This document shows, piece after piece, positions 1-64,000 of a DNA stretch of 64,000 bases. The stretch spans positions 1,058 through 65,057 of the forward strand of contig JADYYF010000044.1 of assembly GCA_020853795.1 (NCBI GenBank), read 5' to 3'. This DNA is from Candidatus Zixiibacteriota bacterium. GTDB taxonomy: Bacteria; Zixibacteria; MSB-5A5; CAIYYT01. The notes under the pieces were generated by a model. That model made no database searches and was not told the DNA's origin. It worked only from the letters and a program-made list of their open reading frames with translations. A program made the position numbers and the translations under genes. Each line of letters opens with the position of its first letter. Within the stretch, counting starts at the first letter, position 1.

Positions 1-9
1 TTGGCATAA

Positions 10-858
10 TCAGCGGAATAGTCGCAGCGTTGTCGGGGCCTTGGATGAGGGAAGGGCAAAGCGGGCTGGCTGGCCGGTGACGGCGGCTTCAGTTTGAACC
101 ATGCTGCCGGTCGTCAGATAGAATCGCGCCGGCGCAAACTGACGGCTGCCGTCCAGCGTCAACAACTCGGCGCTCAATACCCATGCGCCGGACTGCTCTT
201 CGATCTTCACCTTGATGCCGTCGCCGCGCTCAGTCTTGAGGATAGTCTCGCCTGAGCCTCCGGATGCCGGCAGCTCGGCGACGAGTTCAGACAATTCGAG
301 AACGGCCTCAGGTAACCGAAGCTCCCAGTCACTGGCCCTCGGGTTCACCAGCGGCGGACCATCGACCTGGGCTCTGCCGACGGCGTCAGTCAAGAACTCC
401 CGATGTTGGGGTGGATTGCAGACGAGGACATGATCGAACATAGCGGCGTCATCGGCAATCACCTGCAGGTGGTCGGTGCCGGCACGACCGTCGTGGACCA
501 GGCGCAGCACGACCTCCGGGCGCTCGGAGAAAAATGTCGCGACGGCGGCGGTTTCCGACTGGGTCGCCGGCGGGGGATCGGCCGCCAGCAGCCCCGGAGT
601 CTGGCGGGCTTCGCGGGCCAGAAGTTGGAGCGCGATCCGCCAGCCGCGAAGAGCCGCACTGAAGCAGGCTTCGGCTTGTCCGTGCAGCGCCGGAAGCGCC
701 GATGTTGACTCCAAGTCACTGTTGGACGACGTGCGCGTTCGCAGGCGCTCGACCAATTCGCGGCAAAACTCGCATTCCTCTACGTGGCGGGCGATTGCAG
801 TGTCCGGCGATGCGCCATTGGCGAACTTCTCAAGTTGATTCCGCGTGGGATGAAGCAT
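10..858 (-). CDS. Hypothetical protein with N-terminal zinc-binding anti-sigma-like motif (HxxxCxxC)
   Basis: N-terminus ARHVEECEFCRELV matches the zf-HC2/ZAS pattern; lies 22 nt downstream of the 881-1957 gene on the same strand. Confidence 0.55.
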   Translation of the reverse strand: MLHPTRNQLEKFANGASPDTAIARHVEECEFCRELVERLRTRTSSNSDLESTSALPALHGQAEACFSAALRGWRIALQLLAREARQTPGLLAADPPPATQSETAAVATFFSERPEVVLRLVHDGRAGTDHLQVIADDAAMFDHVLVCNPPQHREFLTDAVGRAQVDGPPLVNPRASDWELRLPEAVLELSELVAELPASGGSGETILKTERGDGIKVKIEEQSGAWVLSAELLTLDGSRQFAPARFYLTTGSMVQTEAAVTGQPARFALPSSKAPTTLRLFR

Positions 859-880
859 GACCTAATCAGGATCCCTCAGA

Positions 881-1957
881 TTACCAATAGCTCCAAATCT
901 TGCGAATTGTGGAATTATTTCGAATTCGTTCGGCAAAGTGGTCTTCTGCCTTCTTGATCAGGCTCTCGAACAGCGTCTTGTACTTTTCAACGTACAAAGC
1001 GCCAATTTCGGCCGGATGGACCTGCCGAAAATAGCTGCCATAGGAAGCCGGGTGCATGATTCCACCGTTGGTGGAATCGCGCAAGTACAATTCCGCGGCT
1101 TCCGCGTAGCGGGTTGCCTCGAGTTCGGTCAGTTTCCGCTTATCCACCCACTCGGCGAGCAGATCGTCACGGAACCATTGCAGCGTCGCCTTCAACTCTA
1201 TCTCGAATTGCTCGCGGGCCACAAACTGCATCTGACTCATTTCCGGCGACGGCATCGGCGCTTCTTCAACCATGTAACGCACATGAACCGCCGTCACCGC
1301 TGCGATCAAGTCAACTTCCCGAATGACGCTCGGATAGTTCGATTGCTCCGAAACCAATTGCAGGACATTGCGATTCCAGGATTCGACGGTGTTCGAATTG
1401 AGAAATGCCAGCTCGACGATCTGCGCCAACTGCGTGGAGGGCATCGCCGTGAGCGGCGCCAGATTGGCCGGGGCTGCCGGAGGCAGGCACCAGTATCGTT
1501 CCCGCTCGACCTCGCGCAGAAGCGCCATCGACTGGTTCTCGAGCGCTTCATAGAATCGACGTTTAAGCCGCGCCAATTGCGGATCACCATCAGCGGCGAT
1601 ATAGCCGATCTCCTTCAACGTGTAACCGCGCAGCAACCACATGTAGAGTTCGGCAAGGCGCACCGGAGCGATATTCTGGAAATCGGTGATTCCGTGCCGG
1701 ACGAAGAAGCCGAAGATGACCGGGAACGGCCGATCAGCTTCCGAAGCGAAGAACGTTCCGAGAATATCATACGCCAGATTCCCGAGCGCGTTTTTCGTGT
1801 CGGTACAGTCGATCGGCAACCGATAACCGCGCTGCGAAAGCTGGCGCAAATACGAAATCAGCTCCCGATGGGTGATCTGGAACACCAGATGGAAAGCGCG
1901 TCGATCAAAAGGATCGTGGAGAAACGAGACAAGAATTGTCGGGAGACCTGAAATCAC
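881..1957 (-). CDS. Hypothetical helical protein, possibly a highly divergent sigma-70/ECF-like factor (GTG start)
   Basis: 358-aa ORF upstream of the ZAS-like gene with its own sigma70 promoter; the sigma assignment rests on context and helical character only. Confidence 0.4.
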   Translation of the reverse strand: MISGLPTILVSFLHDPFDRRAFHLVFQITHRELISYLRQLSQRGYRLPIDCTDTKNALGNLAYDILGTFFASEADRPFPVIFGFFVRHGITDFQNIAPVRLAELYMWLLRGYTLKEIGYIAADGDPQLARLKRRFYEALENQSMALLREVERERYWCLPPAAPANLAPLTAMPSTQLAQIVELAFLNSNTVESWNRNVLQLVSEQSNYPSVIREVDLIAAVTAVHVRYMVEEAPMPSPEMSQMQFVAREQFEIELKATLQWFRDDLLAEWVDKRKLTELEATRYAEAAELYLRDSTNGGIMHPASYGSYFRQVHPAEIGALYVEKYKTLFESLIKKAEDHFAERIRNNSTIRKIWSYW

Positions 1958-2033
1958 AACGTTCTACACTGCTCTGCCGTTTTTCCGCTCATGCCGCCCT
2001 TACGGCCGACACCCGATATGTTAGGACTTTCTC

Positions 2034-2062
2034 AATATAACCGCTGGGTATGATTTGGTCAA
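2034..2062 (-). promoter_or_regulatory. sigma70-type promoter TTGACC-N17-TATATT for the 1957/858 operon
   Basis: Plus strand has GGTCAA at 2057-2062 and AATATA at 2034-2039, 17-nt spacer. Confidence 0.65.
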
Positions 2063-2109
2063 GTACTTGGACAAATCATCACGAGCGACGGGTGGGGTGA
2101 GTCTGGACG

Positions 2110-4359
2110 CTATAAGCGCAACAGGTACTGAAACTTGAAGAAGAACTGCCGGCCTGAGAGTGCCAAGTCCTCAGAGTTCGGCAAATTCTGATAGTTGTGG
2201 GCCGAGCCGGCATAGAAGATGGTAAAGGGGTTAAATTTATAGCTGATCAGAGGTTCGATGTTGAGGACGCGGTCAAAATTATCATACTGGACGATCAGGC
2301 GAAGAAACCACTCGCGAGTAAACTGGTAGTTCAGCTTGGTTCGCAATACATAACCAGCGTAAATCTTGCGACCGTCGGCGAAGCTTAGCTCTGAATACCC
2401 GTACTCCGGCTGCACAACCAAGCGCTCGAATGACTTGATGGATGCCACTGCCTCATACTCCCAGCCGCGTCCGAGCACCGGGGGCTCCACGCGGCGGGCA
2501 ATGTAGCGGATTTTTTTCGCCTGTAGTTCGACTGTAACCGCGTCGATGAACCGGCTGCTGACGCCGACGCGATAGTCGCGAATGCCGGGGAAGAAGATAC
2601 CCTGATAGGTCTCGCGACTGAAGAGATATCCCAGTTCGAGCGTCGTTTGAGCCGGGAAAAGCAGCACCATCTCCGGCGATACCCACTCGTCCTTGCGCTT
2701 GCCCGCGTAATTCCAGATTCGCCCCAGTGCGATCGAAGTTGAGACTTCCTTCACAACCTTGCGATTGGGTCGGAAGAACAGCCCGGTCCAGACGTCGCCT
2801 TCGCGCTGGTTGTTCCGGAAAACGAAACCATTGTCGGCGCGAAAAGTCGAACTGGCACCACGGTAGCTCAATTCCAGGTTCCAGACGCGGGCCTCGCGTT
2901 CCAGACCGGCATAAATCAGGCTGCCCCAGTATTTCTCGCCGTCGAACGCGGCCGTGTGGCGGCCGCGATTGAAAGTCGCATTATCGCCGGCTCCGTACAA
3001 GTCAGAATCAGCCGGCTCTACCGTACGGCTCGCCAGCAGTTGGCCGACCAGCCGATAGTTTTTGAGAAATCGTAAACTGACATCCGCGCCGGCGACCGAG
3101 CCTGATCCGCCGTTATCGAGGCGGCGATCAGTGATAATGGCGCCGACATAGGAATCCTCGCCAATCGATTGGCGCACGCGGCCAATGTTCGACACGCTCT
3201 TGCCGGCCGTAACGATATCGGTATGTTCGTCGAAGGGCAGGATGATCGGGGAGATTTCGTCCCGTGCGCCGACGTAGCCGACTGTCGTCTTTGGCGTCGC
3301 CCGACCGGTCAACTTCGCGGCGATCAGAGGATCATTCAGCGAGCGGGTATAGACCACGTCCGTGAACGTGCGGAAGACATCCGAGCCTTCCTGAAAGAAC
3401 GGTCGTTTCTCGGGATAGAATAGCGCAAAGTTGTTGTTTACGTCGATCTGTGCGGCATCTGATTCGACCTGGCTGAAGTCGGGATTGATGGCGATGTCGG
3501 CCGTCAGATCGGAACTCAACAGATAGCGCAGATTCAGCGAGGCCTCTCCATCGGGATTCTCATGCTTAAGTCCGGCACGCAAATCCTCCAGGTTTTCAGG
3601 TACGGAGTACTGGTAGCCGACCAGTGACGGTAATGCCTCGAGACGGCTCCCCGGCGCCGCACCTTCGATGCCGGTCAGGTAGCCAAACTGACACGGGAAG
3701 CACGGCTCGTCGCGGTCAATCGCGGCCCAGGTCGAGCGCTCGCGGCTGGAGCGCGACCGATTGCGCCAGAACGTTGCCCGCCACTCCTGCACCGGCCGAT
3801 GCGGAAAACGGAGACTGCTGAACGGGATGGCGACTTCCGCCTGCCAACCCTGCGTCGTCAACTTCCCCCGTGACTCAAAGACGATGTCGAAGGTCATCTC
3901 CTCCTCGCCGTCACTCAGCATTTTAAGGTCGCCTTGCAGTCCGTAGGGGTTGACGAAAATCTCGTACGCCCAGGCCGCATCGCCATAGGTGTCGAGGATG
4001 ATACCAATGTAATCGTCGGAGAAGATTTCGTCGCGATCGCGCATCGTCACGCGCACCGTTGTCGGGTCGTCGTAGCAGATGAAGGCGAGATAGAAATTCT
4101 CGGCGTCGTAGGTTACCAATACCTCGGTCGCAACCGGCGGTTTCACCTTGTCACCCGGCGTGTGCTCAGCGAAGTTCTCGGCCTTGGCAGCGCCGATCCA
4201 GCCGGCGTCGTCGATCTCCCCGTCGATTGTGATCGCGCCGGCGGCACGTCCGACCGCCAATCGTGGTTTCTCATTAGGCACAAATGGCGTCTGTGCGAAA
4301 GATGCGGCGGTACTGCAGAGCAGGAGCAGAAGTGCAATCGTCAATTGCGAGTAGTTCAT
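2110..4359 (-). CDS. Outer-membrane protein with N-terminal CBM9-like domain and DUF5916-type beta-barrel
   Basis: Signal peptide; ITIDGEIDDAGW; INPDFSQVESD and FYPEKRPFFQEG motifs typical of DUF5916 proteins; amphipathic C-terminal strand FFFKFQYLLRL. Confidence 0.75.
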   Translation of the reverse strand: MNYSQLTIALLLLLCSTAASFAQTPFVPNEKPRLAVGRAAGAITIDGEIDDAGWIGAAKAENFAEHTPGDKVKPPVATEVLVTYDAENFYLAFICYDDPTTVRVTMRDRDEIFSDDYIGIILDTYGDAAWAYEIFVNPYGLQGDLKMLSDGEEEMTFDIVFESRGKLTTQGWQAEVAIPFSSLRFPHRPVQEWRATFWRNRSRSSRERSTWAAIDRDEPCFPCQFGYLTGIEGAAPGSRLEALPSLVGYQYSVPENLEDLRAGLKHENPDGEASLNLRYLLSSDLTADIAINPDFSQVESDAAQIDVNNNFALFYPEKRPFFQEGSDVFRTFTDVVYTRSLNDPLIAAKLTGRATPKTTVGYVGARDEISPIILPFDEHTDIVTAGKSVSNIGRVRQSIGEDSYVGAIITDRRLDNGGSGSVAGADVSLRFLKNYRLVGQLLASRTVEPADSDLYGAGDNATFNRGRHTAAFDGEKYWGSLIYAGLEREARVWNLELSYRGASSTFRADNGFVFRNNQREGDVWTGLFFRPNRKVVKEVSTSIALGRIWNYAGKRKDEWVSPEMVLLFPAQTTLELGYLFSRETYQGIFFPGIRDYRVGVSSRFIDAVTVELQAKKIRYIARRVEPPVLGRGWEYEAVASIKSFERLVVQPEYGYSELSFADGRKIYAGYVLRTKLNYQFTREWFLRLIVQYDNFDRVLNIEPLISYKFNPFTIFYAGSAHNYQNLPNSEDLALSGRQFFFKFQYLLRL

Positions 4360-4430
4360 GGTATGTCGCTATTTACGAAGCTAGCGCCTTCAAGTTGCGC
4401 CTTTGTTGTCACCGTAGACGCAGAGACAAA

Positions 4431-4458
4431 GAGGCCGGAGTCGATCGACTCCGGCCTC
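4431..4458 (-). terminator. Intrinsic terminator of the nucleotide-sugar operon (perfect 28-bp palindrome)
   Basis: GAGGCCGGAGTCGA/TCGACTCCGGCCTC, followed on the minus strand by TTTG, 30 nt after the stop at 4489. Confidence 0.7.
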
Positions 4459-4488
4459 ATTCAATGCGATCGGACTTGCGAGTCTGCG

Positions 4489-5805
4489 CTACAACCGCTC
4501 GATTTTGCGGCGATTGCGCCGGACCTTCTTGGTGGCATTACGCGTATCGAACACTGCCTGCGAGTTATCGACGATCCACTGGTAGTCGTAATCCGAATGG
4601 TCGGTGATGATAATCGTCAGATCAGCGCTCTTGAGCAGCGCCGCCGTCAGTTTGGTGGATTTCAAATCAAGTCGGTGGTGTTCGTCAAAGCGGATCCGCG
4701 GGACGTACGGGTCGTTGTAGAAGACCTTGGCGCCGGCCTTCTGTAACAGGTTCAGGCAGTCCAATGCCGGTGATTCGCGAACATCCGCAATGTCACGCTT
4801 GTACGCCACGCCCAGCACGACCACTCGCGATCCGTTGAGCGAACGCTTCCGGCGGTTGAGATTGCGAGTAACTCGTTCCAGCACGTACTCCGGCATGTGC
4901 GAATTGACGTCGCCCGCCAGCTCGATGAAGCGAGAATAGTAATTCAGACTCTTCAGTTTCCACGACAGGTAATGCGGGTCGATCGGGATGCAGTGGCCGC
5001 CCAATCCCGGCCCCGGGTAGAAGGGCATGAACCCAAACGGTTTGGTCGTGGCCGCTTCAATAATCTCCCAGACGTTCAGTTTCAGGCGATCGCACATCAG
5101 CGCCACCTCGTTCACCAGTCCGATATTCACCGATCGGAAGGTGTTTTCCAGCAGTTTCACCATCTCCGCCGCTTGCGTCGAGCTGACGATATGAACGCGG
5201 TTGATCGCCGCTTCGTAAAAGATCTTTGCCATCTGCTGGCACTTCGGTGTGTGCCCGCCTACCACCCGCGGCGTGTTCTTGGTCTGATAAATGGCGTTGC
5301 CGGGGTCAACCCGTTCCGGGCTGAAAGCGAGATAGAAATCCTTGCCGACTTTCAGGCCGGTTTCTTCCAGTTGGGGCAGAATCAGTTCTTCCGTCGTGCC
5401 CGGGTAGGTAGTTGATTCCAGCACCACCAACATTCCGGGATGGAGGAACTTCTTTACCTGGGCAACCGCAGTGAGGATGTAGGAGACATCCGGATCCTTG
5501 GTTTTCGACAGCGGCGTCGGCACGCAGATCGTGCAGACATCACAATAGCGCATCTGCGAGAAGTCGCCGGTGGCCCGCAGTTTCTTGGCATTGACGGCTT
5601 TCTTCACTTCGCGCGCCGGCACGTCACCGATATCCGAACCTCCGGCGTTGATCAGCTTGATCTTGGCTTGCGAGATTTCAAAGCCGACCACGCGATAGCC
5701 GGCATGAATGTACTCGATCGCGAGCGGCAGGCCGACATAACCCAGGCCAATCACGCCGACGACGGCCGATCTGTCTTTCAGTTTCTGCGCCAATTGATTT
5801 TTCAA
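4489..5805 (-). CDS. Nucleotide-sugar dehydrogenase (UDP-GlcNAc 6-dehydrogenase, WbpA/TviB family)
   Basis: GLGYVGLP Rossmann motif, ICVPTPL, FSPERVDPGN, KLLENTFRSVNI, GPGLGGHCIPIDP. Confidence 0.9.
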   Translation of the reverse strand: MKNQLAQKLKDRSAVVGVIGLGYVGLPLAIEYIHAGYRVVGFEISQAKIKLINAGGSDIGDVPAREVKKAVNAKKLRATGDFSQMRYCDVCTICVPTPLSKTKDPDVSYILTAVAQVKKFLHPGMLVVLESTTYPGTTEELILPQLEETGLKVGKDFYLAFSPERVDPGNAIYQTKNTPRVVGGHTPKCQQMAKIFYEAAINRVHIVSSTQAAEMVKLLENTFRSVNIGLVNEVALMCDRLKLNVWEIIEAATTKPFGFMPFYPGPGLGGHCIPIDPHYLSWKLKSLNYYSRFIELAGDVNSHMPEYVLERVTRNLNRRKRSLNGSRVVVLGVAYKRDIADVRESPALDCLNLLQKAGAKVFYNDPYVPRIRFDEHHRLDLKSTKLTAALLKSADLTIIITDHSDYDYQWIVDNSQAVFDTRNATKKVRRNRRKIERL

Positions 5806-6749
5806 TTCATCCTCCAGTATTCCAGAGTATCGAGCAGCGTCTGCTCGATCCGATATCTCGGCCGAAAGCCAAGTTCCTTCCTTGCTTTGGTAATGTTGCC
5901 GACCAACAGCGGCACTTCGACCGGCCGGATTAATGCCTGGTCGACCCTGACTGTTATTTCGGCATTTGCCATCTTCGTCAATAGCTCCAGATAGTTGCGG
6001 ATCCGGTCGGCTTTGCCGCTGGCGAGAATATACGCCTCGCCGACCACGCCGCGTTTGGCCGCCAGGCGGTAGCCCTCGACAATGTCGCGAACGTCCGCCA
6101 GATCGCGTTTGGCCGATAGGTCGCCTACCTTGATCACGCCCCGCTTCCGTCCGCGCTCAATCTTGGCAATCTGCGAGCAAAAATCAGGGATCACGTACCC
6201 GGTCGCCTGCCGCGGGCCGGTATGGTTGAAAGCACGAACCCTCACGACCGGCAGACCATAGGCGCGATAGTACTGATACGATAAGATGTCGGCGGCCGCC
6301 TTGGAAGCGCCATACGGCGACACCGGCCGCAACGGATAGTCGGGCTTAATCGGCATCTTCTCCGGCGGCACGGGACCATAAATATCAGCCGAAGACACAA
6401 ACACGATTTTTTTTGTCGACTTACATCCCCGAAGAGTCTCATAGAGGCGTGCTGTACCCATCAGGTTGACTTCAAGAGTTTCTATTGGGCGCGAGAATGA
6501 TGGGCCCACGGCCGCCAGGGCCGCGAGGTGGAACACCCAATCGGGGCGATAATCGGCGAGGAATTTCTTAAGAATGGCCGTGTCCTCAAGACTGGCCTGT
6601 ACAATTTTGACTTGGTCGGCAACGGCACGGATGTTGTGGCGGGACTCCCCGCGCAAGGTTGTTCCGGCAACCTCGATGCCGTGGGCGAGCAGATTCTCGG
6701 CGAGGTGGGAACCGGCAAACCCGGTCACTCCGGTAATGAATGCCCTCAT
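5802..6749 (-). CDS. rmd: GDP-4-keto-6-deoxy-D-mannose reductase (Rmd-like extended SDR)
   Basis: True start [13 protein letters not shown] at 6749 (ATGA overlap with gmd stop); YGASK catalytic motif; [10 protein letters not shown]; adjacent to gmd. Confidence 0.7.
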
Positions 6750-7714
6750 ACCCTCTGTCTTTTGTTCAACAGTGCCAGATCGGCATCGACCATCATCTCC
6801 ACAAGTTGGCGGAAAGAAACCTTGGGTTGCCATCCAAGTTTCGTACGGGCGTGGGTCGAGTCACCCAGCAGAATATCGACCTCTGCCGGCCGGACGAAGC
6901 GCTGGTCAACCTTGACATACTGCTTATAATCCAGATCGACATGGCCGAACGCGATCTCGCAGAACTCGCGCACCGAATGATTCTCATTGGAGGAGATGAC
7001 GAAATTGTCCGGTTCCGGCAACTGCAACATCCGCCACATGGCGTCAACGTAGTCGCCGGCATATCCCCAGTCGCGCTTGGCGTCAAGGTTGCCCAGGTAT
7101 AGCACGTCGGTCAACCCCAGCTTGATTGCGGCTGCGCCGTAAGAGATTTTGCGGGTCACAAATTCCAGTCCGCGCCGCGGTGATTCGTGGTTAAAGAGGA
7201 TGCCGGACGAGGCATGTATGCCATACGATTCCCGGTAGTTGACCGTGATGAAATGACCATACACCTTGGCGACACCATACGGCGAACGCGGGTAGAACGG
7301 CGTCTTTTCAGTCTGGGGAACCTCCTGCACCTTGCCGAACATCTCCGATGACGACGCCTGATAGAATTTGATTTTGCGGTCAACCTTGCGGATCGCTTCC
7401 AGCAGTTTGGTCACGCCGAGCGCGTCAAACTCGCCGGTGAGGACCGGCTGCGACCATGATGTCGGCACGAACGATTGCGCGGCCAGATTGTAGACCTCGG
7501 CCGGGCGCAGCTCTTCGATCAGTCCTAGCATTGACATCTGGTCGAACAGGTCGGCCTGCACCAGATGAATGCGACCCTTGATGTGATTGATCCGCTCGAA
7601 ATTCTCGGTGGAGGATCGGCGCACCATGCCGAAAACATCGTAGCCCTTTTCGAGCAGCAACTCGGCGAGGTACGAGCCGTCTTGGCCGGTCACTCCGGTA
7701 ATTAATGCACGCAT
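6746..7714 (-). CDS. gmd: GDP-mannose 4,6-dehydratase
   Basis: [64 protein letters not shown]. Confidence 0.95.
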
Positions 7715-7742
7715 TTCCTACTCCCGTCTTCGGGTTGCGGGG

Positions 7743-7771
7743 AATATGATGGCCACCCGCATTAAAGTCAA
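7743..7771 (-). promoter_or_regulatory. sigma70-type promoter TTGACT-N17-CATATT for gmd-rmd-dehydrogenase
   Basis: Plus strand AGTCAA 7766-7771 and AATATG 7743-7748, 17-nt spacer. Confidence 0.6.
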
Positions 7772-7863
7772 GCTGGGAGAGCTTGTGGCGATCGATCCCT
7801 CAATATACACTTTGGCGGCTGTTCCGTTTGCCGAAATGCCTCACGCAAACTATATATAGCGCG

Positions 7864-8298
7864 ATGACCAGACAACTGCTCCTACGCCGGATTTTACCCA
7901 TCCTCTATGCTCTCGCGATCATCACGCTGTCTTCAATGCCCAATGCCCAGCCGCCGTCGTTTGAGATTCCCAATATCGACAAGTTTTATCACTGTCTGGA
8001 ATACTTCATCTTCGGTTGTCTGGTGTTTCGGGCATTTCCCGGCATTGAGGCCTCCCGGAAGCGGATTTGGCTCTACCTTCTGTTGTTCGCGTTCGGACTG
8101 GCTTACGCCGGTTTGGACGAAACTGTGCAGTCGTTTGTGCCGAATCGCGATTCCTCCCTTGGCGATTGGCTGGCCGATGCCACCGGCTATTGTTTGGCCG
8201 GTATTTGCGTTGTTGCTTTCCGCGCCCGCCGTCGCCATAATGATGTTGACGCGGAGCACCGGGCACAACCGGCTGCGCCGGAAGAAGAGTGGAGATGA
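7864..8298 (+). CDS. VanZ-family membrane protein
   Basis: DKFYHCLEYFIFG, DETVQSFVPNRDSSLGDWLAD; ATG at 7864 preferred to the track start 7783. Confidence 0.8.
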   Translation: MTRQLLLRRILPILYALAIITLSSMPNAQPPSFEIPNIDKFYHCLEYFIFGCLVFRAFPGIEASRKRIWLYLLLFAFGLAYAGLDETVQSFVPNRDSSLGDWLADATGYCLAGICVVAFRARRRHNDVDAEHRAQPAAPEEEWR

Positions 8299-8300
8299 GT

Positions 8301-9557
8301 ATGAAGTATCAACGAATCAAGGGCACTTTCGATATCCTCCCTGATGAGTCCCCCAAATGGATTCACCTTGAAAAGGTCGTCCGCGAAGTGATGCGGCGAT
8401 TCAACTACTCCGAAGTCCGCCCCCCGCTGTTTGAAATGACCGAGTTGTTTGCCCGCGGAATTGGCGAAGGCACGGATCTCGTCTCGAAAGAGATGTTCAC
8501 ATTCACGGACATGGGTGGGCGCAGCCTGACGCTGCGGCCGGAAGCGACCGCTTCGGTCGTGCGCGCCTACATCGAGGAATCCCTGGGCAAACAGGCGCCG
8601 CTGACCAAAGTCTTCTACATCGGGCCGATGTTTCGGCAGGAGAAACCGCAGAAGGGTCGCCAACGGCAGTTTCATCAGTTTGGCGCCGAGGCGATTGGCG
8701 CGGCCGATCCGCGTATCGATGCGGAGATCATCGCTATCAGCGTGCAGATCCTGCAGGAGTGCGGCATCGAGAAGTATGAAGTGGCAATCAATTCTGTGGC
8801 GACGCCGGAAATTCGGGCTCGGCATCGGGTGGAGTTGCTCAAATACATCGAGCCGCGTGCTGCCGATTTATCTGCCGTCGATCGCGAGAAGATCACCCGC
8901 AATCCGTTGCGCTTGTTCGATAGCAAAGAAAAGTCGACGCGCGAAATCATGCTGGATGCCCCGCTGCTGTCGAAATTCTACGACGATGCCGTCAACCGCG
9001 ACTTCGAGATCGTCATGGCAGCGCTGGAGAAGCTGGGCGTGCCGTTTGTCGTCGACCCCCGCCTGGTGCGCGGTCTCGACTACTACACGCGCACCGCTTT
9101 TGAAGTGCGCTCATCGCTGCTGGGTGCACAGGACGCGCTCTCCGGCGGCGGTCGCTACGATCTGCTGGTTGCCGAATTGGGCGGCGATCCGACACCGGCT
9201 GTGGGGTTCGCGGCCGGTATGGAAAGGACGCTGCTGGCGATGGAAGCCACCGGATTCAAGGGACTGGAGGCCAGTCTGCTGGACTTGTTCATCGTGGCTG
9301 TCAACGAGGACGAACGGCGCGAAGCGCTGACTTTGGCCGGCAGGCTGCGCGAGGCCGGGATTTCTGTTGACCTCGATTTTTTGGGCCGCTCGCAGAAAGC
9401 GCAGATGAAGGAAGCCGCGCGCCAGCGGGCGCGATTCGCGATTCTGGTCTTTTCGGATGACCTGGCGACACAGCAATATACGATCAAGAACTTGGCTTCC
9501 GGTGAACAGGAAAGGCTGCCGTACGCCGGACTGATGCGGGTCATTGTATCGGTGTGA
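8301..9557 (+). CDS. hisS: Histidine--tRNA ligase
   Basis: KGTFDILP, LRPEATASVVRA, FRQEKPQKGRQRQFHQFG, LVRGLDYYTRTAFE, GGGRYD; GGAG RBS at 8291-8294. Confidence 0.97.
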   Translation: MKYQRIKGTFDILPDESPKWIHLEKVVREVMRRFNYSEVRPPLFEMTELFARGIGEGTDLVSKEMFTFTDMGGRSLTLRPEATASVVRAYIEESLGKQAPLTKVFYIGPMFRQEKPQKGRQRQFHQFGAEAIGAADPRIDAEIIAISVQILQECGIEKYEVAINSVATPEIRARHRVELLKYIEPRAADLSAVDREKITRNPLRLFDSKEKSTREIMLDAPLLSKFYDDAVNRDFEIVMAALEKLGVPFVVDPRLVRGLDYYTRTAFEVRSSLLGAQDALSGGGRYDLLVAELGGDPTPAVGFAAGMERTLLAMEATGFKGLEASLLDLFIVAVNEDERREALTLAGRLREAGISVDLDFLGRSQKAQMKEAARQRARFAILVFSDDLATQQYTIKNLASGEQERLPYAGLMRVIVSV

Positions 9558-9566
9558 GGTGCGCTG

Positions 9567-10454
9567 TCAGTTGGTGAATTCCTGCGAAGTCTTGCGGATG
9601 TTGTCGATCACTTCATCGTAGTACGGCTTCTCCTTGAGACTGGCATAGGCGCCGGGGAAGAGCACCACGGTAATCTCCGCTGACATCTCCGAGAAATTGT
9701 TCATGATGACGGCGAAGCGCTGGCCGTTCGGCAGGCGGGTATTGTCGATCATCGGAAAATCATAGAAGCCGACGCTAAAGGCGACGTTCTTGGAAATCGG
9801 ATCGCCGGACCCGTTATAGCTGCGCACGGTGACGTCGAGGCGCAGTTCTTTGGCCTCAAAATCCACTCCAACGACGTCGACCGTCAGGGCCGTCGTGGCG
9901 CTGTCGAGCGACAGCTCCGCCGTTTCCAGTGTCGCGTCCTCGAAGTCCGGCCCCAGCTCAAAACCCCAGTCTTTTTTCACGCCGACGCCTTCAAGCACGA
10001 TCATTTGCTTCTTGGTGATCTCGCGGGCCACGCGCTCCAGCCGCTGCTGGTAGGCCTGATAACGCGCGATCGTATCGGGACGATTCTCGTGCTTGAGTCG
10101 CTCGCTCAAGCTCTGGCGCAAGTCCGTAAAGAGCGGTTTAAGATTCAGCGACTCATGGAAGTTGTAGGCAAGCAATTCAAGGTTTAGTACCGCTGCACCG
10201 ACGGTTGATTCCTGCGGCCGCAGAAACGTGCCGATGATCGAAACGAACATGTCCTTGCGCAGCGCGCTCTCAGACTGCTCGCGATTGCTCATCAGCTCTG
10301 AATAAAGCCGGGTGTTGGCATCAATCGACTGCTGGCGTTCCAGGTATTGGGAGGTGAAGAAACCCAGCATGGCGATCGCCACAGCCGTCAGGAGTCCGCC
10401 TAACGGCTGGAGTATGACCGCCAATTTGTCCCAGAAGTCGCGTTGATGCTCCAT
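9567..10454 (-). CDS. Hypothetical protein with N-terminal transmembrane anchor
   Basis: 295-aa ORF with host-like codon usage; hydrophobic segment LAVILQPLGGLLTAVAIAMLGFF. Confidence 0.6.
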   Translation of the reverse strand: MEHQRDFWDKLAVILQPLGGLLTAVAIAMLGFFTSQYLERQQSIDANTRLYSELMSNREQSESALRKDMFVSIIGTFLRPQESTVGAAVLNLELLAYNFHESLNLKPLFTDLRQSLSERLKHENRPDTIARYQAYQQRLERVAREITKKQMIVLEGVGVKKDWGFELGPDFEDATLETAELSLDSATTALTVDVVGVDFEAKELRLDVTVRSYNGSGDPISKNVAFSVGFYDFPMIDNTRLPNGQRFAVIMNNFSEMSAEITVVLFPGAYASLKEKPYYDEVIDNIRKTSQEFTN

Positions 10455-10457
10455 CGT

Positions 10458-10829
10458 CTACTTCCGTTTGAGGAGGTACTTGCCGTCTTTGTCTTTCTCA
10501 AGCACCAGATCATATCTCGTGGCGTTAGCGTAGGAGAAGACCTCCAGAGTTGCCGTCTGCTTCTCAATGTGCACAGTCAGAATGCACTTGCCCTCTTCCT
10601 TGACGTTCAGGCGATACGCACCGAATTTGTCGGTAACCCCTGAATCCACGACCGCCGGCGTGACCGCAGCTTTGCCGGCTTCCGCCGGCTTGATCGGCGC
10701 AGTAATCGTCAGCTTGCTGCCCTCAGCGATCGGCTTGTCCCCCATCTTGATGTCGCCGAAAATCTTGCCGGCGAACAACTGTGTCAGCGGCAGCAGTGCC
10801 AAAATGATAATTCCTACTACGCGATGCAT
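10458..10829 (-). CDS. Small secreted hypothetical protein (beta-sandwich, carboxypeptidase-regulatory-like)
   Basis: Signal peptide; GGAGGAG RBS; VTDKFGAYRLNV motif; 3 nt upstream of the next gene. Confidence 0.6.
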   Translation of the reverse strand: MHRVVGIIILALLPLTQLFAGKIFGDIKMGDKPIAEGSKLTITAPIKPAEAGKAAVTPAVVDSGVTDKFGAYRLNVKEEGKCILTVHIEKQTATLEVFSYANATRYDLVLEKDKDGKYLLKRK

Positions 10830-10945
10830 TGTCTCCTCCTCAGATGGTTTCCACAGTTAAACAACAGTTCCACCCGGTCGTATCCAACAAATATTTGAGA
10901 ATTGCCGCCGGAACCCGCCCGCATTGTCGCTGCTGCGGTGCTGAG

Positions 10946-11518
10946 CTACGAACTCATTGAGAGGAAGTACTCTTGAAAGCGGAGCGTGTTGGTCAATTCG
11001 GGGTGGAATGCCGTTGCTATCACATTCTGGCGCCGGACTATTACGCTCTCGCCGCGGCACTTTCCGAGCACGTCAACCCCGGTTCCAATTGCCGAGATCT
11101 TGGGCGCCCGAATGAACACCATCTCCAGTGGCTCGGGTGTGCCGTTGACGCTCAGTTCTCCGATTTCGATGAACGACTCAAACTGGCGGCCGTAGCCATT
11201 GCGTTCGACCGCGATATCAAGTAGACCCAGCGGCGAAATCGTCGGGTCGTTGGTGACCGTACCGGCCAGCAAGATCATGCCGGCACAAGTGCCCCAGACC
11301 GGTTTTCGTTCGGCAAATTCGCAGATCGGTTTGTCTAACCCAGTGGATTTTATGAAGCGGTCGATAACTGATGACTCGCCACCGGGAATCACGAGGTAGT
11401 CGCACATGGACAACTGGGTGGCGGATTTCACCAGCCGCACCCCACATTTCAGCTTCTCGAAGGCTTCGCGGTGCTTCGCGAAGTCCCCCTGGAAGGCGAG
11501 AATTCCAACCGCAGGCAT
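10946..11518 (-). CDS. pdxT: Pyridoxal 5'-phosphate synthase glutaminase subunit
   Basis: GILAFQGDF, IPGGESS, WGTCAGMILLA, RNGYGRQFESF, FIRAP, FHPEL. Confidence 0.95.
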   Translation of the reverse strand: MPAVGILAFQGDFAKHREAFEKLKCGVRLVKSATQLSMCDYLVIPGGESSVIDRFIKSTGLDKPICEFAERKPVWGTCAGMILLAGTVTNDPTISPLGLLDIAVERNGYGRQFESFIEIGELSVNGTPEPLEMVFIRAPKISAIGTGVDVLGKCRGESVIVRRQNVIATAFHPELTNTLRFQEYFLSMSS

Positions 11519-11523
11519 AGTTA

Positions 11524-12399
11524 CTAACGGTACTGCAGCAGCTCTTCCTTCGGAAGCTTGCTGATCTCCAAGCCCACCATGGGATCACCAAGCATCCGTG
11601 ACGCTTCGAGCACAATGGCCGGGTCGTCGTAGTGCGTTGTCGCAGTTACGATGGCCTTGGCCAGGCGCGCCGGATTGGATGACTTGAAGATACCGGAGCC
11701 GACGAACACTGCCTGGGCGCCAAGTTTCATGCAAAGGACGGCGTCGGCGGGTGTCGCAATGCCACCGGCGGCGAAATTCGGGACGATCAGGTCCTGGCGG
11801 TCGGCAGTCTTCTTAACGAGATCCACGGGTACGCGGTATTCTTTAGCAGTCTTCTTGAGACGCTCTTTGTCGAGCTTTTTCAAGGCGTGGATTTCACCGT
11901 AGATTTGCCGCAAATGTCGAACGGCCTCAACGATGTTCCCGGACCCGGCCTCACCCTTGGTGCGGATCATCGCCGCGCCTTCGTTGATGCGACGCAAAGC
12001 TTCGCCCAGATTGCGGCAGCCGCAAACGAACGGAATCTTGAACTGGTGCTTCTCAATATGATTCTCTTCATCGGCCGGGGTTAGGACCTCCGACTCATCG
12101 ATGTAGTCGACTTTGAGCTCCTGCAGTAGTTCGGCTTCCGCGAAGTGACCGATCCGGCACTTGGCCATTACCGGGATCTGAACCATGGCCTTGATCTCTT
12201 CGATTTTCTCTACCGGCGACATCCGCGCCACACCACCGGCTTTGCGAATATCCGCCGGTACGCGCTCAAGCGCCATGACCGCCACTGCACCGGCATCTTC
12301 GGCGATCTTTGCCTGTTCGGCGTTGGTAACGTCCATGATCACGCCGCCCTTGAGCATCTCCGCCAGGCCGACTTTGAGCGTCCAATCTTTATCGTTCAT
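11524..12399 (-). CDS. pdxS: Pyridoxal 5'-phosphate synthase lyase subunit
   Basis: [55 protein letters not shown]; ATG 12399 with GAGGTG RBS. Confidence 0.97.
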
Positions 12400-12526
12400 A
12401 GCAAACACCTCATCTCGCTAATCCTCTATGATACGAAACGGCTGCACGCTGTTGCTGTGCCGTTTCGCACCGAACTAAGACAGTCTATATAATGGAGATT
12501 CGCCCAAAAGGCAAGTTGCGGATGGG

Positions 12527-13687
12527 TCAGCGGATGGCGACGGACATCTGGATCGCGCCAGTCTCATCATCCAAAGTGTCAAAGTCGGGACAGCGCACGA
12601 TCTGAGTCACAGCCTTGAGTGTAACCGACGGGTCCAATCGATAGCCAACTCCTAACTCCATGCGATTCAATGGGTAATCCCAGTCTTGTTCGCCCAGACC
12701 GGTTCCAAAGTCGAGCTGGGAGAAGCGAATTGTCTCAATGCGGCCGGCCAGATACCACTGCGGGGCGAATTTGTAGCGCAGATTGAGATAGGCGCTGTAC
12801 GCGTCGAGATTGCCAAAAATGGGGTGCTCCCAGCGCGTCCAGAACCCTTCGGCCAGCGCCTCGAGATAACCGTAGTCGAACAGTGTTCCGATGCCACCGC
12901 CGTAGTTGAGGTAGTCCTCGGCACTCTTGCCACTGTGATACCCGTCCTCGTATTCAGCCCCATTCGCTTCAAGACTCTCCAGCGACGACAAATACGGGCC
13001 GGCGAAGCCGTTGAGCATGATGGAGAGAGCCGACGATGCGTAGCAGGTTAGTTTCGCCGTGAATTGCGGCATGTCCTTCTCTGGCTGGATGGCCGGACTC
13101 GAGAGCGTTCCGCTGATCGCCGCGACCGACCAATCGAAGCTTCCGATCGCGCCATAGAGCTCCACACCGGTATTCCAACAGGCGTCATAGAGAATAGGCC
13201 AGCCATAGCGAGCATACCCGCGGCCACGCTGCCAAAACAGTTGCGCGGTACTGACCTGATCGGCACCCGGGTTAAGCGCGGTGTGGTAATTGTACATCAA
13301 CGGCACACTGATCAGCGGATTCTTGTCCGAATACGTCCGAGGTCCCCAGTAGCCGACGGTATTCGGAATCAGCCCGGCGTGCAGGTTGAGACTCTTGCCG
13401 CCGATTCGACTCAGGCGCACGTACGCGCCATACAAATGAAAGCGATCATTGTCGATTAGAATCTGCGTGAAGACGCTGGCATTCTCGGAGGCGGCGGCAT
13501 CGAAGAAGATGCGCGCGCGGATGAAGTCATAGTTGGAGAATTTCTTGAATGTCAAGTTCGAAACATCGGTCGCAGATCGATTGCGCGCGACGATGTCAAG
13601 CAGACCGCTGACTTCGAATTGCGCGCTCGCGAGGGAAGGGACCACTACCATCGCGGCAAGCAGCAAGATTCTGATGCCGACGATCAT
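12527..13687 (-). CDS. Putative outer-membrane beta-barrel (porin-like) protein
   Basis: Signal peptide, alternating amphipathic strands in the C-terminal half; ATGA-type overlap with the kinase stop. Confidence 0.55.
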   Translation of the reverse strand: MIVGIRILLLAAMVVVPSLASAQFEVSGLLDIVARNRSATDVSNLTFKKFSNYDFIRARIFFDAAASENASVFTQILIDNDRFHLYGAYVRLSRIGGKSLNLHAGLIPNTVGYWGPRTYSDKNPLISVPLMYNYHTALNPGADQVSTAQLFWQRGRGYARYGWPILYDACWNTGVELYGAIGSFDWSVAAISGTLSSPAIQPEKDMPQFTAKLTCYASSALSIMLNGFAGPYLSSLESLEANGAEYEDGYHSGKSAEDYLNYGGGIGTLFDYGYLEALAEGFWTRWEHPIFGNLDAYSAYLNLRYKFAPQWYLAGRIETIRFSQLDFGTGLGEQDWDYPLNRMELGVGYRLDPSVTLKAVTQIVRCPDFDTLDDETGAIQMSVAIR

Positions 13688-15468
13688 GCTGTGACGCCGC
13701 TGTTGAGATTCGACGCGGGGCTGCCATGACGGATGAGACTGGCGGGCAGGCGCATGATGAAGTGAGCGCCGCGGCTCTCTGCTGAGGAGACGCTTAACTC
13801 GCCGCCGTGATCGGCGACGATCTTGTGGCTGATGGCCAGTCCCAGGCCGGTGCCGGTCGATTTGCCGTGCGTGACGAAGGGTTTGAAGACATCCGCCAGG
13901 ATTTGTGGCGGAATGCCCGGTCCGTCATCCGTAACATGGATTTCGACGTGCTCAGGGTTGCAGAGAATCCGAACGAGCACGGCATGGCCGGGAGAGAGCG
14001 CCTCAAAGGCGTTGTTCAGCAAATTGTCGACCACACGACGAATCTTATGCTGATCGATGGCAGCGATGAATTCGGCGGGAGCTTCATAATGCAGGCCGAT
14101 CCGCTGGCGATCGTATCGTTCACGATGATGGTCGACTTGTCGCCGCAGGGTCTCAACCAATGGCACGTCCTCCAACTGCAGCGACTTGTTACCGTGCGCG
14201 TAGTCAAGCAAGTCCTGAGTCATGTTAACCATGCGCTGCACCTGGTTCTTGATGTTGCGGCAGTAGTCGGCGCGCTTGGCTTCACCGCCCAGGCCGTGCG
14301 TCAGCGCCTCGACGGACAGCGAAATCGCCGTCATCGGACTCTTGAAGTCATGGATGATTCCGGCCGCGAGCTGGCCGATGGTGGCCAACCGTTCGGCCTG
14401 AATCCGTTCCTCCTGCACACGGGCAATCGTCTCACGGTTGGTGAGCAGCGTCCGGCGCATGTTGTCAAAGCAGGTCGCAAGGTAGCCGAGTTCGTCGTCG
14501 CTCAAGGGAGTAATCGGATGTTCGAGATGGCCGGCGGAAATCTTGCCGGCGGCATCGACCAGACGATCAACCGCGGCCGTCAGCTTGGCAGCGGTATAAC
14601 GATAGATCATGAGGATGGCCAGAACCGAAGCAGCCAGAGTCAGCACGATCAGATAGAGCGAGATATTGGCGATGGCCGGTTGAAGTTGAGCATCGAGCGA
14701 GCGTACCAGAAGCACCGATAAGTCAGTGCCGGCACCGAGACGATGTTCGAGCAGCAGATAGTCTTCGCTCCCCAGCGCCCGCGTATGGACCGCCCGCGGT
14801 TTCGCCTGATCCAACTGGGCAGCCAACCGGACCACCTGTTCGCTGCTGCTGACGTCGACGTTGGTTGAAGCGACAATGCGACTTTGCGAAACCACGAGAA
14901 TCTCGCTGCCGGTCAATTGCTTCAGGCGGTGCAGCAGGTCATCATCAATACGATAACCAACCAGTAGCCGGCCCGCTTGTTGACTCGCCCCCAGCAACAC
15001 CGGGGCCGTAAGAATTTGATAGACGCAACCGTCGAGATAACTGAACATCCGCTTCTGCTCGTGCTCATAACGGCTGCCGATCAACGGCAGTGAGTCAATC
15101 GTAATCCGCCCCGGTGCATGATCCCGCGCGAAGACGCGGCCGGTCTCGTCGGCAATCACGAAGAGGTCAGCCTGAACAACCTGGCGAAAGTCGGCTACCT
15201 CGTATTGGGCGGTGGTGGGATCTCCCTCGGCCACAGCCGCCAGGAATCGCGGGTCCGACAGCAGAATGTCGATGCCGGTCTTCAGCAGGGCGAAACGAGT
15301 CTCGAAATAATTGTCGAGGACCAGGTCGGCAGTCTCGATTTCCTGCGAGAAATGGTGCGTATACTCTCTCTTAATGACGCCGCGGACGACGAAGAACACC
15401 ACGATGGCCCCGATGACGATCGTGCCGGTGACGAACAACTGGAATCTGCGTCCAATCGACAGGCGCAT
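13684..15468 (-). CDS. Membrane sensor histidine kinase (periplasmic sensor, HAMP, HisKA, HATPase)
   Basis: Two TM segments; HAMP (LSDDELGYLATCFDNM); H-box AGIIHDFKSPM; N-box NLLNNAFEA; DDGPGIP; GTGLGLAISHKIV. Confidence 0.92.
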   Translation of the reverse strand: MRLSIGRRFQLFVTGTIVIGAIVVFFVVRGVIKREYTHHFSQEIETADLVLDNYFETRFALLKTGIDILLSDPRFLAAVAEGDPTTAQYEVADFRQVVQADLFVIADETGRVFARDHAPGRITIDSLPLIGSRYEHEQKRMFSYLDGCVYQILTAPVLLGASQQAGRLLVGYRIDDDLLHRLKQLTGSEILVVSQSRIVASTNVDVSSSEQVVRLAAQLDQAKPRAVHTRALGSEDYLLLEHRLGAGTDLSVLLVRSLDAQLQPAIANISLYLIVLTLAASVLAILMIYRYTAAKLTAAVDRLVDAAGKISAGHLEHPITPLSDDELGYLATCFDNMRRTLLTNRETIARVQEERIQAERLATIGQLAAGIIHDFKSPMTAISLSVEALTHGLGGEAKRADYCRNIKNQVQRMVNMTQDLLDYAHGNKSLQLEDVPLVETLRRQVDHHRERYDRQRIGLHYEAPAEFIAAIDQHKIRRVVDNLLNNAFEALSPGHAVLVRILCNPEHVEIHVTDDGPGIPPQILADVFKPFVTHGKSTGTGLGLAISHKIVADHGGELSVSSAESRGAHFIMRLPASLIRHGSPASNLNSGVTA

Positions 15469-15471
15469 CGC

Positions 15472-16125
15472 TTACCTCACGTCGACTACGACCGACTCTT
15501 GCGCCGGCACCGTGACTTTCATTTCAATATCGGGGAGCTGCTCCTGCCAAACCTTCAGCACATATTCGCCGGGGGGCACATTCGGAATGCGATAATGCCC
15601 GTCGGGTCCGGTGACGGCAAAATACGGTTGTTCCAACACGAGGATATGGGCCCGCATGCTCGGGTGGATTTCGCAGAAGACCTTGATCAGACCCGGCGTG
15701 TCAAAGGTCACCGACTTGGACTTGCCCTTGGGATAGCGACCGAGGTCGAACTTCCTGGCTTTGGAGTAGGAGAAAACGTTGTGATAGACGGGATCGAGAT
15801 TCGGGAAGTCGACCGTTGTCCCGACCAGGATCGGCAGCACCGGCGGTTGGAACGTCTGGTCGCGTTGCAGCATCTGCGGCCGTTCGCTTGGCGGCGTAAA
15901 CGGTCCGGCCGCTTGGCCGACGAGATAGACGACGGCGGGCGCCTCCGGCGCAACTGCGCCCGATCTGGCGGAGCCGCCGCGACTTGGGTAGCGGTCGATG
16001 GCGGAAGCCGCCTTTTCCGGCGCGCGGCGTAGGAGCGTGCCGGTCACCGTCGTGGCGACCGCGGCGCCGCCCAGCGCGCCGGCGAACAGGCACGCCAGGA
16101 AACATGCAGGCAAACGGGTGACCAT
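15472..16125 (-). CDS. Secreted cupredoxin-like protein with C-terminal carboxypeptidase-regulatory-like domain
   Basis: FPNLDPVYHNVFS and VFCEIHPSM give a His/Cys/His/Met type-1 copper ligand set; YRIPNVPPGEYVLKVW; start 16125 or 16149. Confidence 0.75.
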   Translation of the reverse strand: MVTRLPACFLACLFAGALGGAAVATTVTGTLLRRAPEKAASAIDRYPSRGGSARSGAVAPEAPAVVYLVGQAAGPFTPPSERPQMLQRDQTFQPPVLPILVGTTVDFPNLDPVYHNVFSYSKARKFDLGRYPKGKSKSVTFDTPGLIKVFCEIHPSMRAHILVLEQPYFAVTGPDGHYRIPNVPPGEYVLKVWQEQLPDIEMKVTVPAQESVVVDVR

Positions 16126-16269
16126 ATCCCTATTTTCGGACGACGTCATAATTTATTGATATTGTGGGTCGACGAATACCATGACGACTTTCGCGCACAC
16201 GGCTCATCCGGCGCCGGCTGTTTCATCGCGGGACTTGTAATATCCGTTCAACTGGGTACTTTCCCGGCA

Positions 16270-17772
16270 ATGGAAGTCTTTGCCTATCACGATCGGGGCG
16301 CGACTTACCCGGAAGCGGCGCCGTTTCACCCGCAGGAGCTATACCCGGAAGCGCCGTTCGCCGAATTGGCAGCGGCTCCCAACGGTGCCTACGCGGCAGT
16401 CCGATCGTTGCTGGCGCTGAGTGGCTGGGACCGGTCCAATTTTGGGAGTGTGGACTGGAATCCGTTGCGCCAACTGGTGCGGCCGGGCGACCGGGTCTTG
16501 CTGAAACCGAATCTGATCAAGGAAACGCACCCGCGTCAGCCGGACGGCTGGAAGTGGATGCTGACGCATGGCGCGATCATTCGCGCGGTCGCTGACTATG
16601 TCGTCAAGGCACTGGATGGACGGGGCGAGATCATTGTCGCCGACGCCCCGCAGACCGACTCGTCCTTTGCGGCGGTGGTGCGTGTCCTTCAACTGGATCA
16701 GCTGGCGGCATTCTACCGGAGTAAGGGCGTGACCTTCCGGCTGATCGACCTGCGCAAATTTGAATGGGATGCCGTCGACGACGTGATCGTGGCGCGGCGG
16801 AACCTCGCGGGCGACCCGTTCGGCTACTTCACGGTCGACCTTGGCGCCGCCAGCCTGTTTTGCGGCCACCGCGGCGAGGGGAAGTACTATGGTGCCGACT
16901 ATGACACGGCCGTAATCAATGCGCACCACAGCGGCCGACGGCATGAATACGTCATCGCCGGTTCGGCGATCACCTGCGATGTGTTCATCAACCTGCCGAA
17001 AATGAAGACGCACAAGAAGACCGGGGTGACGCTCAGTCTGAAGAACCTGGTCGGAATCAACGGCGACAAGAACTACTTGCCGCACTACACCGAGGGTACT
17101 CCGGAAACAGGCGGTGACCAGTTTCCGCGGTTGTCAGCGCGCAGTGAACTGGAACGCCGCGGCCTGCGTCGAATCCGCAGTTTAGCCCTCAGGTTTCCCG
17201 GCGTGGGTCCTCGGCTGTACCGCCATCTCAAACGGGTTGGCACGGGCGTCCTCGGGAGTAGTGAAGCGGTGATCCGCTCGGGAAACTGGCACGGCAACGA
17301 TACCTGCTGGCGGATGTGCCTTGATCTTAACCGGGTCCTACTACACACGGATAAGGCCGGTCGGCTGAGCGAGCCGTCGCTGAATGGATGCCGGCGCTAT
17401 CTGACGATTATTGACGGCCTGATTGCCGGCGACGGGGACGGCCCGGTGGATGTCGATGCGGTCGCCGCCGGCCTTCTGGTGATGGGGACGAATCCGGCAG
17501 AAACAGACGCTGCCGCAGCGCGACTGATGGGACTTGATCCCGGCCGGCTGCCGATGATCAGAGAGGCTTTCACGCTGGATCGATTCGCGCTTGCGGAAGG
17601 TAACTGGGAGGATGTGAACCTGCAGAGCAATGTTGCGGCATGGTCGCGGCGGCTGGCGGAGATCGACGCTGCCGAAACCCTGCACTTCCGTCCGCACTTC
17701 GGCTGGCGCGGTCATGTCGAATGGCAGCCACCGCGCGTGATCGAGCCGTCCGAATTGGGTCAGTGGCGATGA
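16270..17772 (+). CDS. DUF362-family (Fe-S associated) protein
   Basis: GDRVLLKPNL, DVFINLPKMKTHKKTGVTLSLKNLVG, IIDGLIAGDGDGP; ATG 16270. Confidence 0.8.
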   Translation: MEVFAYHDRGATYPEAAPFHPQELYPEAPFAELAAAPNGAYAAVRSLLALSGWDRSNFGSVDWNPLRQLVRPGDRVLLKPNLIKETHPRQPDGWKWMLTHGAIIRAVADYVVKALDGRGEIIVADAPQTDSSFAAVVRVLQLDQLAAFYRSKGVTFRLIDLRKFEWDAVDDVIVARRNLAGDPFGYFTVDLGAASLFCGHRGEGKYYGADYDTAVINAHHSGRRHEYVIAGSAITCDVFINLPKMKTHKKTGVTLSLKNLVGINGDKNYLPHYTEGTPETGGDQFPRLSARSELERRGLRRIRSLALRFPGVGPRLYRHLKRVGTGVLGSSEAVIRSGNWHGNDTCWRMCLDLNRVLLHTDKAGRLSEPSLNGCRRYLTIIDGLIAGDGDGPVDVDAVAAGLLVMGTNPAETDAAAARLMGLDPGRLPMIREAFTLDRFALAEGNWEDVNLQSNVAAWSRRLAEIDAAETLHFRPHFGWRGHVEWQPPRVIEPSELGQWR

Positions 17773-19163
17773 TCGCGCGTGGACGGAAGTTGTATGAGCG
17801 CCTGGCTCTGCCATTGCAGCGGACGGTCAAAATCATTCCGTTCGCCTATCGCTTGGGCCGTGCCTATCGGGAAACGGCGCGCCTTCTGAGCGCAGCCGAT
17901 CGCTGGGATGATCGACAGATTCGCGCGTATCAGCGCGAGCAACTCAATCAGCTCCTGGAGCTAGCGATCCGCCGCGTGCCGTACTATCGGCGTTATCAGC
18001 GATTGTTGGGGCGCGACCCCTTCGACGCCTTGCGCGAAATCGAGCCGGTCTCAAAGCAGCAGATGCAATCGGCACTCGACGACTTCATCCTGCCAGAATC
18101 GCTTCGTGCCCGGGCACATGTGACCTATACCGGCGGCAGCACCGGCCGACCGCTGACAATTCATCAGAATCATGACGCCGTCGAACGCGAATGGGCGTTC
18201 ATCATGGCCTTGTGGCGGCGTGCCGGCTACCGACCCGGGGATCGCCGCGCGACCTTTCGCGGTGTTGAATTCCAATCCGGCAGCCGAGAGACTGTTCGTG
18301 AGAACCCGGTGTATAACGAATTGCTCCTCTCGCCATATCACTTGTCGGACGAGCATTTGGCTACCTACACGCAGGCGTTGGCCAAATTTCGGCCGCAATT
18401 CCTGCGTGGTTATCCCTCGGCGTTGGCGGTCTACGCGCGATTCCTGCAGAGCCGCGCCGGCAACGATCTGCCGCCGCTGAAGGCCGTGCTCTGCGGATCG
18501 GAAGGCTTGTTGCCCGGGCAGCGCGAGTTGATTGAAGCAGCATTCAAGGCGCGTGTTTACTCTTGGTATGGCATGACCGAGAAGGTCGTCCTGGCCGGCG
18601 AATGCGAAAACTCGAGTGTCTATCATGTCATGCCGGAGTATGGGATCACCGAAATCCTTGACAGCCGCGGCGAGTTGTTTGCACAGATTGGAACCTCCGG
18701 CGAAATCGTCGGAACCGGATTCCTGAATCGAGTGATGCCCTTCATCCGCTATCGCCTGGACGATTACGCGTCGATCACGGGAGACCACTGCCCGGCCTGC
18801 GGGCGCAGACATCTGCTTCTCAGTTCTGTGCAGGGCCATCGAGTGCAGGATGGATTGATCGGACGCTCCGGCGCCTTAATCTCGATGACGGCGTTGAATC
18901 TGCACGACGCCACATTCCAAGGCGTTCGGCAGTTTCAGTTTGTCCAGCGTGAGGTCGGCAGGGCAGAGGTGCTCCTGCGCATTGGCAGCGACTTCGATCC
19001 GGCGCGGCTAGCGGTGATTGCGCAGCGACTGGCAAACAAGACCGGCGGCGACGTTGCGTTCGAAGCCCGCGTCGTGGAGACTATCGATCAGACACAGATG
19101 GGTAAAGGTGTTTACTTGCGGCAATTGCTCCCTGTCGGCCGGACGGCCGGCTTAGAATCCTGA
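17769..19163 (+). CDS. Phenylacetate-CoA ligase / CapK-like ANL-family protein (capsule associated)
   Basis: YTGGSTGRPL, FLRGYPSAL, SWYGMTEK, MPFIRYRLDD; ATGA overlap with the DUF362 stop gives start 17769. Confidence 0.8.
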   Translation: MIARGRKLYERLALPLQRTVKIIPFAYRLGRAYRETARLLSAADRWDDRQIRAYQREQLNQLLELAIRRVPYYRRYQRLLGRDPFDALREIEPVSKQQMQSALDDFILPESLRARAHVTYTGGSTGRPLTIHQNHDAVEREWAFIMALWRRAGYRPGDRRATFRGVEFQSGSRETVRENPVYNELLLSPYHLSDEHLATYTQALAKFRPQFLRGYPSALAVYARFLQSRAGNDLPPLKAVLCGSEGLLPGQRELIEAAFKARVYSWYGMTEKVVLAGECENSSVYHVMPEYGITEILDSRGELFAQIGTSGEIVGTGFLNRVMPFIRYRLDDYASITGDHCPACGRRHLLLSSVQGHRVQDGLIGRSGALISMTALNLHDATFQGVRQFQFVQREVGRAEVLLRIGSDFDPARLAVIAQRLANKTGGDVAFEARVVETIDQTQMGKGVYLRQLLPVGRTAGLES

Positions 19164-19266
19164 TCTCCGGACTTGAAAAAACCGCGCGCATCAATTAGCC
19201 TTCACGCCGAAGGTCCGTTCAAGAAGCCGAGGAAACTCGGGAGAGGAATTCATTGTTGCAGAGGTT

Positions 19267-21477
19267 ATGAGACACATTTACCTCGACTATAACGCAACCA
19301 CGCCGATCCATCCGGCGGTGGCCGATGCCATGCAGCCGTTCCTGCGCGATCACTACGGCAATCCCTCCAGTGCGCACTGGTTCGGTGTCCAGACGCGGAA
19401 GGCCGTTGAAGCCGCTCGCGCGCAAGTGGCAGCACTGCTGCGTTGCCAGCCGGACGAAATCATCTTTACCTCCGGCGGTAGCGAGTCGGACAACTATGCC
19501 ATCGCCGGTTACGCCCTCAAGAATCGCGGACGCGGTAATCACATCATCACCTCGCAAATCGAACATCCGGCCGTGCTTGAGGTGTGCCGTCACCTGGAGT
19601 CGCAGGGTTTTGATGTGACGTATCTGCCGGTCGATGCTGCTGGTCTGGTGGCTGTCGAGGATGTGCGGCGCAATCTGCGGCCGACGACGATTCTGATCTC
19701 GATCATGCAGGCCAACAACGAAGTGGGCACGATTCAGCCCTTGCGCGAAATCGCGGCGCTGGCGCACGATAGCGGGATCGTCGTGCACACCGACGCGGCG
19801 CAGGCCGTGGGAAAGATCCCGGTGACCGTGCCCGACTTGAGTGTTGACATGATCACCATCGCCGGGCACAAGCTGTATGCGCCCAAGGGCATTGGCGCGC
19901 TCTATGTGCGCCGCGGTCTTGATCTGCAACAACTGATTGTCGGCGCCGGTCATGAGCAGGGGCGGCGCGCCGGCACCGAAAACGTGCTGGAAATCGTCGG
20001 CTTGGGCGCCGCCTGCGCGCTGGTGGCGCGCGAGATGGACAACCGCGCGCCGGAAATGCGGCGGTTGCGCGATCTGTTGCAGGAATCGCTGCTGGCGCGC
20101 ATTCCCCAGGCTCGCGTCAATGGGCATGGCGAACGGCGACTGCCGAACACGCTGTCCGTTTCGTTCCCCGGCATCGAGGCCAACACAATCATTGCGGAAT
20201 TGGAGACGGTCGCCTGCTCTCCGGGTGCGGCATGTCATTCCGACAAGGTGATGATGTCGCACGTGCTGGAAGCGATGCAGGTGCCGGTGGAGTATGCGAT
20301 GGGGACGATTCGTTTCTCAGTGGGCTACATGACCAGCGAGGCGGAAGTCGTCGAAGCGGTCGAATCGATTGTAGCTACCATCGACCGGTTGCAGCCGCAA
20401 AGCCCGGCAGCAGCTATTGTGACGTCCGGCGTTGACAGCGATATCCGGCTCACGAAATTCACGCATGGTCTCGGCTGCGCCTGCAAACTGCGGCCGCAGG
20501 CGTTGGAGCGGATTCTCGCCGATCTGCCGCGCCCGCACGATGCGCGCGTGCTGGTTGGCGCCGAGTCGTCCGATGATGCGGCGGTCTTTCAGTTGCGCGA
20601 TGACCTGGCGGTCGTGCAGACCGTTGATTTCTTCACCCCGATCGTCGATGACCCCTATCACTTCGGCGCCATCGCCGCGGCGAACTCCCTTTCCGATATC
20701 TACGCGATGGGCGGCGAGCCGCTGTTTGCGCTCAGCGTGGTTGGATTTCCCTCAAATCGTTTGCCGATGTCGGTGCTGCAGCAAATCCTGCGTGGCGCTG
20801 CCGACAAGGCGGCTGAGGCCGGCATCAGCATCATTGGCGGCCATACCGTTGACGATACCGAGCCCAAGTACGGATTGGCCGTCACCGGCGTCGTTCACCC
20901 GGAGCGGATTCTGACGAATAATCGCGCGCGCGTCGGTGACAAGCTGATCCTGACGAAACCGATTGGAACGGGCATCATCGCGACGGCCATCAAACGGCAG
21001 TTGGCTGGAGCCGATATCACCCGGCGCGTTATCGACCTGATGAGTACGCTCAATCGAGCCGCGGCGAAAGTGCTTGTTGCATTCAATGTCTCCGCGGTTA
21101 CCGACGTCACCGGATTCGGTCTTCTGGGGCATCTGAAAGAAATGACGGTGGGGAGCAAGGTCAATGCGAGACTTGTGGCGTCCGCGGTGCCGATTCTCAA
21201 GGAGGCCGTCGAGTACGCGGTGGCCGGGACAATTCCGGGCGGAACCGAGAACAATCTCGATTATGTCCAACCTTATGTGGACTGGGGGGCGGGCATCGCG
21301 AACATCACCAGGATCGTGCTCGCTGACGCTCAGACCTCGGGTGGCCTATTGATCGCGGTGGAGCCAACGCAGGCTGGCCGGTTGGTCAATGAACTGCAGG
21401 CCGCCGGCGTCGACGCTGCCGCCGTCATCGGTACGATCGTCGAGCCGGGTGCCGGCAAAATCTTCGTGACTCCTTAG
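19267..21477 (+). CDS. selD: Fusion of NifS/IscS-class cysteine desulfurase or selenocysteine lyase (N-terminal) with selenophosphate synthetase SelD (C-terminal)
   Basis: N-terminal YLDYNATTP, GNPSS, HTDAAQAVGK, AGHKLYAPKG, SPGAACHS; C-terminal HGLGCACKL, DDAAV, TVDFFTPIVDDPY, TDVTGFGLLGHL, DAQTSGGLL; one uninterrupted 736-aa frame. Confidence 0.93.
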   Translation: MRHIYLDYNATTPIHPAVADAMQPFLRDHYGNPSSAHWFGVQTRKAVEAARAQVAALLRCQPDEIIFTSGGSESDNYAIAGYALKNRGRGNHIITSQIEHPAVLEVCRHLESQGFDVTYLPVDAAGLVAVEDVRRNLRPTTILISIMQANNEVGTIQPLREIAALAHDSGIVVHTDAAQAVGKIPVTVPDLSVDMITIAGHKLYAPKGIGALYVRRGLDLQQLIVGAGHEQGRRAGTENVLEIVGLGAACALVAREMDNRAPEMRRLRDLLQESLLARIPQARVNGHGERRLPNTLSVSFPGIEANTIIAELETVACSPGAACHSDKVMMSHVLEAMQVPVEYAMGTIRFSVGYMTSEAEVVEAVESIVATIDRLQPQSPAAAIVTSGVDSDIRLTKFTHGLGCACKLRPQALERILADLPRPHDARVLVGAESSDDAAVFQLRDDLAVVQTVDFFTPIVDDPYHFGAIAAANSLSDIYAMGGEPLFALSVVGFPSNRLPMSVLQQILRGAADKAAEAGISIIGGHTVDDTEPKYGLAVTGVVHPERILTNNRARVGDKLILTKPIGTGIIATAIKRQLAGADITRRVIDLMSTLNRAAAKVLVAFNVSAVTDVTGFGLLGHLKEMTVGSKVNARLVASAVPILKEAVEYAVAGTIPGGTENNLDYVQPYVDWGAGIANITRIVLADAQTSGGLLIAVEPTQAGRLVNELQAAGVDAAAVIGTIVEPGAGKIFVTP

Positions 21478-21483
21478 ATCGCG

Positions 21484-22575
21484 TTATGCCGACCGGCGGC
21501 GGTGTTTGAGAAAATCCCAAAAGATGTAATCGCCGAGATTATCGGCGGAGGCGAAGTAGGCGCGGCCGCGATTCAGCTCCGTCAGCTTGCGGACGAACTG
21601 CTGCAGGTAGGGGTCATCGGTGATCATAAACGTGGTGATTGCGATGCCTTTCTTACGGCAGACAATCGCTTCATCGAGCGTGCGATTCACGACTACCGGA
21701 TCAAGCCCGAACGGGTTCTTGTAGATTGAACCGTCGGTCCGCGTGATCATCGAAGGCTTGCCGTCGGTAATCATGAAGATTTGCTTATTGGCGCTCTTGC
21801 GGCGCAGGAGAATCTGCCGCGCCATCAAGAGCCCGGCCTTGGTGTTCGTGTGATAGGGGCCGACGCCAATATAGGGCAGGTCTTTGATCTGGACGCGCTG
21901 GGCGAAATCGCCAAAGAGCACGATATCCAGCGTGTCCTTCGGGAAGCGCGTCAGGATCATTTCGGTAAAGGCCATTGCCACCTGCTTGGCCGGTGTGATC
22001 CGATCCTCGCCGTAGAGAATCATCGAGTGCGAAATGTCGATCAACAGCACCGTCGAGCAGTTGGTCGCCTGCTCGGTCTCGAACACCTCCAGATCATCTT
22101 CCTCCATATTGAAGTTTAGTGACGCTGTGCGAGTGATGCTGTTCAGCAGGGAATTCTGGAAGTCGATATTGCGCAGGTTGTCGCCGAAGTTGAATCGGCG
22201 GCGCTCGGGCAGGACCTCTTCGGTGTTACCGCCCTCCTTGGCGAAAAGATGATTGCCGCCGCGCGAGGACTTCAGGTGCTCAAAAATCCGCTGGAACGCA
22301 TCCTGGCGCAGCGAACGCTCGCCTTTACGGGTGAGTTTCATGCCGGCCGGATCGACCGAGATGATGTTCTGGTCCTCAAGCTGTTGGCGAAACTCGTCCA
22401 GATTCGCGCCTTCCGGCAGGTAACCCATACGCTTCAACTGCTCCATGATCTGCATTGCCATCTTGACGTTGCCGTTGACCTGCAGCAGGATGTGGTTGAA
22501 GATCGACATCAGGTCGCGCATTTGCCGCAGCTGCTGCAGCAGCGCGTCGTCCCAGCGCGAATAGAAGAAGCGCAC
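21484..22575 (-). CDS. von Willebrand factor A domain protein
   Basis: MIDAS motif DISHSM, TNTKAGL, ITDGKPS; directly downstream of an AAA ATPase. Confidence 0.85.
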   Translation of the reverse strand: MRFFYSRWDDALLQQLRQMRDLMSIFNHILLQVNGNVKMAMQIMEQLKRMGYLPEGANLDEFRQQLEDQNIISVDPAGMKLTRKGERSLRQDAFQRIFEHLKSSRGGNHLFAKEGGNTEEVLPERRRFNFGDNLRNIDFQNSLLNSITRTASLNFNMEEDDLEVFETEQATNCSTVLLIDISHSMILYGEDRITPAKQVAMAFTEMILTRFPKDTLDIVLFGDFAQRVQIKDLPYIGVGPYHTNTKAGLLMARQILLRRKSANKQIFMITDGKPSMITRTDGSIYKNPFGLDPVVVNRTLDEAIVCRKKGIAITTFMITDDPYLQQFVRKLTELNRGRAYFASADNLGDYIFWDFLKHRRRSA

Positions 22576-22577
22576 GG

Positions 22578-24038
22578 TTAGTCCCTCAGCATGTTTTCGA
22601 GCATATCGACGTAAACGAAGCGATTATCGGGGGACTCCTTCGCGATCAAGTTGTGGCGGTGCAGCCCTTCCAGGATGAACTCCATCGCCAGCAGGACGCC
22701 GCGTTCATCGTTGGTCTTGTAGTAACGTTTGGCGATCTCCTTGAGGCCGACGATCTGCATCAGGGCCTCGCGGTAAGTTTTGTAGGTCTGTTCGTCGGAG
22801 ATCTCCAGACGCTTGCCGGCGGAAAAGAAATCGGTCACGGCCTCGTACACATTCTCCTGCGGGCGGCTGTCGACGTTCGGCTTGGCCGGCCGTGGTTCCG
22901 GAAACCGCTGACGGAAGACATTCTTAGTCGCTTCGCCGATCAGGCTCATCGCCACCATGTTCGGGCCCTCGAGTTCACCCTCGTACACCAGCTCCACCTT
23001 GCCGACGATCGACGCGACCGCGGCATACAGGTCGCAGATACGCGGGAAGAAATCGTCGTCCTGGTTGATTGCCGCGCGGCGTTCAACGTTTGAGATCAGA
23101 TTCTCATAGGCCGAGATCGTCAGGCGCGCCGAGACTCCCGAGGTCTGATCCACGTGCTCGCTCTTGCGTGCCTCGAAAGCGATCTCTTCGATGATGTCAT
23201 GAATCAGATCAGGCACTTCGACCTGGTGATCGCGTTTGTGCCAGGCTTCCTGCAGCGTGATCGCCTTCGCGGCAGCCATGTCCTGCGGATAGTGCGTGTT
23301 GATCTGGGACGCGATCCGGTCCTTGAGCGGAGTGATGATATTGCCGCGATTGGTATAGTCTTCCGGATTTGCGGTGAACGCCAGCATCATGTCGAGCGGC
23401 AGGCGGATCGGGAAGCCGCGAATCTGAAAATCGTTTTCTTCCAGGATATTCAGCAGCGCTACCTGAATTCGTGGCTGCAGGTCGGGAAGCTCATTGATGG
23501 CAAAAATACCGCGATTGGTGCGGGGAATAATACCCCAGTGAATAACGTTCTCGTCAGACAGATCGAGCCGCTCTTTGACCGCCTTGATCGGGTCAAGATC
23601 GCCGATCAGGTCGGCGACCGAAACGTCGGGTGTCGCCAGTTTCTCGTGGTAGCGTTCCTCCCGCGTGAGCCAGCCGATTTCCAGATCGTTGCCGGCTTCA
23701 GCGACCAGACGCTTGGAGGCGGCGGTGATGGGATTGTAGGGATCCTCGTTGAGCGGACTCCCTTTGATCACCGGAACCCGTTCATCAAGGAAGTTGGTCA
23801 ATTGTCGCAGAATGCGCGTCTTGGCCTGACCGCGCAGGCCCAGAAGCAAAACGTCGTGACGCGACAAGATCGCATTCTCCAGTTGCGGAATGACCGAGCG
23901 ATCGTAGCCGATGATGCCGGGCCAGCGCCGACGTCCGGCGCGAATCTGCTCCAGCAGGTTTGCCCGCATCTCGTCCTTGGTACTGCGCGCAACGTATTTG
24001 CTCGCCTGCAGCGCGCCCAGAGTTTGTGGTAATTTCAT
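22578..24038 (-). CDS. Mg-chelatase/MoxR-like AAA+ ATPase
   Basis: LLLGLRGQAKT Walker A variant, FAINELPDL, FTANPEDYTNRG, LKDRI; ATG 24038. Confidence 0.85.
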   Translation of the reverse strand: MKLPQTLGALQASKYVARSTKDEMRANLLEQIRAGRRRWPGIIGYDRSVIPQLENAILSRHDVLLLGLRGQAKTRILRQLTNFLDERVPVIKGSPLNEDPYNPITAASKRLVAEAGNDLEIGWLTREERYHEKLATPDVSVADLIGDLDPIKAVKERLDLSDENVIHWGIIPRTNRGIFAINELPDLQPRIQVALLNILEENDFQIRGFPIRLPLDMMLAFTANPEDYTNRGNIITPLKDRIASQINTHYPQDMAAAKAITLQEAWHKRDHQVEVPDLIHDIIEEIAFEARKSEHVDQTSGVSARLTISAYENLISNVERRAAINQDDDFFPRICDLYAAVASIVGKVELVYEGELEGPNMVAMSLIGEATKNVFRQRFPEPRPAKPNVDSRPQENVYEAVTDFFSAGKRLEISDEQTYKTYREALMQIVGLKEIAKRYYKTNDERGVLLAMEFILEGLHRHNLIAKESPDNRFVYVDMLENMLRD

Positions 24039-24180
24039 ATCGCCTTTCTCATTGACTCCTATCAAGGATTATACGCAGATGGTCAATCAATCATGGTTAG
24101 CATAGAGTCGATTTGGCGATTTTGTCACGCATAAGTAGATTGTTTTGGTCTTGGAACACCGATATTGAATGGATCAACCC

Positions 24181-24209
24181 TTGAAAATCTCCCGGCCAAT
24201 GATTAGGTT
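24181..24209 (+). promoter_or_regulatory. sigma70-type promoter TTGAAA-N17-TAGGTT for glgP
   Basis: Direct reading, 17-nt spacer, 75 nt upstream of the ATG. Confidence 0.5.
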
Positions 24210-24283
24210 GCAATTGACCCGGCCCGATTCGGTCATGGGAGTGCAGAATCCGACGGTCCGGTCGATAATGACAAGGAAGTCAA

Positions 24284-26854
24284 ATGGTTAAGGCGCTAAG
24301 ATACATCCAGGTTGAACCAGTCCTGCCTGAGGGATTAAAGCCCCTTCGCGACATCGCTTACAATCTATACTGGTGCTGGAACCATGAGGCGATTCAGCTC
24401 CTGCGTCGCATCGACTATAAGCTTTGGGAAGAGTCGGGGCATAACCCGGTTCGCCTGCTGTCGATGATCCCGCAGCCAAAGCTGGAGAAGCTGGAGCGCG
24501 ATGCCGCCTTCCGGGCACACCTGGAAAGTGTGGCACGCGAGTTCAGCGTTTACATGAATGGCGACACCTGGTTTGGCGAACAGCATTTCCGTGCCGACAA
24601 ACCGGAGATCGCCTATTTTTCGGCCGAATACGGGCTGACCGAGTCGCTGCCGATTTACTCCGGCGGTCTCGGTGTGCTGGCCGGCGATCATCTCAAGTCG
24701 GCCAGCGATCTGGGCCTGCCCTTGGTCGGCGTCGGCTTATTGTATCAGCGCGGCTATTTCCAGCAGTACCTCAATGCCGACGGCTGGCAGGGCGAATACT
24801 ATCCGGAACTCGATTTCTCGATGCTGCCGCTGACCGAGGTCACCGACAAGAACGGCGATCCGCTGTTTGTTACACTCGACATCGTTGGCCGCAAGGTCTC
24901 GATCAAGGTGTGGCGCATCCAGGTCGGCCGCGTACCGCTGCTGCTGCTCGACACCAACCTGGCGCAGAATGCCATCGAAGACCGCGACATCACCAGCGAG
25001 CTGTACGGTGGCGACACCGAAATGCGAATCAAGCAGGAGATGGTACTCGGCATCGGCGGCGTGCGTGCTCTCGAAAGTGCCGGCTTGTCGCCTTCGGTCT
25101 ACCACATGAATGAAGGCCACAGCGCGTTCTTGGCGATCGACCGCATCCGCCGTCGCATGCAACTGGATCACTTGAGTTTCAATGAAGCTGCGATGTTGGT
25201 CAAGCAGTCGACGATCTTCACGACGCACACGCCGGTACCGGCCGGCATCGACCGGTTCCCGCGCGATCTGATTGATCGCTACTTGCGGCCGTATTACTCC
25301 GAACTCGGGTTGAGTCCGAACGAGTTTTTTGCGTTCGGCAGTCCCGTCGGCGGCTACGCCAGCAACGAATTCAATATGGCGCATCTGGCGATGAATTCAT
25401 CCTCGCACATCAACGGCGTGAGCAAGCTCCATGCGGAAGTGTCGCGCAAGATGTGGCAAAACTCCTGGCCGGGCGTGCCGCTGAATGAGGTACCGATCGA
25501 TTCAATCACCAACGGCATTCATACCCGCTCCTGGATCTCGCAAGAAATTGCCGACTTGTACGGCCGCTACCTGGGTCTCGACTGGATGGACAAACCGGCG
25601 GATCACTCCTGCTGGAGCAATGTCGACGATATCCTCGACAGCGAGCTGTGGCGGACCCACGAACTCCGACGCGAGAAGATGATTTCCTTGATTCGGCAGC
25701 GGCTCAAAGAGCAGTATCAACGCCGGGGGGCCTCGCCGCGCGAACTGAAAGTTGTCAGTGAGGTGCTCAACTCCGAGCTGCTCACGGTCGGATTTGCCCG
25801 CCGATTCGCCTCCTACAAGCGCGGGGCACTCTTGTTCCGCGACATGGACCGACTGAAACGAATCGTCAACGATACCAAGCACCCGGTGCAATTCGTCTTC
25901 GCCGGTAAAGCCCATCCGCGCGACAATATCGGCAAGGAACTGATCAAGACCATCGTCCACACAATTCGCGATCCGCAACTGCGCGACCGGGTGGTCTTCC
26001 TTGAGAATTACGACCTGGCGATGGCGCGCTATCTGGTTCAGGGCGTCGACGTCTGGCTCAATACACCGCGACGGCCGATGGAAGCCTCCGGCACCAGCGG
26101 CATGAAGGTGGTCTTTAACGGCGGCCTCAACGTCAGCGTGTTGGACGGTTGGTGGGTCGAAGGTTATCGCGCCGACGTCGGTTGGGCCATTGGCTCCGGC
26201 GAGGAGTACGAAAACCACGACTATCAGGATGAGATCGAGGCCAACGCGCTGTACGATATTCTCGAGAAGGAAGTCGCGCCGACGTTCTACGATCGCGGCC
26301 GCGATGGCATTCCGCGCGAGTGGGTGGCCAAGATGAAGCGGTCGATCAAGCTCTTGAACCCGATGTTCAATTCCAACCGCATGGTGCAGGAGTACGCCGA
26401 CAAATTCTATATGAGTGCATTTCGCCAGTTCCGCATCCTCGAGAATGACAATTACGCCGAGCTGCGCTCGCTGGCATCGTGGTACAAGCACCTCAAAGAC
26501 CGCTGGGCGGACATCCGCATCCTGGAACTCAGTTCCGAAACGCCCTCAAAGGTTAGTGTCGCGACCCCGGTCTCGATTACGGCCCGAATTTTCATCGGCG
26601 AGTTCAAGCCCGACGACCTCAAGGTCGAACTCTACATTGGCCGGTTGTCACAGCGCGGCGAAATCGCTGATGCCCTGACCTTTGAAATGGACCCGGACGG
26701 CAGCGCCCAGGCGGGTGTCTACACCTACCGCTGCCACACCCCGCTCACAACGAGCGGTCGCTTCGGTTATTCCGTGCGGGTCTTGCCGGGACATCGGAGC
26801 GCCGTTCATCGCCATGAATTCGGCCTCATCACCTGGGCCAACGGTGACGTGTAA
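24284..26854 (+). CDS. glgP: Alpha-glucan (glycogen) phosphorylase
   Basis: YFSAEYG, YSGGLGVLAGDHLK, HMNEGH, GFARRFASYKR, EASGTSGMK (PLP lysine). Confidence 0.96.
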   Translation: MVKALRYIQVEPVLPEGLKPLRDIAYNLYWCWNHEAIQLLRRIDYKLWEESGHNPVRLLSMIPQPKLEKLERDAAFRAHLESVAREFSVYMNGDTWFGEQHFRADKPEIAYFSAEYGLTESLPIYSGGLGVLAGDHLKSASDLGLPLVGVGLLYQRGYFQQYLNADGWQGEYYPELDFSMLPLTEVTDKNGDPLFVTLDIVGRKVSIKVWRIQVGRVPLLLLDTNLAQNAIEDRDITSELYGGDTEMRIKQEMVLGIGGVRALESAGLSPSVYHMNEGHSAFLAIDRIRRRMQLDHLSFNEAAMLVKQSTIFTTHTPVPAGIDRFPRDLIDRYLRPYYSELGLSPNEFFAFGSPVGGYASNEFNMAHLAMNSSSHINGVSKLHAEVSRKMWQNSWPGVPLNEVPIDSITNGIHTRSWISQEIADLYGRYLGLDWMDKPADHSCWSNVDDILDSELWRTHELRREKMISLIRQRLKEQYQRRGASPRELKVVSEVLNSELLTVGFARRFASYKRGALLFRDMDRLKRIVNDTKHPVQFVFAGKAHPRDNIGKELIKTIVHTIRDPQLRDRVVFLENYDLAMARYLVQGVDVWLNTPRRPMEASGTSGMKVVFNGGLNVSVLDGWWVEGYRADVGWAIGSGEEYENHDYQDEIEANALYDILEKEVAPTFYDRGRDGIPREWVAKMKRSIKLLNPMFNSNRMVQEYADKFYMSAFRQFRILENDNYAELRSLASWYKHLKDRWADIRILELSSETPSKVSVATPVSITARIFIGEFKPDDLKVELYIGRLSQRGEIADALTFEMDPDGSAQAGVYTYRCHTPLTTSGRFGYSVRVLPGHRSAVHRHEFGLITWANGDV

Positions 26855-26862
26855 GCCGGCCG

Positions 26863-28347
26863 CTACGGCAGGATCTCTCCCACCACATTCTTGATCTTGT
26901 TGCCTTTGACGAAACGTGTGTTTTCGTCGCAACGGTTGATCAACATCAGCGTGGCCAATGGCACGGGCGACGGGAATTTCTTATTGAAATCCACGATGGT
27001 CATCGGCTCCGTCAGCGTGACAATTTTGATCCGCCACGGCTGAACGGCCAGGACCTTGGCATCGGTCAGCTTGGCGAAGCTCCGCACCGACGCGGTCACC
27101 GTCTGATCATTTTTCTGCCAGTTTTCCGCCACGCCGTAACCGAGAACTTGGAAGACATTACCTTCGTACGAGTAGAAATATGCCACGCCGCGCAGCGCGC
27201 CGTCCGCTGTCTGCGCAGAAAACTGCCCCCAGGCGGCGGGAATGCCGTTGAGGTTGCCGGTTTGGGTACCGCTGACCGCTAGTCCCTCTTGGGCGAAGAA
27301 TTGATTGGCGGCGGCTGTCTGCGAAGTCGCGTTGGAAAGCGTGATTTGGATCATTGCATCCTTCTCGGCGTTGATGCCGATGACGCCCTGCACCTGATTG
27401 GCGGTTGTCCAACCGGTCGGAAACTCGAACCGGAATTTGAAGTCGGGATGCAGGAAGACATTCTCTCGGAAGTAGCCGTGGCGCGGATTATCGCCGAAAA
27501 CGATGCCGTCGATCCTGGCCAGCAAGGCATCGCGGCCGACAACACTCTTGGACAGATCGGTGGAGATCGTGTCGACGTGCGAGCGGATCACGGTGGCGCG
27601 ATTCCCCGGATTCGGGTGGGTCGAGAGCCACTCCGGAATGCCGCTGCCGCCGGATGCCTGGGTCACACCATCCAGCATCTCCATGACACCAACCAATTGG
27701 CGCGGGTCGTGCTGCGTTCGCTGCATATAGCGCAGCCCCAGATAATCGGCCTCCGTCTCGTCGTCGCGACCGTACTTGAGAAAAAGCAATCCCAGCCCTT
27801 GGCTCGCAAGTCCGGCGAATTTCTCCAGCCGCGGTTCCAGAATTGTCCCGACGCCCAGTCCGATTGAGGCAACCTGCTGTTTGCTCATCTGCTCAACGGA
27901 GTGTTTGCCGGTGACATGACCGATTTCGTGGCCGATGACGCCCGTCAGCTCGGCTTCGCTGTTAAGGTGTGCCAGGATGCCGCGCGTAACGTAGATGAAT
28001 CCGCCCGGAAGTGCGAAGGCATTCACCATCGGGTCGTCCACGACCTTGAAACTCCAGGGCAGATTGGGGCGCTCGGATTGCGCGGCCATCTGCAGACCGA
28101 GATTGCTGACGTATGTCTGCAGGGCCGAGTCCGGATAAAGTCCCATCTGCGCGGAAATCTCCGCATCGGCTTGCTGCCCGATTGCCACCTCGCGCGCCTC
28201 ACTGATGAGGTTGAATTGACGCTTGCCGGTCGCCAGATTGGTGGCGCAGCCGTTAAGCAACAAGCAACCGATGAAGGCCGCAAGAATCGCTGCCCCAAGG
28301 AACCACAGGCGCCCGACACGGTCTGTGCGAAATCGTGGATGCTCCAT
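26863..28347 (-). CDS. M48-family zinc metalloprotease, predicted lipoprotein
   Basis: Lipobox LLNGC, VNAFALPGG, GHEIGH (HExxH), ETEAD, WLSTHP. Confidence 0.9.
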   Translation of the reverse strand: MEHPRFRTDRVGRLWFLGAAILAAFIGCLLLNGCATNLATGKRQFNLISEAREVAIGQQADAEISAQMGLYPDSALQTYVSNLGLQMAAQSERPNLPWSFKVVDDPMVNAFALPGGFIYVTRGILAHLNSEAELTGVIGHEIGHVTGKHSVEQMSKQQVASIGLGVGTILEPRLEKFAGLASQGLGLLFLKYGRDDETEADYLGLRYMQRTQHDPRQLVGVMEMLDGVTQASGGSGIPEWLSTHPNPGNRATVIRSHVDTISTDLSKSVVGRDALLARIDGIVFGDNPRHGYFRENVFLHPDFKFRFEFPTGWTTANQVQGVIGINAEKDAMIQITLSNATSQTAAANQFFAQEGLAVSGTQTGNLNGIPAAWGQFSAQTADGALRGVAYFYSYEGNVFQVLGYGVAENWQKNDQTVTASVRSFAKLTDAKVLAVQPWRIKIVTLTEPMTIVDFNKKFPSPVPLATLMLINRCDENTRFVKGNKIKNVVGEILP

Positions 28348-28442
28348 GACTTAATCCTCCACTGACAAAGTCTGCAGGATCGGGATCGGGGGTCGACTTG
28401 ACCCATGACCTCAACTGGTACAATGGTAGCCGCGGTCGGGCT

Positions 28443-29651
28443 TCAAGTCAAATCGCTTTTGGAAGTTGTAGCTGCCTCCGATTCGGCTAACTCCACTTCC
28501 AACGGCAAACCATAGGCGCCGCGCGGGGCATGCAGAATGAAACCCGGCAGCAGCGTGTTGACGAGTGTGTAGACAATCAGCCCGCCAAAGACATAACCGG
28601 GAACCTCGTACACGTCGCGCAGGATACCCGCGATGACCAGCGTGAAGACCAGCGTCGGCAGCAGGGCGGCGCCGACGCGCAGGCCGCCCTTCAGCGGCTC
28701 GGCAACGACGATCCGCATTAGTCCGGCGACCCAGAGTACGCGCAACGGCGCCATGATAGCGAAGATGGTCAATCCTACGGCAAACGACGCCGGCAGGAAG
28801 TCACTCCGTTCGAGGTGCAGACCGGCATGGAAGAAGTAGAACGGTACGAAGAACGACGCGAACACTTCGACCGCGTGCAGCATCTGCTCCGAGGCTATTG
28901 ACGCCAACTCGGTGCGAAATCGCTGGGCCGCGATTCCCGCCACGAAGGCGCCGACCAGGTAATACACGCCCAGTTCGCGAGTGACGAACGCGCACAGCAC
29001 GGCGGTCATGACCAGGAAGGCGAATTCCGAATTGGGTGCGTAGGGAAGCACAAGGCGCGCAAACGCTTTGAAGAGCAGCGGCAAGAGGGCGATCATCAGC
29101 ACGAGAACTCCCAGCGAGATCGAGAACCGTGGCAACGATGCCGATTGCAAAATGCCGAAGAGCACCGCCAACGCCACGATTTCGTTGGCCACCACCATCG
29201 TGCGTGCCCACCGTCCCTCGTTCGGGGTCATGCCGAACGAAGAGAGCGAATTGAGAATGAACCCGGCCGACGGCGTCAGCACCGCCAGCGCCACCAACAG
29301 CGCCGGACGCAAAGGTAGATCAAATGCCAGCATCGCAACCCAACCCGCCAGCGCCAACCCGGCAAGATTGGCGCCGATGTAGGCCGCCACGGTTGGCAAG
29401 CGGCTTTTGAGTTCGGCAAAGTCGATCTCCAATCCGGCAAACAAGAATAGAGCGACAATGCCGAACGTTGACAGCAGCCCGATCGTGGGGTCGTTATGGA
29501 AGAGCGAAAGCCCCATTCCGGCGCCGGCACCCAGCATGACACAGGTGATCGCCGACGGCAGCCGAAAACGCTGCAAAATCTTGGGCACGACAAAGAGTGC
29601 AAATAACGCCGCAATATAGAGCAGTTCCGGTTTCTGTATCAGTTCTTTCAT
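28443..29651 (-). CDS. Cation:proton antiporter (CPA2 / Na+/H+ exchanger family)
   Basis: About 12 hydrophobic segments; LFLFLAGLEID, GAFVAGI, FFVPFYFFHAG. Confidence 0.8.
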   Translation of the reverse strand: MKELIQKPELLYIAALFALFVVPKILQRFRLPSAITCVMLGAGAGMGLSLFHNDPTIGLLSTFGIVALFLFAGLEIDFAELKSRLPTVAAYIGANLAGLALAGWVAMLAFDLPLRPALLVALAVLTPSAGFILNSLSSFGMTPNEGRWARTMVVANEIVALAVLFGILQSASLPRFSISLGVLVLMIALLPLLFKAFARLVLPYAPNSEFAFLVMTAVLCAFVTRELGVYYLVGAFVAGIAAQRFRTELASIASEQMLHAVEVFASFFVPFYFFHAGLHLERSDFLPASFAVGLTIFAIMAPLRVLWVAGLMRIVVAEPLKGGLRVGAALLPTLVFTLVIAGILRDVYEVPGYVFGGLIVYTLVNTLLPGFILHAPRGAYGLPLEVELAESEAATTSKSDLT

Positions 29652-29686
29652 GCTGCGGTCCTCTCCGGTTCAGCCTATCGTGAAGA

Positions 29687-29715
29687 AGGCCTGGGAAAAC
29701 GTGCCTCCCAGGCCT
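29687..29715 (-). terminator. Hairpin after the flotillin gene (probable weak terminator)
   Basis: AGGCCTGGGA ... TCCCAGGCCT 10-bp inverted repeat. Confidence 0.45.
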
Positions 29716-29738
29716 CCCGGCAATCGCCTGAAATCGAC

Positions 29739-31223
29739 TTATGGGCGCTCCGACGGCTCGATCTTTACTTCCGCCGTCCCGCGTTCCGTCATGCCCGGAA
29801 TCTTACGCAGAATCTCTTCGAGCTTCAGCCCCGTGAGCGACTCAACGACGGGCGGCAACTGCGCGATAATCTTGGTGATATCGCCGGTTATCTTGGACGC
29901 ACCGCCGCCGTCTCCGCCCGAGTTGATGATGACGATCTTCTCCGTTCGCGCCAGCGGCTCGGAAATCGCGCGTGCAATATCCGGCAACTTGTCTATCAGC
30001 ATCTGCACAATGGCGGCCTCGTTGTAGTGCCTCCACGCATCCGCCTTGGCTGACATGGCCTCCGCCGTCGAAAGTCCCTGCGCCTTGATGACATCCGCTT
30101 CAGCCACGCCGCGCGCCTTGTTGGCTTCGGCTTCTGCCAGACCGATCGCGCGCGTAGCTTCCGCCTGACCTTCCGCCGTCTCCTGAAGCCGGAATTTCTC
30201 GGCCGCCGCTCCCTGTTCGACTTTGAAGCGATCCGCTTCCGCCGGCCGCTTGACCAGCGCTTCCAGTTCGTTCTGTTTGCGCTCAATCTCCTTGTTCTGG
30301 ATCTCAATCTGCTTGGTTTTCTCGACCAACACGATTTCCATCTCTTCGCGCTTGACGTTCTGGCTGGTCTTGTTCTTCTGCAGCTCGTAGGCCAGATCGG
30401 CATCAGCCTTCTTCAGATTCACCGACGCCTCGTATTCGGCGACCTTCATCTTGTAATCGCGATCAGCTTCGGCAACCTTGGTATCCGCCAGCAGCTTGGC
30501 GATCTGTCCTTCGCGGAAGGCGTCGGCCGACTTGATCGTGGCGTCACGATTGGCTTCCGCCTCGCCGACGATTGCGTCTTTCTTGACCCGCGCGATCTGC
30601 GGCTTGCCCAGGGCCTCGAGATAACCTTGTTTGTCGCGGATATCGCGGATCGTGAACGAAACTACGACCAGACCCATGTTCGCCATGTCGGCGGCGGCGA
30701 CTTCCTGTACCTTTTGGGCAAACGCGTCGCGATTGGAGTAAATCTCTTCAACGGTCAGCGTACCCAGGATCGCGCGCAGGTGGCCTTCCATCGTTTGCAG
30801 CGCGATGTTCATGATTTCTTGTTTGCCCTTGGAAAGGAACTGCTCGGCAGCGGTACGAATGCTGACATCGTCGCCGCGCACCTTGACCTGCGCCACGCCG
30901 TCCACAATCACCGGCACGCCGTGCATCGTGTAGACCTCCGGCGTATTGACATCGAGCGTAAACAATTCCAACGATAGTCGGTCGACGCGCTCAAAGACCG
31001 GCAGCACGAACGTACCGCCACCCTTGACGATGCGAAAACCGATCGTCGCTTTGACACCGGCGGCGTCCTGCACCTTGTGGCGAATACCCGAAACGATCAG
31101 CACCTCATTGGGGCCGACCTTGGTATAGCGCCGCGCGATGATGACGAAAAAGAGAATGAGGACAAAGACGCCGGCAAAGACGGCAAATACCCAACTGGCA
31201 CTAACATCAAAACCCGTTTCCAT
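29739..31223 (-). CDS. Flotillin-family SPFH protein
   Basis: N-terminal TM; LEGHLRAILGTLTVEEI-type SPFH motif (MEGHLRAILG); AEA-rich coiled coil. Confidence 0.9.
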   Translation of the reverse strand: METGFDVSASWVFAVFAGVFVLILFFVIIARRYTKVGPNEVLIVSGIRHKVQDAAGVKATIGFRIVKGGGTFVLPVFERVDRLSLELFTLDVNTPEVYTMHGVPVIVDGVAQVKVRGDDVSIRTAAEQFLSKGKQEIMNIALQTMEGHLRAILGTLTVEEIYSNRDAFAQKVQEVAAADMANMGLVVVSFTIRDIRDKQGYLEALGKPQIARVKKDAIVGEAEANRDATIKSADAFREGQIAKLLADTKVAEADRDYKMKVAEYEASVNLKKADADLAYELQKNKTSQNVKREEMEIVLVEKTKQIEIQNKEIERKQNELEALVKRPAEADRFKVEQGAAAEKFRLQETAEGQAEATRAIGLAEAEANKARGVAEADVIKAQGLSTAEAMSAKADAWRHYNEAAIVQMLIDKLPDIARAISEPLARTEKIVIINSGGDGGGASKITGDITKIIAQLPPVVESLTGLKLEEILRKIPGMTERGTAEVKIEPSERP

Positions 31224-31243
31224 ATATCGATCCCTTCTCTCCT

Positions 31244-31813
31244 TTAGTCGGGCTCAACGATGCAAAGATTTCCGACGACCTTGATGATCTTGACCGGCAT
31301 GTGACTTTCAATCCGGCGGCCGTCGTGCGAACGCGCCATCGAGGTGTAGCGCGTGCCTTTCTGAACATAGGCGATTTCACCGGTGTGCGTCCCCTCGAGC
31401 GGCGTCAAAACTTCCGCCGTCAGGCCGATCAACTCGGCCATCGTCGCCTCCGACGAACCCTGGGTGTGGCGATAGAGCGTGCGGAAGATGTAGTAGGTCC
31501 CGATCGCTGATGCAAACGCCGCCAGCGTAGCAATCGATACGGCCGGCAAAGCCGTCAGTTGCGCGGCCCGCACGCAGACCAGTCCAACTGCGCCGAAGAC
31601 GGTGACGAAAACGGCCATCACTGCCGGTGACAGCGGCGAGAAGTGCAGCTCGCCGCCAACCGGCGAGTGCTCGCCCGTCACGTCAACATGGTCGCCAACC
31701 GAAGCGCCATCGCCGTGGCCGGAGAAGATGCCGGAGAAAATCGCCGATAGCAGGGCGTAAATGAGCCCGGCCAACATGCAGAGGAAAAAGAAACTGCTTA
31801 AGGTAAAACTCAT
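31244..31813 (-). CDS. NfeD-like membrane protein (flotillin partner)
   Basis: TM helices plus C-terminal OB-fold (GEIAYVQKG...VKIIKVVGN); directly upstream of flotillin. Confidence 0.8.
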   Translation of the reverse strand: MSFTLSSFFFLCMLAGLIYALLSAIFSGIFSGHGDGASVGDHVDVTGEHSPVGGELHFSPLSPAVMAVFVTVFGAVGLVCVRAAQLTALPAVSIATLAAFASAIGTYYIFRTLYRHTQGSSEATMAELIGLTAEVLTPLEGTHTGEIAYVQKGTRYTSMARSHDGRRIESHMPVKIIKVVGNLCIVEPD

Positions 31814-31886
31814 GGAATGGGAACCCCTCCCGATAGATGCTTGGGGTTAAATTGGCGGAAGGGCCGGAAAGAAGCAAGCAAAAAGG

Positions 31887-32675
31887 CTAATCGCCGCGGG
31901 CCTCGCCGGTCATCGGCACAAACCGCACCGGGATTATGGCCTGATTGATCGTTCCCTGCTCGGATTTCGTGATCTGCATCAACTCCTGATTGCGATCGCC
32001 GACCGGGATAATCAGCCGGCCGCCGACCTTGAGCTGGTCGACCAACGGCTGCGGAATATGGTCGGGCGCGGCGGTCACTACGATTGCGTCAAACGGCGCA
32101 TGCTCTGGCCAGCCGCGATAGCCGTCGCCGCACCTCACCGCGATCTTGCGGTAGCCCAGTAGCTTCAGCGTGCTGTCGGCCCGGTGACATAGCGGCTCAA
32201 CGATTTCAATGCTGAAAACAGAATCCGCTATCTCTGCCAATATGGCCGCCTGATACCCGGAACCAGTGCCGATTTCCAACACTTTCGCAGCGGAATCGAC
32301 GCGTGCCAACTGCGTCATAATGGCCACAATGTATGGTTGCGAGATCGTCTGGCCGAAGCCAATTGGCAGCGGGCCGTCAATATAGGCGTCGGCACGCTGA
32401 TCCGGAGGCACAAATTCATGGCGAGGAACACGCCGCATGGCGTTCAAAACCGCTGAACTGACGATGTCGCGACTGGCCAGTTGCTTTTCGACCATGACCT
32501 GGCGCTGATGATAGAATGAATCGGATTTCTGCTCATCCATCTTCGATTGGCATCCCGGTTGAGATAAACAAATCAGCAAAATCACCAGCAACGCGTTGCG
32601 CCTGAAGCGCTGGCAAGACGCCGCCACCCAGGAATTGTCCGGAGTCCAGCTCTGCACTCCTGTTTCCTTCGACAA
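31887..32675 (-). CDS. pcm: Protein-L-isoaspartate O-methyltransferase (start uncertain)
   Basis: VPRHEFVP, GQTISQPYIVA, VLEIGTGSGYQAA, GDGYRGWPEHAPFDAI, VRFVPM. Confidence 0.93.
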   Translation of the reverse strand: MSKETGVQSWTPDNSWVAASCQRFRRNALLVILLICLSQPGCQSKMDEQKSDSFYHQRQVMVEKQLASRDIVSSAVLNAMRRVPRHEFVPPDQRADAYIDGPLPIGFGQTISQPYIVAIMTQLARVDSAAKVLEIGTGSGYQAAILAEIADSVFSIEIVEPLCHRADSTLKLLGYRKIAVRCGDGYRGWPEHAPFDAIVVTAAPDHIPQPLVDQLKVGGRLIIPVGDRNQELMQITKSEQGTINQAIIPVRFVPMTGEARGD

Positions 32676-32694
32676 TCAGCTTGATAATGGAAAC

Positions 32695-34209
32695 TTACGG
32701 CGCGAAGGTTGTCGAGGCAACACGTTTCTTGGCGGCCGCCCGCAGCAAGGCATAACCGATGGCCAGCATGAAAAGATAGTAAAACGATGGCCGATCACCG
32801 AAGCTGAAGTATTGCAGCGTCATACCGAGGACGCCGCCACCGATACCGACAAGATAGGGGTAGATCGCCTGCCCGCGAGCGCTTGCGATTCCTTGCAGCA
32901 ACTTCACAAAGAAGTGCACGATCAGTGCGGAGAAGGCGAGAAACCCGAGCACGCCGGTCTCAACCAGCGCATTGAGAAAGATCGAGTGCGCGGACAGCAG
33001 CGTTGGGATTCCGACCGCCGCCGCACCAAACGCTCCATAGTTGCCGATACCGACTCCGAGCAGCGGATATTCTTTGAAGGTAGACCAGAGCGCGGACAAA
33101 TAGGTGACCCGCGGGTCCGATTCCAGACGCGCGGCGTCGAGGCGAATCGAAATCAACTCCCAGACGTTCAGGTCAAATCGGAAGAACCCCACGACAGTCA
33201 TTGCCGAGCCCACGACGACCAGAGCCAACCCGGCCAGGGCGGCGTACTTCACTATTCGTCGTTTGGGCGAGAAGACGGCGACGAACAACATCGCCGCCAG
33301 CATGGCGATCCAGCCGGATCGGGACATCGTGAGAAACAACGTCGCCGATCCAAATGCCGCCAGCAGCGACACACCCGGCAGGCGCCAGCGCTCCGGCAGT
33401 TTACGCCGATAGATGAATAGTGTCAGCGCCAGTGGTAAGATCGAAACCAGAAAGTGCGAAAAATGCAGCGACTCGCGAAATGTCGCGCGCGGAGCAAAAT
33501 CCGTGACCAGCGCGGAATAGTAACGTGTCTCGCCGTAGAGGTATGCCTGATCCGCGGCCGCGCCGAACGCCTGGGTGAAGTCCTTGCCGGGAAGGTCAAG
33601 CGGCACTGCCAGTGACTGCCAACAGCCGAGCAGCGCCAGGGCGGCAGCGACCGCCAAATACACCTGCAGCGACTTCAAAGCGGTGTGCTCATCGGGATTG
33701 TACTGGAGCACCAAGGCGAAGAAGCACACGTTGAGTGCCAGGAGGACAACTTGAACGAATGGGCGCAGTCCCGAAGCGCGCAGTGCCATCGCTGCCGACG
33801 TGTCCACCTGAGGCGGCGCCACGAAGAATGCAAATAACAACGAGAGCGTCGCTATCAGGAGGTAGACCAGGTAGATTCTTACGGGGGCCGTGTCGAAGCG
33901 CAGTGGTTGTCGCATCACGAGCAGGAGCAGCAATTGCAAACCCAACAGCAGATAGCATGGCAGGATCGAGAATCCAGCCTCCAGAACGAAGGTCGCCTCC
34001 AGCGGCAGGGCAACGAGCATCACCCAGTACACCGCCTGAGGCCGCCGCGTAACAGCGATTGCGGCAAGGATCGTCGCAGTGAGTAGGCACGCGATCAGGA
34101 GCAGGTTTGACTGGGGCAACAGCCAGGTAATCAGAACTGTGGCGAGACCGGCAAGCGTGAGGAACTTCGCGGTTGACGCCGTCAGGGCAGTTCGAAGATG
34201 GTCTACCAT
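32695..34209 (-). CDS. O-antigen ligase/polymerase (Wzy/WaaL-like)
   Basis: Multi-TM; LTMSRSGW, PLLGVGIGNY, AHSIFLNALVETG. Confidence 0.85.
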   Translation of the reverse strand: MVDHLRTALTASTAKFLTLAGLATVLITWLLPQSNLLLIACLLTATILAAIAVTRRPQAVYWVMLVALPLEATFVLEAGFSILPCYLLLGLQLLLLLVMRQPLRFDTAPVRIYLVYLLIATLSLLFAFFVAPPQVDTSAAMALRASGLRPFVQVVLLALNVCFFALVLQYNPDEHTALKSLQVYLAVAAALALLGCWQSLAVPLDLPGKDFTQAFGAAADQAYLYGETRYYSALVTDFAPRATFRESLHFSHFLVSILPLALTLFIYRRKLPERWRLPGVSLLAAFGSATLFLTMSRSGWIAMLAAMLFVAVFSPKRRIVKYAALAGLALVVVGSAMTVVGFFRFDLNVWELISIRLDAARLESDPRVTYLSALWSTFKEYPLLGVGIGNYGAFGAAAVGIPTLLSAHSIFLNALVETGVLGFLAFSALIVHFFVKLLQGIASARGQAIYPYLVGIGGGVLGMTLQYFSFGDRPSFYYLFMLAIGYALLRAAAKKRVASTTFAP

Positions 34210-36221
34210 CCCACGAAATCCCGTGCCTGCTGGACAATCGTGTCAACTGAAGAGAGTTCGCTGGAGGTCAATGGGATGATCGCATACAGCCTCGTGCAGG
34301 GCAGCTCGGCCCGCTGCCATTGTGTCAAGCGCATCGCCGGGTATCTAACCCCGTAAGCGGGCGAAATCCAGTCCGTGAGTAAATTGAACCCGCTCTCATG
34401 CAGGAGTTCAGCGAACAATAACGGAGTGAACTGAGGCGACGGTCGCAACAACACGCGATTCTGAGCCAAAGTCTCCACGGCCATTCGATCCAAATGAAAA
34501 TTGAACTCCGCCTTATGCTCGCCCCGACCCAGGAGTTCGTCACGGATCAGGATTACCACCGGGTGCTTAAGCAGCAACACAGCGCGTCGGTGCCTGACCG
34601 GCTGGTCGAGTCGCTCATAGCAATTGTGCTCCGCCACCGCCAAATCGAATTTGTCGGTGGATTGCCAGTGGGTAATCTGCGGGCGGCCATCGGGACGAAG
34701 ATGAAAAAGCAGCCCCGGCACCATGCGATTCTGTTCCTGGTCGTCAATCATGACCGTGTTATGCGCCCGCGTTGAACGAAACTGATTCCGGGCCTCGGCA
34801 TCGGCCGTATAGACGAAGCTGCCAGGGTCAACAAACACTGGAAACCCGTCATACTCCAGACTGAAACTCAACAGATCGTTGTGCTTGTGATTGCCCAGGC
34901 CGGCCGTGCCGACTTCGTTGTTGAAGAAGTTGAGAACCACTCCTGGTGCCCTCATCTGACACATCCCGGCTTTCACGAAGCCGACCGAACTCCAGGTCGA
35001 TGCGACAGCAGCCGCATGGCGGCGACTGGTGGAACTGGAGCGTATGAACGCTTCTTCTGGTGTCGGAGTGAACCCGGGCAACTGCAATTCGGGATCGTGA
35101 CCGCAAGCCAGACTCAGCAAGTCGCGATAATCGCGCGAGCCGCGCCACAGAAGTCGAAATACGCGACCATCGTCATTGTCGCCAAACGGCTCAACCGTGC
35201 CGTCTGCCCGCGTAAAGCGTGCCAGATTCGCGATCATCTGGCGCAGACGTTCAGCATAGCCAGTTGAGAACGGTCGACCGCATCTTTCGCTCAAGATCAG
35301 TGCATAGAAGAACATCTCGGTAACAAGACCGTGATAAGGCAGGGAGGACTCATAATCGATCCCGTCAGTCGTAACCTGCGACTGCAGTTCTTGCTCGAGT
35401 TCGCGATGTGCCAGATCGAACCAGTCGTGCGCCGCCGGGACATCCCGGAACATCCACCCGAGATAGAGCAGCCCGACCAGGTCGGCAAGGTAGTGATTCG
35501 TGTTGAACCCCGATCCGATCTTCTCCAAATTTTCACGAATTGCGCGACCGCCTTTGTAAAGTTCGAGCGTCAGTCGCTGCCGAAAGCGCTCGCCAAAATC
35601 ATTCCTTGCAGCAAACGACTGATACGCGGCCAGCCAGTTTAGGCAGCGTAACGCAATATCCATCGGACAAGACCAATTGACCGTCTGTCCGTACTCGTTG
35701 GCCTCGATCCACGAGTTGACCTGAGTCTCAAAAGCGGCAGCAAATGCCGGATCGCCTTCGGCCAGATAGAGGATTGCCATCGGCAAGAAGTGCTGGCAAC
35801 GCGATAGTTCCCAGGGGACCTTGACATCCGAATCGTCGTTGAGATCGACTATTCGCTGGAGCCGGTAGTCGCGGGTTGCCCAACGCTTGCCGCTCTTGAA
35901 ATCGCGCGACCAGTCGATCGGCCGACCGGCATCCACCCAGCCCGAGCCCAGCAGATTAAAGCGATGCTGCAACGCCTGGCGTGCTACTAACTCGGCACGG
36001 GCGAAATCCTCCGGCATCGTGCGCGACAAGTTCTTGGCCATCGATGAGTCGATCAGCCCGGGGAATATCGGGGGAAATCGTTCAAGCGAGCCTGCGGCGG
36101 TTGAACCGAGCTCAGCCAGAAACTGCTCGTCGGTCGGCTTGGGTGTCGGGATCATGGCCTGCACAATCTTGAGCTTGCGTCTGACCTTGTATCCGATGCG
36201 CTTGATGACCGCAGTTTCCAT
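34203..36221 (-). CDS. Heparinase II/III-family (alginate-lyase-like) protein
   Basis: KVPWELSRCQH, NHYLAD, YESSLPYH, HKHND, VDPGSFVY, RSTRAHNTV. Confidence 0.88.
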   Translation of the reverse strand: METAVIKRIGYKVRRKLKIVQAMIPTPKPTDEQFLAELGSTAAGSLERFPPIFPGLIDSSMAKNLSRTMPEDFARAELVARQALQHRFNLLGSGWVDAGRPIDWSRDFKSGKRWATRDYRLQRIVDLNDDSDVKVPWELSRCQHFLPMAILYLAEGDPAFAAAFETQVNSWIEANEYGQTVNWSCPMDIALRCLNWLAAYQSFAARNDFGERFRQRLTLELYKGGRAIRENLEKIGSGFNTNHYLADLVGLLYLGWMFRDVPAAHDWFDLAHRELEQELQSQVTTDGIDYESSLPYHGLVTEMFFYALILSERCGRPFSTGYAERLRQMIANLARFTRADGTVEPFGDNDDGRVFRLLWRGSRDYRDLLSLACGHDPELQLPGFTPTPEEAFIRSSSTSRRHAAAVASTWSSVGFVKAGMCQMRAPGVVLNFFNNEVGTAGLGNHKHNDLLSFSLEYDGFPVFVDPGSFVYTADAEARNQFRSTRAHNTVMIDDQEQNRMVPGLLFHLRPDGRPQITHWQSTDKFDLAVAEHNCYERLDQPVRHRRAVLLLKHPVVILIRDELLGRGEHKAEFNFHLDRMAVETLAQNRVLLRPSPQFTPLLFAELLHESGFNLLTDWISPAYGVRYPAMRLTQWQRAELPCTRLYAIIPLTSSELSSVDTIVQQARDFVGW

Positions 36222-36244
36222 AGGGCGTGCTCTTGCGACTCCGA

Positions 36245-36994
36245 TTATGGCGAGGCAATTCCGGTTGAAGTTGATGCGACCAAAGGTTGCGTCGGTAACA
36301 GCCGGTCGGCATGAGTATCCATGACGTCGGCAGCGGAAAGGTAGTCTTCGGTACGCCCGATATCGAGCCAGAGGCCGCGATGCGAGTAGGCCTTGACGCG
36401 ACGCTCCAGTGTCAGCAGCGACTGAACCAAGTCGGGGAAGTCACAGCGCACACCGGCCGGAATCAATTCCAGTACCGACGGTGAGAAGGCGTAAACGCCC
36501 ATGCTCACCTTGTGCGAGTAGCTTGGTTTCTCCAGATAGTGGGTGACCGATGCTTGCGCGTCAGTCTCGAGAACGCCCAGATCGATATTGATCTGCTTCT
36601 CGAAAACGGCGATCGAAAGCTCCGCGCGGCTGTCAAGATGTGATTGATAGAACCGACGATAGTCGAGATCAGTCAGGATATCGCCGTTCATCACCAGGAG
36701 CGGACGGTCAAAATCGGTCAGGTTTGCCAGCGGCCCGGCCGTACCGAGCGGCCGATCCTCACGCAGGTAATCGATGCGGACATCCCAGGTCGCACCGTCG
36801 CCGAAGTAGGCCTCGATAAGTTGATGGAGGTAGCCGACGGCAAAGGTGACTTCGGTGAAGCCGTAATACCGCAATTGCCGGACAATCGTTTCCGCAATCG
36901 GGTAATTGCCGACCGGCATCAACGGCTTGGGCAGGATCGTCGTATATGGCCGCAAGCGAGTACCGGTACCGCCCGCCAAGATCACGGCTCGCAT
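36245..36994 (-). CDS. Sugar-phosphate nucleotidyltransferase
   Basis: MRAVILAGGTGTRLRPYT, PKPL, PLGTAG, VMNGDILTD, WLDIG; start at 36994. Confidence 0.9.
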   Translation of the reverse strand: MRAVILAGGTGTRLRPYTTILPKPLMPVGNYPIAETIVRQLRYYGFTEVTFAVGYLHQLIEAYFGDGATWDVRIDYLREDRPLGTAGPLANLTDFDRPLLVMNGDILTDLDYRRFYQSHLDSRAELSIAVFEKQINIDLGVLETDAQASVTHYLEKPSYSHKVSMGVYAFSPSVLELIPAGVRCDFPDLVQSLLTLERRVKAYSHRGLWLDIGRTEDYLSAADVMDTHADRLLPTQPLVASTSTGIASP

Positions 36995-38052
36995 GATTCC
37001 GCCTTTCGGCGCAGGCGCAGACGCTGGCTGACTCCGCTGATCTGACGGCGCCAATCATTCCGCAATTGCCGCAAGTCATTGGCCTCTTCCGGTGTCATCA
37101 CTCGATGCATATAATCGCGGCCGAGGATGAAACCGCAGCTCAAGAGCAGCGCAGCGATGGCGGCCTGCAAAGTATTGACCAGTCTCTGCGGACCAGACTT
37201 GACCTCTGGTACCGACGGAAAGTCGAGGGTGGCCACAACCGGTTTCTTACGCTTCGCTTCGATCGTGGCCATCTCGAGTTGCTGGCTGAGCAGGGCATAC
37301 ACTTGGCCGATTTCCGTGACTTTTCTGGTCAGCCGTTCGTGCTCAAGTTGCAGGTCCGGAGCGGAGGCAATGTAGTAATTGCGATTTTGCTCGCGGAACG
37401 CCAGCAACGAATCTTCAGCCGCCTGCAGGCGCCGCTCGGCGTCACGCAACCGCGACTCAACGAAGGCGCGGCTCTCATCCAGGCGCGCGAAGCGTTCACT
37501 GGAGCAGAATGCATCCAACTGCCGGATGTACTCGGCCGCGGTGAATTGAGCAAATTCCGGATCGGTCCACTCAAAAGTCAACGAGATCATTCCCGACTGT
37601 TTGTCCTTGCCGACTGACGTTGTCTCAGTCAACTTCTTGAGAGCTTCGACGGGATCGTCAGAAAACACGCCTCCGATTGTCGTCGCTTCCATCTTGGCCG
37701 CGAGCGCATCCGGCAACTGGGCGTGAAGCACGCGCTTGCGAACGACGTCGGATCGCAGCATCTCCGGGAAAAGCTTCGACGAAGCCGTCGGATCGGGGTC
37801 ATTATTCATCATTTCCAGACCCGGAATCGCACTGGCGAGATTGCCCAGTGCTTGCGCTGGATTGGTGGATCCGGTGGGCAGCAAGGTGCCGGTGGACCTG
37901 TAATAATTCGGTAACAACAGATTGACGCTCAACGTTGCCAGCGTCATCACCGTCGTGAAGGTCAAAATGAACTTGCTGTGCTTACTCAGCAGCCGAAGGA
38001 CACCGGTGATCTCCGGTCGGCGTGTTGTCTCTTTCGTCAAGAGTCGATCCAT
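36982..38052 (-). CDS. Polysaccharide chain-length determinant (Wzz/GNVR family)
   Basis: Two TM segments flanking a coiled coil; LDFPSVPEVKSGP; GGAGG RBS before ATG 38052. Confidence 0.8.
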   Translation of the reverse strand: MDRLLTKETTRRPEITGVLRLLSKHSKFILTFTTVMTLATLSVNLLLPNYYRSTGTLLPTGSTNPAQALGNLASAIPGLEMMNNDPDPTASSKLFPEMLRSDVVRKRVLHAQLPDALAAKMEATTIGGVFSDDPVEALKKLTETTSVGKDKQSGMISLTFEWTDPEFAQFTAAEYIRQLDAFCSSERFARLDESRAFVESRLRDAERRLQAAEDSLLAFREQNRNYYIASAPDLQLEHERLTRKVTEIGQVYALLSQQLEMATIEAKRKKPVVATLDFPSVPEVKSGPQRLVNTLQAAIAALLLSCGFILGRDYMHRVMTPEEANDLRQLRNDWRRQISGVSQRLRLRRKAESCEP

Positions 38053-38225
38053 GAGCCTCCATGCTCCGTCATGCAAATAGCAAGCCTGATGCCGGAAAGC
38101 AGTCCCGAGTTAGTCGATTGACAGACAACAGGTTAGATGGGCTCGGAATTCGGTTCGATCTTTGAAGATGACGTTTGACGGAATTTATTTCCGCTCAGCC
38201 GGACAACACTATCCTGCTCAAGGAA

Positions 38226-38789
38226 TTAAGTGTGGGCTCTCATCGCCGGGTAGCGCCGTGCCGCTTGCCGCCACAGCCAATAGACAAACGAGCCGCAGAG
38301 GACACCCACCGACGCGCCAACAACAACGTCGAACGGGTAGTGCACCCCGACCGCGATGCGCGAGTAGCTGACAATCGCGGCGAATCCGAACAGGTACCAC
38401 CGTGCCCGCGGATACAGCGCGCCAAGAAACATCGCCTGCCCGAAAGTATTGGCGGCGTGGGATGAAGGGAACGATAATCCCTGCGAGCAATTCACGAGGA
38501 GATGAACACCCGCGACCACGTGACAGGGTCGTGCACGCTCGACCAGCGGTTTAATCAGCTGCGCCGAAACCTGATCCGAGATCGCGACGGCAATGATGCA
38601 TCCCACGGCGGCCAGGCGACCGCGCGTCTTGCCGAAAATGACCAACGCTGATACAATCGCCAGCAGTATCCCTCGCAAGATCCACTCATTGGTTGCCGCC
38701 GGCATCAAGAGATCGCAGACGGGATTGGCAAGATTCCGGTTGATCATGAGGAACAACTCGGTGTCGATTTGCTGAAGTTGCTCCAGCAT
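38226..38789 (-). CDS. PAP2-family phosphatase (undecaprenyl-pyrophosphate phosphatase-like)
   Basis: KPLVERARP, SFPSSHA, SRIAVGVHYPFD. Confidence 0.9.
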   Translation of the reverse strand: MLEQLQQIDTELFLMINRNLANPVCDLLMPAATNEWILRGILLAIVSALVIFGKTRGRLAAVGCIIAVAISDQVSAQLIKPLVERARPCHVVAGVHLLVNCSQGLSFPSSHAANTFGQAMFLGALYPRARWYLFGFAAIVSYSRIAVGVHYPFDVVVGASVGVLCGSFVYWLWRQAARRYPAMRAHT

Positions 38790-39418
38790 CAGTCGAGCTC
38801 CTCGTCTTCGATCGCCTCGACGACCACGCGACCGCTCGATCGCTCGATCAGAGCCGTTCGCAGCTGTTTGAATTGCGATCGGCGAATGCGCGCATAAACG
38901 ACCACATCGTCGGTGTAGTCGGTGCGTGCCGGCTTGATTCGAAGTTCAGCGAGGGCGTGCATAACGACCGATGTCTCGTCGTGGCCAAAGCGGAGACAGA
39001 ATCGTTGCTCGATCAGGCGCTCGACGATCACAGCCGTCGCCAAGACTTGATCAGCAGCCTGCCGGTAAGCCCGCGCCAGCCCGCCGGTACCGAGCTTGAC
39101 GCCGCCGAAGTAGCGCGTCACTACAACCAGAGTATTAGTGACATTCCCTGAGTTAAGGGCATCTAAAATCGGCCGTCCGGCCGTACCGCTTGGCTCGCCG
39201 TCATCGGAAGAGCGCGTCTCAGCCTTCTCGTCGTCGATGCCGACGCGGTAGGCGAAGCAGTTGTGTGTGGCATCGTGATACCGGCGGCGGATCGTATCAT
39301 ACGCCGCCTCGGCGGCGTTCCGTGTCGCGATCGGGACCGCTGTACCAATGAATCGCGAGCGCTCAATCTTGAACTCCGCTTGCGCCTGCTCCTTGATCGT
39401 GCGATAAGTGTCTTGCAC
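38789..39418 (-). CDS. yigZ: YigZ/IMPACT family protein
   Basis: RSRFIG, ATHNCFAY, SDDGEPSGTAG, VTRYFGGVKLGTGGLARAY. Confidence 0.92.
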   Translation of the reverse strand: MQDTYRTIKEQAQAEFKIERSRFIGTAVPIATRNAAEAAYDTIRRRYHDATHNCFAYRVGIDDEKAETRSSDDGEPSGTAGRPILDALNSGNVTNTLVVVTRYFGGVKLGTGGLARAYRQAADQVLATAVIVERLIEQRFCLRFGHDETSVVMHALAELRIKPARTDYTDDVVVYARIRRSQFKQLRTALIERSSGRVVVEAIEDEELD

Positions 39419-39443
39419 AGATTCCGCCGGGTTGGAGATTCCG

Positions 39444-40379
39444 CTACACCATGTAGCGAATCACCATCTTCCAGTCGTCAGGATCTTTCAGGTGTACCGC
39501 CCCCAGTTCGTTTGTTGCCGCCCCGTCCAGATTGGGGTTGAAGCAGGTGAATAGCGACTTGCCCTGCTTCAACGTCTCCCTGATCGCGCTGGCCGTGCCG
39601 CCGGTTCCGGAAGTGATCTCGACGACTATCACCGAACGGGCCAGGCCGACGATGATGCGATTGCGCGACAGCAACCGGCCGACATCAACTGCACTCTCCG
39701 GCGGATACTCCGAACAAATCAAGCCGTTAGTGACAATGTTGTCGGCCAGACTCTGATGCTCCGGCGGATAAATGTCTTCAATCCCGCATCCCAGGACGGC
39801 AATGGTCTTGCCTTCGGACTTGAGCGCCCCCAGATGCGCTGCCGCATCGATGCCGCGCGCCAAACCCGACACGACGACCGTGCCGGTCTCGGCGATGAGC
39901 GAGCCGAGCCGGACGCCTTCGGCAATCGCCTCTGCCGAAGCCTCGTGGCTGCCGACGATGGCCACGCAATTGTCACGGCAGACTTCCAGGCTGCCGCGAA
40001 AATAGAGCAACGGCGGCGGATCGTTGATCTCCAGCAGCGCCGGCGGATACGTGCTGCCGACAACTGTCGTCAGGTAGATTTCGTTGTCGGCGTAGTCGGC
40101 GAGCCGGTGCCGGATCAAGTCGGAATTGTCGATCGACAGCCGGATCAAGTCCTCCTTTTCCGGCGTCATCCGCGGCAAGTCGGCGATCTCGCCCGGCGCG
40201 CTCGCAAAGATGTTCTCAACCGTATCGAAGCGCGTAATCAACTGCTGCAGCGTGCGCGGACCTACGTTCGCATACTCGCGCAATGCGACGATCGCAATGT
40301 CAGTGTCGCTGTATTCCATCGGCCTCATCGACTCTACCTCGGACGCAAGGTAGCCGTGGTTTCGTGCCGCGTCAAGCAT
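39444..40379 (-). CDS. dprA: DNA-processing protein DprA/Smf (no obvious C-terminal domain)
   Basis: LLEINDPPPLLYFRG, VAIVGS, VSGLARGIDAAAH, IAVLGCG, SEYPP, RNRII. Confidence 0.88.
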   Translation of the reverse strand: MLDAARNHGYLASEVESMRPMEYSDTDIAIVALREYANVGPRTLQQLITRFDTVENIFASAPGEIADLPRMTPEKEDLIRLSIDNSDLIRHRLADYADNEIYLTTVVGSTYPPALLEINDPPPLLYFRGSLEVCRDNCVAIVGSHEASAEAIAEGVRLGSLIAETGTVVVSGLARGIDAAAHLGALKSEGKTIAVLGCGIEDIYPPEHQSLADNIVTNGLICSEYPPESAVDVGRLLSRNRIIVGLARSVIVVEITSGTGGTASAIRETLKQGKSLFTCFNPNLDGAATNELGAVHLKDPDDWKMVIRYMV

Positions 40380-40445
40380 TCATCGCAAACCCCTCGCGGT
40401 GAAAAGGGCTTGCCCGATCTAAACGTGGACGTTATTTATCGACTC

Positions 40446-41435
40446 ATGATAGCCGGAAACAACAGGGCCGGGAAGCGGTACGACGTCTACGGCATCGGCA
40501 ATGCGTTGGTGGACTACATCTCCTTTGTCGACGACCAGTTCCTGATTGACAAGAGCATTGGCAAGGGCATCATGACCTTGGTCGGCAAGTCGGCGCATGA
40601 AACGCTGGAAGGTCTGCGCGCCCACGAAGTCAAGCGCTGCAGCGGCGGTTCGGCGGCCAATACGATTACTGGTCTGGCCGCCTTGGGCGGTCGGGGTTGC
40701 TATTCCGGCAAAGTCGGAAATGACGAACTCGGCCGATTCTATCGCGAGGACCTGACTCAGGCCGGTATTGACTTTTACGTCGAGCCCGACACGCTGCCGA
40801 CCGGGTCGTGCGTCAGCTTCGTGACTCCGGACGCCGAGCGCTCGATGCTGACCTTCCTCGGCGCATCGACTTATCTCACTGATGCGGACATTCACCTGGA
40901 GGCGCTTGCGCAGTCGCAATTCCTCTACCTCGAGGGCTATCTCTGGGATTCGCCCAAAGCGCGTAGTGCGGCGGTCCGGGCGTTGGACGCGGCCAAACGT
41001 TCCGATGTCCAGATCGCCTTCTCCTTCTCAGATGCCTGGCTGGTGGGGCGCTTTCGCGACGATTTCGTACGCTTGATTGGAGAATACGTCGACGTGCTGT
41101 TTCTGAACGCGCGTGAATCGGAGGAGATCACCGGATTTCAGGATCCGCAGATGGCGGCACGGCAGATCGCCTCGCGCGTACCCTCGATTTGCCTGACCTG
41201 CGGCGCTTCCGGCGCGATTACGGTTGCCGACGGCCATCTGCGAATGACGCCGGCCCTGCCGGTGACCAAAGTCGTCGACACGACTGGCGCCGGTGATCTC
41301 TATGCGGCAGGAGTACTGCGAGGATTGACTTCGGGGTTTGATTTAGTCACCTCATCAATGATTGGCGCACGGGCGGCGGCCGCGATTGTGGCCAAAGTCG
41401 GGGCGCGTCTCGATCGGGACGATCTTCGCGGTTAG
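40446..41435 (+). CDS. PfkB-family carbohydrate/adenosine kinase
   Basis: GIGNALVD, GGSAANT, LYLEGYLWD, VDTTGAGDLYAAG; true start ATG 40446, not the track start 39756. Confidence 0.9.
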   Translation: MIAGNNRAGKRYDVYGIGNALVDYISFVDDQFLIDKSIGKGIMTLVGKSAHETLEGLRAHEVKRCSGGSAANTITGLAALGGRGCYSGKVGNDELGRFYREDLTQAGIDFYVEPDTLPTGSCVSFVTPDAERSMLTFLGASTYLTDADIHLEALAQSQFLYLEGYLWDSPKARSAAVRALDAAKRSDVQIAFSFSDAWLVGRFRDDFVRLIGEYVDVLFLNARESEEITGFQDPQMAARQIASRVPSICLTCGASGAITVADGHLRMTPALPVTKVVDTTGAGDLYAAGVLRGLTSGFDLVTSSMIGARAAAAIVAKVGARLDRDDLRG

Positions 41436-41439
41436 TCCT

Positions 41440-42276
41440 TCAATTTCCCATTACAACGTAGGACAAACACGCTCCAGTCGGTACTTCCTCTTCCCCTTGC
41501 AGCGACATTGGCACGATGCGCTTCCAGCCGCGACGACGGCCGGCGTAGGTTAGCGCCAGCCAGGCGGCGGAGCCGGGGAAGGCGAAGTGCGCGAGCCGGT
41601 CTCGCAGTACGGCAAAATCAAGACCGGCAAAGGCTGCCTCGACCCTCTGCCATCGCGCTTGCTGTTCGCCGTCGGCCAGGTCGATATCAATCTGCGTGCA
41701 CGATACAATCAGGCCGTTTCCCAATGACGGGTGGGCCAACACCTCGCCGATGCCCGTGGCGAGCTCGGCATCATCGATCCCGGCTACAATCGGAATCAAC
41801 CGAAAATCGCCGATCAGTTTCTGCAGCCACGGCAACATCGATTCGATGACAAATTCCGCTTGCCGGCCGCCCGTGTGCCCGCGCGCCGACATAACGACGC
41901 GAGGATGCAATTCGGAAAGGGACTTGGCCAACTCCAAGTCCAGGAACACTCGACCCAGCGGCGTCTCGTAAGCGCTGCCATGAAAAATCGACGCATGGTC
42001 AAACATGACCTCCTGCGCACTGGCGACGATCACGACCGTCGGATAGCGATGGCGATTGAGTGCACGCAGGGCGCCGATCCCCGGTCCCGCGACCAGCCGA
42101 GCCGGCGCAAATGGCGTCACAATCGCCCGCACCTCGCCCTTCGCCGACTGCGGTCGCCCGGAGGCCGCAATCCGTTGCTCCACTAATTCACTCAACTCCA
42201 GCGGGTCGGCGGGATAAAGCTTGCCGGCATAGGCCATCCGCCGGACTTCATTCGGTTTCTGCTCGTGGACTTCCAT
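41440..42276 (-). CDS. Memo-like (AmmeMemoRadiSam protein B) homolog with degenerate metal site
   Basis: RRMAYAGKLYP, YETPLGRV, IESMLPWLQ, LIPIVAG align with Memo motifs, but the conserved His positions are absent. Confidence 0.7.
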   Translation of the reverse strand: MEVHEQKPNEVRRMAYAGKLYPADPLELSELVEQRIAASGRPQSAKGEVRAIVTPFAPARLVAGPGIGALRALNRHRYPTVVIVASAQEVMFDHASIFHGSAYETPLGRVFLDLELAKSLSELHPRVVMSARGHTGGRQAEFVIESMLPWLQKLIGDFRLIPIVAGIDDAELATGIGEVLAHPSLGNGLIVSCTQIDIDLADGEQQARWQRVEAAFAGLDFAVLRDRLAHFAFPGSAAWLALTYAGRRRGWKRIVPMSLQGEEEVPTGACLSYVVMGN

Positions 42277-42450
42277 GGGTGCCCCAGAATACTCATCCGG
42301 GCGCGACGAAGCAAGTTGAGAGTTGCCGCTGCTGCACCGAAGCGACTGCTCAAGACTCCCCGGATTCAGCTTGTACCAGACAAAAGCTATCTTCTGAGCC
42401 GGACTGCAATGTCAGCGCCGCACCATCTTGTTGTCGTTCGGTGAATTTCC

Positions 42451-42479
42451 TTGACAAGCGTGCCGGCGTGTGGTATAGA
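42451..42479 (+). promoter_or_regulatory. tRNA promoter TTGACA-N17-TATAGA with TG extension
   Basis: TTGACA 42451-42456, TATAGA 42474-42479, tRNA starts 10 nt later. Confidence 0.75.
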
Positions 42480-42488
42480 GGAACCGAT

Positions 42489-42562
<74 letters not shown>

Positions 42563-42798
42563 TTTTATCAAACTCGTCTCCCCTGGGTATCCCATCCAAG
42601 TTCAGCTTAGACGGTTTCCTTGGCTCTTCACTTGAGCCTGAGGACTCGAACTCCCGCCGCCTAAGTAATCGGGCATCTCCCGACTCGCCTTCGCGAACGA
42701 CAGCGCCAGACCTGAGCCGCGCTTCTGAGGTGAGTCAGTGTCAACTCAGAATTAGCAAACTATGACAATAATTCTTTGAGTTCGACTTCAGAAAATAC

Positions 42799-42827
42799 TT
42801 GACTCAAAAGAGCGTGTTATGTAGACT
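42799..42827 (+). promoter_or_regulatory. sigma70-type promoter TTGACT-N17-TAGACT for the RiPP cluster
   Basis: TTGACT 42799-42804, 17-nt spacer, TAGACT 42822-42827. Confidence 0.65.
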
Positions 42828-43043
42828 AATGTATCGAAAAGTCCAGATTTGGAGCCGGTTGACAACGGCTTCTGAGTGAATCTGTTTCTCTGGATCACAG
42901 GGACGTCCTCGAACTCCGACCTGCAGTCAATAATCTACTAGTGGAGCGGGAGGTGTCCATAACTGACGTTGGCGTATCATGCATTATGATACGATGGGCC
43001 TGGTCCCATAGGTCACTACTAACCCACTACAGGAGGATTTGCA

Positions 43044-43157
43044 ATGATCTATTTGATCGATCCGCAGAATCCAGGCATCGAAGTCTGCATCTTCAAGTTC
43101 CTCTGTCCGAAGGATAGGGTCGTTCCGTGCTACGGAATCGATCCCGTCGAGATTTGA
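43044..43157 (+). CDS. RiPP precursor peptide, 37 aa: MIYLIDPQNPGIEVCIFKFLCPKDRVVPCYGIDPVEI (absent from the ORF track)
   Basis: Hand translation; AGGAGG RBS at 43031-43036, 7 nt before ATG; three Cys and a C-Y-G motif; followed by a hairpin and two radical SAM genes. Confidence 0.88.
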   Translation: MIYLIDPQNPGIEVCIFKFLCPKDRVVPCYGIDPVEI

Positions 43158-43169
43158 GGTGACGGATCC

Positions 43170-43196
43170 GCAGAGAGGGGCATCGCCCCTCTCTGC
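43170..43196 (+). terminator. 12-bp hairpin after the precursor (mRNA stabiliser or leaky terminator)
   Basis: GCAGAGAGGGGC-ATC-GCCCCTCTCTGC followed by CTTT. Confidence 0.75.
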
Positions 43197-43425
43197 CTTT
43201 GGTTGAGTTCCGGCAGATTCCTCCTCCCAGGAACAGCACAATTTCACTGACGCATTTCTTGCGAGCGAGGTGGTGCCACCAAGTTGAAATGGACACAGAC
43301 GACCCGAGTTCTCCTGACTTTGATCTTGCCGGATCCGTGCGAAGCTTTGAGGCGGTGGAGACAGTCGGGAATAAGCAAGATTCGATAGTGCGTTAGGTGC
43401 GTTTGCTGGTAGCGAGCATGACACG

Positions 43426-44775
43426 ATGAGCAGAGTATCACGCTACAATCATTTTCAACAATGGCAAGGCGGTTATCGGATCGCCTTCAATGCCTTCACC
43501 GGTGCCCTCGCCCTGATGACCGAGGACAACTTTCAAACATATCAGAAACTGGCGGCCAAGCTCTCCAACGGTAATTCTGCGCCAATCCTGACCGATGCGG
43601 AACGGGAGCTGCTTCAACAACTCGAGCATGGCCGCTTCGTTCATCCTGACGACTGTGACGAGTTGCAAGCACTCAAGTTCACCCACGGCAGCGCCCGCTT
43701 TGATCGCACCGCACTGGCCTTGATCGTTGCTCCCACTTTAGCCTGCAACATGGCCTGTCCCTACTGCTTCGAGAACAACAAGCGCGGCAAGATGACGCCG
43801 GAGATCGCCGATCAGATCGTCGGATTCGTCAGCCGCCAAGCCAAGACCCTGACTCAGCTTGATCTCACCTGGTACGGCGGCGAACCGCTGCTGGCCCTCG
43901 ATGTCATCGAAATCCTGTCGCGCCGCCTTATCGGAATGGCAAATGATGAGTCCTTCACTTATCGAGCCTCGATCATCACCAATGGCTATCTCCTGGATCG
44001 CGACAGCGTCGACACGTTGGTCGACCTGAAAGTCGGCGTGTGCCAGGTGACGCTGGACGGCCCCGCGCGGTTGCACAATATTCGGCGCCCGCTCAAGAAC
44101 GGAAGAGACAGCTTCCAGACGATCGTTGACAATCTCAAGTACGCTGCCGGCAGGTTGGTCGTCTCCGTGCGAGTGAACATCGACAAGAGCTTCAGTTCCG
44201 CCGACGTTGCCGAGTTGCTGACGGAACTAAAGGCCGCAGGCCTGCAGCAGCGCGTATCGGTCAACTTCGGAATGGTTGAGCCGTCGTCCGCCACTTGCGC
44301 CGCCGTCGCCGAAGCCTGCTATGAAATTGCCGATTTCTCGCAGGTGGAAATCGGATTTTATCGGCAATTGCTCGACAACGGCTATGGCGTTGAGAAGCTG
44401 CCCAGCCCCTGTGCGGTCTTCTGCATGGCGCAATTGGTCAACGCCTTTTTGGTCGATCCGGACGGGAATCTCTATCGCTGCTGGAACTACGTCGGCGATC
44501 CGGCGAAGACCATGGGGCATATCCGCGACAAGATTGACTATCAGAATGCGAATTTCGTCAAGCTCTTCGCTATTGATCCGTTTGTTGATCCGCTCTGTCG
44601 TGACTGCGACATTCTGCCGGTTTGCCTGGGGGGCTGCCCATCCAATCGCGCCGACCGCGGCCTGACCGGCGAGCAGGCCTGCCAGAGCTGGAAACACAAT
44701 CTTTCTCCGATGCTGGAAATTATTGCGCGCTCGCGAAGCCAGCGGGCGGCATCTACACCCAAGGAGCAATCATGA
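43426..44775 (+). CDS. Radical SAM/SPASM peptide maturase with N-terminal RRE-like extension
   Basis: About 95-aa N-terminal extension (SRYNHF...IAFNAFTGALALM); CNMACPYC; WYGGEPLL; TLDGP...HNIRR; SPASM cysteines CAVFC, YRCW, CRDCDILPVCLGGC. Confidence 0.92.
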   Translation: MSRVSRYNHFQQWQGGYRIAFNAFTGALALMTEDNFQTYQKLAAKLSNGNSAPILTDAERELLQQLEHGRFVHPDDCDELQALKFTHGSARFDRTALALIVAPTLACNMACPYCFENNKRGKMTPEIADQIVGFVSRQAKTLTQLDLTWYGGEPLLALDVIEILSRRLIGMANDESFTYRASIITNGYLLDRDSVDTLVDLKVGVCQVTLDGPARLHNIRRPLKNGRDSFQTIVDNLKYAAGRLVVSVRVNIDKSFSSADVAELLTELKAAGLQQRVSVNFGMVEPSSATCAAVAEACYEIADFSQVEIGFYRQLLDNGYGVEKLPSPCAVFCMAQLVNAFLVDPDGNLYRCWNYVGDPAKTMGHIRDKIDYQNANFVKLFAIDPFVDPLCRDCDILPVCLGGCPSNRADRGLTGEQACQSWKHNLSPMLEIIARSRSQRAASTPKEQS

Positions 44776-45884
44776 CCGACTTCAAGTTCTATCCACGTTC
44801 CGTAGTCTGGGAGACTACTTTTGCCTGCAACATGCGGTGTCTGCACTGCGGCACCGCTGCCGGCAAGAAACGGCCCGACGAACTGACCACCGCCGAAGCC
44901 CTGAACATGATCGACGAGCTGGCAGCGCTGGGAGCCGAAGACATCACGCTCTCCGGCGGCGAACCGCTCCTTCGGGATGACTGGCTGATCCTGGCCAAGC
45001 GAATCCGCGAGCGCGGCATGAAAGCCCTGATGATATCGAACGGCCTGGCCTTCTCCGATCAGGTGGTGCAGGATATCATGAGTGTGCCGTTGAACAAGGT
45101 CGGAGTGAGCTTTGACGGTACCGAGACGACGCACAACTACATCCGCCAGCGCGACGACAGTTTCAGCGGCGCGTTGAACGCCATGCGCCTGATGCGTAAG
45201 CACGGTTTCCGCCAGTTCTGCGCCGTGAGCCAGATCTCGAATATCAATATTGACGAGATGGATGCCATCCGCCGCATCCTGATCGATGTCGGCTGTCCTC
45301 AATGGCGAGTCCAGCTCTGCACCTCGACCGGCCGCATGCGGGACAACCGTGACTTGATCCTCTCGCTCGACAATTATCCGCGCCTGATTGACAAGCTGAT
45401 TAAACTGCAGGAACATGATGACGAAATCGTCATTGATGTCGGTGAGAACATTGGCTACTACGGTCAGGCCGGCAATCAACTGCGCCAGGGCAACCCGTAC
45501 TGGGGCTGCTATGCGGGCACCCGGATTCTCGGTATCGAATCCAACGGCGCCATCAAGGGATGTCTGTCGATGCCGGAGGAATTTGTCGAGGGCAACCTCC
45601 GCGAGAAGTCGCTGGCCGAAATCTGGAATAACCCGGACGGCTTTGCTTACAACCGCCAGTTTACGCGCGACACGGCGAGCGGCGAGTGCCATGACTGCCG
45701 GTACCTGCCGCTGTGCCGCGGCGGTTGTGCGACAACCTCGGTCTCGGCCACCGGCTGCCGCGCCGACAATCCCTACTGCATTTACCGAATGGAGCAGCAG
45801 CAAGGATTCGCAACGCCGCCGGACAGCGAGTATGTGGCCGCATTGCTGGCCAAATTCCCGCCGGTGGCGAAGGAAAGCCGGTAG
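44772..45884 (+). CDS. Second radical SAM/SPASM enzyme, resembling PlpX-type spliceases
   Basis: ATG 44772 (AAGGAG RBS, ATGA overlap); VWETTFACNMRCLHCG; GENIGYYG; GCYAG; LGIESNGAIKGCLSM; CHDCRYLPLCRGGC; DNPYCIYR; no N-terminal RRE. Confidence 0.85.
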   Translation: MTDFKFYPRSVVWETTFACNMRCLHCGTAAGKKRPDELTTAEALNMIDELAALGAEDITLSGGEPLLRDDWLILAKRIRERGMKALMISNGLAFSDQVVQDIMSVPLNKVGVSFDGTETTHNYIRQRDDSFSGALNAMRLMRKHGFRQFCAVSQISNINIDEMDAIRRILIDVGCPQWRVQLCTSTGRMRDNRDLILSLDNYPRLIDKLIKLQEHDDEIVIDVGENIGYYGQAGNQLRQGNPYWGCYAGTRILGIESNGAIKGCLSMPEEFVEGNLREKSLAEIWNNPDGFAYNRQFTRDTASGECHDCRYLPLCRGGCATTSVSATGCRADNPYCIYRMEQQQGFATPPDSEYVAALLAKFPPVAKESR

Positions 45885-45928
45885 TTTCGAGGCGCCGGAA
45901 CTTGAGCCCCCGGCGCCGGCGATCGCTC

Positions 45929-47689
45929 ATGTCATTCAGCACCACCAAGGCACGACGGCTGTGGCCGTTTCTCAAGCCGTATTGGCGCCACGAACTGGTC
46001 ACCCTGATCGTCATGCTGGCGATTACGGCGCTGATCCTCGCCGTGCCGTTGACGGTGCGGTATCTCGTCGACGTCCTCATACCCGAATTGATTCGATCCG
46101 GTGCCGCCGGCGCTATCGACCTCTCGCCGGTCGTCTGGTTCGGACTCGCCTTGGTCGCCATCTACCTGTTTCAGGTTGTCCTGACCGGGGTGCGCGACTA
46201 CTTCGTTGGTTTCATCGGGGCCCGCATCATTGCCGACATGCGCTCCCACCTGTTTGCGCATCTCGAACGGCTGTCACTGAGATTCTTCCAGACACACAAG
46301 GTCGGTGAGGTGATGTCGCGATTCCTCGCCGATGTCTCGCGCATTCAGGATCTCCTCTCGTCCACGCTGCTTGTGATTCTGAACAACTTCCTGCTCTTGT
46401 TCGGCGTGCTCGCCTATCTGCTCTATGACAACTGGCAACTGACTCTGATTGCAATCATTCCCGTGCCGGTGACGATTCTCGTGACCGGCGTCCTGAGCAA
46501 ACACATTCACTCGACGGCGCGCGGACTTCAGGCGACTGTAGCGACGCTGTCGGCCGCCATCCAGGAACTCCTGGTCGGACTCAAGATCGTCAAAGCCTTT
46601 GGCCGGGAGGATGCCGAGAACAAGAAAGTCGATGGGATCATGTCCGGCCTGACCGGATTCTACGTCAAGTTCAGCGTGCTCCGCTCGGTCGCCGGCAACG
46701 GCATTCAGTTTGTCAATGCGCTCGGTCCGATCATCGTTCTCTGCGCCGGTGCCTACCTGGTCGCCGTCGGCACGATGCAGCTCGGACAGCTCTTCGCCTT
46801 CTACATGTATCTGTCGCTGCTGTATAGCCCGGTCCAGAGTCTGGCCGGTTCGCGCATCGAGGTCGCCGCCGCCATGGCCTCCGTCGAGCGCATCTTTGAG
46901 TATCTCGACCTGCCCCCCGCAGTCGAGGAGGATCCCGCGCCGGTCCGGATTGGCAAGATCCGCGGCGATATCAAGTTCACCGAAGTGAATTTCTCCTACG
47001 GCGACTCCAATTTTCGCATCGACAACCTGAATCTCCACATCCCCGCCGGCGAAACCCTGGCGTTGGTGGGACCGTCCGGCTCCGGCAAGACGACAATTAT
47101 CAACTTGATCATGCGTTTCTACGACCCTGATTCCGGCATCATTGCCGTCGATGGCGTGGACCTGCGCCGGCTCTCCCTACAGACTCTGCGCGACAATATT
47201 GCGCTCGTGGATCAGGATCCGCTCCTGTTTAACCTGACGATCGGGGAGAATATCGCCTATTCCGATCCTGCCGCGACCAGCGAGCAAATCCAACGGGCGG
47301 CGCGGATCGCCAACATTCACGATTTCATCTCCGGTCTGCCGCACGGTTACGACAGCATGGTCGGCGAGCGCGGGGTAACCTTGTCCGGCGGCGAGAAACA
47401 GCGGATTTGTCTGGCGCGCGCCTTGTTGAAGGATCCGCCGATCCTGATCCTCGACGAGGCGACCAGCGCCCTGGATTCAATCTCGGAGCAACTGATTCAG
47501 GATGCGCTCGACAAGGTGCTGGTGGGGAAGACTGCCATCATCATTGCGCACCGCCTGGCGACTGTGCAGCGTGCCGACTGGATCATCGCCCTCGACGGCG
47601 GCCGCATCGTCGCCCAAGGAACGCACTCCGAGCTCCTGGGCTCGTCGGCACTCTATCAGGAGTTGTCGCACAAGCAATTGCGGGCGTAG
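45929..47689 (+). CDS. ABC exporter (TMD plus NBD), no C39 peptidase domain
   Basis: GPSGSGKTT, LSGGEKQR, ILDEATSALD, IIAHRL; ATG 45929. Confidence 0.93.
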   Translation: MSFSTTKARRLWPFLKPYWRHELVTLIVMLAITALILAVPLTVRYLVDVLIPELIRSGAAGAIDLSPVVWFGLALVAIYLFQVVLTGVRDYFVGFIGARIIADMRSHLFAHLERLSLRFFQTHKVGEVMSRFLADVSRIQDLLSSTLLVILNNFLLLFGVLAYLLYDNWQLTLIAIIPVPVTILVTGVLSKHIHSTARGLQATVATLSAAIQELLVGLKIVKAFGREDAENKKVDGIMSGLTGFYVKFSVLRSVAGNGIQFVNALGPIIVLCAGAYLVAVGTMQLGQLFAFYMYLSLLYSPVQSLAGSRIEVAAAMASVERIFEYLDLPPAVEEDPAPVRIGKIRGDIKFTEVNFSYGDSNFRIDNLNLHIPAGETLALVGPSGSGKTTIINLIMRFYDPDSGIIAVDGVDLRRLSLQTLRDNIALVDQDPLLFNLTIGENIAYSDPAATSEQIQRAARIANIHDFISGLPHGYDSMVGERGVTLSGGEKQRICLARALLKDPPILILDEATSALDSISEQLIQDALDKVLVGKTAIIIAHRLATVQRADWIIALDGGRIVAQGTHSELLGSSALYQELSHKQLRA

Positions 47690-47858
47690 TCCTTCGCAGT
47701 TCCGCACGATTCCCGCAGAATTGACTTCGTATTTCAACAAATTCAATCGCGCATTACCCGCTGAATCCACTTATTTTCTATTCCGCAATTGTGTCGACAA
47801 CGATCGCGAATTGCACGTCGCAGTTTTGAGTGATTTAGTCTTTTAGCAAGGAGAACCA

Positions 47859-48836
47859 TTGGACGTCAGGCGCTTTGACAGCACGTTGCATGCAATCGGC
47901 AACACGCCGCTGGTCAAGCTAACCCGCATCACGGCAGACCTGCAGTGCGCGGTCTATGCCAAGTTGGAGTTTCTAAACCCGTCCGGCAGTATCAAAGACC
48001 GCGTCGCCCGGCACATGATTCTCAAGGCCGAACGGGACGGCCGCATTAAGCCCGGTGACACGATCATCGAAAATTCTTCCGGCAACATGGCCATGAGTCT
48101 CGCCTTGATCGCCATCCAGCGCGGTTACAAACTGAAAGTCGTGGTGCGCGATACGATCAGCCCGGAGAAACTCAGTCAATTGCTGGCGCTTGGTGTTGAT
48201 GTGATTAAGGCCGACACCTCGTTACCGCCGGAGTCGCCCGATTCCTACAACAATATCACGCCGCGACTCGCGCGCCAGCTCACCAACGGCTATTTCCCCG
48301 ACCAGCACAACAATCGCGAAAACAATGAGGCACATTACCTCACAACCGGTCCGGAGATTTGGGAACAGATGGAAGGCCGGATTGACTATCTGGTGGCCGG
48401 GATGGGGACCGGCGGCACGATCGGCGGCGTCGGGCGCTATCTGAAGGAGAAAGACCCGAAGATTCAGATTGTCGCGGTCGATGTGGTTGGCTCAATCTAC
48501 ACCGAGTACTTTCGCACCAGGAAGCTGATCAAGCCGTCACCTTATCTGATGGAAGGACTCGGCGATGAGTTCATCGTGGGTTGCGCCGATTTCACGGTTA
48601 TCGACGACATGGTGCAGGTCGCTGATGCTGACGCGTTTCATACCGCGCGTCGACTGGCCCGACAGGAGGGCATTCTGGCCGGCGGATCCAGCGGTGCCGC
48701 GATCTGGGCCGTGCTGAAGATTGCCGGAGCGCTCGCCGCATCGGCCCGGATGGTGACTATCTTTCCGGACGGCGCTTCCCGATATCTGAGTACGATCTAC
48801 AATGACGACTGGCTGCGAGCCAAGGGGATGATGTAG
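47859..48836 (+). CDS. PLP-dependent cysteine synthase / cystathionine beta-synthase-fold enzyme (TTG start)
   Basis: IGNTPLV, NPSGSIKDR (PLP Lys), GMGTGGTIGG, MEGLG, LAGGSSGA; AAGGAG RBS. Confidence 0.88.
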   Translation: MDVRRFDSTLHAIGNTPLVKLTRITADLQCAVYAKLEFLNPSGSIKDRVARHMILKAERDGRIKPGDTIIENSSGNMAMSLALIAIQRGYKLKVVVRDTISPEKLSQLLALGVDVIKADTSLPPESPDSYNNITPRLARQLTNGYFPDQHNNRENNEAHYLTTGPEIWEQMEGRIDYLVAGMGTGGTIGGVGRYLKEKDPKIQIVAVDVVGSIYTEYFRTRKLIKPSPYLMEGLGDEFIVGCADFTVIDDMVQVADADAFHTARRLARQEGILAGGSSGAAIWAVLKIAGALAASARMVTIFPDGASRYLSTIYNDDWLRAKGMM

Positions 48837-48881
48837 GCGTCCTCCGTTTTTTGTCGATATTCCCGCTCGCCCGCACAAGTG

Positions 48882-51800
48882 CTAACGCAGCAGCACCATC
48901 GTCCGTCCGACCCGCGTCGATGAAGTCCTTAAGACGTAGTAGTAGACACCTGATGCTACCGGCAGCTGCCGATCGTCACGACCGTTCCACGTCAGTTGAG
49001 TCTGACCTGCCGGACGCGTCCCCTCCGATAACAGCCGGACTTGCTGACCGCGGATATTGTACACCGTCAACGAAATCCAGTCCGCTTTTGGCAAGTTGAA
49101 TTCGATAACCGTGGTCGGATTGAATGGGTTGGGACGATTTTGGGACAGTTCGACTGCATCAGGAAGAACCGCAGCTGGCGCGCCCGCCATCGCATCGAGA
49201 ATTCCGATCAGTTCAGTGCGCCCGCGGCTTTCCGGGCAATCAATCAGCGCCCGGCGGATCTTGCTCCAATCGAATTCACCCGCGTGCCCGGCAAGAGCGC
49301 CGTCGTCGCCGTCCTCACCGGCGCGCCCCATGCCGGCAATCGTCTTCAGCCAGTTGTCTGCGACTCCGCAGATGTCTTCGGCTTCCACGGCGCCGTTACC
49401 GTCGGCGTCGGCGTAGATCGCGGCGTAGGGCGACCAAGCATTTTCGCCCAGCACAACGCGCGCCAGGTGGCGCGACCAAAGCCAATCACCGTCGCCTCGT
49501 GGCGGACCCTGGATGTCGAAGTACCGTCCAATCGGCAAGACATCGCGTTCATCAACGATGCCATTATGGTCAGTATCACCCGGCCAAACTGCCGCTCCAG
49601 TGACAAACGTTCGCACCGAGTCGCGACTGCGCAATGGGATGCCGTCGGAAGTCGTCAGGCCCGGACTGATGTGGATGATCACCGAGTCAAGTTCGAGAAA
49701 TTCGTCTCCCGCAGCCGGGGCGACGATCAGCGTAACTCGATCATTCGCCGTCACGACGTCTGTGGTACAGCCGGCGCCTTTGCGACTCTCGACCACAACC
49801 GCCTCAAGTAGGGTCGCGGTGCTGATCAGGCCGTTAAATGGCAGGCTGATCACTTCATTGATCTGAACGCTCCCCAGGATCGGCGGTACTGTCAATGCCA
49901 GCGACTTGCCCGCCACTAGGGTCACACGCGCATTGCCGCCATTTGAGAGCAAGTCAATGTGGGCCCAATGGTATCCCGAGGCCAACTGTGAACTATCGAC
50001 CGCAACTGCAACCTTGATGCTCCCGCCGACCGCGATGGTCCCATTTCCGGGGCTGAGTGCGAGCCACGGAACATCGGCGCTTCCGGACCATTCGAGTTGC
50101 GCTTCGCCGTGATTCTCGATAGACAGCTCCGCTGCAACAGCGTCGATCACGAACCGGACGGTATCGGGCTGGACGGCGATAATCGCTCCGGGCCGGACCC
50201 CGATCGAGAGTGAGTTTGTATCCGCCAGAAATCCGTCACTGGCAATCAGGCTGACGGCATAGGTGCCGACTTGGTCAAGTTCCGGCGTGAAGGCAATCTC
50301 GCCGCTTCCGCTGCCGCGGTCTGTAAAGGTTGCGTGCGGCGGGACTCCCAGCGCGCTCAGGGTCAGGGGGTCGGAGTCGGGATCACTCGCCTCCACCGCG
50401 TGAATCAGTGTCTGACCGACGTGCATCACCGTATCCCGAACCGTGACCCATGCCGGCCGGCGATTGACATTGGTCACCGTAATTGTCACGCCGGCACTGA
50501 CAGAGAATACGCCGTCGGTTGCCGCAAACGTGACCACATGCACACCGCTTTGCGCATATGACGGCGTCCAATTGAACTGCCCGCTGCCGTCGCCGTGGTC
50601 GCTGAACGTAGCGCCTGGCGGCAGCCCCGAGGCGCTTAACGTTGGAATCGTGCCGTCCGGGTCGGTTGCCGTGACTTCAATCTCGATCGGCTGCTGCTCG
50701 GCAATTTCGCGGTCTGCGATCGGCGCAATCACCGGCGGACGATTCGTGCCGGTCACAACAATCGCAACGTCGGCGGTGTCGCTCAATGTGCCGTCGCTGG
50801 CCAAGAACCGCACCGCGTATTGTCCCGCCTGGCCAAAATCTGGCGCAAAGGTAAAGCGACCTCGTCCTCCACCAAGATCAGTAAACGTGGCGTTCTGCAT
50901 CAGGTTCACAGCGGTGAGCCTCGGCGCTGTGCCGTCCGGATCGCTGGCGCTGATCTCCAGCACGAGCGTCTCACCCTCGGCAACCGTATCATCCGCAATC
51001 GTCGCAAAGACCGGTGGACGGTTGACGTTGGTCACTGTTATCTGCACCGACATCGTATCGGCAAGTTCACCATCGTTGGCAAAGAAGGTCACGGTGTAGG
51101 TGCCTGCCTGTTCGTAAGAGGGGGTGAAGGTCAGACTGCCGCTGCCGTCGCCGTGATCAGCGAATGTCCCGTTCACCGGCAGCGCTCCGGTACTCAGATC
51201 GGGGATATCCTCATCCGGATCGTCAGCCGCCACCGCGAGAATCAGCGTTTGACTCTCCAGGATCGTCGTATCTGCCCGCTCGACGAACACCGGCGGCCGG
51301 TTGAGCGTGCAACCGACTGGATAGACACCCATCCCGCCACAGGTCGTATGTGCCGCCGCACACGGCGAAGTCGCCGCAATCGTGAAGTTACTGCCGGCAG
51401 CATTGCAGAAGAGTGGATCGGCGGCAATGTTCCCACGCAAACCGAGTTGTCGCGACAAGACCCCCACCCAGTTGCCGCCGGCATTGCCGTATATGTCGGT
51501 GCACGTGATCGTCATGCCGATGATGCCGTCGGCATCATCGATGCCCGGGCCGGTCGTGGAATTGGCGATGATGCAGTTCGCCATCATGATCGGACCGACA
51601 TAGTTCCCCTCAACGTTCGGGTCAATGCCGGTCTTGTTGTTCACAAATGTCGAGTGATTGATGCTCAATGTTCCGACCTGCGCCAGATAGAGCCCGCCGC
51701 CGGTCGATGCCGTGTTGCCGGAGAAGAAGCACGAATCGATGCTGACGGTGTTCTCCTCCGACCAATAGATCGCGATCGCCCCGCCGTTCGTCTGCGCGCG

Positions 51801-53504
51801 GTTACCGACGAGATCGCATTTGGTCACGGTCAGATTGTTGCCATAACTCTCGATCCCGTTCCCGGTGCCGTTGCTGATGGCACAGCCGGTAACCGTCAAG
51901 ACTGACTGCAGCGCGCGAATGGCACCGCTTTCTCCGAGAGCATTGGTTACTGACGACCCGAACTGGCAGCCGCTGATTGTTGCGGTAGTGCCGCTCCACA
52001 TGCGGAGTCCGTACCCGGAATTGCCAGTGATGCGGCCGCCGGTGATGGTGATATTCGCGCTCGTCTCCAGCTGCACGCCGGCACTGTCGTTGTTCTGAAT
52101 GACACAGTTCTCGATCCGGGCCTGCGAGCCGCTGCGGCAATAGATCCCCCGGCCGGTGCTGCCCTCGATTATGCAATTGCGGATCGTTGGCGAAGCCGTC
52201 CAGCAGAAGACAGCGGCACCATTGCCGCCGCTGGCGTTGCGGATCGTGAATCCCTGCAGCACGACTCCGCCAGGGGCGTAGTAATCATAATTGAAGCCGG
52301 GATAAAGCCCCTGACAATCGATGATCGTTGTTGCCGGACCCGCCGATGAGACAATACTCACCGGGCGTTCACCGAAGCTGCCGATGTTGCAGTTGGAGGC
52401 ACCGGTATAGGTCCCGGGCGCCACGCGCACGGTTCCCGGCGAGCGCAAACCGAACGCGGTATACGCGGCACTGATCGTCGCAAACTCCGAGGGCACATCG
52501 TGAGTCCCGGTGATGTCGAAGCGGTTTGCCGCAGAGAACGCAGAACCGATCCCCGTGTAGTTCGCCTGCACCCGCCAGTAATAATGCGTATTGAGGTAGC
52601 CGCCGGAATTTGGCAACGGCGTGGTGAGCGTGTAGGAACCCTCTGTGATTCCGGTATAGGTACGGGGTGTGGGAAAGCTCGCACTCGTGTCCACTTGGAG
52701 CGTGTAGTTGGCGCCGTCGTCCGACCAGGTGAAGGTGGGTAAGTTGTTCTCAATCGTGGCCAGATTGGCCGGCGAAATCAGCGTCGGCGTTACCACCGTG
52801 AATTTGATGCGGCGCACCAAGTCGACGTATATCGCGCCCTTGCCGCTGTAGGAGCCGATCAGTACGGAGACGGCGGCAAGATCCGAAAACGCGCCCGCTG
52901 TCGGTTCCTGAAGCGAAATCGTCGTCCAGGCGTTGGTGGGCAACGCACTCGTCCAGCCGACATAACTGAACACGGTATCGCCCGGCTTCATGTAGCCGAT
53001 CATCGCGTATGCCGTTGCGGAAAAGGACTTGTAGATGCGCGCTTCAATTCGACTGGCGCCATCCCAGGTGGCTGGGACCGGGGACTGGATCGACTTGATC
53101 TGCCAGCTATAGTGGCAGCTGTCCGTATAGTAACCGTCAAAGGCACAGGTCATTTGCGCCGATCCGGTTCCGCCAAAGCTGCTCCAAGCCAAGGCGAATG
53201 GCGATCCGACTGCTTTCATTCGCGTGCGCTCGACGCAGCGAACATCGGGGTAGTACTCCTGCACGGTATCGGCGGTGTGGAAAAAAGTCCAGCCGTCGAG
53301 ACTGCTGGTGAAGTTGTAGGCAAGGGTATCGTACCCTTGTGGCTCAAGCAGTTGCTCCCGTGCGAATACTGGTCCTTCTGGCTCCGTTTCAGTCGGTCGT
53401 CCAGCCAATGAAGATGGTGTCGAACCCTGAGCGAGCGAAGATAGCAGAAGACTCATCAGGCCGAGGAGAGCTGCCCGGACGGAATAAGGGACAAGCGAAC
53501 TCAT
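48882..53504 (-). CDS. Large secreted modular protein: beta-sandwich, FN3-like, right-handed beta-helix, four Ig/cadherin-like repeats, BACON-like, dockerin-like, FlgD/T9SS-like C-terminal domain
   Basis: Signal peptide; parallel beta-helix repeats; WPGDTDHNGIVD and DADGNGAVEAED; LSQNRPNPFNPTT...SGVYYYVL; ATG 53504 with GAGG RBS. Confidence 0.8.
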   Translation of the reverse strand: MSSLVPYSVRAALLGLMSLLLSSLAQGSTPSSLAGRPTETEPEGPVFAREQLLEPQGYDTLAYNFTSSLDGWTFFHTADTVQEYYPDVRCVERTRMKAVGSPFALAWSSFGGTGSAQMTCAFDGYYTDSCHYSWQIKSIQSPVPATWDGASRIEARIYKSFSATAYAMIGYMKPGDTVFSYVGWTSALPTNAWTTISLQEPTAGAFSDLAAVSVLIGSYSGKGAIYVDLVRRIKFTVVTPTLISPANLATIENNLPTFTWSDDGANYTLQVDTSASFPTPRTYTGITEGSYTLTTPLPNSGGYLNTHYYWRVQANYTGIGSAFSAANRFDITGTHDVPSEFATISAAYTAFGLRSPGTVRVAPGTYTGASNCNIGSFGERPVSIVSSAGPATTIIDCQGLYPGFNYDYYAPGGVVLQGFTIRNASGGNGAAVFCWTASPTIRNCIIEGSTGRGIYCRSGSQARIENCVIQNNDSAGVQLETSANITITGGRITGNSGYGLRMWSGTTATISGCQFGSSVTNALGESGAIRALQSVLTVTGCAISNGTGNGIESYGNNLTVTKCDLVGNRAQTNGGAIAIYWSEENTVSIDSCFFSGNTASTGGGLYLAQVGTLSINHSTFVNNKTGIDPNVEGNYVGPIMMANCIIANSTTGPGIDDADGIIGMTITCTDIYGNAGGNWVGVLSRQLGLRGNIAADPLFCNAAGSNFTIAATSPCAAAHTTCGGMGVYPVGCTLNRPPVFVERADTTILESQTLILAVAADDPDEDIPDLSTGALPVNGTFADHGDGSGSLTFTPSYEQAGTYTVTFFANDGELADTMSVQITVTNVNRPPVFATIADDTVAEGETLVLEISASDPDGTAPRLTAVNLMQNATFTDLGGGRGRFTFAPDFGQAGQYAVRFLASDGTLSDTADVAIVVTGTNRPPVIAPIADREIAEQQPIEIEVTATDPDGTIPTLSASGLPPGATFSDHGDGSGQFNWTPSYAQSGVHVVTFAATDGVFSVSAGVTITVTNVNRRPAWVTVRDTVMHVGQTLIHAVEASDPDSDPLTLSALGVPPHATFTDRGSGSGEIAFTPELDQVGTYAVSLIASDGFLADTNSLSIGVRPGAIIAVQPDTVRFVIDAVAAELSIENHGEAQLEWSGSADVPWLALSPGNGTIAVGGSIKVAVAVDSSQLASGYHWAHIDLLSNGGNARVTLVAGKSLALTVPPILGSVQINEVISLPFNGLISTATLLEAVVVESRKGAGCTTDVVTANDRVTLIVAPAAGDEFLELDSVIIHISPGLTTSDGIPLRSRDSVRTFVTGAAVWPGDTDHNGIVDERDVLPIGRYFDIQGPPRGDGDWLWSRHLARVVLGENAWSPYAAIYADADGNGAVEAEDICGVADNWLKTIAGMGRAGEDGDDGALAGHAGEFDWSKIRRALIDCPESRGRTELIGILDAMAGAPAAVLPDAVELSQNRPNPFNPTTVIEFNLPKADWISLTVYNIRGQQVRLLSEGTRPAGQTQLTWNGRDDRQLPVASGVYYYVLRTSSTRVGRTMVLLR
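50195..51302 (-). repeat. Four tandem 93-aa (279-nt) Ig-like repeats within the large protein
   Basis: Repeats begin with N-R-P/R-P at 51302, 51023, 50744 and 50465 (exact 279-nt period); DPD and DG motifs recur. Confidence 0.85.
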
Positions 53505-53674
53505 CAAAAACCTCAAGAGAATAGTTGTTGTGGAGAGATGTCGTGTCCGTGGATGACCTGATCCATTTTAAGGTAAATCATTGCCATAAAATAGCAAGCG
53601 AGATTAATGTCGCGCCCAAACGTTTGTTGGAGCCTTCATGTTCGGCCATCTAATGTCGATAAACCAATAAACGA

Positions 53675-53703
53675 TTGAATTAGGGAAGGTTTTCTGATAT
53701 CTT
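53675..53703 (+). promoter_or_regulatory. Promoter TTGAAT-N17-TATCTT with TG extension; predicted start site at the A of ATG 53710
   Basis: Direct reading; 6 nt between the -10 element and ATG; no SD sequence. Confidence 0.55.
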
Positions 53704-53709
53704 GTTGGC

Positions 53710-55101
53710 ATGATTAAGGTTTCCTGTGCCGCCGACGTCGTCAACCCCTTGCTCATTCAGCCCGGAAGCGTCATCTACGCCTCTGGAAACGCTGCTACCC
53801 CTCAGTCGCTGATCGAGCACTTGGGTATCGAAACCGGGATCAAAGATGTCGATCTTTATGCCGTCCTGCTCTTGGGCGATCGCATTCGCTCGGCGTTTAC
53901 GGAGGAAGCCTGCGGTCGGATTACGTATCGCATCATCTTCAACAGCTACATCACCCGCGAGGCCGTGAATCGCGGCTGGGCGTTCTATCACCCGCTCCAC
54001 CTGTCCGAGATTCCGCGCTACATCAAGAGCGCCATTCATCCCAGTGTCGCTTTCATCAGCGTCTCTGGTCCCGATCGCGGCGGGAACTACAGTCTCGGCA
54101 CGACTGTGGAGGGAGTCCTGGAGGCCGTCAATTTCTGCAACCACAATGGTGGCATCGTCATCGCCGAACGCAATGAGCATATGCCGTTCGTGCTGGGCAC
54201 GACAATCCCGGAATCGTCAATCGACTACTTGCTCGATGTCGAGTACCCGCTGCCGTCATCCCCGATCCCGGAGCCGGATGCCGTTGCAACGCGCATCGGC
54301 GAAATCATCGCCGGGCTGTATATCATTGACGGCAGCAGCGATGGGCCCGGATCAACCCTGCAATACGGCATCGGCGAAGTTCCGGAAGCGGTCACCGAGG
54401 CGATCCTCAAAAAGGGCGTCAAGGATCTATCAATCCATACCGAATTGTTCGCCGATGCGATGGCCAAGCTGATCAAAAAGGGCGTCGTTACGAATCGCTG
54501 GAAAAAGCACCTGAATTTCTCGGTCGCGGCGATCTTCCTGTCCGAGACGCAGGCCGGCTACGATTGGCTCAGCTACAACAGCGCTGTGCAGAGCCGTCCC
54601 TCCAACTACACCAACTCTGTTTTCAAGATTGCCGAACAGCCAAATATGGTTTCGATCAATTCCGCCATCGGTGTTGACCTGCACGGAAATATCTGGGCTG
54701 ATTCCCTTGAGGCACGTAGAATTTACTCCGGCGTCGGTGGACAGAGCGACTTTATCCGCGGCGCGCAATACTCGGACGGAGGGGTGGCGATTATTGCGCT
54801 CAAATCGCAAACCAGCAACGGCATCTCCAAGATCGTCGACCGCTGCCCGGCAGGGATCACCACCACGGCGACGCCGGTTGACAAAGTCATCATCGTGACC
54901 GAATATGGCGCCCTCGACCCGCGTACTTTGAGTCTTGGCGAGCGAGCCGTCGGCATTGCCCATCTCGCAAAGCCGAGTGAGCGCGAGAAGCTGCTGAAGA
55001 TCATCAAAGACAGCCCCGAGTTTCACAAACCGAATACGATGGGAGATCGGCGTCCGCCCGGCTTTACGCCCTACGAAGACGCCGTCAAGCTTTTGCGTTA
55101 G
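53710..55101 (+). CDS. Acetyl-CoA hydrolase/transferase family (4-hydroxybutyrate CoA-transferase-like)
   Basis: LQYGIGEVP, HTELFAD, SINSAIGVDLHG, GVGGQSDFIRGA, IVTEYG. Confidence 0.85.
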   Translation: MIKVSCAADVVNPLLIQPGSVIYASGNAATPQSLIEHLGIETGIKDVDLYAVLLLGDRIRSAFTEEACGRITYRIIFNSYITREAVNRGWAFYHPLHLSEIPRYIKSAIHPSVAFISVSGPDRGGNYSLGTTVEGVLEAVNFCNHNGGIVIAERNEHMPFVLGTTIPESSIDYLLDVEYPLPSSPIPEPDAVATRIGEIIAGLYIIDGSSDGPGSTLQYGIGEVPEAVTEAILKKGVKDLSIHTELFADAMAKLIKKGVVTNRWKKHLNFSVAAIFLSETQAGYDWLSYNSAVQSRPSNYTNSVFKIAEQPNMVSINSAIGVDLHGNIWADSLEARRIYSGVGGQSDFIRGAQYSDGGVAIIALKSQTSNGISKIVDRCPAGITTTATPVDKVIIVTEYGALDPRTLSLGERAVGIAHLAKPSEREKLLKIIKDSPEFHKPNTMGDRRPPGFTPYEDAVKLLR

Positions 55102-56470
55102 CGCTATCGGCCGCCGCCATCAGACGCCGATTCTCTTTCCCGATTGCCACCGCCAGGAACAGCCACAGCACTACCAGCACCACGTTCACAATGGCGAATT
55201 GTTGCGTTTTAAGGGCAAGCCAGGTGCCCCCGGCGTACACAACCCCGGCTGAGAGCATATCGCCGATGCGCACGAAGAATGAGTCGATAGCTACCTTGGC
55301 CTTGTATTTCTCCTCGCGGGTTGTCGGAAGAAACAGCATCTGACGGGCCGTGTTGTTAATCGAGTAGTCGCCGGCGTTTTCTCCAATCTTAGTGAGTCGA
55401 ATCGAGGCTAGGATAGGCACAATCGCTACCGAGAGGTAGCCGCCCAATGCGACTAGTGGCAAGATCATTATTGCCGTGCGAATACCGAACCATTTTATCA
55501 CACGTGAAACGAGGAACAACTGGACCAGCAGCGCGATCGTGTTCACCCAAAAGAAGAAATTTGCTTTGAATTTGGCAATGAACACCTCTTCGACTTTGAG
55601 CATCGCAGGTTCCGTCCCTCCAGTCGCAGCGGCGACCTCTTGAGCATGGGCTGTTACAATTCTGTCCAAGATGTACTCCCCGGAACTATTGACCCAGTTC
55701 AGCAGTAGGATCAACAGAGCAATCATCAAGAGGTAACGGCTGCCGAAGACAACGCGAAATGCTCCCGATTGGCCGATTTCCGATTCGCGCGTCGTCTGAG
55801 ATTCATGTCCAAGTGAACGGGAGACAACTGCCCTCCTGCGTGAGTCGACTGCCTTCAATAGCAACAGACTGAGTGTCAGCAGAGCTGCGGCTAGAAGCAG
55901 ACTCTCGTACTTGCCCAGAATCCCAGCCAGGTAGTCGGGTATTTTGGCACCAACAACGGCTCCTAATGATCCGCCGAAGGCAATTATCGCAAAGAGGCGC
56001 TTGCCCTCCTCTGGAGTATGGATGTCATTGGCGAAGGACCAAAACTGCGCAATGATCGTCAGATTGAACACTCCGATGAAGACAAAATAAGCAACTCTGA
56101 CATAGGGCATGTCGGCCTTTCCCAACAGATAGAACACTGCGAACCCAACCACGAAGAATAGCGTCACGAAGTCTAGGAGTTGGCGACGCTTGAATCGAGC
56201 CACGAGCTTCGCATACGCACCGATACAGAAGATCAGAGTAAAAGCTTGAAGCGCTGACAAATAGGCTTTCAATTCCGCGCCGCCGCCGGCAAGTATCAAC
56301 TGCTCGCGCGCCACTTTGGCGATATAGTAGGATGTTAGTATCAGGAAAATGCTCAGAGTCAGCAGCAGCGTATTCCCCGCTTCGCCCGAGCGCACTTCGG
56401 CGAAGAGGTTGAGAAACCTCTCGAGAGCGCTCCGGTTATTCTTGTCAACTGTCTGCATCTTGTCACTCAA
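55085..56470 (-). CDS. Nucleotide transporter, NTT/TLC (Npt1/Npt2, ATP/ADP translocase) family
   Basis: About 11-12 TM; QFWSFANDI..PEEGKRLFAII; YSINNTARQMLFLP...KYKAKVAIDSFFVRIGD. Confidence 0.8.
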   Translation of the reverse strand: MSDKMQTVDKNNRSALERFLNLFAEVRSGEAGNTLLLTLSIFLILTSYYIAKVAREQLILAGGGAELKAYLSALQAFTLIFCIGAYAKLVARFKRRQLLDFVTLFFVVGFAVFYLLGKADMPYVRVAYFVFIGVFNLTIIAQFWSFANDIHTPEEGKRLFAIIAFGGSLGAVVGAKIPDYLAGILGKYESLLLAAALLTLSLLLLKAVDSRRRAVVSRSLGHESQTTRESEIGQSGAFRVVFGSRYLLMIALLILLLNWVNSSGEYILDRIVTAHAQEVAAATGGTEPAMLKVEEVFIAKFKANFFFWVNTIALLVQLFLVSRVIKWFGIRTAIMILPLVALGGYLSVAIVPILASIRLTKIGENAGDYSINNTARQMLFLPTTREEKYKAKVAIDSFFVRIGDMLSAGVVYAGGTWLALKTQQFAIVNVVLVVLWLFLAVAIGKENRRLMAAADSANAKA

Positions 56471-56548
56471 AGATATTCCTCACCTTCAATGAGACCGGGA
56501 ATATACCCTTTCTCGCTCGCGATGAAATGGAATTCAACGGTGTCAGCC

Positions 56549-57568
56549 TTATTTATCGGCGCGGGGAGACAGCAGGCCGCGCCAGGAGGACAGACCGTAC
56601 GTCCAGTGCAGCAGAATAAACCAGATCGGCATCGCCGCCCACTGCCAGGGGAATCCCTGCTGAACGGCAATCCCAAGCGCGACTGCTAGTGCCGCCAGCA
56701 AGTGAGCTGCCGCGACACCGACGAACACCCACAGCGCGGGTGGATAGAAGATGCCGCACAGCAGTGCCGCCAGTTGAACTCCAACAAATGCCATCGGCGC
56801 GAAGTGCCGAGGTGACAATCCGCCATAACCGAGGCGCGTCATCATGACATTCCAGAATCCATTGCGTGCCGCCTGTCGCAGCAATCCGCCCAAGGTGTTG
56901 CGGCATAGATAAGTCGGCCGAATATCAACATCGAGGTAAGAGCGAAAGCCCTGCCGGTTCATTCGATCGTGCAAGTCGTTGTCCTGATTTCGTGGTAGCT
57001 GCTCAGCAAATCCACCGACGTCCAGAATCGCTTGCTTGCGATAGAGTGCCATCGTCACCGTCGGCACCCAGCCTGACTTGGCGCCAACCCGATGCGGGGC
57101 GTTGCCGACGCCAAAGCGGTTCGACAGCACCGCGGCATTGATTCTGCCGATCGATGTCGTTCCGACAGTCCTGACTACGCCTCCGACCGCCGCTGCACCG
57201 GTCGCTTGCATAGTCGCGACACACTTCTTCAGATGATCCGATTCAAGCTTAACGTGGCCGGAAATCCAGAGACAGAGATCAAAGCGCGCGGCGGCAACGG
57301 CAATGTTCATTCCCGCCGCGGTTGAGGCACGCGGGTTGTCGAGCAGTTGAATGCGACTATCACGCTTCTGCCATTCCGCAATCTTCTCCCTGGTCCCGTC
57401 CTCCGACCCACCGTCGACGAGAATAATCTCCGTCAGATCGCGCGGATAGTCCAGCCCGACCACCGCGGCCAAACATTCGTCAATGTGTTCACCTTCGTTC
57501 CTGACGGCCAGCAAAATGGAGATGGCGGGCAATGGCGACAGGGAGTTCTCAGCGTCGGAGTTCGTCAT
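56549..57568 (-). CDS. Glycosyltransferase family 2 (ExoA-like)
   Basis: ILLAVRNE, VDGGSEDGT, RNQDNDL, C-terminal TM helices. Confidence 0.85.
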   Translation of the reverse strand: MTNSDAENSLSPLPAISILLAVRNEGEHIDECLAAVVGLDYPRDLTEIILVDGGSEDGTREKIAEWQKRDSRIQLLDNPRASTAAGMNIAVAAARFDLCLWISGHVKLESDHLKKCVATMQATGAAAVGGVVRTVGTTSIGRINAAVLSNRFGVGNAPHRVGAKSGWVPTVTMALYRKQAILDVGGFAEQLPRNQDNDLHDRMNRQGFRSYLDVDIRPTYLCRNTLGGLLRQAARNGFWNVMMTRLGYGGLSPRHFAPMAFVGVQLAALLCGIFYPPALWVFVGVAAAHLLAALAVALGIAVQQGFPWQWAAMPIWFILLHWTYGLSSWRGLLSPRADK

Positions 57569-57689
57569 CAGAATGCCCAATAATAGGGGGACACGCGGAC
57601 ACGGTCAAGCGAAACACCGGTCAAATCAACCGTTGATATCTTTGGCGGCATGCCATAGACTTACGCCGGACGCGGGATTGGGAGGATTT

Positions 57690-59117
57690 ATGCTCGCAAC
57701 TTCATATCCGTATTATCTCGGCGGTCGCCCGCTTGCGGCCAATACCAACCTGGCCGTTATTGACAAGTTCTCCGGCGAGCCGGTCACTCGGGTCGCGCTG
57801 GCCGATGGCCCCGTTATTGACGAGGCGATTGCACTTGCCGTTGCCGCCGAGGAGCCGATGCGCAAATTGCCGGCGTTCCAGCGCCAGGCCATTCTTAATC
57901 ACTGCGTCCGTCGGTTTGAAGAGCGCGCGGAAGAACTGGCGCTGGCACTTTGTCTTGAAGCCGGCAAGCCGATCCGCGACGCGCGTGGGGAAGTCACGCG
58001 CCTGATCGATACCTTCCGGATCGCTGCCGAAGAGTCGGTGCGCATTCTCGGCGAAGTCCTGCCGCTCGACATTGCTCCCCGGGCGCGTGGTTATCTCGGC
58101 ATGTGGAAGCGGGTGCCGGTCGGCGCCTGTGCGTTGATCTCGCCCTTCAATTTTCCGCTGAACCTCGTCGCCCACAAGATCGCGCCGGCTATCGCTGCCG
58201 GTTGCCCGTTTGTACTCAAACCGGCCAGCTATACGCCGGTCGGCGCGCTGCTGATCGGCGAGATTCTGTCTGAAACCGACCTGCCTGCGGGAGCGTTTTC
58301 GATCCTTCCCGCCCGGCGCGAATCGGCTGATCTGCTCGTAACCGACGAGCGCCTCAAACTCCTCTCGTTTACCGGATCGCCGGCCGCCGGCTGGGACATG
58401 AAAGCCCGCTGTGGCCACAAGAAAGTCGTCCTCGAACTGGGCGGCAACGCCGCCTGTGTAGTCGACGCCGACGCTGATCTCGACGATGCCGCGCAGCGCA
58501 TCGTCTTCGGCGCGTTCTATCAATCGGGACAAAGCTGTATCAGTGTACAGCGAATTATAGTCCACGAGACAGTCTATGCGACGTTTAAGACAAAACTGGC
58601 AGCCGCCACCAAGACCCTGAAGATGGGTGATCCTCGGGATGAGAGCACCTTCATCGGGCCGCTGATCTCCGAAGACGATGCCCGCCGTCTCGAAAATTGG
58701 ATTCAGTCCGCTGTGGCTGCGGGAGGTAGGCTTCTCTGCGGCGGCCGGCGCGACGGCGTGATGCTCGAACCGACCCTGCTGGAGGATGTGCCGCCCGGTC
58801 AAACGATCTGCACCCATGAAGCCTTCGGCCCGGTGGCCATCTTATCAACGTTCCGCGATTTTGGTGAGGCTCTGAGCGAAGTCAATAACAGCAAGTATGG
58901 CCTGCAGGCGGGAATCTTCACGCGTGATATCCAGAAAGCGCACCAAGCCTGGGACACTCTCCAGGTTGGCGGCGTCGTCATCGGCGATGTGCCCTCCTGG
59001 CGAGTCGACCACATGCCGTATGGCGGAGTCAAGGAGAGCGGCTTCGGCCGCGAGGGTATCCGCTGGGCGATCGAGGACATGACCGAAATCCGGCTGATGG
59101 TCCTGCGCCAGAAGTGA
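57690..59117 (+). CDS. NAD(P)-dependent aldehyde dehydrogenase
   Basis: ISPFNFPLNL, FTGS, ELGGN, GQSCIS, EAFGP, PYGGVKESGFGREG; GGAGG RBS before ATG 57690. Confidence 0.93.
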   Translation: MLATSYPYYLGGRPLAANTNLAVIDKFSGEPVTRVALADGPVIDEAIALAVAAEEPMRKLPAFQRQAILNHCVRRFEERAEELALALCLEAGKPIRDARGEVTRLIDTFRIAAEESVRILGEVLPLDIAPRARGYLGMWKRVPVGACALISPFNFPLNLVAHKIAPAIAAGCPFVLKPASYTPVGALLIGEILSETDLPAGAFSILPARRESADLLVTDERLKLLSFTGSPAAGWDMKARCGHKKVVLELGGNAACVVDADADLDDAAQRIVFGAFYQSGQSCISVQRIIVHETVYATFKTKLAAATKTLKMGDPRDESTFIGPLISEDDARRLENWIQSAVAAGGRLLCGGRRDGVMLEPTLLEDVPPGQTICTHEAFGPVAILSTFRDFGEALSEVNNSKYGLQAGIFTRDIQKAHQAWDTLQVGGVVIGDVPSWRVDHMPYGGVKESGFGREGIRWAIEDMTEIRLMVLRQK

Positions 59118-59222
59118 TTTATCCGCAACGCTGCTCTCCAATTCTCCCGGATCGAATCGTATTCCTTCTAATCCTAATCTTGCGAGGATGCCGCGGGCGT
59201 TATCGAAAAGGCGTGATCCATT

Positions 59223-59984
59223 ATGAGTCTTGATTGCAACGGAAAGTTGTCGGACCGGAGCGGTGGGTTCCCGCGCACGCGCCATTCCGCGATCGTGGCG
59301 CTCAAATCGGAGGTCAGCGATGAACGCCGCATTGCCATGGGACGCATCATCGATCTCTACTGGCTGCCGGTCTACAAGTACCTTCGCCTGCGCTGGCATA
59401 AGCAACGCCCCGAAGCCGAGGATCTCACTCAAGGGTTCTTCCTCAGCGCGCTCGAGCAGGAGTTCCTCGCCGATTTCGATGCCGGCAAGGCGCGTTTTCG
59501 AACCTTCCTGCGCGTCTGCCTCGACCGCTATGTCGGCAAAGAAAATGCAGCCGCCTCCCGCCAGAAACGCGGTGGCGACCTCCAGCGCTTGTCGCTGGAT
59601 TTTGATTTTGCCGAAGGCGAGATCACCGAGTTGCCGCAAGCTCACGCGCCGGCTCCCGATCAACTATTCGAGCGCGAGTGGATACGCAGCCTGTTTGTGC
59701 ATTGCGTCGAGCTGTTGCGGCATCAGTGTGAAGCCGCCGGCAAACTGAAGCAGTTTGCCGTCTTTGAGCGCTATGACCTTGAAGCGCTCGACAGCGAAAC
59801 ACGCATCACCTACCGCGAGTTGGCCGAGGCGTTTCAAGTCTCCGAGGAAACCGTGACGAACTACCTGTCTGCCATGCGCCGTGATTTCCGCCGGCTCGTT
59901 CTCGCCGAAATCCGCGATCTGACGGCAACCGACGAGGAATATCGTGAGGAAGTCCGCGCGATGCTGGGGGTCGACACCCCATGA
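59223..59984 (+). CDS. ECF sigma factor of the Ser/Thr-kinase-associated type
   Basis: YWLPVYKYLR, EAEDLTQGFF, RFRTFLR; region 4 helix-turn-helix; ATGA overlap with the kinase. Confidence 0.85.
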   Translation: MSLDCNGKLSDRSGGFPRTRHSAIVALKSEVSDERRIAMGRIIDLYWLPVYKYLRLRWHKQRPEAEDLTQGFFLSALEQEFLADFDAGKARFRTFLRVCLDRYVGKENAAASRQKRGGDLQRLSLDFDFAEGEITELPQAHAPAPDQLFEREWIRSLFVHCVELLRHQCEAAGKLKQFAVFERYDLEALDSETRITYRELAEAFQVSEETVTNYLSAMRRDFRRLVLAEIRDLTATDEEYREEVRAMLGVDTP

Positions 59985-61030
59985 GACACCTTTCCGATTC
60001 CGGCCTACGGCGGCTGCAGAGCGTTCTCGGCGAGCCGGATCTAAGCGGCACCAAGTACGAATTGCAGGAACGAATCGGCGCCGGCGGGATGGCTACCGTT
60101 TATCGTGGCTGCGACAAAGAACTCAACCGCGTGGTGGCGATCAAAGTTGTTTCGCTGCTCGATGCAAGCGGCGAACTGTCCCGCCGCATGCTGCATGAGG
60201 CGCGTATCGTGGCGCAACTCGAACATCCAGGGGTCGTGCCAATCCACGATGTCGGTCAGTTGCCTGACGGCCGCGCCTTTTACGCGATGAAGTATGTGGA
60301 AGGGAAGACTCTGGAATCCTCTGCGATCGCGAAGTTGAGTTTTGCCGATCGCCTGCGAATCTTCCTCAAAGTGTGTGAATCTCTCGCCTTCGCCCACTCG
60401 CGCGGCATCATTCATCGCGACCTCAAACCCGGAAATATCATGATCGGCGCCTTCGGCGAGGTGCTGGTTATGGACTGGGGGATTGCTTGGGCGGCTGATA
60501 CGGCACAGGCCGAACCGCCGGCGACACCTAATGACCCAATTGCGTCCTCGCGCCCGAACGGAACCGCGCTCGGTACCGTCATTGGTACGCCGGCTTTCAT
60601 GTCGCCGGAACAAGCACGCGGCGAGGTCCACCGCATCGACGCGCGCTCCGACATCTACTCCCTCGGTGCCGTCCTCTATTTCCTTCTGACCGGCCGCGCT
60701 CCCTTTGGCGGCCCGGACGGAATCGTGATTCGCGAACAGGTTGTTGGCGGCAGTTTCAAGCCGCCCCGCCAACTGAACCGTTCGATATCGCGCGCTCTGG
60801 AGGCAGTCTGCCTCAAGGCAATGGCACGGAATCCGGAAATGCGGTATGCGACCGTAATTCAACTGGCTGCGGATATCGCTGCCTTCCTGGATGGCAGGGA
60901 AGTCTCCGCTTACCGCGAGAACCTCTTTGAGCGCTTCTGGCGCTGGGCGAACCGGAACAAGGTGATTGTGCTGATCGTCATCGGCTATATGGTGATCAGG
61001 TCGATCATTTATTTCTTCCTCGGGTCGTAA
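59981..61030 (+). CDS. Hanks-type Ser/Thr protein kinase with C-terminal TM helix
   Basis: IGAGGMATVY, VAIK, HRDLKPGN, MDWG, GTPAFMSPEQ, DIYSLG. Confidence 0.93.
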   Translation: MRHLSDSGLRRLQSVLGEPDLSGTKYELQERIGAGGMATVYRGCDKELNRVVAIKVVSLLDASGELSRRMLHEARIVAQLEHPGVVPIHDVGQLPDGRAFYAMKYVEGKTLESSAIAKLSFADRLRIFLKVCESLAFAHSRGIIHRDLKPGNIMIGAFGEVLVMDWGIAWAADTAQAEPPATPNDPIASSRPNGTALGTVIGTPAFMSPEQARGEVHRIDARSDIYSLGAVLYFLLTGRAPFGGPDGIVIREQVVGGSFKPPRQLNRSISRALEAVCLKAMARNPEMRYATVIQLAADIAAFLDGREVSAYRENLFERFWRWANRNKVIVLIVIGYMVIRSIIYFFLGS

Positions 61031-61098
61031 AGGAATCGGCCCGCCCGGGCAATAGAAGATTAGAAGCTGTCTGATAACACGAAACCAAGGAGTTGCAG

Positions 61099-61458
61099 AT
61101 GTCCAAACCAATTCTCGGGCTGATCCTGGGCGCAGTGCTGGGCGCCATTGACGGCCTGACCGCCCTATTTTCTGCGCCAGAAACGACACCGGCCATTGCC
61201 GGTATTGTCATCGGTTCGACCCTCAAAGGAATGATTGCCGGGATCATCATCGGCTTTGTTGCGCGCAAGTTCCGGAGCCTGAAGGTCGGAATCGTTGTCG
61301 GAATTCTCGTCGGCTTCGTGCTCGCATTCATCATTGCAGCGATGCCCTCCGAGACCGGCAAGCACTACTGGCTCGAGATCCTGATCCCCGGCACTCTCGT
61401 CGGCCTGGTTCTCGGCCTGATCACCCAGCTCTACGGCCGGGTGCCCGCGACCAAGTAG
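61099..61458 (+). CDS. Small four-TM membrane protein, function unknown
   Basis: AAGGAG RBS; four hydrophobic Gly-rich helices. Confidence 0.7.
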   Translation: MSKPILGLILGAVLGAIDGLTALFSAPETTPAIAGIVIGSTLKGMIAGIIIGFVARKFRSLKVGIVVGILVGFVLAFIIAAMPSETGKHYWLEILIPGTLVGLVLGLITQLYGRVPATK

Positions 61459-61510
61459 ATAAGTTAACCTTCGCTTCTTACTGTCACAAGAAACCAAAGA
61501 GAGGAACTAG

Positions 61511-61867
61511 ATGTCTCGACCAATTGTCCACTTTGAGATCAACGTCAAAGACCGCGCCAAATCGGCCGAGTTCTACTCACAGCTTTTCGGCTGGAAAGCC
61601 AGCTCTGCACCCGGTTTCGACTATTCCCTCGTTGAGCCGGCTCACGAAAACACGATCGGCGGGGGGATTGGGCCGTATCAGCCGGGACAGGGCCCGTCGA
61701 TTACATTTTATGTTGGCGTAGACGACCTTCAGGCCAGCCTCAACAAAGCGGAAAGACTTGGCGGCAAGACGGTAATGCCGCCGACGCCCATCCCCGGTAT
61801 TGGCAGTTGCGCGATGTTCGCCGATCTCGACGGAAATGTCGTAGGGCTGTTCAAGGGCAATTCCTGA
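61511..61867 (+). CDS. VOC/glyoxalase-family protein
   Basis: IVHFEI, FYSQLFGW, VDDLQASL, FADLDGNVVGL; GAGGA RBS. Confidence 0.9.
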   Translation: MSRPIVHFEINVKDRAKSAEFYSQLFGWKASSAPGFDYSLVEPAHENTIGGGIGPYQPGQGPSITFYVGVDDLQASLNKAERLGGKTVMPPTPIPGIGSCAMFADLDGNVVGLFKGNS

Positions 61868-62071
61868 GCTATTCGCGGCATTCGAACAGGTTCTGACCCC
61901 TGGATGCAAGCCGTTGTTCCATGAAACGACTGGCTTCGCGCCGGCTCCCCTCTTTGCGGCTGTACTTTCCCTTGGCATCGCTGTTCAAAAGTCGCCAGCT
62001 TTGCACGTTGTTTGCTATATTCCTCCAATCCGCTTAATCTTGCGCCGACGAGTGAAATGGAGGACAATAAC

Positions 62072-62620
62072 ATGCGTTTACGTACCGGGCAGATCAGATG
62101 TATGTTAATGGCCGCAGCACTCGTCACCACTCTGCTGGCGGTCTCAAGCGGCTGGGTCGATGCGGCCGAGCGAATCCGCATCGGCAAGCGCTATCAGGGC
62201 GGCGTGGAGTTTACCGCCAAGCCGAATATCGTGATTGCGCAATGGCGAATGACCATCGATAGCATCACGACGGAACACTCGCTGATGTACAAAGGCATGC
62301 GCAGCGAAACCACCGCCATGCTGGAGACTCGCGTAGTCGAGCGTAACAACGTCCGGCAAACCGAGAAGCAGGTGCATCAGGATTCGGTATTGATCAAGTT
62401 TGATTGTGAAGGCGACGTGCTGCAAAAGATCGAACCGCTCACTTTTGCCATGCGCCTCGCCGACGGCAGCCTCAAGTATACCGTCCTGGCTGATTGGGAC
62501 ACCGTTTATATCGATCCGGACACCGCGTTCCTTCGCTGCCGCTTCGGTCACGAGTGGCTGCGGCGGGACCGTGATACGTGTCCGATTTGCGGTGCGCGTC
62601 TCGAACGGGGTAAATCATAA
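62072..62620 (+). CDS. Secreted hypothetical protein with C-terminal Cys/His metal-binding-like motif
   Basis: GGAGG RBS 62059-62063; signal peptide; CRFGH-x9-CPIC at the C-terminus. Confidence 0.6.
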   Translation: MRLRTGQIRCMLMAAALVTTLLAVSSGWVDAAERIRIGKRYQGGVEFTAKPNIVIAQWRMTIDSITTEHSLMYKGMRSETTAMLETRVVERNNVRQTEKQVHQDSVLIKFDCEGDVLQKIEPLTFAMRLADGSLKYTVLADWDTVYIDPDTAFLRCRFGHEWLRRDRDTCPICGARLERGKS

Positions 62621-62639
62621 TCCCCGTTCGACTTCTTTA

Positions 62640-62668
62640 TTGACTGTCTCCCGTTCCCCCAATACATT
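62640..62668 (+). promoter_or_regulatory. sigma70-type promoter TTGACT-N17-TACATT for the PAAR gene
   Basis: Direct reading, 17-nt spacer. Confidence 0.55.
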
Positions 62669-62762
62669 CTCGCTACATTCATTGACTGTTGTCGTCTGGT
62701 TTTGAACCGCTCTTCCGCTCATGCGACAGTATGTGCGGAAGGAGTCTAACAAGGAATTCACT

Positions 62763-63878
62763 ATGCCTCCAGCAGCCAGAATCGGAGATATGACCGCCCA
62801 CGGGGGCAGCATTGTGGTAGGCTTCCCGCAGGTTCTGATCGGCGGCATGCCTGCCGCCCGCCTTGGCGATATGCACGTCTGCCCGATGGTTAATCCGGGC
62901 ACCCCGCCGCCGCCGCATGTCGGTGGCCCGATCACGAAAGGCTCTTCGGGCGTAATGATCGGCGGCCAGCCGGCAGCGCGGGTCGGCGATATGTGCACCT
63001 GCTCGGGGCCACCGGACTCGATCGTTGCCGGTTGCTTCACCGTATTGATCGGCGAAGCTGGCGGTGGCGGTGGCGCCGGTTCGTCCGGATCAGGCGGATC
63101 GGGTGCCATTGCCGCTCAAGAACAAACGGCTGCAGAGACTGAGGCCGGCGAGGTTGAGAGCGGGGAAGGAACAGAATCCGAATCTGAAACTGAGGGGCAC
63201 TACATCCAGGTTACCGCCGTCGACTCTGCCGGATTTCCGATTACCGACTGCAACTACCGTCTCAAGGCGCCCAATGGTGATATCAGCGGCGGACTGCTGG
63301 CCGGCGGCTTCAAAGAATCCGTGACTGAAACCGGCAACTATGAGCTGACGCTGCGCGCGATTGTCACCGCCGTCTGGTCGAAAACAACCGCTAAGGTTGG
63401 CGAAACCGTCAAGCTTACGGCCGAGACCGCCGGACTCAAGGATGGCGCCAAAGCGCGGCTTGAAATCTGGATTTATGATCCCAATTACTCCACCGAACGT
63501 CTGAAGATCATCGAAAGCAAGATCTCCGGCAACAAGGTGGAATCCGAGTGGCTGGTGGAAGTCGACGATGACATGCTGGCCGTGGCGCGCGAGAAAGAGA
63601 TCATGGGCCGCTTCTCGATGCCGCAGTTCTACTTTGTCGTGACCGTCGGCAACTTCAGCAAGCGTTCCGGCATGTTGACGATTATCGATGACCTCGAATT
63701 CGAACTCAAGGATGAGTTCGGCAATCCGATCCCGGATAAGGAATACAGTCTCTATCTCCCGAACGGCGCAATCCGCACCGGTAACCTCGATGGCTCCGGC
63801 AAAGGGAAGGAAACCGATCTGCCGGCCGGGAGTATACGCGTCTCGTTCGATATCAAGGACGAAGAGTGGACCCAATAG
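62763..63878 (+). CDS. PAAR spike-tip protein with C-terminal extension containing transthyretin-like domains
   Basis: PAARIGD, PAARLGDMHVC, PAARVGD; acidic/Gly linker; LKDEFGNPIPDKEYSLYLPNG...GNLDGSG; AAGGAA RBS before ATG 62763. Confidence 0.88.
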   Translation: MPPAARIGDMTAHGGSIVVGFPQVLIGGMPAARLGDMHVCPMVNPGTPPPPHVGGPITKGSSGVMIGGQPAARVGDMCTCSGPPDSIVAGCFTVLIGEAGGGGGAGSSGSGGSGAIAAQEQTAAETEAGEVESGEGTESESETEGHYIQVTAVDSAGFPITDCNYRLKAPNGDISGGLLAGGFKESVTETGNYELTLRAIVTAVWSKTTAKVGETVKLTAETAGLKDGAKARLEIWIYDPNYSTERLKIIESKISGNKVESEWLVEVDDDMLAVAREKEIMGRFSMPQFYFVVTVGNFSKRSGMLTIIDDLEFELKDEFGNPIPDKEYSLYLPNGAIRTGNLDGSGKGKETDLPAGSIRVSFDIKDEEWTQ

Positions 63879-63920
63879 CACGGATGGCGAACGAAGCTCA
63901 TGGGATTTAGTGTCTTTGGC

Positions 63921-64000
63921 TCATTCCGCGATTTCCTGTTGCGCCTTGGCGCGCGCACCGGCACTCCGACGACCTTCGTCCATCACCGCCTCCAGGTCGA
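63921..64000 (-). CDS. 3' end of an unidentified gene entering from beyond the window
   Basis: Open frame ...DLEAVMDEGRRSAGARAKAQQEIAE-stop (TGA at 63921-63923). Confidence 0.4.
   Translation of the reverse strand, partial: DLEAVMDEGRRSAGARAKAQQEIAE

Follow-up and report, generated by a model that had tools for sequence, protein, structure and literature searches.

The question raised by this locus is what a bacterium makes from a 37-residue peptide encoded directly ahead of two radical SAM (rSAM) enzymes. Within the 64,000-nucleotide stretch of DNA that we analyzed (the window), positions 43044-47689 hold one plus-strand RiPP cassette consisting of a precursor ORF, a hairpin, rSAM1, rSAM2 and an ABC exporter, all located where an earlier, sequence-only reading had placed them. 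The cassette is a real, self-contained four-gene RiPP unit for a small modified peptide, and in all likelihood it joins cross-linking of cysteines to a tyrosine excision that leaves a protease-trapping ketoamide. The features of the region are as follows.

42488..42563, + strand: tRNA-Met (ARAGORN; Rfam RF00005, 63.6 bits)
42963..42990, + strand: candidate sigma-70-like promoter CTGACG-16-TATGAT (9/12 match; weak)
42994..43043, + strand: conserved 5' untranslated leader with inverted repeat and Shine-Dalgarno sequence
43044..43157, + strand: precursor peptide, 37 aa, sequence MIYLIDPQNPGIEVCIFKFLCPKDRVVPCYGIDPVEI
43170..43196, + strand: G+C-rich stem-loop (12 pairs, 9 of them G-C; poor T-run after it)
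43426..44775, + strand: rSAM1, RRE-radical SAM-SPASM peptide maturase, 449 aa (domain and structure matches)
44772..45884, + strand: rSAM2, minimal radical SAM-SPASM enzyme without RRE, 370 aa (domain matches)
45929..47689, + strand: ABC exporter with fused membrane and ATPase domains and an MsbA-like fold (ABC_membrane and ABC_tran)

The tRNA-Met gene bounds the cassette on the left and gives its context, without being a functional part of it. G+C content drops from ~0.60 to 0.49-0.53 across 42600-43400, and in five related loci (L003, L012, L022, L023 and L031) tRNA genes likewise lie beside the cassette. The search for homologous clusters that the sequence-only reading had proposed recovered 29 related loci, each with rSAM1 and rSAM2; the two genes are adjacent in 29/29 and often overlap, and gene order and strand are conserved. 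That reading had also named rSAM homologs without an upstream peptide as evidence against itself; all 27 related loci with upstream sequence encode the peptide, in one to four copies per locus. The ABC exporter, whose start codon we placed from the gene call in L001, was recognized correctly as well (ABC_membrane and ABC_tran); a domain search found no C39 peptidase domain in it, and 19 of the 29 related loci have a homolog of it after the enzymes. We compared flanking ORFs by all-against-all clustering in the window plus 28 related loci, 29 sources in all. Besides both rSAMs and the ABC exporter, the recurrent clusters comprised a B12-rSAM in 13 loci and sensor kinases in ~6 loci, and the others were set aside as antisense shadow ORFs; this comparison yielded no conserved protease, immunity or regulator gene, and no conserved leader peptidase beside the cassette. 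The cassette is widespread: considerably more than a hundred genomes of uncultured Zixibacteria-type bacteria contain it.

The small ORF represents a conserved precursor family and not a chance ORF. Its peptide is 100% identical in L003 and 92% identical in L001, and the codon differences from L001 (8 synonymous vs 3 non-synonymous) place it under purifying selection. Conservation, selection and its location upstream of the enzyme pair thus bear out the 37-residue Cys-containing precursor called from the sequence. The window plus 27 related loci, 28 sources altogether, supplied 39 locus-derived peptides, nearly all of which have a readable GGAGG-type Shine-Dalgarno sequence before them, and a profile search added 153 further peptide clusters at E <= 0.01, all of them unnamed and lacking a Pfam match. 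Searching Pfam and NCBIfam with the peptide returned nothing significant, even at E <= 10. Further copies in the window were sought with the family HMM in six frames, which finds only 43044-43157 (E = 1.1e-13). Fifty loci with rSAM1 relatives of <=39% identity and no rSAM2 gave no peptide match below E = 0.1.

Members of the family are 31-48 residues long and share a common plan: an M-I-Y-L-I-D-P leader (MIYLIDP, M1-P7, in the window, where the leader spans about 14 residues), a first Cys near position 15, and two to six Cys in total, an odd number in some precursors. Pro7 is invariant, and the first Cys lies at position 15 in 27 of 39 peptides. The most conserved feature of the whole family is P-X-Y-G, found in 120/120 database members and 38/39 locus-derived peptides, so the X-Y-G site spotted in the sequence-only reading is a family trait. 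Among 118 database members tallied, X is Leu in 95, Met in 16 and Cys in 7; Val or Ile follows the motif, and 3-10 residues always lie C-terminal of its Tyr, which is never C-terminal itself. In the window the predicted splice motif reads P28-C29-Y30-G31-I32 (43125-43139). Only Cys15 (43086-43088) and Cys21 (43104-43106) are family-level cysteines here. Cys29 is the X of XYG, and because Leu replaces it in most relatives it is not a conserved cross-linking Cys.

The expression signals around the precursor vary in strength. Our promoter scan used a sigma-70-like consensus, which may not be the promoter type of the host lineage, and returned 4 matches vs 2.3 +/- 1.6 expected in shuffles, which is not above background; the promoter of the sequence-only reading therefore exists as a match at 42963-42990 but lacks statistical support against shuffles. 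Its -10-like element (TATGAT/TAATGAT) is kept in L004. Although the rSAM1 of L004 has just 69% identity to that of the window, the 5' leader block is near-invariant between the two, unlike its flanks, which diverge. A small inverted repeat, ATGGGCC...GGTCCCAT, occupies 42994-43009 of this block, and its Shine-Dalgarno sequence, AGGAGG at 43031-43036, precedes the precursor ATG by 7 nt. The hairpin read from the sequence is indeed present after the precursor stop codon (43170-43196, 12 pairs): the 70 nt downstream of the precursor have an MFE of -31.5 kcal/mol (z = -3.1), L001, L003 and L004 retain the stem, and most precursors at other loci have a hairpin after them as well, unrelated in sequence (z from -3 to -6.6). 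It is probably a partial terminator or an mRNA-stabilizing hairpin. We also considered a 65-codon ORF in the precursor-rSAM1 gap (43199-43396) as a Y-like or second small gene. It looks conserved against L001, yet its changes are neutral (8 synonymous vs 30 non-synonymous) and it is missing where just 75 nt separate the two genes, and for these reasons we rejected it.

rSAM1 carries Radical_SAM and SPASM domains (TIGR04085, 56.9 bits, cut-off 27), and both its CX3CX2C motif (C107/C111/C114) and its full seven-Cys SPASM motif are invariant in 21 homologs. Invariance of both the complete motif and the rSAM cluster indicates a catalytic enzyme. In the AF2 model (pLDDT 81.9), residues 8-91 of the 91-residue N-terminal part fold as beta3-alpha3, the RRE topology; this model, together with a full-length alignment to CteB, supports the RRE-like N-terminus proposed earlier. 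CteB (5wgg/5why) is the nearest PDB match by sequence and fold over the full length, and the top Foldseek hit (5why, E = 5e-19, 455 columns). The HMM placement suggested by the sequence-only reading puts maturases of Cys-rich peptides nearest, all below cut-off: TIGR04334, the Clo7bot maturase, scores 344 bits (cut-off 600), followed by TIGR04463 (288 bits) and CefB (226 bits). Characterized thioether synthases also fall below their cut-offs (PapB 131/340, SCIFF maturase 94.5/425 and QhpD 86.8/453 bits), and relatives with similar scores include the non-thioether DynA, anSME and cyclophane synthases, with TigE among the fold matches. These sequence matches place rSAM1 among the rSAM/SPASM enzymes that mature Cys-rich peptides. 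The cassette shares with the thioether class the RRE, radical SAM and SPASM domains and a Cys-containing core encoded beside the enzyme, and rSAM1 is predicted to be a Cys cross-linking (thioether) enzyme. No conserved acidic or Thr acceptor residue for a thioether is evident in the precursors.

rSAM2 begins within the end of rSAM1; the ATGA overlap was verified in the sequence, and its Pfam domains (Radical_SAM 82 bits, SPASM 38.7 bits) agree with the sequence-only reading. Its C19/C23/C26 (CX3CX2C) and SPASM cysteines (C246, C264, C306, C309, C315, C319 and C336) are invariant in 30 homologs. We placed the enzyme by HMM, as that reading had suggested, and the splicease-type families came out best: TIGR03913 (251 bits, cut-off 592) and TIGR04103 (245 bits, cut-off 725), ahead of a third family at 183 bits and MftC at 143 bits (cut-off 265). 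Neither rSAM1 nor rSAM2 reaches the curated cut-off of any named maturase family, so function is transferred across 35-40% identity. This is the identity found by tblastn between rSAM2 and annotated GDL-motif and nif11-class-3 maturases (<=31% to all else), the comparison set being PGAP-annotated plasmid members of TIGR04103 and TIGR03913. rSAM2 is colinear with these enzymes, shares the motifs NxGYYG, GCxAGxxxGxExxGxxKGC and NPYC, and groups with them, away from MftC, in a neighbor-joining tree. Given the two best families and the tree, with scores below both cut-offs, rSAM2 by sequence is clade-level kin of the splicease-type families but a separate subfamily. It is the smallest enzyme of its clade among those compared, without the 60-150-aa C-terminal extension of TIGR03913/TIGR04103 enzymes, and has a conserved C-terminal helix (residues 353-359, block pLDDT about 87) and the conserved C-terminal tail P-x-D-x-E-x-V-x-x-L-L-x-[KR]-F.

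Spliceases excise tyramine at XYG sites with a loss of 135.06 Da, leaving a ketoamide that is required for protease inhibition (PMC11626197, PMC11414181, PMC9811515), and every characterized member depends on an activating helix, which either a Y protein or a long leader of the precursor provides (PMC11414181). rSAM2 is predicted to be splicease-like and to excise tyramine at C29-Y30-G31. We found no Y-like gene before or after rSAM2 (the rSAM2-ABC gap is 44 nt), and the cassette has neither a Y protein nor a long leader as the source of an activating helix; the C-terminal helix of rSAM2 or the RRE of rSAM1 might substitute for it. Searches of the PDB by sequence and fold returned no solved splicease structure.

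Taken together, these data give a slight edge to a model, already put forward by the sequence-only reading, in which thioether cross-linking and tyramine excision act on the same peptide and yield a ketoamide-bearing macrocycle. The precursor would probably be made in excess from a short transcript between the conserved 5' leader and the 3' hairpin, and read-through would supply the enzymes. The RRE of rSAM1 would bind the very short leader M-I-Y-L-I-D-P, and radical chemistry would join the conserved cysteines (Cys15 and Cys21 in the window) to carbons of other core residues, giving thioether macrocycles of the ranthipeptide/sactipeptide type. rSAM2 would then take a hydrogen from Tyr30 in P-X-Y-G-[V/I] and excise the tyramine equivalent (C8H9NO, -135 Da), after which the ABC transporter would export the product. 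By analogy with characterized spliceotides, the ketoamide could serve as a serine/cysteine-protease warhead in a constrained scaffold. The fuller proposal, a hybrid RiPP class with thioether macrocycle and ketoamide, produced by a minimal splicease that dispenses with both Y protein and leader helix and is either self-activated by its C-terminal tail or recruited and activated by rSAM1, we hold at somewhat under even chances.

Each half of this model has a competitor. Acting on the invariant Tyr, rSAM2 might forge a C-C, C-O or C-S cross-link to a neighbor within P-X-Y-G-[V/I] without any excision, in a cyclophane- or MftC-like manner. Its scores below the cut-offs of both splicease-type families would fit such a role, as would the lack of a C-terminal extension, Y protein or leader helix; MftC, which also attacks Tyr, is a detectable relative (143 bits, ~30% identity), and Y-G-[V/I] can be read as an aromatic-X-X cyclophane motif. 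We nevertheless consider this outcome unlikely, as the top two families and the tree put rSAM2 with splicease-type enzymes and not with MftC or cyclophane synthases, the Tyr never ends the peptide, and an MftB-like chaperone is missing from the cassette. The strict Gly after Tyr and the preferred Leu or Met before it match the known splice sites MYG and LYG (PMC11626197).

Alternatively, tyramine excision could take place in a peptide whose cysteines form disulfides, as they do in the binary spliceotides RcsA/RasA, where two Cys simply pair (PMC11626197); rSAM1 would then catalyze epimerization or another cross-link, or act mainly by binding the leader and presenting the peptide to rSAM2, which itself lacks an RRE. 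The families nearest to rSAM1 (Clo7bot, TIGR04463 and CefB) are defined only bioinformatically, the scores to characterized thioether synthases are modest (PapB 131, SCIFF maturase 94), and the comparable scores of DynA, anSME and cyclophane synthases, like the TigE fold match, leave room for such a role. Against it, the first Cys is fixed in position and the total ranges from two to six and is sometimes odd, so the cysteines do not look disulfide-like; moreover, every best-scoring rSAM1 family is tied to Cys-rich peptides, the thioether synthase CteB is the best structural match, and the SPASM motif and rSAM cluster are invariant. We give this version roughly one chance in several and retain thioether formation by rSAM1 as the preferred reading. 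Far less probable still is that the small ORF, which matches nothing in Pfam or NCBIfam, is no substrate and that the rSAM pair acts on a cofactor or protein in a coincidental neighborhood. Comparative sequence data effectively refute this: co-occurrence is 100% in the same order and strand, the ORF is expanded to several copies in relatives, and it combines purifying selection and strong ribosome-binding sites with a motif conserved in 150+ sequences.

Zixibacteria-type bacteria are abundant in sediments and groundwater and, to our knowledge, have never been cultured. Our literature search retrieved no paper linking Zixibacteria, RiPPs and radical SAM, and none of the literature searched names the TIGR family accessions or describes Cys cross-links combined with tyrosine excision. 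Scott et al. 2022 (Chem), the key survey, which reportedly typed spliceases and lies beyond the literature searched, may list this peptide group as a bioinformatic "type". If the model is true, this would be the first spliceotide in the literature searched that also carries radical-SAM cross-links, and no RiPP family would have been described earlier from Zixibacteria-type bacteria; the fuller proposal, if true, would mean that spliceases have a new substrate-recognition mode and that two enzymes provide a compact route to constrained ketoamide peptides. The family also raises the mechanistic question of how a splicease is activated without Y protein or leader helix. Ketoamide peptides are a pharmacophore for inhibiting serine/cysteine proteases, and the 150+ natural core variants around one P-X-Y-G site would amount to a ready library of constrained members. 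Splicing is already used to put beta-amino acids and ketoamide handles into proteins, which would make the pair of rSAM2, a small enzyme, and its substrate of 31-48 residues attractive for peptide and protein engineering.

How does the cassette compare with known systems? A mycofactocin-type identity was rejected: rSAM2 scores 143 bits vs the MftC cut-off of 265, MftC lies outside its clade in the tree, and the Tyr has 3-10 residues after it instead of ending the peptide as Val-Tyr, with no MftB-like gene present. With CteB/SCIFF (thermocellin), PapB (freyrasin) and QhpD, rSAM1 shares the RRE-rSAM-SPASM architecture and Cys-containing substrates, but identity in structural alignments is only 15-22% and their acceptor motifs (Cys-X3-Asp/Glu, Thr) are not conserved in this family. 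The Clo7bot system of the Clostridium botulinum group (TIGR04333 peptides and TIGR04334 maturase), which we do not know to have been chemically characterized, is closer. Its maturase family scores best for rSAM1 over the full length (344 bits), and its peptides share the very short leader M-x-[FY]-[IL]-x-x-P followed by ~7 residues and a Cys-rich core (M-[KR]-[FY]-I-x-x-P-x7-C in C. botulinum) and occur in tandem copies upstream of the maturase. However, they lack the P-X-Y-G tail, there is no second rSAM, rSAM1 stays below the cut-off of 600, and only 1 of 10 precursor peptides touches TIGR04333 (17 bits vs cut-off 31).

The GDL-motif system of Azospirillum, Burkholderia and Aureibacter pairs a TIGR03913 rSAM/SPASM enzyme, the best NCBIfam family for rSAM2, with DUF1843 proteins that carry P-Y-G or similar near one end. 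Those substrates are helical proteins of 55-70 aa with the site near the N-terminus, unlike the precursors here, and the enzymes have 475-516 aa, with neither a second rSAM nor a Cys-rich core. The spliceotide systems comprise the cyanobacterial type I PlpX/PlpY/PlpA (NCBIfam TIGR04103, IPR026482; for PlpX see PMC11002830) and the binary systems of Rheinheimera (RhaX/RasX-RasA and RcsX-RcsA). rSAM2 differs from their enzymes in falling below the family cut-offs and in having only 370 aa and no C-terminal extension. The cassette lacks a Y protein, Nif11, NHLP or a long helical leader (the leader has ~14 residues), always includes a second, RRE-bearing rSAM/SPASM enzyme, has an invariant Pro two residues before Tyr, and comes from Zixibacteria and related uncultured FCB-group bacteria. 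In common with spliceotides, rSAM2 belongs to the same rSAM-SPASM clade (34-38% identity, colinear, common motifs), and the X-Y-G site has Leu or Met as X and then a hydrophobic residue or Pro; like RcsA/RasA, the peptide has Cys in its core, and as in the spliceotide systems generally a transporter adjoins the genes. Precursors of relatives also carry X-Y-G: the end of a Nostoc Nif11 peptide reads ...IALYGLPPELF, RPYGP occurs in Azospirillum and QPYGAG in Aureibacter, and an unannotated Agathobacter ORF contains PVMYGT. The Nostoc ...ALYGLPP and the engineered tag PIRPGYGLPI are directly comparable to the ...KPLYGVP of this family.

The sequence-only reading had described a RiPP cassette of a promoter, a short precursor, a hairpin, two radical-SAM/SPASM enzymes (rSAM1 and rSAM2) and an ABC exporter. 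All of these parts, the promoter being the only weak one, were found where that reading had placed them, directly after a tRNA gene:

42488-42563, + strand: tRNA-Met gene
43044-43157, + strand: precursor ORF of 37 codons, sequence MIYLIDPQNPGIEVCIFKFLCPKDRVVPCYGIDPVEI
43170-43196, + strand: G+C-rich stem-loop of 12 bp
43426-44775, + strand: rSAM1, radical SAM/SPASM enzyme of 449 aa
44772-45884, + strand: rSAM2, radical SAM/SPASM enzyme of 370 aa
45929-47689, + strand: fused ABC exporter, starting 44 nt past rSAM2

AGGAGG lies 7 nt 5' of the precursor ATG, and the ATG of rSAM2 overlaps the stop codon of rSAM1 as ATGA, an overlap that we verified in the sequence. The exporter contains no peptidase domain. 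The proposed promoter is weak: it matches a sigma-70-like element at 9/12 positions, and such matches are no commoner in this region than in shuffles of it. The flanking genes are housekeeping or unrelated: DprA, a PfkB kinase and a Memo-like protein are encoded to one side, a PLP-dependent enzyme and a surface protein of 1544 aa to the other. The latter (48882-53516, - strand) is of the secreted type and combines a right-handed beta-helix and four Big_9/cadherin-like repeats with a BACON-like domain and, at the C-terminus, a T9SS-sorting-like FlgD-Ig domain; this make-up is consistent with an FCB-group organism. GC falls to ~0.50 over 42600-43400, at the left junction of the cassette, and tRNA genes adjoin related cassettes at several unrelated loci (L022 5392-5466, L023 5032-5106, L012 11836-12050 and L031 11869-11944). 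Together, the flanking tRNA genes and the drop in GC hint that the cassette occupies tRNA-adjacent variable regions.

Relatives of rSAM1 number more than 1500, and scanning one genome per species yielded 79 loci that carry them. In 29 of these loci rSAM1 is 47-95% identical to that of the window; an rSAM2 homolog (58-98% identical) comes directly after it in all 29, and an ABC homolog follows the enzymes in 19. The 50 distant loci (rSAM1 <=39% identical) all lack rSAM2. Most of the close loci come from Zixibacteria MAGs, the others being labelled Calditrichaeota, FCB group, Ignavibacteria or Thermodesulfobacteriota. The concern that homologs of the enzymes might consistently lack an upstream peptide was not borne out, since a same-strand ORF of 31-48 aa, in 1-4 copies, is present in every close locus that has upstream sequence. 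Alignment of 39 such peptides revealed a leader consensus of M-[I]-[YF]-L-[IV]-[DE]-P with an invariant Pro7, a first Cys at position 15 (27 of 39 peptides) and 2-5 Cys per peptide. Next comes P-X-Y-G-[V/I], in which the Pro is invariant and X is Leu in 28 peptides, Met in 6 and Cys in 5; PLYS (L014 4765-4884) is the one exception to P-X-Y-G. Some precursors carry two predicted splice motifs: L024 5647-5772 reads ...PLYGVPLYGVEV, and L018 1725-1871, with a Trp-rich core, reads ...PTYGQPQPLYG.

An HMM of this family finds exactly one precursor copy in the window; in the 50 distant loci nothing scores below E = 0.1. Searching 5.8 billion proteins with a profile added 153 peptide clusters, all of them 'hypothetical' or unnamed and none with a Pfam domain; among the best 120 of the 153, the leader motif occurs in 117 and P-X-Y-G in 120. 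Between the window and its close relative L001, the precursor ORF differs by 8 synonymous and 3 non-synonymous codons, which supports its translation; the corresponding counts are 91 versus 40 for rSAM1, and 8 versus 30 for a 65-codon ORF in the spacer. That the small ORF is real is the strongest result of our analysis, and we have very little doubt that the cassette truly encodes a RiPP, with 43044-43157 as its precursor.

In a comparison of the window with L004, whose rSAM1 is 69% identical, only one block outside the enzymes is conserved; its limits are ~42985 and the end of the hairpin, and it spans the 5' leader, the precursor ORF and the stem-loop. A GGAGG-type site is readable 5' of nearly all precursors in the family, and a strong hairpin (z -3 to -6.6) follows most of them, with unrelated sequences. 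The conserved 5' leader also holds a small inverted repeat at 42994-43009 (ATGGGCC...GGTCCCAT; L004 keeps ATGGGC...GCCCAT), which may fold into a stem-loop that stabilises the 5' end of a short precursor transcript. The 44 nt separating rSAM2 from the ABC gene contain, at 45891-45917, an inverted repeat of 8 bp of G+C, GGCGCCGG ... CCGGCGCC. Within 43290-43330, in the precursor-rSAM1 spacer, the 26-nt stretch ACAGACGACCCGAGTTCTCCTGACTT does not differ between the window, L001 and L003, whereas its surroundings vary; the ORF overlapping it evolves neutrally, so the stretch, if functional, acts as DNA or RNA.

rSAM1 contains CX3CX2C and a complete seven-Cys SPASM motif, both invariant across 21 homologs. 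It reaches no NCBIfam cut-off; its best scores are to the Clo7bot maturase (TIGR04334, 344 bits) and TIGR04463 'rSAM vs C-rich' (288), followed by Cys-every-fifth CefB (226) and the geopeptide maturase (201), and the characterised thioether synthases PapB, SCIFF maturase and QhpD score 131, 94 and 87 bits. Its nearest solved protein, both by sequence profile and by fold, is CteB, a thioether synthase with an N-terminal RRE. The RRE-like N-terminus ascribed to rSAM1 is borne out by its AlphaFold model (pLDDT 81.9), where residues 8-91 form three strands and three helices in the RRE topology. The C. botulinum Clo7bot peptides, seven in tandem, follow the pattern M-[KR]-[FY]-I-x-x-P-x7-C..., and the precursor here begins MIYLIDP-x7-C, the same very short leader plan. 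On this basis, rSAM1 and the N-terminal half of the precursor make up a Clo7bot-like module. From these family relationships and the conserved Cys, rSAM1 is predicted to form thioethers; no conserved acceptor residue can be named in the precursor family.

rSAM2 starts directly with the radical-SAM core, has no RRE and contains a full SPASM domain. It falls below the cut-off of every NCBIfam family; TIGR03913 (GDL-motif peptide-associated maturase, 251 bits) and TIGR04103 (nif11-class maturase 3, 245) score best, the third-ranked family reaches 183 and MftC 143. We take TIGR04103 to correspond to IPR026482 and hence to be the family of the splicease PlpX. PlpX is assigned to IPR026482 (PMC11002830). 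A tblastn search with rSAM2 against annotated plasmids separated two tiers, the upper (35-40% identity) comprising annotated maturases of the GDL-motif and nif11-class-3 types plus a few enzymes without names, and the lower (<=31%) everything else, including MftC and TIGR04053. rSAM2 is colinear with the GDL-motif and nif11-class-3 enzymes over residues 1-345 and has the signature blocks VWExT..CN..C.HCG, NxGYYG, GCxAG...G.E..G..KGC and NPYC in common with them, but the C-terminal extension of 60-150 aa found in TIGR03913/TIGR04103 members is missing from the Zixibacteria-type enzymes. In a neighbour-joining tree (no bootstrap), the rSAM2 family groups with Nostoc, Azospirillum, Aureibacter, Tropicibacter and Agathobacter enzymes, with MftC and a PqqD-associated rSAM outside. 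The two splicease-type families that score best and this tree agree with the proposal that rSAM2 is PlpX-type.

Published spliceases excise a tyramine equivalent (135.06 Da) at XYG, with Met or Leu as native X. X-Y-G sites occur in the substrates encoded beside rSAM2 relatives: in Nostoc, a Nif11 precursor has the C-terminus ...SIALYGLPPELF and a PlpY-like small ORF after it, and DUF1843 proteins contain RPYGP and QPYGAG. The PlpA3 core AAMYGVV and the engineered tag PIRPGYGLPI resemble ...KPLYGVP of the present family. Given the invariant P-X-Y-G-[V/I] and a splicease-clade enzyme, tyramine excision by rSAM2 at P-X-Y-G is the best reading. The X of the window peptide is Cys29. Because the L001 peptide, 92% identical, has Leu there, Cys29 does not count as a conserved cross-linking position; after splicing, a thiol would sit beside the ketoamide in the window's product. 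The precursor family, the splicease-clade rSAM2 and the Clo7bot/CteB-like rSAM1 support the interpretation of the sequence-only reading, thioether formation plus tyramine excision, as the best explanation of the cassette, and we lean slightly towards both chemistries occurring as predicted. On an Agathobacter rectalis plasmid (NZ_CP143948.1), L085 2297-2404 is an unannotated ORF of 35 aa, MFNLEELSLEFVKISELKTSKNLFGPVMYGTGVRM, with PVMYGT. Genes for a splicease-like 'radical SAM protein' and an MFS transporter follow it after 80 nt, and the ORF resembles a short spliceotide precursor that has gone unrecognised in this human gut bacterium.

Characterised spliceases require an activating helix, which a Y protein provides in type I and a long leader in the binary types (PMC11414181). 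The present cassette offers no Y protein and no long leader: the leader has ~14 residues, and no small gene is conserved. rSAM2 ends in a conserved tail, P-x-D-x-E-x-V-x-x-L-L-x-[KR]-F, whose residues 353-359 are modelled as a helix (blocks mean pLDDT ~87) and which may be a built-in activator like engineered X-Y fusions. The RRE of rSAM1 may also bind the leader and present the peptide to rSAM2, an arrangement that would account for the two enzymes always being paired and often being translationally coupled. Among the related loci, no leader peptidase is conserved near the cassette.

A third enzyme of ~476 aa, with Pfam B12-binding and Radical_SAM domains and weak matches to RiPP C-methyltransferases, lies between rSAM2 and the ABC gene in 13 related loci, about half, and is absent from the window:

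L006 8463-9896: B12-binding radical SAM enzyme
L015 8466-9896: B12-binding radical SAM enzyme
L009, L012, L013, L016, L017, L021, L022, L025, L028, L029 and L031: same enzyme

L006 has it and L010 lacks it, with near-identical precursors in the two loci, which makes the enzyme an accessory tailoring step. In ~5-6 related loci, a large same-strand gene for a hybrid sensor histidine kinase or a response regulator stands directly 5' of the precursors (L009 67-4719, L015 1993-4638, L030 943-5052, L005 19-561 and the JGI contig of P0006). The arrangement, which the window does not share, may represent a regulatory link.

All protein names given to the enzymes and peptide by their sources are generic, and no curated HMM covers any of them. 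The literature searched contains no paper joining Zixibacteria, RiPP and radical SAM, and describes neither an obligatory rSAM1/rSAM2 pairing on one 31-48-aa peptide, nor a minimal splicease without Y protein or leader helix, nor an invariant Pro-X-Tyr-Gly signature, nor this mostly Zixibacteria-type lineage as a source of such a RiPP. Nor do the titles and abstracts of the 26 papers there that mention spliceotides point to such a hybrid of thioether peptide and spliceotide. Spliceases in reference proteomes were reportedly surveyed by Scott et al. 2022, where a prior bioinformatic mention is possible. We do not regard the cassette as a new category of system: its parts are of known types, namely an RRE-rSAM-SPASM enzyme whose substrate is a Cys-rich peptide, and an rSAM of splicease type that acts on XYG. 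For RiPP and radical-SAM research it is nonetheless of solid interest.

Follow-up and report, generated by a model that had tools for sequence, protein, structure and literature searches.

An unannotated ORF of 37 codons (nt 43044-43157, + strand) lies in the window, which here means the whole 64,000 nt stretch of Candidatus Zixiibacteriota DNA that was analysed; judged by its conservation, it is a genuine and widely conserved precursor peptide gene. The encoded peptide is most likely a RiPP precursor on which two distinct radical SAM/SPASM enzymes act, one (rSAM1) forming Cys thioethers and the other (rSAM2) splicing the backbone, which would give a hybrid RiPP; a probability of about 0.6 is assigned to this reading. 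By analogy with characterised systems, the N-terminal tag MIYLIDP probably docks on the thioether-forming enzyme. The conserved Pro-x-Tyr-Gly close to the C-terminus is best read, from the pattern of conserved residues, as the target of the second, tyramine-excising splicease and not as a second docking site.

The precursor gene and its family

The features given for the ORF in a preliminary description were all found in the sequence: the reading frame and its translation (MIYLIDPQNPGIEVCIFKFLCPKDRVVPCYGIDPVEI), an AGGAGG ribosome-binding site (43031-43036, +) with a 7-nt spacer to the ATG, three cysteine codons (C15, 43086-88; C21, 43104-06; C29, 43128-30), and the two pentapeptides Y3-L-I-D-P7 and Y30-G-I-D-P34. 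A Gly-Gly site is absent from the peptide, as had also been stated. Codons I2-Y-L-I-D-P7 (43047-43064, +) form the N-terminal signature of the family, a putative leader or RRE-docking strand by its conservation and by analogy with the CteA-CteB complex. The core from C15 to C21, C-I-F-K-F-L-C (43086-43106, +), carries conserved Cys that are putative thioether donors. Further downstream is the X-Tyr-Gly motif P28-C29-Y30-G31-I32 (43125-43139, +), a putative rSAM2 splice site given its conservation and the XYG peptides found beside rSAM2 relatives.

A consensus scan gave a tentative, weak sigma-70-like promoter match (CTGACG-16-TATGAT; 42963-42990, +) 54 nt 5' of the precursor ATG, in a phylum whose own promoter rules may differ. 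Beginning 13 bases past the precursor stop, and preceding the enzyme genes, is a GC-rich hairpin (43170-43206, +) with a 12-bp stem and a 3-nt loop, followed by a T-rich tail, CTTTGGTT. Its fold energy (-31.5 kcal/mol, z -3.1) and its recurrence in relatives point to an intrinsic terminator or attenuator; a comparable GC-rich hairpin follows the last precursor gene in most related loci, and compensatory changes were seen among the window, L002 and L048. An Rfam search of 42200-43500 returned tRNA-Met only; the long 5' region gave no match to a riboswitch or to any other known RNA. This tRNA-Met (CAT) gene (42488-42563, +) is about 480 nt 5' of the precursor, between a Memo-like gene and the cluster; inserted islands are often flanked by tRNA genes.

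With rSAM1 (43426-44775) as the probe, 45 genome loci and 64 metagenome loci were fetched. Every locus that has an rSAM1 at least 48% identical, together with upstream DNA, carries between one and seven small ORFs of the same type just 5' of it. The preliminary description had looked to tblastn for conserved homologues of the peptide, and precursor ORFs are indeed conserved upstream of those in-family rSAM1 genes that have upstream DNA; its proposal that the ORF is the precursor for the downstream rSAM gene is supported by the homologous ORFs, by synteny and by conservation. Between the window and its relative L047 (91% rSAM1 identity), the ORF shows eight synonymous and three non-synonymous codon changes. 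On contig L049 (65-1450; also seen in L080), seven precursor genes stand in tandem 5' of one rSAM1-rSAM2 pair; their Cys-rich cores have diversified, and the seventh of these copies (MIFLIEPVSATKNRCPSLWSCGERLCPILCRTLI) does not carry P-x-Y-G.

A protein search with the 37-aa peptide and seven in-frame upstream codons found one 95% relative only, and the peptide had no match at E<=0.01 in NCBIfam or Pfam. A profile made from 30 members, searched against a set of 5.8 billion proteins, retrieved 264 protein clusters at E<=1. None of the 120 relatives listed from this search has a Pfam domain, and any names they carry are 'hypothetical protein'. When four of the peptides on long contigs were followed to their surroundings, three lay directly 5' of an rSAM1-rSAM2(-B12 rSAM)-ABC series. 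The fourth (P0211; L123 6001-6135) is an orphan on a 104-kb contig, with no radical SAM gene within 6 kb, indicating that precursors can be encoded apart from the enzymes.

The ORF might instead have arisen by chance, or regulate the rSAM operon as an upstream ORF or attenuation leader, which would be in keeping with its short length, its lack of annotation and the terminator-like hairpin that follows it. Either alternative is very improbable against the conservation of the peptide sequence with an excess of synonymous changes, the presence of up to seven tandem diversified copies, the 264 clusters with invariant residues, and the strong ribosome-binding site.

Motif statistics were compiled from 142 unique family members (140 for most C-terminal and first-Cys counts), which are 31-46 aa in length. 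The N-terminal MIYLIDP, which had been expected to be conserved, is the most conserved part of the peptide: P7 is present in 100%, L4 in 98% and Y3 in 91% (F in 8%), while position 2 is I in 84%, position 5 is I in 82% or V in 18%, and position 6 is D in 86%, E in 10% or N in 4%. The first Cys occurs 7-9 residues past P7 in 133/140 members, and at position 15 exactly in 91. Cores are rich in Cys and Lys, with one to five Cys ahead of YG. A C-x3-C arrangement accounts for 209 of the 288 spacings, the window peptide belonging to a C-x5-C minority; it shares with 83/142 members a Lys at +3 of the first Cys.

The expected conservation of P-x-Y-G was likewise confirmed. P-[L/C/M]-Y-G-[V/I] is found in 140 of the 142 members, the Y-G pair being present in 140/142 and the P at -2 in 138/140, with L (108), C (18) or M (14) at the X position (-1) and V (77) or I (61) at +2. 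The three cysteines of the preliminary description have a mixed status, as C15 is invariant and C21 near-invariant across the family, while C29 stands at the X position, where 77% of members, the 91% relative among them, have Leu. The tail past YG[V/I] is 2-12 residues long; its commonest form is YGVP(P/T)xx[I/V/M], and YGVPTGTV, YGIII and YGINTAK are also common. A tail Pro is frequent (121/140) and not universal. Trimming by a prolyl peptidase at P7 and at the tail Pro was considered and left as speculation, the cluster having no protease. For annotation, the family signature can be written as M-[IV]-[YF]-L-[IV]-[DE]-P ... C ... P-x-Y-G-[VI].

The C-terminal YGIDP had been suggested to be a second copy of an RRE recognition sequence YLIDP, acting as an echo, a follower motif or a second docking site. 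Both pentapeptides are present in the window peptide, the N-terminal motif is highly conserved, and YG[IV]DP occurs in 32/140 members drawn from several subclades. These 32 make up only 23% of the family, and the other 77% have no D-P after YG[V/I], YGVP(P/T) being the commonest sequence there. Moreover, the conserved C-terminal sites (P at -2, X at -1 and G at +1) have no match in the N-terminal motif, and the C-terminal motif co-occurs with a second enzyme, of the XYG clade, that lacks an RRE. A second docking site is therefore not supported and is considered improbable. From the family alignment, Y-x-I-D-P at both ends is a trait of a minority and not of the family, and the striking 'echo' is not the functional feature.

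Two radical SAM enzymes in one operon

The conserved operon order is precursor(s), hairpin, rSAM1, rSAM2 and ABC exporter. Wherever the DNA of an in-family locus extends far enough (at least 16 loci), rSAM1 is followed by rSAM2, and an ABC exporter is found 3' of rSAM2 in most related loci. In the window, the exporter (45929-47689, +; about 586 aa, with a possible alternative start at TTG 45902) has permease and ATPase portions and is MsbA-like; Pfam detects ABC_membrane and ABC_tran only, with no C39 peptidase domain. In some clusters, rSAM2 and the ABC gene are separated by a third radical SAM gene, of the B12-binding kind (L110 7486-8919; L121 9136-10497; L122 9013-10467), which is probably a C-methyltransferase.

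Three further genes were considered as cluster members and set aside, each being conserved only in the 95% relative: a PLP enzyme (47859-48836), a 65-aa ORF (43199-43396) and a Memo-like gene (41440-42276, -). The 65-aa ORF has no Pfam match, and inspection by eye found no similar ORF in the corresponding gap of other loci. The Memo-like gene is of the AmmeMemoRadiSam protein B type, and a Memo+AMMECR1 gene is present 5 kb 5' of the cluster in L121 (1-802, -); the proximity of such genes to the two clusters could be coincidence or loose synteny. On the other side of the window cluster, and adjoining it only in the 95% relative, is a gene (48882-53516, -) for a 1543-aa protein with beta-helix, Big_9, cadherin-like, BACON and C-terminal FlgD-Ig domains, which mark it as a large surface or secreted protein. 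Within 39444-41435, a 559-aa PfkB ORF (+) and a DprA gene (-) have more than 600 nt in common. As the PfkB domain is restricted to residues 268-553, the true start of the kinase is probably far 3' of 39756.

rSAM1 (43426-44775, +; 449 aa) is a putative Cys cross-linking maturase, based on NCBIfam matches, an AF2 model, Foldseek comparison and invariant Cys columns. It comprises an RRE-like N-domain (approximately residues 8-91), a radical SAM core (C107-x3-C111-x2-C114) and a full SPASM domain, with all seven SPASM Cys invariant (C333-x13-G-x4-C352, C391-x2-C394-x5-C400-x3-C404, C419). In the AF2 model (58 homologues; pLDDT 87.4), the N-domain runs from beta1-3 to alpha1-3, which is the RRE topology, and Foldseek placed CteB (5WHY/5WGG) as the top match over the full length (E 2.5e-19). 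Both results uphold the earlier assignment of an RRE-like N-terminal domain to this protein. The alignment of CteB with rSAM1 begins at residue 97 in both proteins. The best NCBIfam matches are all maturases of Cys-rich peptides (Clo7bot, TIGR04463, CefB, geopeptide, PapB, SCIFF and QhpD), and rSAM1 scores under the curated cut-offs of all the named families (Clo7bot 344 vs 600, TIGR04463 288 vs 525, PapB 131 vs 340, SCIFF 94 vs 425). In L006, which comes from a MAG, the rSAM1 homologue looks frameshifted near its 3' end (7170-7350), the tblastn match being split over two frames; either the assembly is faulty here or the gene is a pseudogene.

rSAM2 (44772-45884, +; 370 aa) is a radical SAM/SPASM protein with no N-terminal RRE, beginning straight at its CxxxCxxC motif, and is a putative splicease by its NCBIfam scores, sequence identities and position in an NJ tree. 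A comparison of 13 loci placed the true start at ATG 44772. The longer ORF of 420 aa (44622-45884) is 50 codons too long, and its 150-nt overlap with rSAM1, including the 'conservation' given by tblastn, is an alternative-frame artefact. The rSAM1 stop and rSAM2 start share the sequence ATGA (44772-44775), with AAGGAG located 6 nt upstream, which indicates that the two genes are translationally coupled.

The highest NCBIfam scores of rSAM2 are to TIGR03913 (GDL-motif peptide maturase; 251 bits) and TIGR04103 (nif11-class maturase 3; 245 bits), about 60 bits above the next family and well under the curated cut-offs of 592 and 725, respectively. It belongs to a separate subfamily, and its chemistry may differ. 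The best relatives in annotated plasmids (35-40% identity) are named for one or other of these two families or simply as 'radical SAM protein', and a Nostoc 'nif11-class rSAM maturase 3' is 37% identical over 342 aa; identities to MftC and others are 26-30%. In the NJ tree, rSAM2 and its orthologues group with TIGR04103/TIGR03913-type enzymes, with which they have the motif N-[IV]-G-Y-Y-G in common, and apart from MftC.

The neighbours of five annotated rSAM2 relatives were inspected, and an X-Tyr-Gly peptide adjoins all five. The Nostoc nif11-3 gene has a Nif11 precursor with the core RGSIALYGLPPELF on its 5' side and a 71-aa Y-like ORF on its 3' side, which is the A-X-Y layout of cyanobacterial spliceotide clusters. 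The GDL-type relatives, from Azospirillum, Burkholderia and Aureibacter, are preceded by DUF1843/1842 peptides with PYG or MYG. In the human gut species Agathobacter rectalis (NZ_CP143948.1), an unannotated 35-aa ORF (MFNLEELSLEFVKISELKTSKNLFGPVMYGTGVRM; L116, about 2790-2900) ending in ...GPVMYGTGVRM is followed closely by genes for a splicease-like radical SAM enzyme and an MFS transporter, and is likely to be an unannotated spliceotide precursor. PlpX is a member of a Nif11-associated SPASM subclass (PMC11002830). Both the name of the family TIGR04103 and the Nostoc locus suggest that TIGR04103 corresponds to the PlpX subclass (IPR026482).

The association between motif and enzyme is also apparent from the distant relatives of rSAM1 (28-34% identity, mostly Firmicutes). 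Those tested (L011-L016) do not have rSAM2, and P-X-Y-G-[V/I] is absent from all the Cys-rich upstream ORFs listed for the distant relatives, so the motif tracks rSAM2.

This association bears on the possibility that both enzymes install Cys thioethers, in the style of a two-enzyme sactipeptide, and that P-x-Y-G is only a structural or export motif. Two-rSAM thioether systems are known, such as thuricin CD (PMC12093266) and ruminococcin C (PMC8188230), and the precursor cores are Cys-rich with C-x3-C repeats. Nevertheless, the identity between rSAM1 and rSAM2 is only about 19%, the two belong to separate clades, the occurrence of YG follows that of rSAM2, and a member with a single Cys (L009b) keeps PLYG at a locus that keeps both enzymes, making a pair of thioether-forming enzymes a doubtful explanation at best.

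A stronger competitor, and still an unlikely one, is that rSAM2 makes a Tyr-centred cross-link with no excision, such as a three-residue cyclophane at Y-G-[V/I], a Cys-Tyr link or an MftC-like C-C bond. Triceptides have an aromatic-x-x pattern, which Y-G-[V/I] fits, and MftC, PqqE and SkfB are detectable relatives of rSAM2. In addition, [V/I] at +2 and P at -2 correspond to no known splicing requirement, and rSAM2 falls under the cut-offs of the splicease-type families. Against this, the nearest enzymes by score, by identity and in the tree are those of XYG-associated families and not MftC, while the cyclophane maturase models (YhhB, AmcB, GrrM) match rSAM1 weakly and are missing from the 25 top-scoring families listed for rSAM2. 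Excision of tyramine at the XYG site is preferred as the predicted activity of rSAM2.

A proposed two-enzyme pathway

From the conservation, synteny, domain architecture and clade membership described above, we infer the following pathway, in which each chemical step is a prediction. The precursor would be translated from its strong ribosome-binding site, with the hairpin past its stop codon restricting read-through into the enzyme genes, probably by attenuation. The binding of the CteA leader to CteB is established structural knowledge, and by the likeness of rSAM1 to CteB, together with the conservation of the strand, the docking site of I2-Y-L-I-D-P7 would be the RRE-like domain of rSAM1. 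Cys15, set at a fixed distance of 8 +/- 1 residues, would then be presented to the enzyme, which, by homology to maturases of the CteB, PapB and QhpD type, may link Cys15 and Cys21 to acceptor carbons as thioethers. The RRE-less rSAM2, coupled to rSAM1, would act as a splicease on P28-C29-Y30-G31-I32, excising tyramine at C29-Y30-G31. The product would be exported by the ABC transporter, with removal of the leader, if any, by an unlinked protease. The resulting ketoamide could make the product an inhibitor of Ser/Cys proteases, by analogy with characterised spliceotides only.

Spliceases excise tyramine at XYG, where the native X is Met or Leu (PMC11414181, PMC9811515, PMC11626197), and those characterised require either a Y protein, in type I, or a helical leader, in type II, as activator (PMC11414181). 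Non-cyanobacterial spliceotide systems have no Y protein, and spliceotide products inhibit Ser/Cys proteases (PMC11414181, PMC9811515, PMC11626197, PMC10849128, PMC11002830). Several observations sit less easily with the hybrid pathway. Both enzymes are well under the cut-offs of their nearest families. The precursor, at 37 aa, has no helical leader segment and no room for a helical activator of the sort found in known Y-less spliceases, and the locus has no conserved small ORF besides the precursor that could be Y-like. The X residue of the window peptide is Cys, for which no example was found in the literature searched; no conserved thioether acceptor residue is evident in the precursor family; and one family member, on L123, is the orphan mentioned above.

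The ATGA coupling of rSAM1 and rSAM2 suggested a tentative solution to the activator question, less probable than the two-enzyme pathway as such. The RRE of rSAM1 might bind the seven-residue tag and also serve in trans as the missing Y-protein/activator for the RRE-less rSAM2, so that one docking event would lead to a thioether-constrained peptide with a backbone alpha-ketoamide warhead. A minimal two-enzyme machine of this sort would stand for a hybrid RiPP class not characterised before and widespread in Zixibacteria and related uncultured phyla.

If the hybrid pathway is correct, two radical SAM chemistries, Cys cross-linking and backbone splicing to a ketoamide, act on a very small scaffold, which would bear on how spliceases are activated where there is no Y protein. 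The family numbers at least 264 protein clusters, most of them belonging to uncultured Zixibacteria, to Calditrichota or to related bacteria of sediment and groundwater. Since ketoamide spliceotides are potent inhibitors of Ser/Cys proteases (PMC11626197), counterparts constrained by a macrocycle would make attractive leads. The engineering of peptides and proteins would also gain a compact handle in the seven-residue leader combined with an X-Y-G tag of about five residues. For genome annotation, the family illustrates that gene callers with length cut-offs miss the key gene of the cluster.

Comparison with known systems

Spliceotides and CteB-like thioether RiPPs are each already known separately. 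A family that would combine them on a precursor of 31-46 aa with a seven-residue N-terminal tag is covered by no curated model. The literature searched does not mention it, nor does that literature contain anything relevant on YLIDP peptides or on radical SAM enzymes or ranthipeptides of Zixibacteria; an earlier bioinformatic listing elsewhere is possible. The bacteriocins with double-glycine leaders are set apart by the absence of GG from the peptide and of C39 from the ABC protein of about 586 aa.

Mycofactocin (MftA/MftB/MftC) offers a partial parallel to rSAM2, as MftC is a detectable SPASM relative whose target is a Tyr adjoining a small residue close to the C-terminus of the peptide. MftC, however, scores 142 bits against the 251 bits of the top family, there is no MftB at the locus, and the Tyr here is internal, with 2-12 residues past YG[V/I], whereas mycofactocin has a C-terminal Gly-Val-Tyr.

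For rSAM1, the best-scoring models over the full length, including the N-domain, are those of Clo7bot (TIGR04334 maturase) and TIGR04463, and the short, Cys-rich precursors of these relatives also begin with a hydrophobic strand (MEII...). Their loci differ in having no rSAM2, and their peptides have neither MIYLIDP nor P-x-Y-G. The ranthipeptides and SCIFF peptides (CteA-CteB; PapA-PapB, freyrasin) are similar in the RRE-rSAM-SPASM architecture of the maturase, CteB being the best structural match, and in having a Cys-rich precursor with a recognition strand at the extreme N-terminus and an ABC exporter in the operon. As in ranthipeptide and sactipeptide types, there is a maturase with an RRE, a CxxxCxxC motif and a seven-Cys SPASM domain, and putative Cys donors lie in the core. 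The present family departs from them in that it has no C-x3-D or SCIFF six-Cys pattern, in that rSAM1 falls far under the SCIFF and PapB cut-offs, and in having both a second, unrelated rSAM enzyme and an invariant XYG motif.

The spliceotides (PlpA/PlpX/PlpY of Pleurocapsa; RhaA/RhaX and RasA/RasX of Rheinheimera) differ from this family in their precursors, since a Nif11, NHLP or long helical leader is replaced here by a seven-residue tag on a Cys-rich peptide. They differ also in their enzymes, as the family always has an RRE-bearing, CteB-like rSAM that is translationally coupled to the splicease-like gene, rSAM2 is under the TIGR04103 and TIGR03913 cut-offs, and splicing is here only predicted. 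The likenesses are nonetheless several. X-Tyr-Gly is present in the precursor, with X being Leu, Met or Cys in this family; the SPASM enzyme encoded next to it, rSAM2, shares 35-40% identity with members of the PlpX-type and GDL-type families; a Y protein is absent, as in all non-cyanobacterial types; and the family tail P-L-Y-G-V-P-P-x-x-I resembles the Nostoc core A-L-Y-G-L-P-P-E-L-F.

Follow-up and report, generated by a model that had tools for sequence, protein, structure and literature searches.

A predicted Y-protein-independent splicease paired with a CteB-like radical SAM maturase in a four-gene RiPP cassette of Zixibacteria

The window, a stretch of 64,000 nucleotides from a Candidatus Zixiibacteriota bacterium, contains what we read, with a probability of roughly 70%, as a four-gene RiPP cassette composed of a precursor peptide, two radical SAM enzymes (rSAM-1 and rSAM-2) and an ABC exporter, which would combine two kinds of radical SAM modification and include a Y-protein-independent splicease. 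Judging from its sequence, rSAM-2 is very probably a splicease, a type of radical SAM enzyme that excises the greater part of a tyrosine from the backbone of a small peptide and leaves a reactive ketoamide behind, and a member of an already known enzyme class. This four-gene arrangement is common in uncultured Zixibacteria and undescribed in the literature searched. The searches, on RiPPs of Zixibacteria and on spliceases together with thioethers, returned nothing on the cassette; this Zixibacteria type may nevertheless already figure among the 939 predicted splicease systems that Scott et al. 2022 reportedly list beside 27 validated pairs.

All features described here lie on the forward strand. 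The precursor gene (43044..43157) encodes 37 amino acids followed by a stop, MIYLIDPQNPGIEVCIFKFLCPKDRVVPCYGIDPVEI, and a ribosome-binding site AGGAGG (43031..43036) was read directly from the sequence 7 nt 5' of its ATG. Just 3' of the gene lies a GC-rich 12-bp hairpin with a weak T tail (43170..43196), which may partly terminate or attenuate transcription and thereby set the peptide:enzyme ratio. The only gaps between the cassette genes are 43158-43425 and 45885-45928, the former of which contains the hairpin and a 65-aa ORF with a TTG start (43199-43396) that matched no family in a Pfam search. The gene for rSAM-1 (43426..44775, 449 aa) is followed by that for rSAM-2 (44772..45884, 370 aa), the ATG of which at 44772 overlaps the rSAM-1 stop (ATGA) and is preceded by AAGGAG 6 nt upstream. 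A mechanical ORF list starts this frame at TTG 44622; the homologs start at the position equivalent to the ATG. The exporter (45929..47689, ~586 aa, start read as MSFSTTK) is an MsbA-like fusion of permease and ATPase with ABC_membrane and ABC_tran domains; an N-terminal C39 peptidase domain is absent, and the gene is kept at the same position in four related loci (L081, L083, L115 and L116). None of the genes neighbouring rSAM-2 belongs to a heme or tetrapyrrole pathway. The initial annotation had pointed out that no separate PqqD/PlpY gene accompanies the enzymes, and none was found in 42564-47689. Its treatment of this absence as a puzzle does not hold, since the Y protein is confined to cyanobacterial type I systems; the other spliceotide pathways, which number in the hundreds and include all published non-cyanobacterial spliceases, do without it (Richter et al. 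2024, PMC11414181).

The precursor was matched by no NCBIfam or Pfam family, and homologous peptides precede the same rSAM-1/rSAM-2 pair in about 20 other loci. The family precursors are 31-46 aa long and begin with a tag, MIYLIDP in the window (43044..43064), for which the family consensus is M-[IVL]-[YF]-L-[IV]-[DE]-P. This tag stands at the extreme N-terminus in all 26 peptides found by it, and we infer that it provides the binding strand for an RRE. As a counterpoint to the splicease reading, the family peptides carry this seven-residue tag and no obvious helix. The predicted splice site P28-C29-Y30-G31 (43125..43136) is present in the precursor just as the initial annotation had claimed. 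The weight of this C-Y-G comes from conservation across homologous peptides; an isolated occurrence would not stand out. When 26 distinct peptides were chosen by the N-terminal tag alone, with the motif not used, P-X-Y-G occurred in 24 of them, so that Tyr30-Gly31 does fall in a conserved motif; one of the others has P-I-Y-S and one has none. These two family peptides without Y-G are KPIYSTPLT in L083 and MIFLIEPSRVNCGICPTVYWTKCPHRFAVIEEETTL in L117. A further eight, in which the tag is looser, were picked through P-X-Y-G itself. Among 32 P-X-Y-G peptides X is Leu in 17, Cys in 8 and Met in 7, and the residue following the motif Gly is I, V, T or L. In the motif-anchored peptides (n=27) the Pro and the Tyr are invariant (27/27 each) and the Gly nearly so (26/27). 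The stretch between tag and motif differs in length and composition, and every family peptide has one to five cysteines on the N-terminal side of the motif. Cys29 therefore occupies a position that varies across the family: its location at the X position of the predicted splice site is as the initial annotation described, but the residue is not special, and locus L085 (85%-identical) encodes the same peptide as the window with Leu in place of Cys29. No report of splicing with Cys at X appeared in the literature searched. Cores in the family, for example CKIKPLYGIIV and CRIKPMYGVPP, are similar to the proven PlpA2 splice tag PIRPLYGLPI, and the natural PlpXY sites are MYG and LYG (PMC10533398).

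The predicted tyramine splicease, rSAM-2, is a radical SAM/SPASM enzyme, and all five sequence motifs that had been quoted for it are present in its translation: VWETTFACNMRCLHCG at residues 12-27, GENIGYYG at 224-231, LGIESNGAIKGCLSM at 253-267, GNLREKSLAEIW at 274-285 and DNPYCIYR at 332-339. In the family alignment the three cysteines of the radical SAM cluster motif CX3CX2C (Cys19, Cys23 and Cys26; 44826..44849) are invariant, as are those of the SPASM region (45507..45779; Pfam SPASM at residues 246-309), namely Cys246, Cys264, C306-X2-C309-X5-C315-X3-C319 and Cys336. Pfam scores were 82.2 bits for Radical_SAM and 38.7 bits for SPASM. Two features of spliceases that can be read from sequence, a radical SAM CX3CX2C motif with SPASM auxiliary-cluster cysteines and a cognate X-Y-G precursor encoded nearby, are present. 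In the structural model the barrel begins at residues 10-14, and there is no RRE-like domain. By fold, rSAM-2 comes closest to SkfB, PqqE and SuiB, and SkfB is the best sequence match among solved structures; as these include no splicease, structure comparison is silent on the reaction of rSAM-2.

The likeness to the PlpX and GDL-motif families proposed in the initial annotation is borne out by the NCBIfam models. The two best matches of rSAM-2 are TIGR03913 (250.7 bits, 2e-74) and TIGR04103, the PlpX family (245.1 bits, 9.7e-73); both scores lie far under the curated cut-offs (591.75 and 725, respectively), which places rSAM-2 outside strict membership of either family, and the GDL motif, a further mark of TIGR03913, is absent from the window's precursor. 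The alignments span profile positions 12-358 of 477 and 6-349 of 412, so rSAM-2 is without the C-terminal parts of both profiles. TIGR04103 (nif11-class peptide radical SAM maturase 3) is the model that we take to correspond to IPR026482. PlpX is placed in IPR026482, an rSAM/SPASM subclass (PMC11002830). When the 115 nearest 50%-identity representatives were compared with the models, only TIGR03913 (6 members) and TIGR04103 (6 members) were matched at E<=1e-90; of 10 sampled representatives at E<=1e-60, nine matched only these two families and one matched none. The rSAM-2 family itself forms a distinct deep branch with one 50%-identity representative, the next standing at 44%. Proteins outside the family share ~35-45% identity with rSAM-2, none of them tied to a characterised enzyme. 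Clustered at 90% identity, the family numbers more than 1,400 clusters, and all those with a source name are labelled Zixibacteria. A scan of genome contigs with the family alignment, which keyed on generic rSAM motifs and the loci of which were reused as outgroups, gave among the matches listed distant relatives only (<=41% identity) and no Zixibacteria.

The second radical SAM/SPASM enzyme, rSAM-1, is of the kind that matures Cys-rich peptides (Clo7bot / CteB-like). Its NCBIfam scores, 344.4 bits for TIGR04334 (cut-off 600), 288.5 for TIGR04463 and 226.4 for CefB, are all under the cut-offs; the best sequence match in the PDB is CteB (5wgg), and the best Foldseek match is again CteB (5why/5wgg) over the full length. 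RREs are defined by a beta3-alpha3 order (PMC12710340). In the AF2 model the N-terminal residues 1-91 (43426..43698; block pLDDT 83-93) form strands at 2-4, 8-12, 18-22 and 27-31 followed by helices at 33-47, 57-68 and 79-91, and are thus predicted to show the order of RREs; the Pfam PqqD/RRE models detected nothing in residues 1-98. With this predicted RRE, rSAM-1 shows the feature set of the RRE-dependent thioether maturases (sacti-/ranthipeptide synthases), which also comprises an rSAM core, a SPASM domain and a Cys-containing core. The probable reaction of rSAM-1 is thioether formation at Cys15 and Cys21. Each thioether from a cysteine sulfur to carbon lowers the mass by 2 Da.

The best evidence comes from comparison across loci. 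The peptide / rSAM-1 / rSAM-2 / ABC exporter cassette is repeated in many Zixibacteria loci. The genes for rSAM-1 and rSAM-2 are adjacent in every locus with enough flanking sequence, including three looked up from rSAM-1 homologs, and the 4-nt overlap of rSAM-1 stop and rSAM-2 start, which amounts to translational coupling, occurs in 16 of 20 loci. More distant relatives of rSAM-2 also adjoin XYG-containing products. In L107 and L109, the enzymes of which are 47% identical to rSAM-2 over a C-terminal 116-residue match, the proteins encoded 5' of the enzyme start with MTIAQPVYGVP and MTLAQPLYGVP, and no rSAM-1 lies beside these enzymes. The L111 enzyme (44% identity, no adjacent rSAM-1) is preceded by a Cys-free peptide, MFPFIDPNLIIKLGYGILTAISRDYMPELW, and the peptides 3' of the L112 enzyme (43% identity, no adjacent rSAM-1) contain AMYGV, VRYGI, TEYGV, TDYGI and PRYGV. 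The motif thus accompanies rSAM-2-type enzymes even where rSAM-1 is not next to them. The near relative P0124 (L113), in which the SPASM cysteines are degenerate or lost, has no XYG neighbour, and the peptide adjoining it lacks Tyr. The contig of P0126 (L114) was too short for its neighbourhood to be read, and in the high-GC loci L001, L003 and L005 spurious ORFs are so numerous that substrates could not be called reliably. A divergent ORF in L001 ends in ...AGLLYGIP, which is a weak hint only.

We propose that rSAM-2 acts on the P-X-Y-G-[I/V] site near the C-terminus of the peptide and removes Tyr30 apart from the carbonyl carbon, so that the peptide would on balance lose C8H9NO (135.07 Da, tyramine equivalent). 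The retained carbonyl carbon would be joined to the carbonyl of Cys29, turning Cys29 into an alpha-keto-beta-amino (ketoamide) residue directly before Gly31. In the same scheme rSAM-1 most likely binds the seven-residue tag MIYLIDP and would form one or more thioether rings from the conserved Cys15 and Cys21, after which the ABC transporter would export the product. The spliceotides characterised so far act as inhibitors of Ser and Cys proteases in their spliced form only (PMC11626197), and by analogy the exported product would probably be a protease inhibitor with a ketoamide warhead.

Several other readings were weighed against this scheme. An assignment of rSAM-2 to heme or cofactor biosynthesis, as a NirJ / AhbC / AhbD-type enzyme that stands beside a RiPP maturase by chance, has a negligible probability. 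The NirJ2, AhbD, AhbC and NirJ models do match it significantly, but at 128-162 bits (NirJ2 162, AhbD 154.5) they are weaker than TIGR03913 and TIGR04103 and compare with cut-offs of 500-650; TIGR04133 reached 183.3 bits. In a neighbour-joining tree, 75 AhbD/AhbC/NirJ/TIGR04133-like sequences, with outgroup labels (AhbD, AhbC/NirJ1, TIGR04133) assigned by sampling, form one exclusive clade, while rSAM-2 falls in the other clade with no outgroup member; the tree set rSAM-2 and its database relatives against these outgroups. Membership of the NirJ, AhbC or AhbD families was rejected on these scores and this separation. In the comparison suggested in the initial annotation, the HMMs thus place rSAM-2 nearest the PlpX and GDL-motif models, and the tree keeps it apart from the heme-pathway enzymes. 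The absence of heme-pathway neighbours and the coupling of the gene to peptide, maturase and exporter in all related Zixibacteria loci examined point the same way. Only slightly less improbable are exchanged roles, with rSAM-1 acting on the Y-G site and rSAM-2 on the cysteines or as an inactive partner. The assignment of each enzyme to its site is indirect, which speaks for such an exchange. Against it, every one of the best-matching families of rSAM-1 matures Cys-rich peptides and the closest structure to rSAM-1 is that of CteB, which forms thioethers, an rSAM-2-type enzyme accompanies the Cys-free XYG peptide of L111, and all cluster-binding cysteines are kept in rSAM-2. We consider it unlikely, though clearly less so, that rSAM-2 targets the Tyr of P-X-Y-G with other radical chemistry, such as a cross-link (cyclophane, C-S/C-O), epimerisation or hydroxylation. 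Scores far under both splicease-related cut-offs, the 60-120 C-terminal profile positions that are missing, the depth of the branch on which the rSAM-2 family stands, and the varied reactions of the similarly folded SkfB, PqqE and SuiB are consistent with such chemistry. Against it, a variable X (L, C, M) with fixed P, Y and G is the published signature of an XYG splice site and not of a cross-link partner, the motif is like the proven PlpA2 tag (PMC10533398), and the nearest sequence neighbours adjoin multi-XYG peptides typical of spliceotides.

For a splicease rSAM-2, a further question is how its substrate is recognised. It is possible, and we put it forward tentatively, that rSAM-2 depends on rSAM-1, the RRE-like domain of which would bind MIYLIDP, present the peptide to rSAM-2 or activate this enzyme, and so do the job of PlpY. 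The initial annotation had suggested such a shared RRE; it is a recognition sub-model of the preferred reading and not an exclusive alternative to it. The predicted beta3-alpha3 domain is found in rSAM-1 and not in the rSAM-2 model, the two genes are adjacent and in most loci overlap by 4 nt, and the leader is too short for the helix used by the binary RhaXA system (PMC11414181). On the other hand, the relatives of rSAM-2 in L107, L111 and L112 adjoin XYG substrates without an adjacent rSAM-1, and PlpXY and an engineered RhaX recognise leaderless core-derived tags (PMC11414181, PMC10533398). The Cys-free L111 peptide moreover starts with MFPFIDP, which suggests that the splicease-type enzyme itself may recognise the tag. 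An extended version, rather unlikely in our estimate, is an obligate rSAM-1/rSAM-2 complex in which the RRE-like domain of rSAM-1 reads the tag and activates a Y-less splicease, and in which the thiol of a Cys at X stands beside the ketone. Beside PlpY and the leader helix, such a complex would give spliceases a third means of activation, and the Cys-X peptides would gain a ketoamide residue with a free or bridged thiol next to an electrophilic ketone. This neighbourhood could allow reactions not yet seen in spliceotides: the thiol might, for instance, form an internal hemithioketal, or an N-to-S acyl shift might release the C-terminal tail.

Few routes to beta-amino acids in ribosomal peptides are known, and spliceases provide one of them; they also find use in protein engineering and in obtaining ketoamide protease inhibitors. 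Under the preferred reading, the cassette would add a large phylum-specific splicease subfamily with unusually small substrates (31-46 aa with a seven-residue tag) that are attractive for engineering, as well as a natural example of thioether rings combined with a ketoamide warhead, and a peptide in which the residue to be spliced at X is naturally Cys. By itself it reveals no new enzymology, and the absence of PlpY is already explained in the literature.

Among known systems, PlpX/PcpX with PlpY/PcpY are type I cyanobacterial tyramine spliceases from Pleurocapsa, reportedly described by Morinaka et al. in 2018 (Science 359:779). The likeness to PlpX/PcpX lies in the rSAM/SPASM architecture, the Pro before X, I/V/L-Pro after Gly, and a natural X of Leu or Met; the PlpA2 tag PIRPLYGLPI and the window-family cores KIKPLYGI and RIKPMYGVP are alike. 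The systems differ in that PlpX works with a Y protein (type I, ternary), which the window cassette lacks, and on precursors with Nif11/NHLP leaders of roughly 100 aa, whereas the Zixibacteria peptides have only their short tag. In addition, rSAM-2 has 370 residues, lacks the C-terminal part of the profile and is obligatorily paired with a second rSAM, and X in the window's peptide is Cys, unlike the natural PlpX sites. The TIGR03913 GDL-motif maturases share the rSAM and SPASM architecture with rSAM-2, but the window's peptide has no GDL motif. NirJ, AhbC and AhbD have the general rSAM/SPASM fold in common with rSAM-2, which instead lies in a peptide/exporter operon. CteB (SCIFF / ranthipeptide thioether synthase, 5WGG/5WHY; TIGR04334) shares with rSAM-1 the RRE-like domain, the rSAM core and SPASM, and the substrate of CteB, like the predicted one of rSAM-1, contains Cys; the two enzymes have ~17% identity in the structural alignment. 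Compared by published description and not by sequence, the type II binary enzymes RhaX/RasX/RcsX of Rheinheimera resemble the window cassette in having no Y protein and MYG/LYG sites; their cores also contain cysteines, and their products are ketoamide protease inhibitors (PMC11414181, PMC11626197). The RhaA leader forms an alpha-helix predicted to dock at the Y site (PMC11414181), whereas a seven-residue tag cannot form a comparable helix. Finally, a thioether-type rSAM is missing from the Rheinheimera clusters, where the peptide cysteines pair in a disulfide, in contrast to the window cassette with its CteB-like rSAM-1.

The gene under study, rSAM-2 (44772-45884, + strand), encodes a 370-aa radical SAM/SPASM protein and forms part of a compact + strand operon. 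This operon opens with a 37-aa precursor peptide, MIYLIDPQNPGIEVCIFKFLCPKDRVVPCYGIDPVEI (43044-43157), preceded by an AGGAGG ribosome-binding site, and continues with rSAM-1, a 449-aa radical SAM protein (43426-44775) whose stop codon overlaps the ATG of rSAM-2 (ATGA, with AAGGAG in front), and an MsbA-like ABC exporter without a C39 peptidase domain (+ strand, starting near 45929). Between the peptide gene and the enzyme genes, a perfect 12-bp GC-rich hairpin (43170-43196) is located 13 nt past the precursor stop codon; its T tract is weak, and it resembles an attenuator within the operon. The operon directly follows a tRNA-Met gene (42488-42563), which is separated from the precursor by 480 nt, and the 2-kb bin 42001-44000 has a GC content of 0.551 as compared with 0.58-0.60 around it; therefore, the cassette may sit at a tRNA-associated insertion point. 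Housekeeping genes flank the operon in the window (PLP-dependent enzyme, Memo, PfkB kinase, DprA, UPF0029 and PAP2). Since the flanking genes differ in related loci, the cassette was delimited to the four genes for the peptide, rSAM-1, rSAM-2 and the exporter. By eye, an unrelated 1,544-aa secreted protein (48882-53516, - strand) appears to combine four cadherin-like repeats with a region resembling a right-handed beta-helix, and its C-terminal tail (...NPFNPTTVIEFNLP...) looks like a sorting domain.

The strongest evidence comes from comparing genomes. Among more than 1,400 homolog clusters of rSAM-2, the best 120 listed are 59-95% identical, and where a source is named, the annotation is Zixibacteria. 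The gene order peptide(s), rSAM-1, rSAM-2, optional B12-binding radical SAM protein and ABC exporter recurs in complete Zixibacteria chromosomes and long contigs (L081-L083), in 20-odd metagenome loci, and in three look-ups begun from rSAM-1 homologs (L115-L117); the 4-nt overlap between rSAM-1 and rSAM-2 is found in 16 of 20 loci. The optional B12-binding protein (~476 aa, PF02310 and PF04055), missing from the window, is encoded between rSAM-2 and the exporter at L081 (6119-7549) and L082 (6120-7553), and may add C-methylation in those variants. Judged by size and place, similar ORFs of 473-546 aa occupy this position at L091, L099, L100, L103, L104, L105 and L110.

The best NCBIfam matches of rSAM-2 are TIGR03913, a GDL-motif peptide-associated radical SAM/SPASM maturase (250.7 bits; curated cut-off 591.75), and TIGR04103, nif11-class peptide radical SAM maturase 3 (245.1 bits; cut-off 725), on which we take InterPro entry IPR026482 to be built. 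Lower scores were obtained for TIGR04133 (183.3), NirJ2 (162), AhbD (154.5), MftC (142.7), AhbC (130.6) and NirJ (128.3). Because both top scores are far below their cut-offs and the C-terminal 60-120 profile positions are unmatched, rSAM-2 is a member of neither curated family. PlpX, the founding splicease, is assigned to IPR026482 (PMC11002830). An exhaustive HMMER search with rSAM-2 against 1.84 billion 50%-identity representatives returned 581 proteins at E<=1e-30; the window's own family is covered by a single representative, P0121 (58% identical), and all others are at most 45% identical over full length. Among the 115 nearest representatives, E<=1e-90 was reached only by TIGR03913 and TIGR04103 (six members each). 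Nine of ten sampled representatives matched these two families exclusively at E<=1e-60 (208-481 bits), and the tenth, P0149, matched no family at this threshold. The initial annotation had named clustering with heme and cofactor enzymes as evidence against a splicease. In a neighbor-joining tree of 235 sequences and 328 trimmed columns, the 75 outgroup sequences (loci of distant relatives, labelled by sampling as AhbD, AhbC/NirJ1 or TIGR04133) formed one exclusive clade, and the window protein fell into the other, which holds no outgroup member. Clustering of rSAM-2 with heme or cofactor enzymes was not observed. The five sequence motifs quoted for rSAM-2 were all located (residues 12-27, 224-231, 253-267, 274-285 and 332-339). 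In its AF2 model (pLDDT 80) the barrel begins at residues 10-14, and no RRE-like N-terminal domain was found. A 41%-identical paralog from the sample of L081, P0124 (L113, 3893-5092), has lost SPASM cysteines (GDGSG for GCYAG, KGAAEM for KGCLSM), adjoins a Tyr-free 29-aa ORF and may be degenerate or repurposed.

Small ORFs of the cassette loci were searched by the N-terminal tag alone ([MVL]-x-[YFW]-[LIVM]-[IVL]-[DETA]-P). P-X-Y-G occurs in 24 of the 26 distinct peptides obtained, P-I-Y-S in one, and the remaining one lacks the motif; eight further peptides from more divergent loci, chosen via the motif itself, show the same pattern. The anchored alignment shows essentially no variation at Pro, Tyr and Gly, with I, V, T or L after Gly. 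Tag and motif are joined by a segment of variable length and sequence, and one to five cysteines precede P-X-Y-G in each peptide of the family. The Pro28-Cys29-Tyr30-Gly31 reported earlier is indeed present in the window's precursor. Since X is Leu (17), Cys (8) or Met (7) across the family, and the peptide of L085, whose enzyme shares 85% identity in the matched region, differs from the window's at three residues including Leu for Cys29, the alignment places Cys29 at the variable X position and not as a conserved cross-link partner. Tag-bearing peptides without Y-G occur at L083 (3141-3281, ...KYKPIYSTPLT) and L117 (3485-3595, MIFLIEPSRVNCGICPTVYWTKCPHRFAVIEEETTL); as both loci also encode P-X-Y-G peptides, these may be substrates of rSAM-1 only.

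The best families of rSAM-1 are exclusively maturases of Cys-rich peptides (Clo7bot TIGR04334, 344.4 bits; TIGR04463, 288.5; CefB, 226.4; all under cut-offs), and its closest solved relative, by sequence and by fold over full length, is the thioether-forming CteB. In its AF2 model (pLDDT 85), strands 2-4, 8-12, 18-22 and 27-31 and helices 33-47, 57-68 and 79-91 precede the barrel in beta3-alpha3 order. This order defines the RRE (PMC12710340), and the N-terminus is predicted to be RRE-like. The XYG motif also accompanies rSAM-2-type enzymes at loci without an adjacent rSAM-1, and the Y-G site was therefore assigned to rSAM-2 and not to rSAM-1. L111 (44% identical) has the Cys-free peptide MFPFIDPNLIIKLGYGILTAISRDYMPELW upstream, and L112 (43%) has two downstream peptides with helical-looking leaders, ending ...AMYGVDPDPDPVVRYGIGF and ...TEYGVVTDYGIPAPRYGVGF. 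In the low-GC organism of L107/L109 (47% over a C-terminal 116-residue match), two Pro-rich proteins of ~241 and 123 aa (L107, 1633-2409 and 2819-3190), upstream of the 379-aa relative, open with MTIAQPVYGVP and MTLAQPLYGVP; they may be splicease substrates of protein size that carry the site at their very N-terminus. We estimate a probability of about 0.7 that rSAM-2 is a splicease; the main rival reading, in which Tyr30 undergoes another kind of radical chemistry, appears unlikely.

As a splicease pathway, the cassette would produce peptide in excess over enzymes, the hairpin acting as a partial terminator. The MIYLIDP strand would dock on the RRE of rSAM-1, which would form thioether link(s) from Cys15 and Cys21. 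rSAM-2 would then remove the tyramine equivalent of Tyr30 (-135.07 Da), bonding the carbonyl carbon of this tyrosine to the carbonyl of Cys29 and leaving a Cys-derived alpha-keto-beta-amino residue before Gly31, the net reaction known from PMC9811515 and PMC10533398. The ABC transporter would export the product; a gene for a leader peptidase is lacking, so the short tag may stay or be trimmed elsewhere. Characterized spliceotides inhibit Ser and Cys proteases only when spliced (PMC11626197), and protease inhibition is therefore our best guess for the product, by analogy. Tricorn-type protease genes (Tricorn_N, PDZ_Tricorn, Peptidase_S41) lie divergently upstream of the cassette at L083 (1-1622, -) and L115 (1-2442, -), and an upstream gene in a third Zixibacteria genome (L082, 2875-3519) encodes a serpin domain. 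The window cassette has no such neighbor. These genes are suggestive of a protease-inhibitor peptide, but coincidence is possible.

Published work already covers the reaction class, the XYG rule and Y-less systems. According to PMC10533398 and PMC10849128, Scott et al. 2022 validated 27 systems and predicted 939. The Zixibacteria type may already be on that list, although the mining drew on UniProt reference proteomes (PMC10849128). In the literature searched, neither Zixibacteria nor a thioether-type radical SAM enzyme is linked to spliceases. The distinguishing features are the minimal 370-aa splicease-like enzyme, its obligatory coupling to an RRE-bearing CteB-like protein, tagged substrates of very small size, and the frequent natural occurrence of Cys at X.

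The observation is real and has good support, but a published explanation exists for its most striking element, the lack of a PlpY partner. The operon leaves no room for a separate PqqD/PlpY-like gene and shows no trace of one, in agreement with the initial annotation. This absence is ordinary for the class, because, according to Richter et al. 2024 (PMC11414181), a Y protein is present and needed only in cyanobacterial type I systems, and the pathways discovered since, which number in the hundreds, "all lack the Y protein". Recognition may proceed through the RRE of rSAM-1, as proposed initially, with which the strict gene coupling is compatible without proving it. It may also proceed through the N-terminal tag itself, given that the Cys-free L111 peptide likewise starts with FIDP, or, by analogy with leader-independent PlpXY, through a core tag. 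For the binary system RhaXA, the Y site is predicted to be filled by an alpha-helix of the leader (PMC11414181), whereas the Zixibacteria peptides have a 7-residue tag only and no obvious helix. Compared with the minimal PlpA2 splice tag, PIRPLYGLPI (PMC10533398), family cores such as CKIKPLYGIIV, CRIKPMYGVPP and the window's RVVPCYGIDP have the pattern [basic/hydrophobic]-P-X-Y-G-[I/V/L]-(P/I/D) in common.
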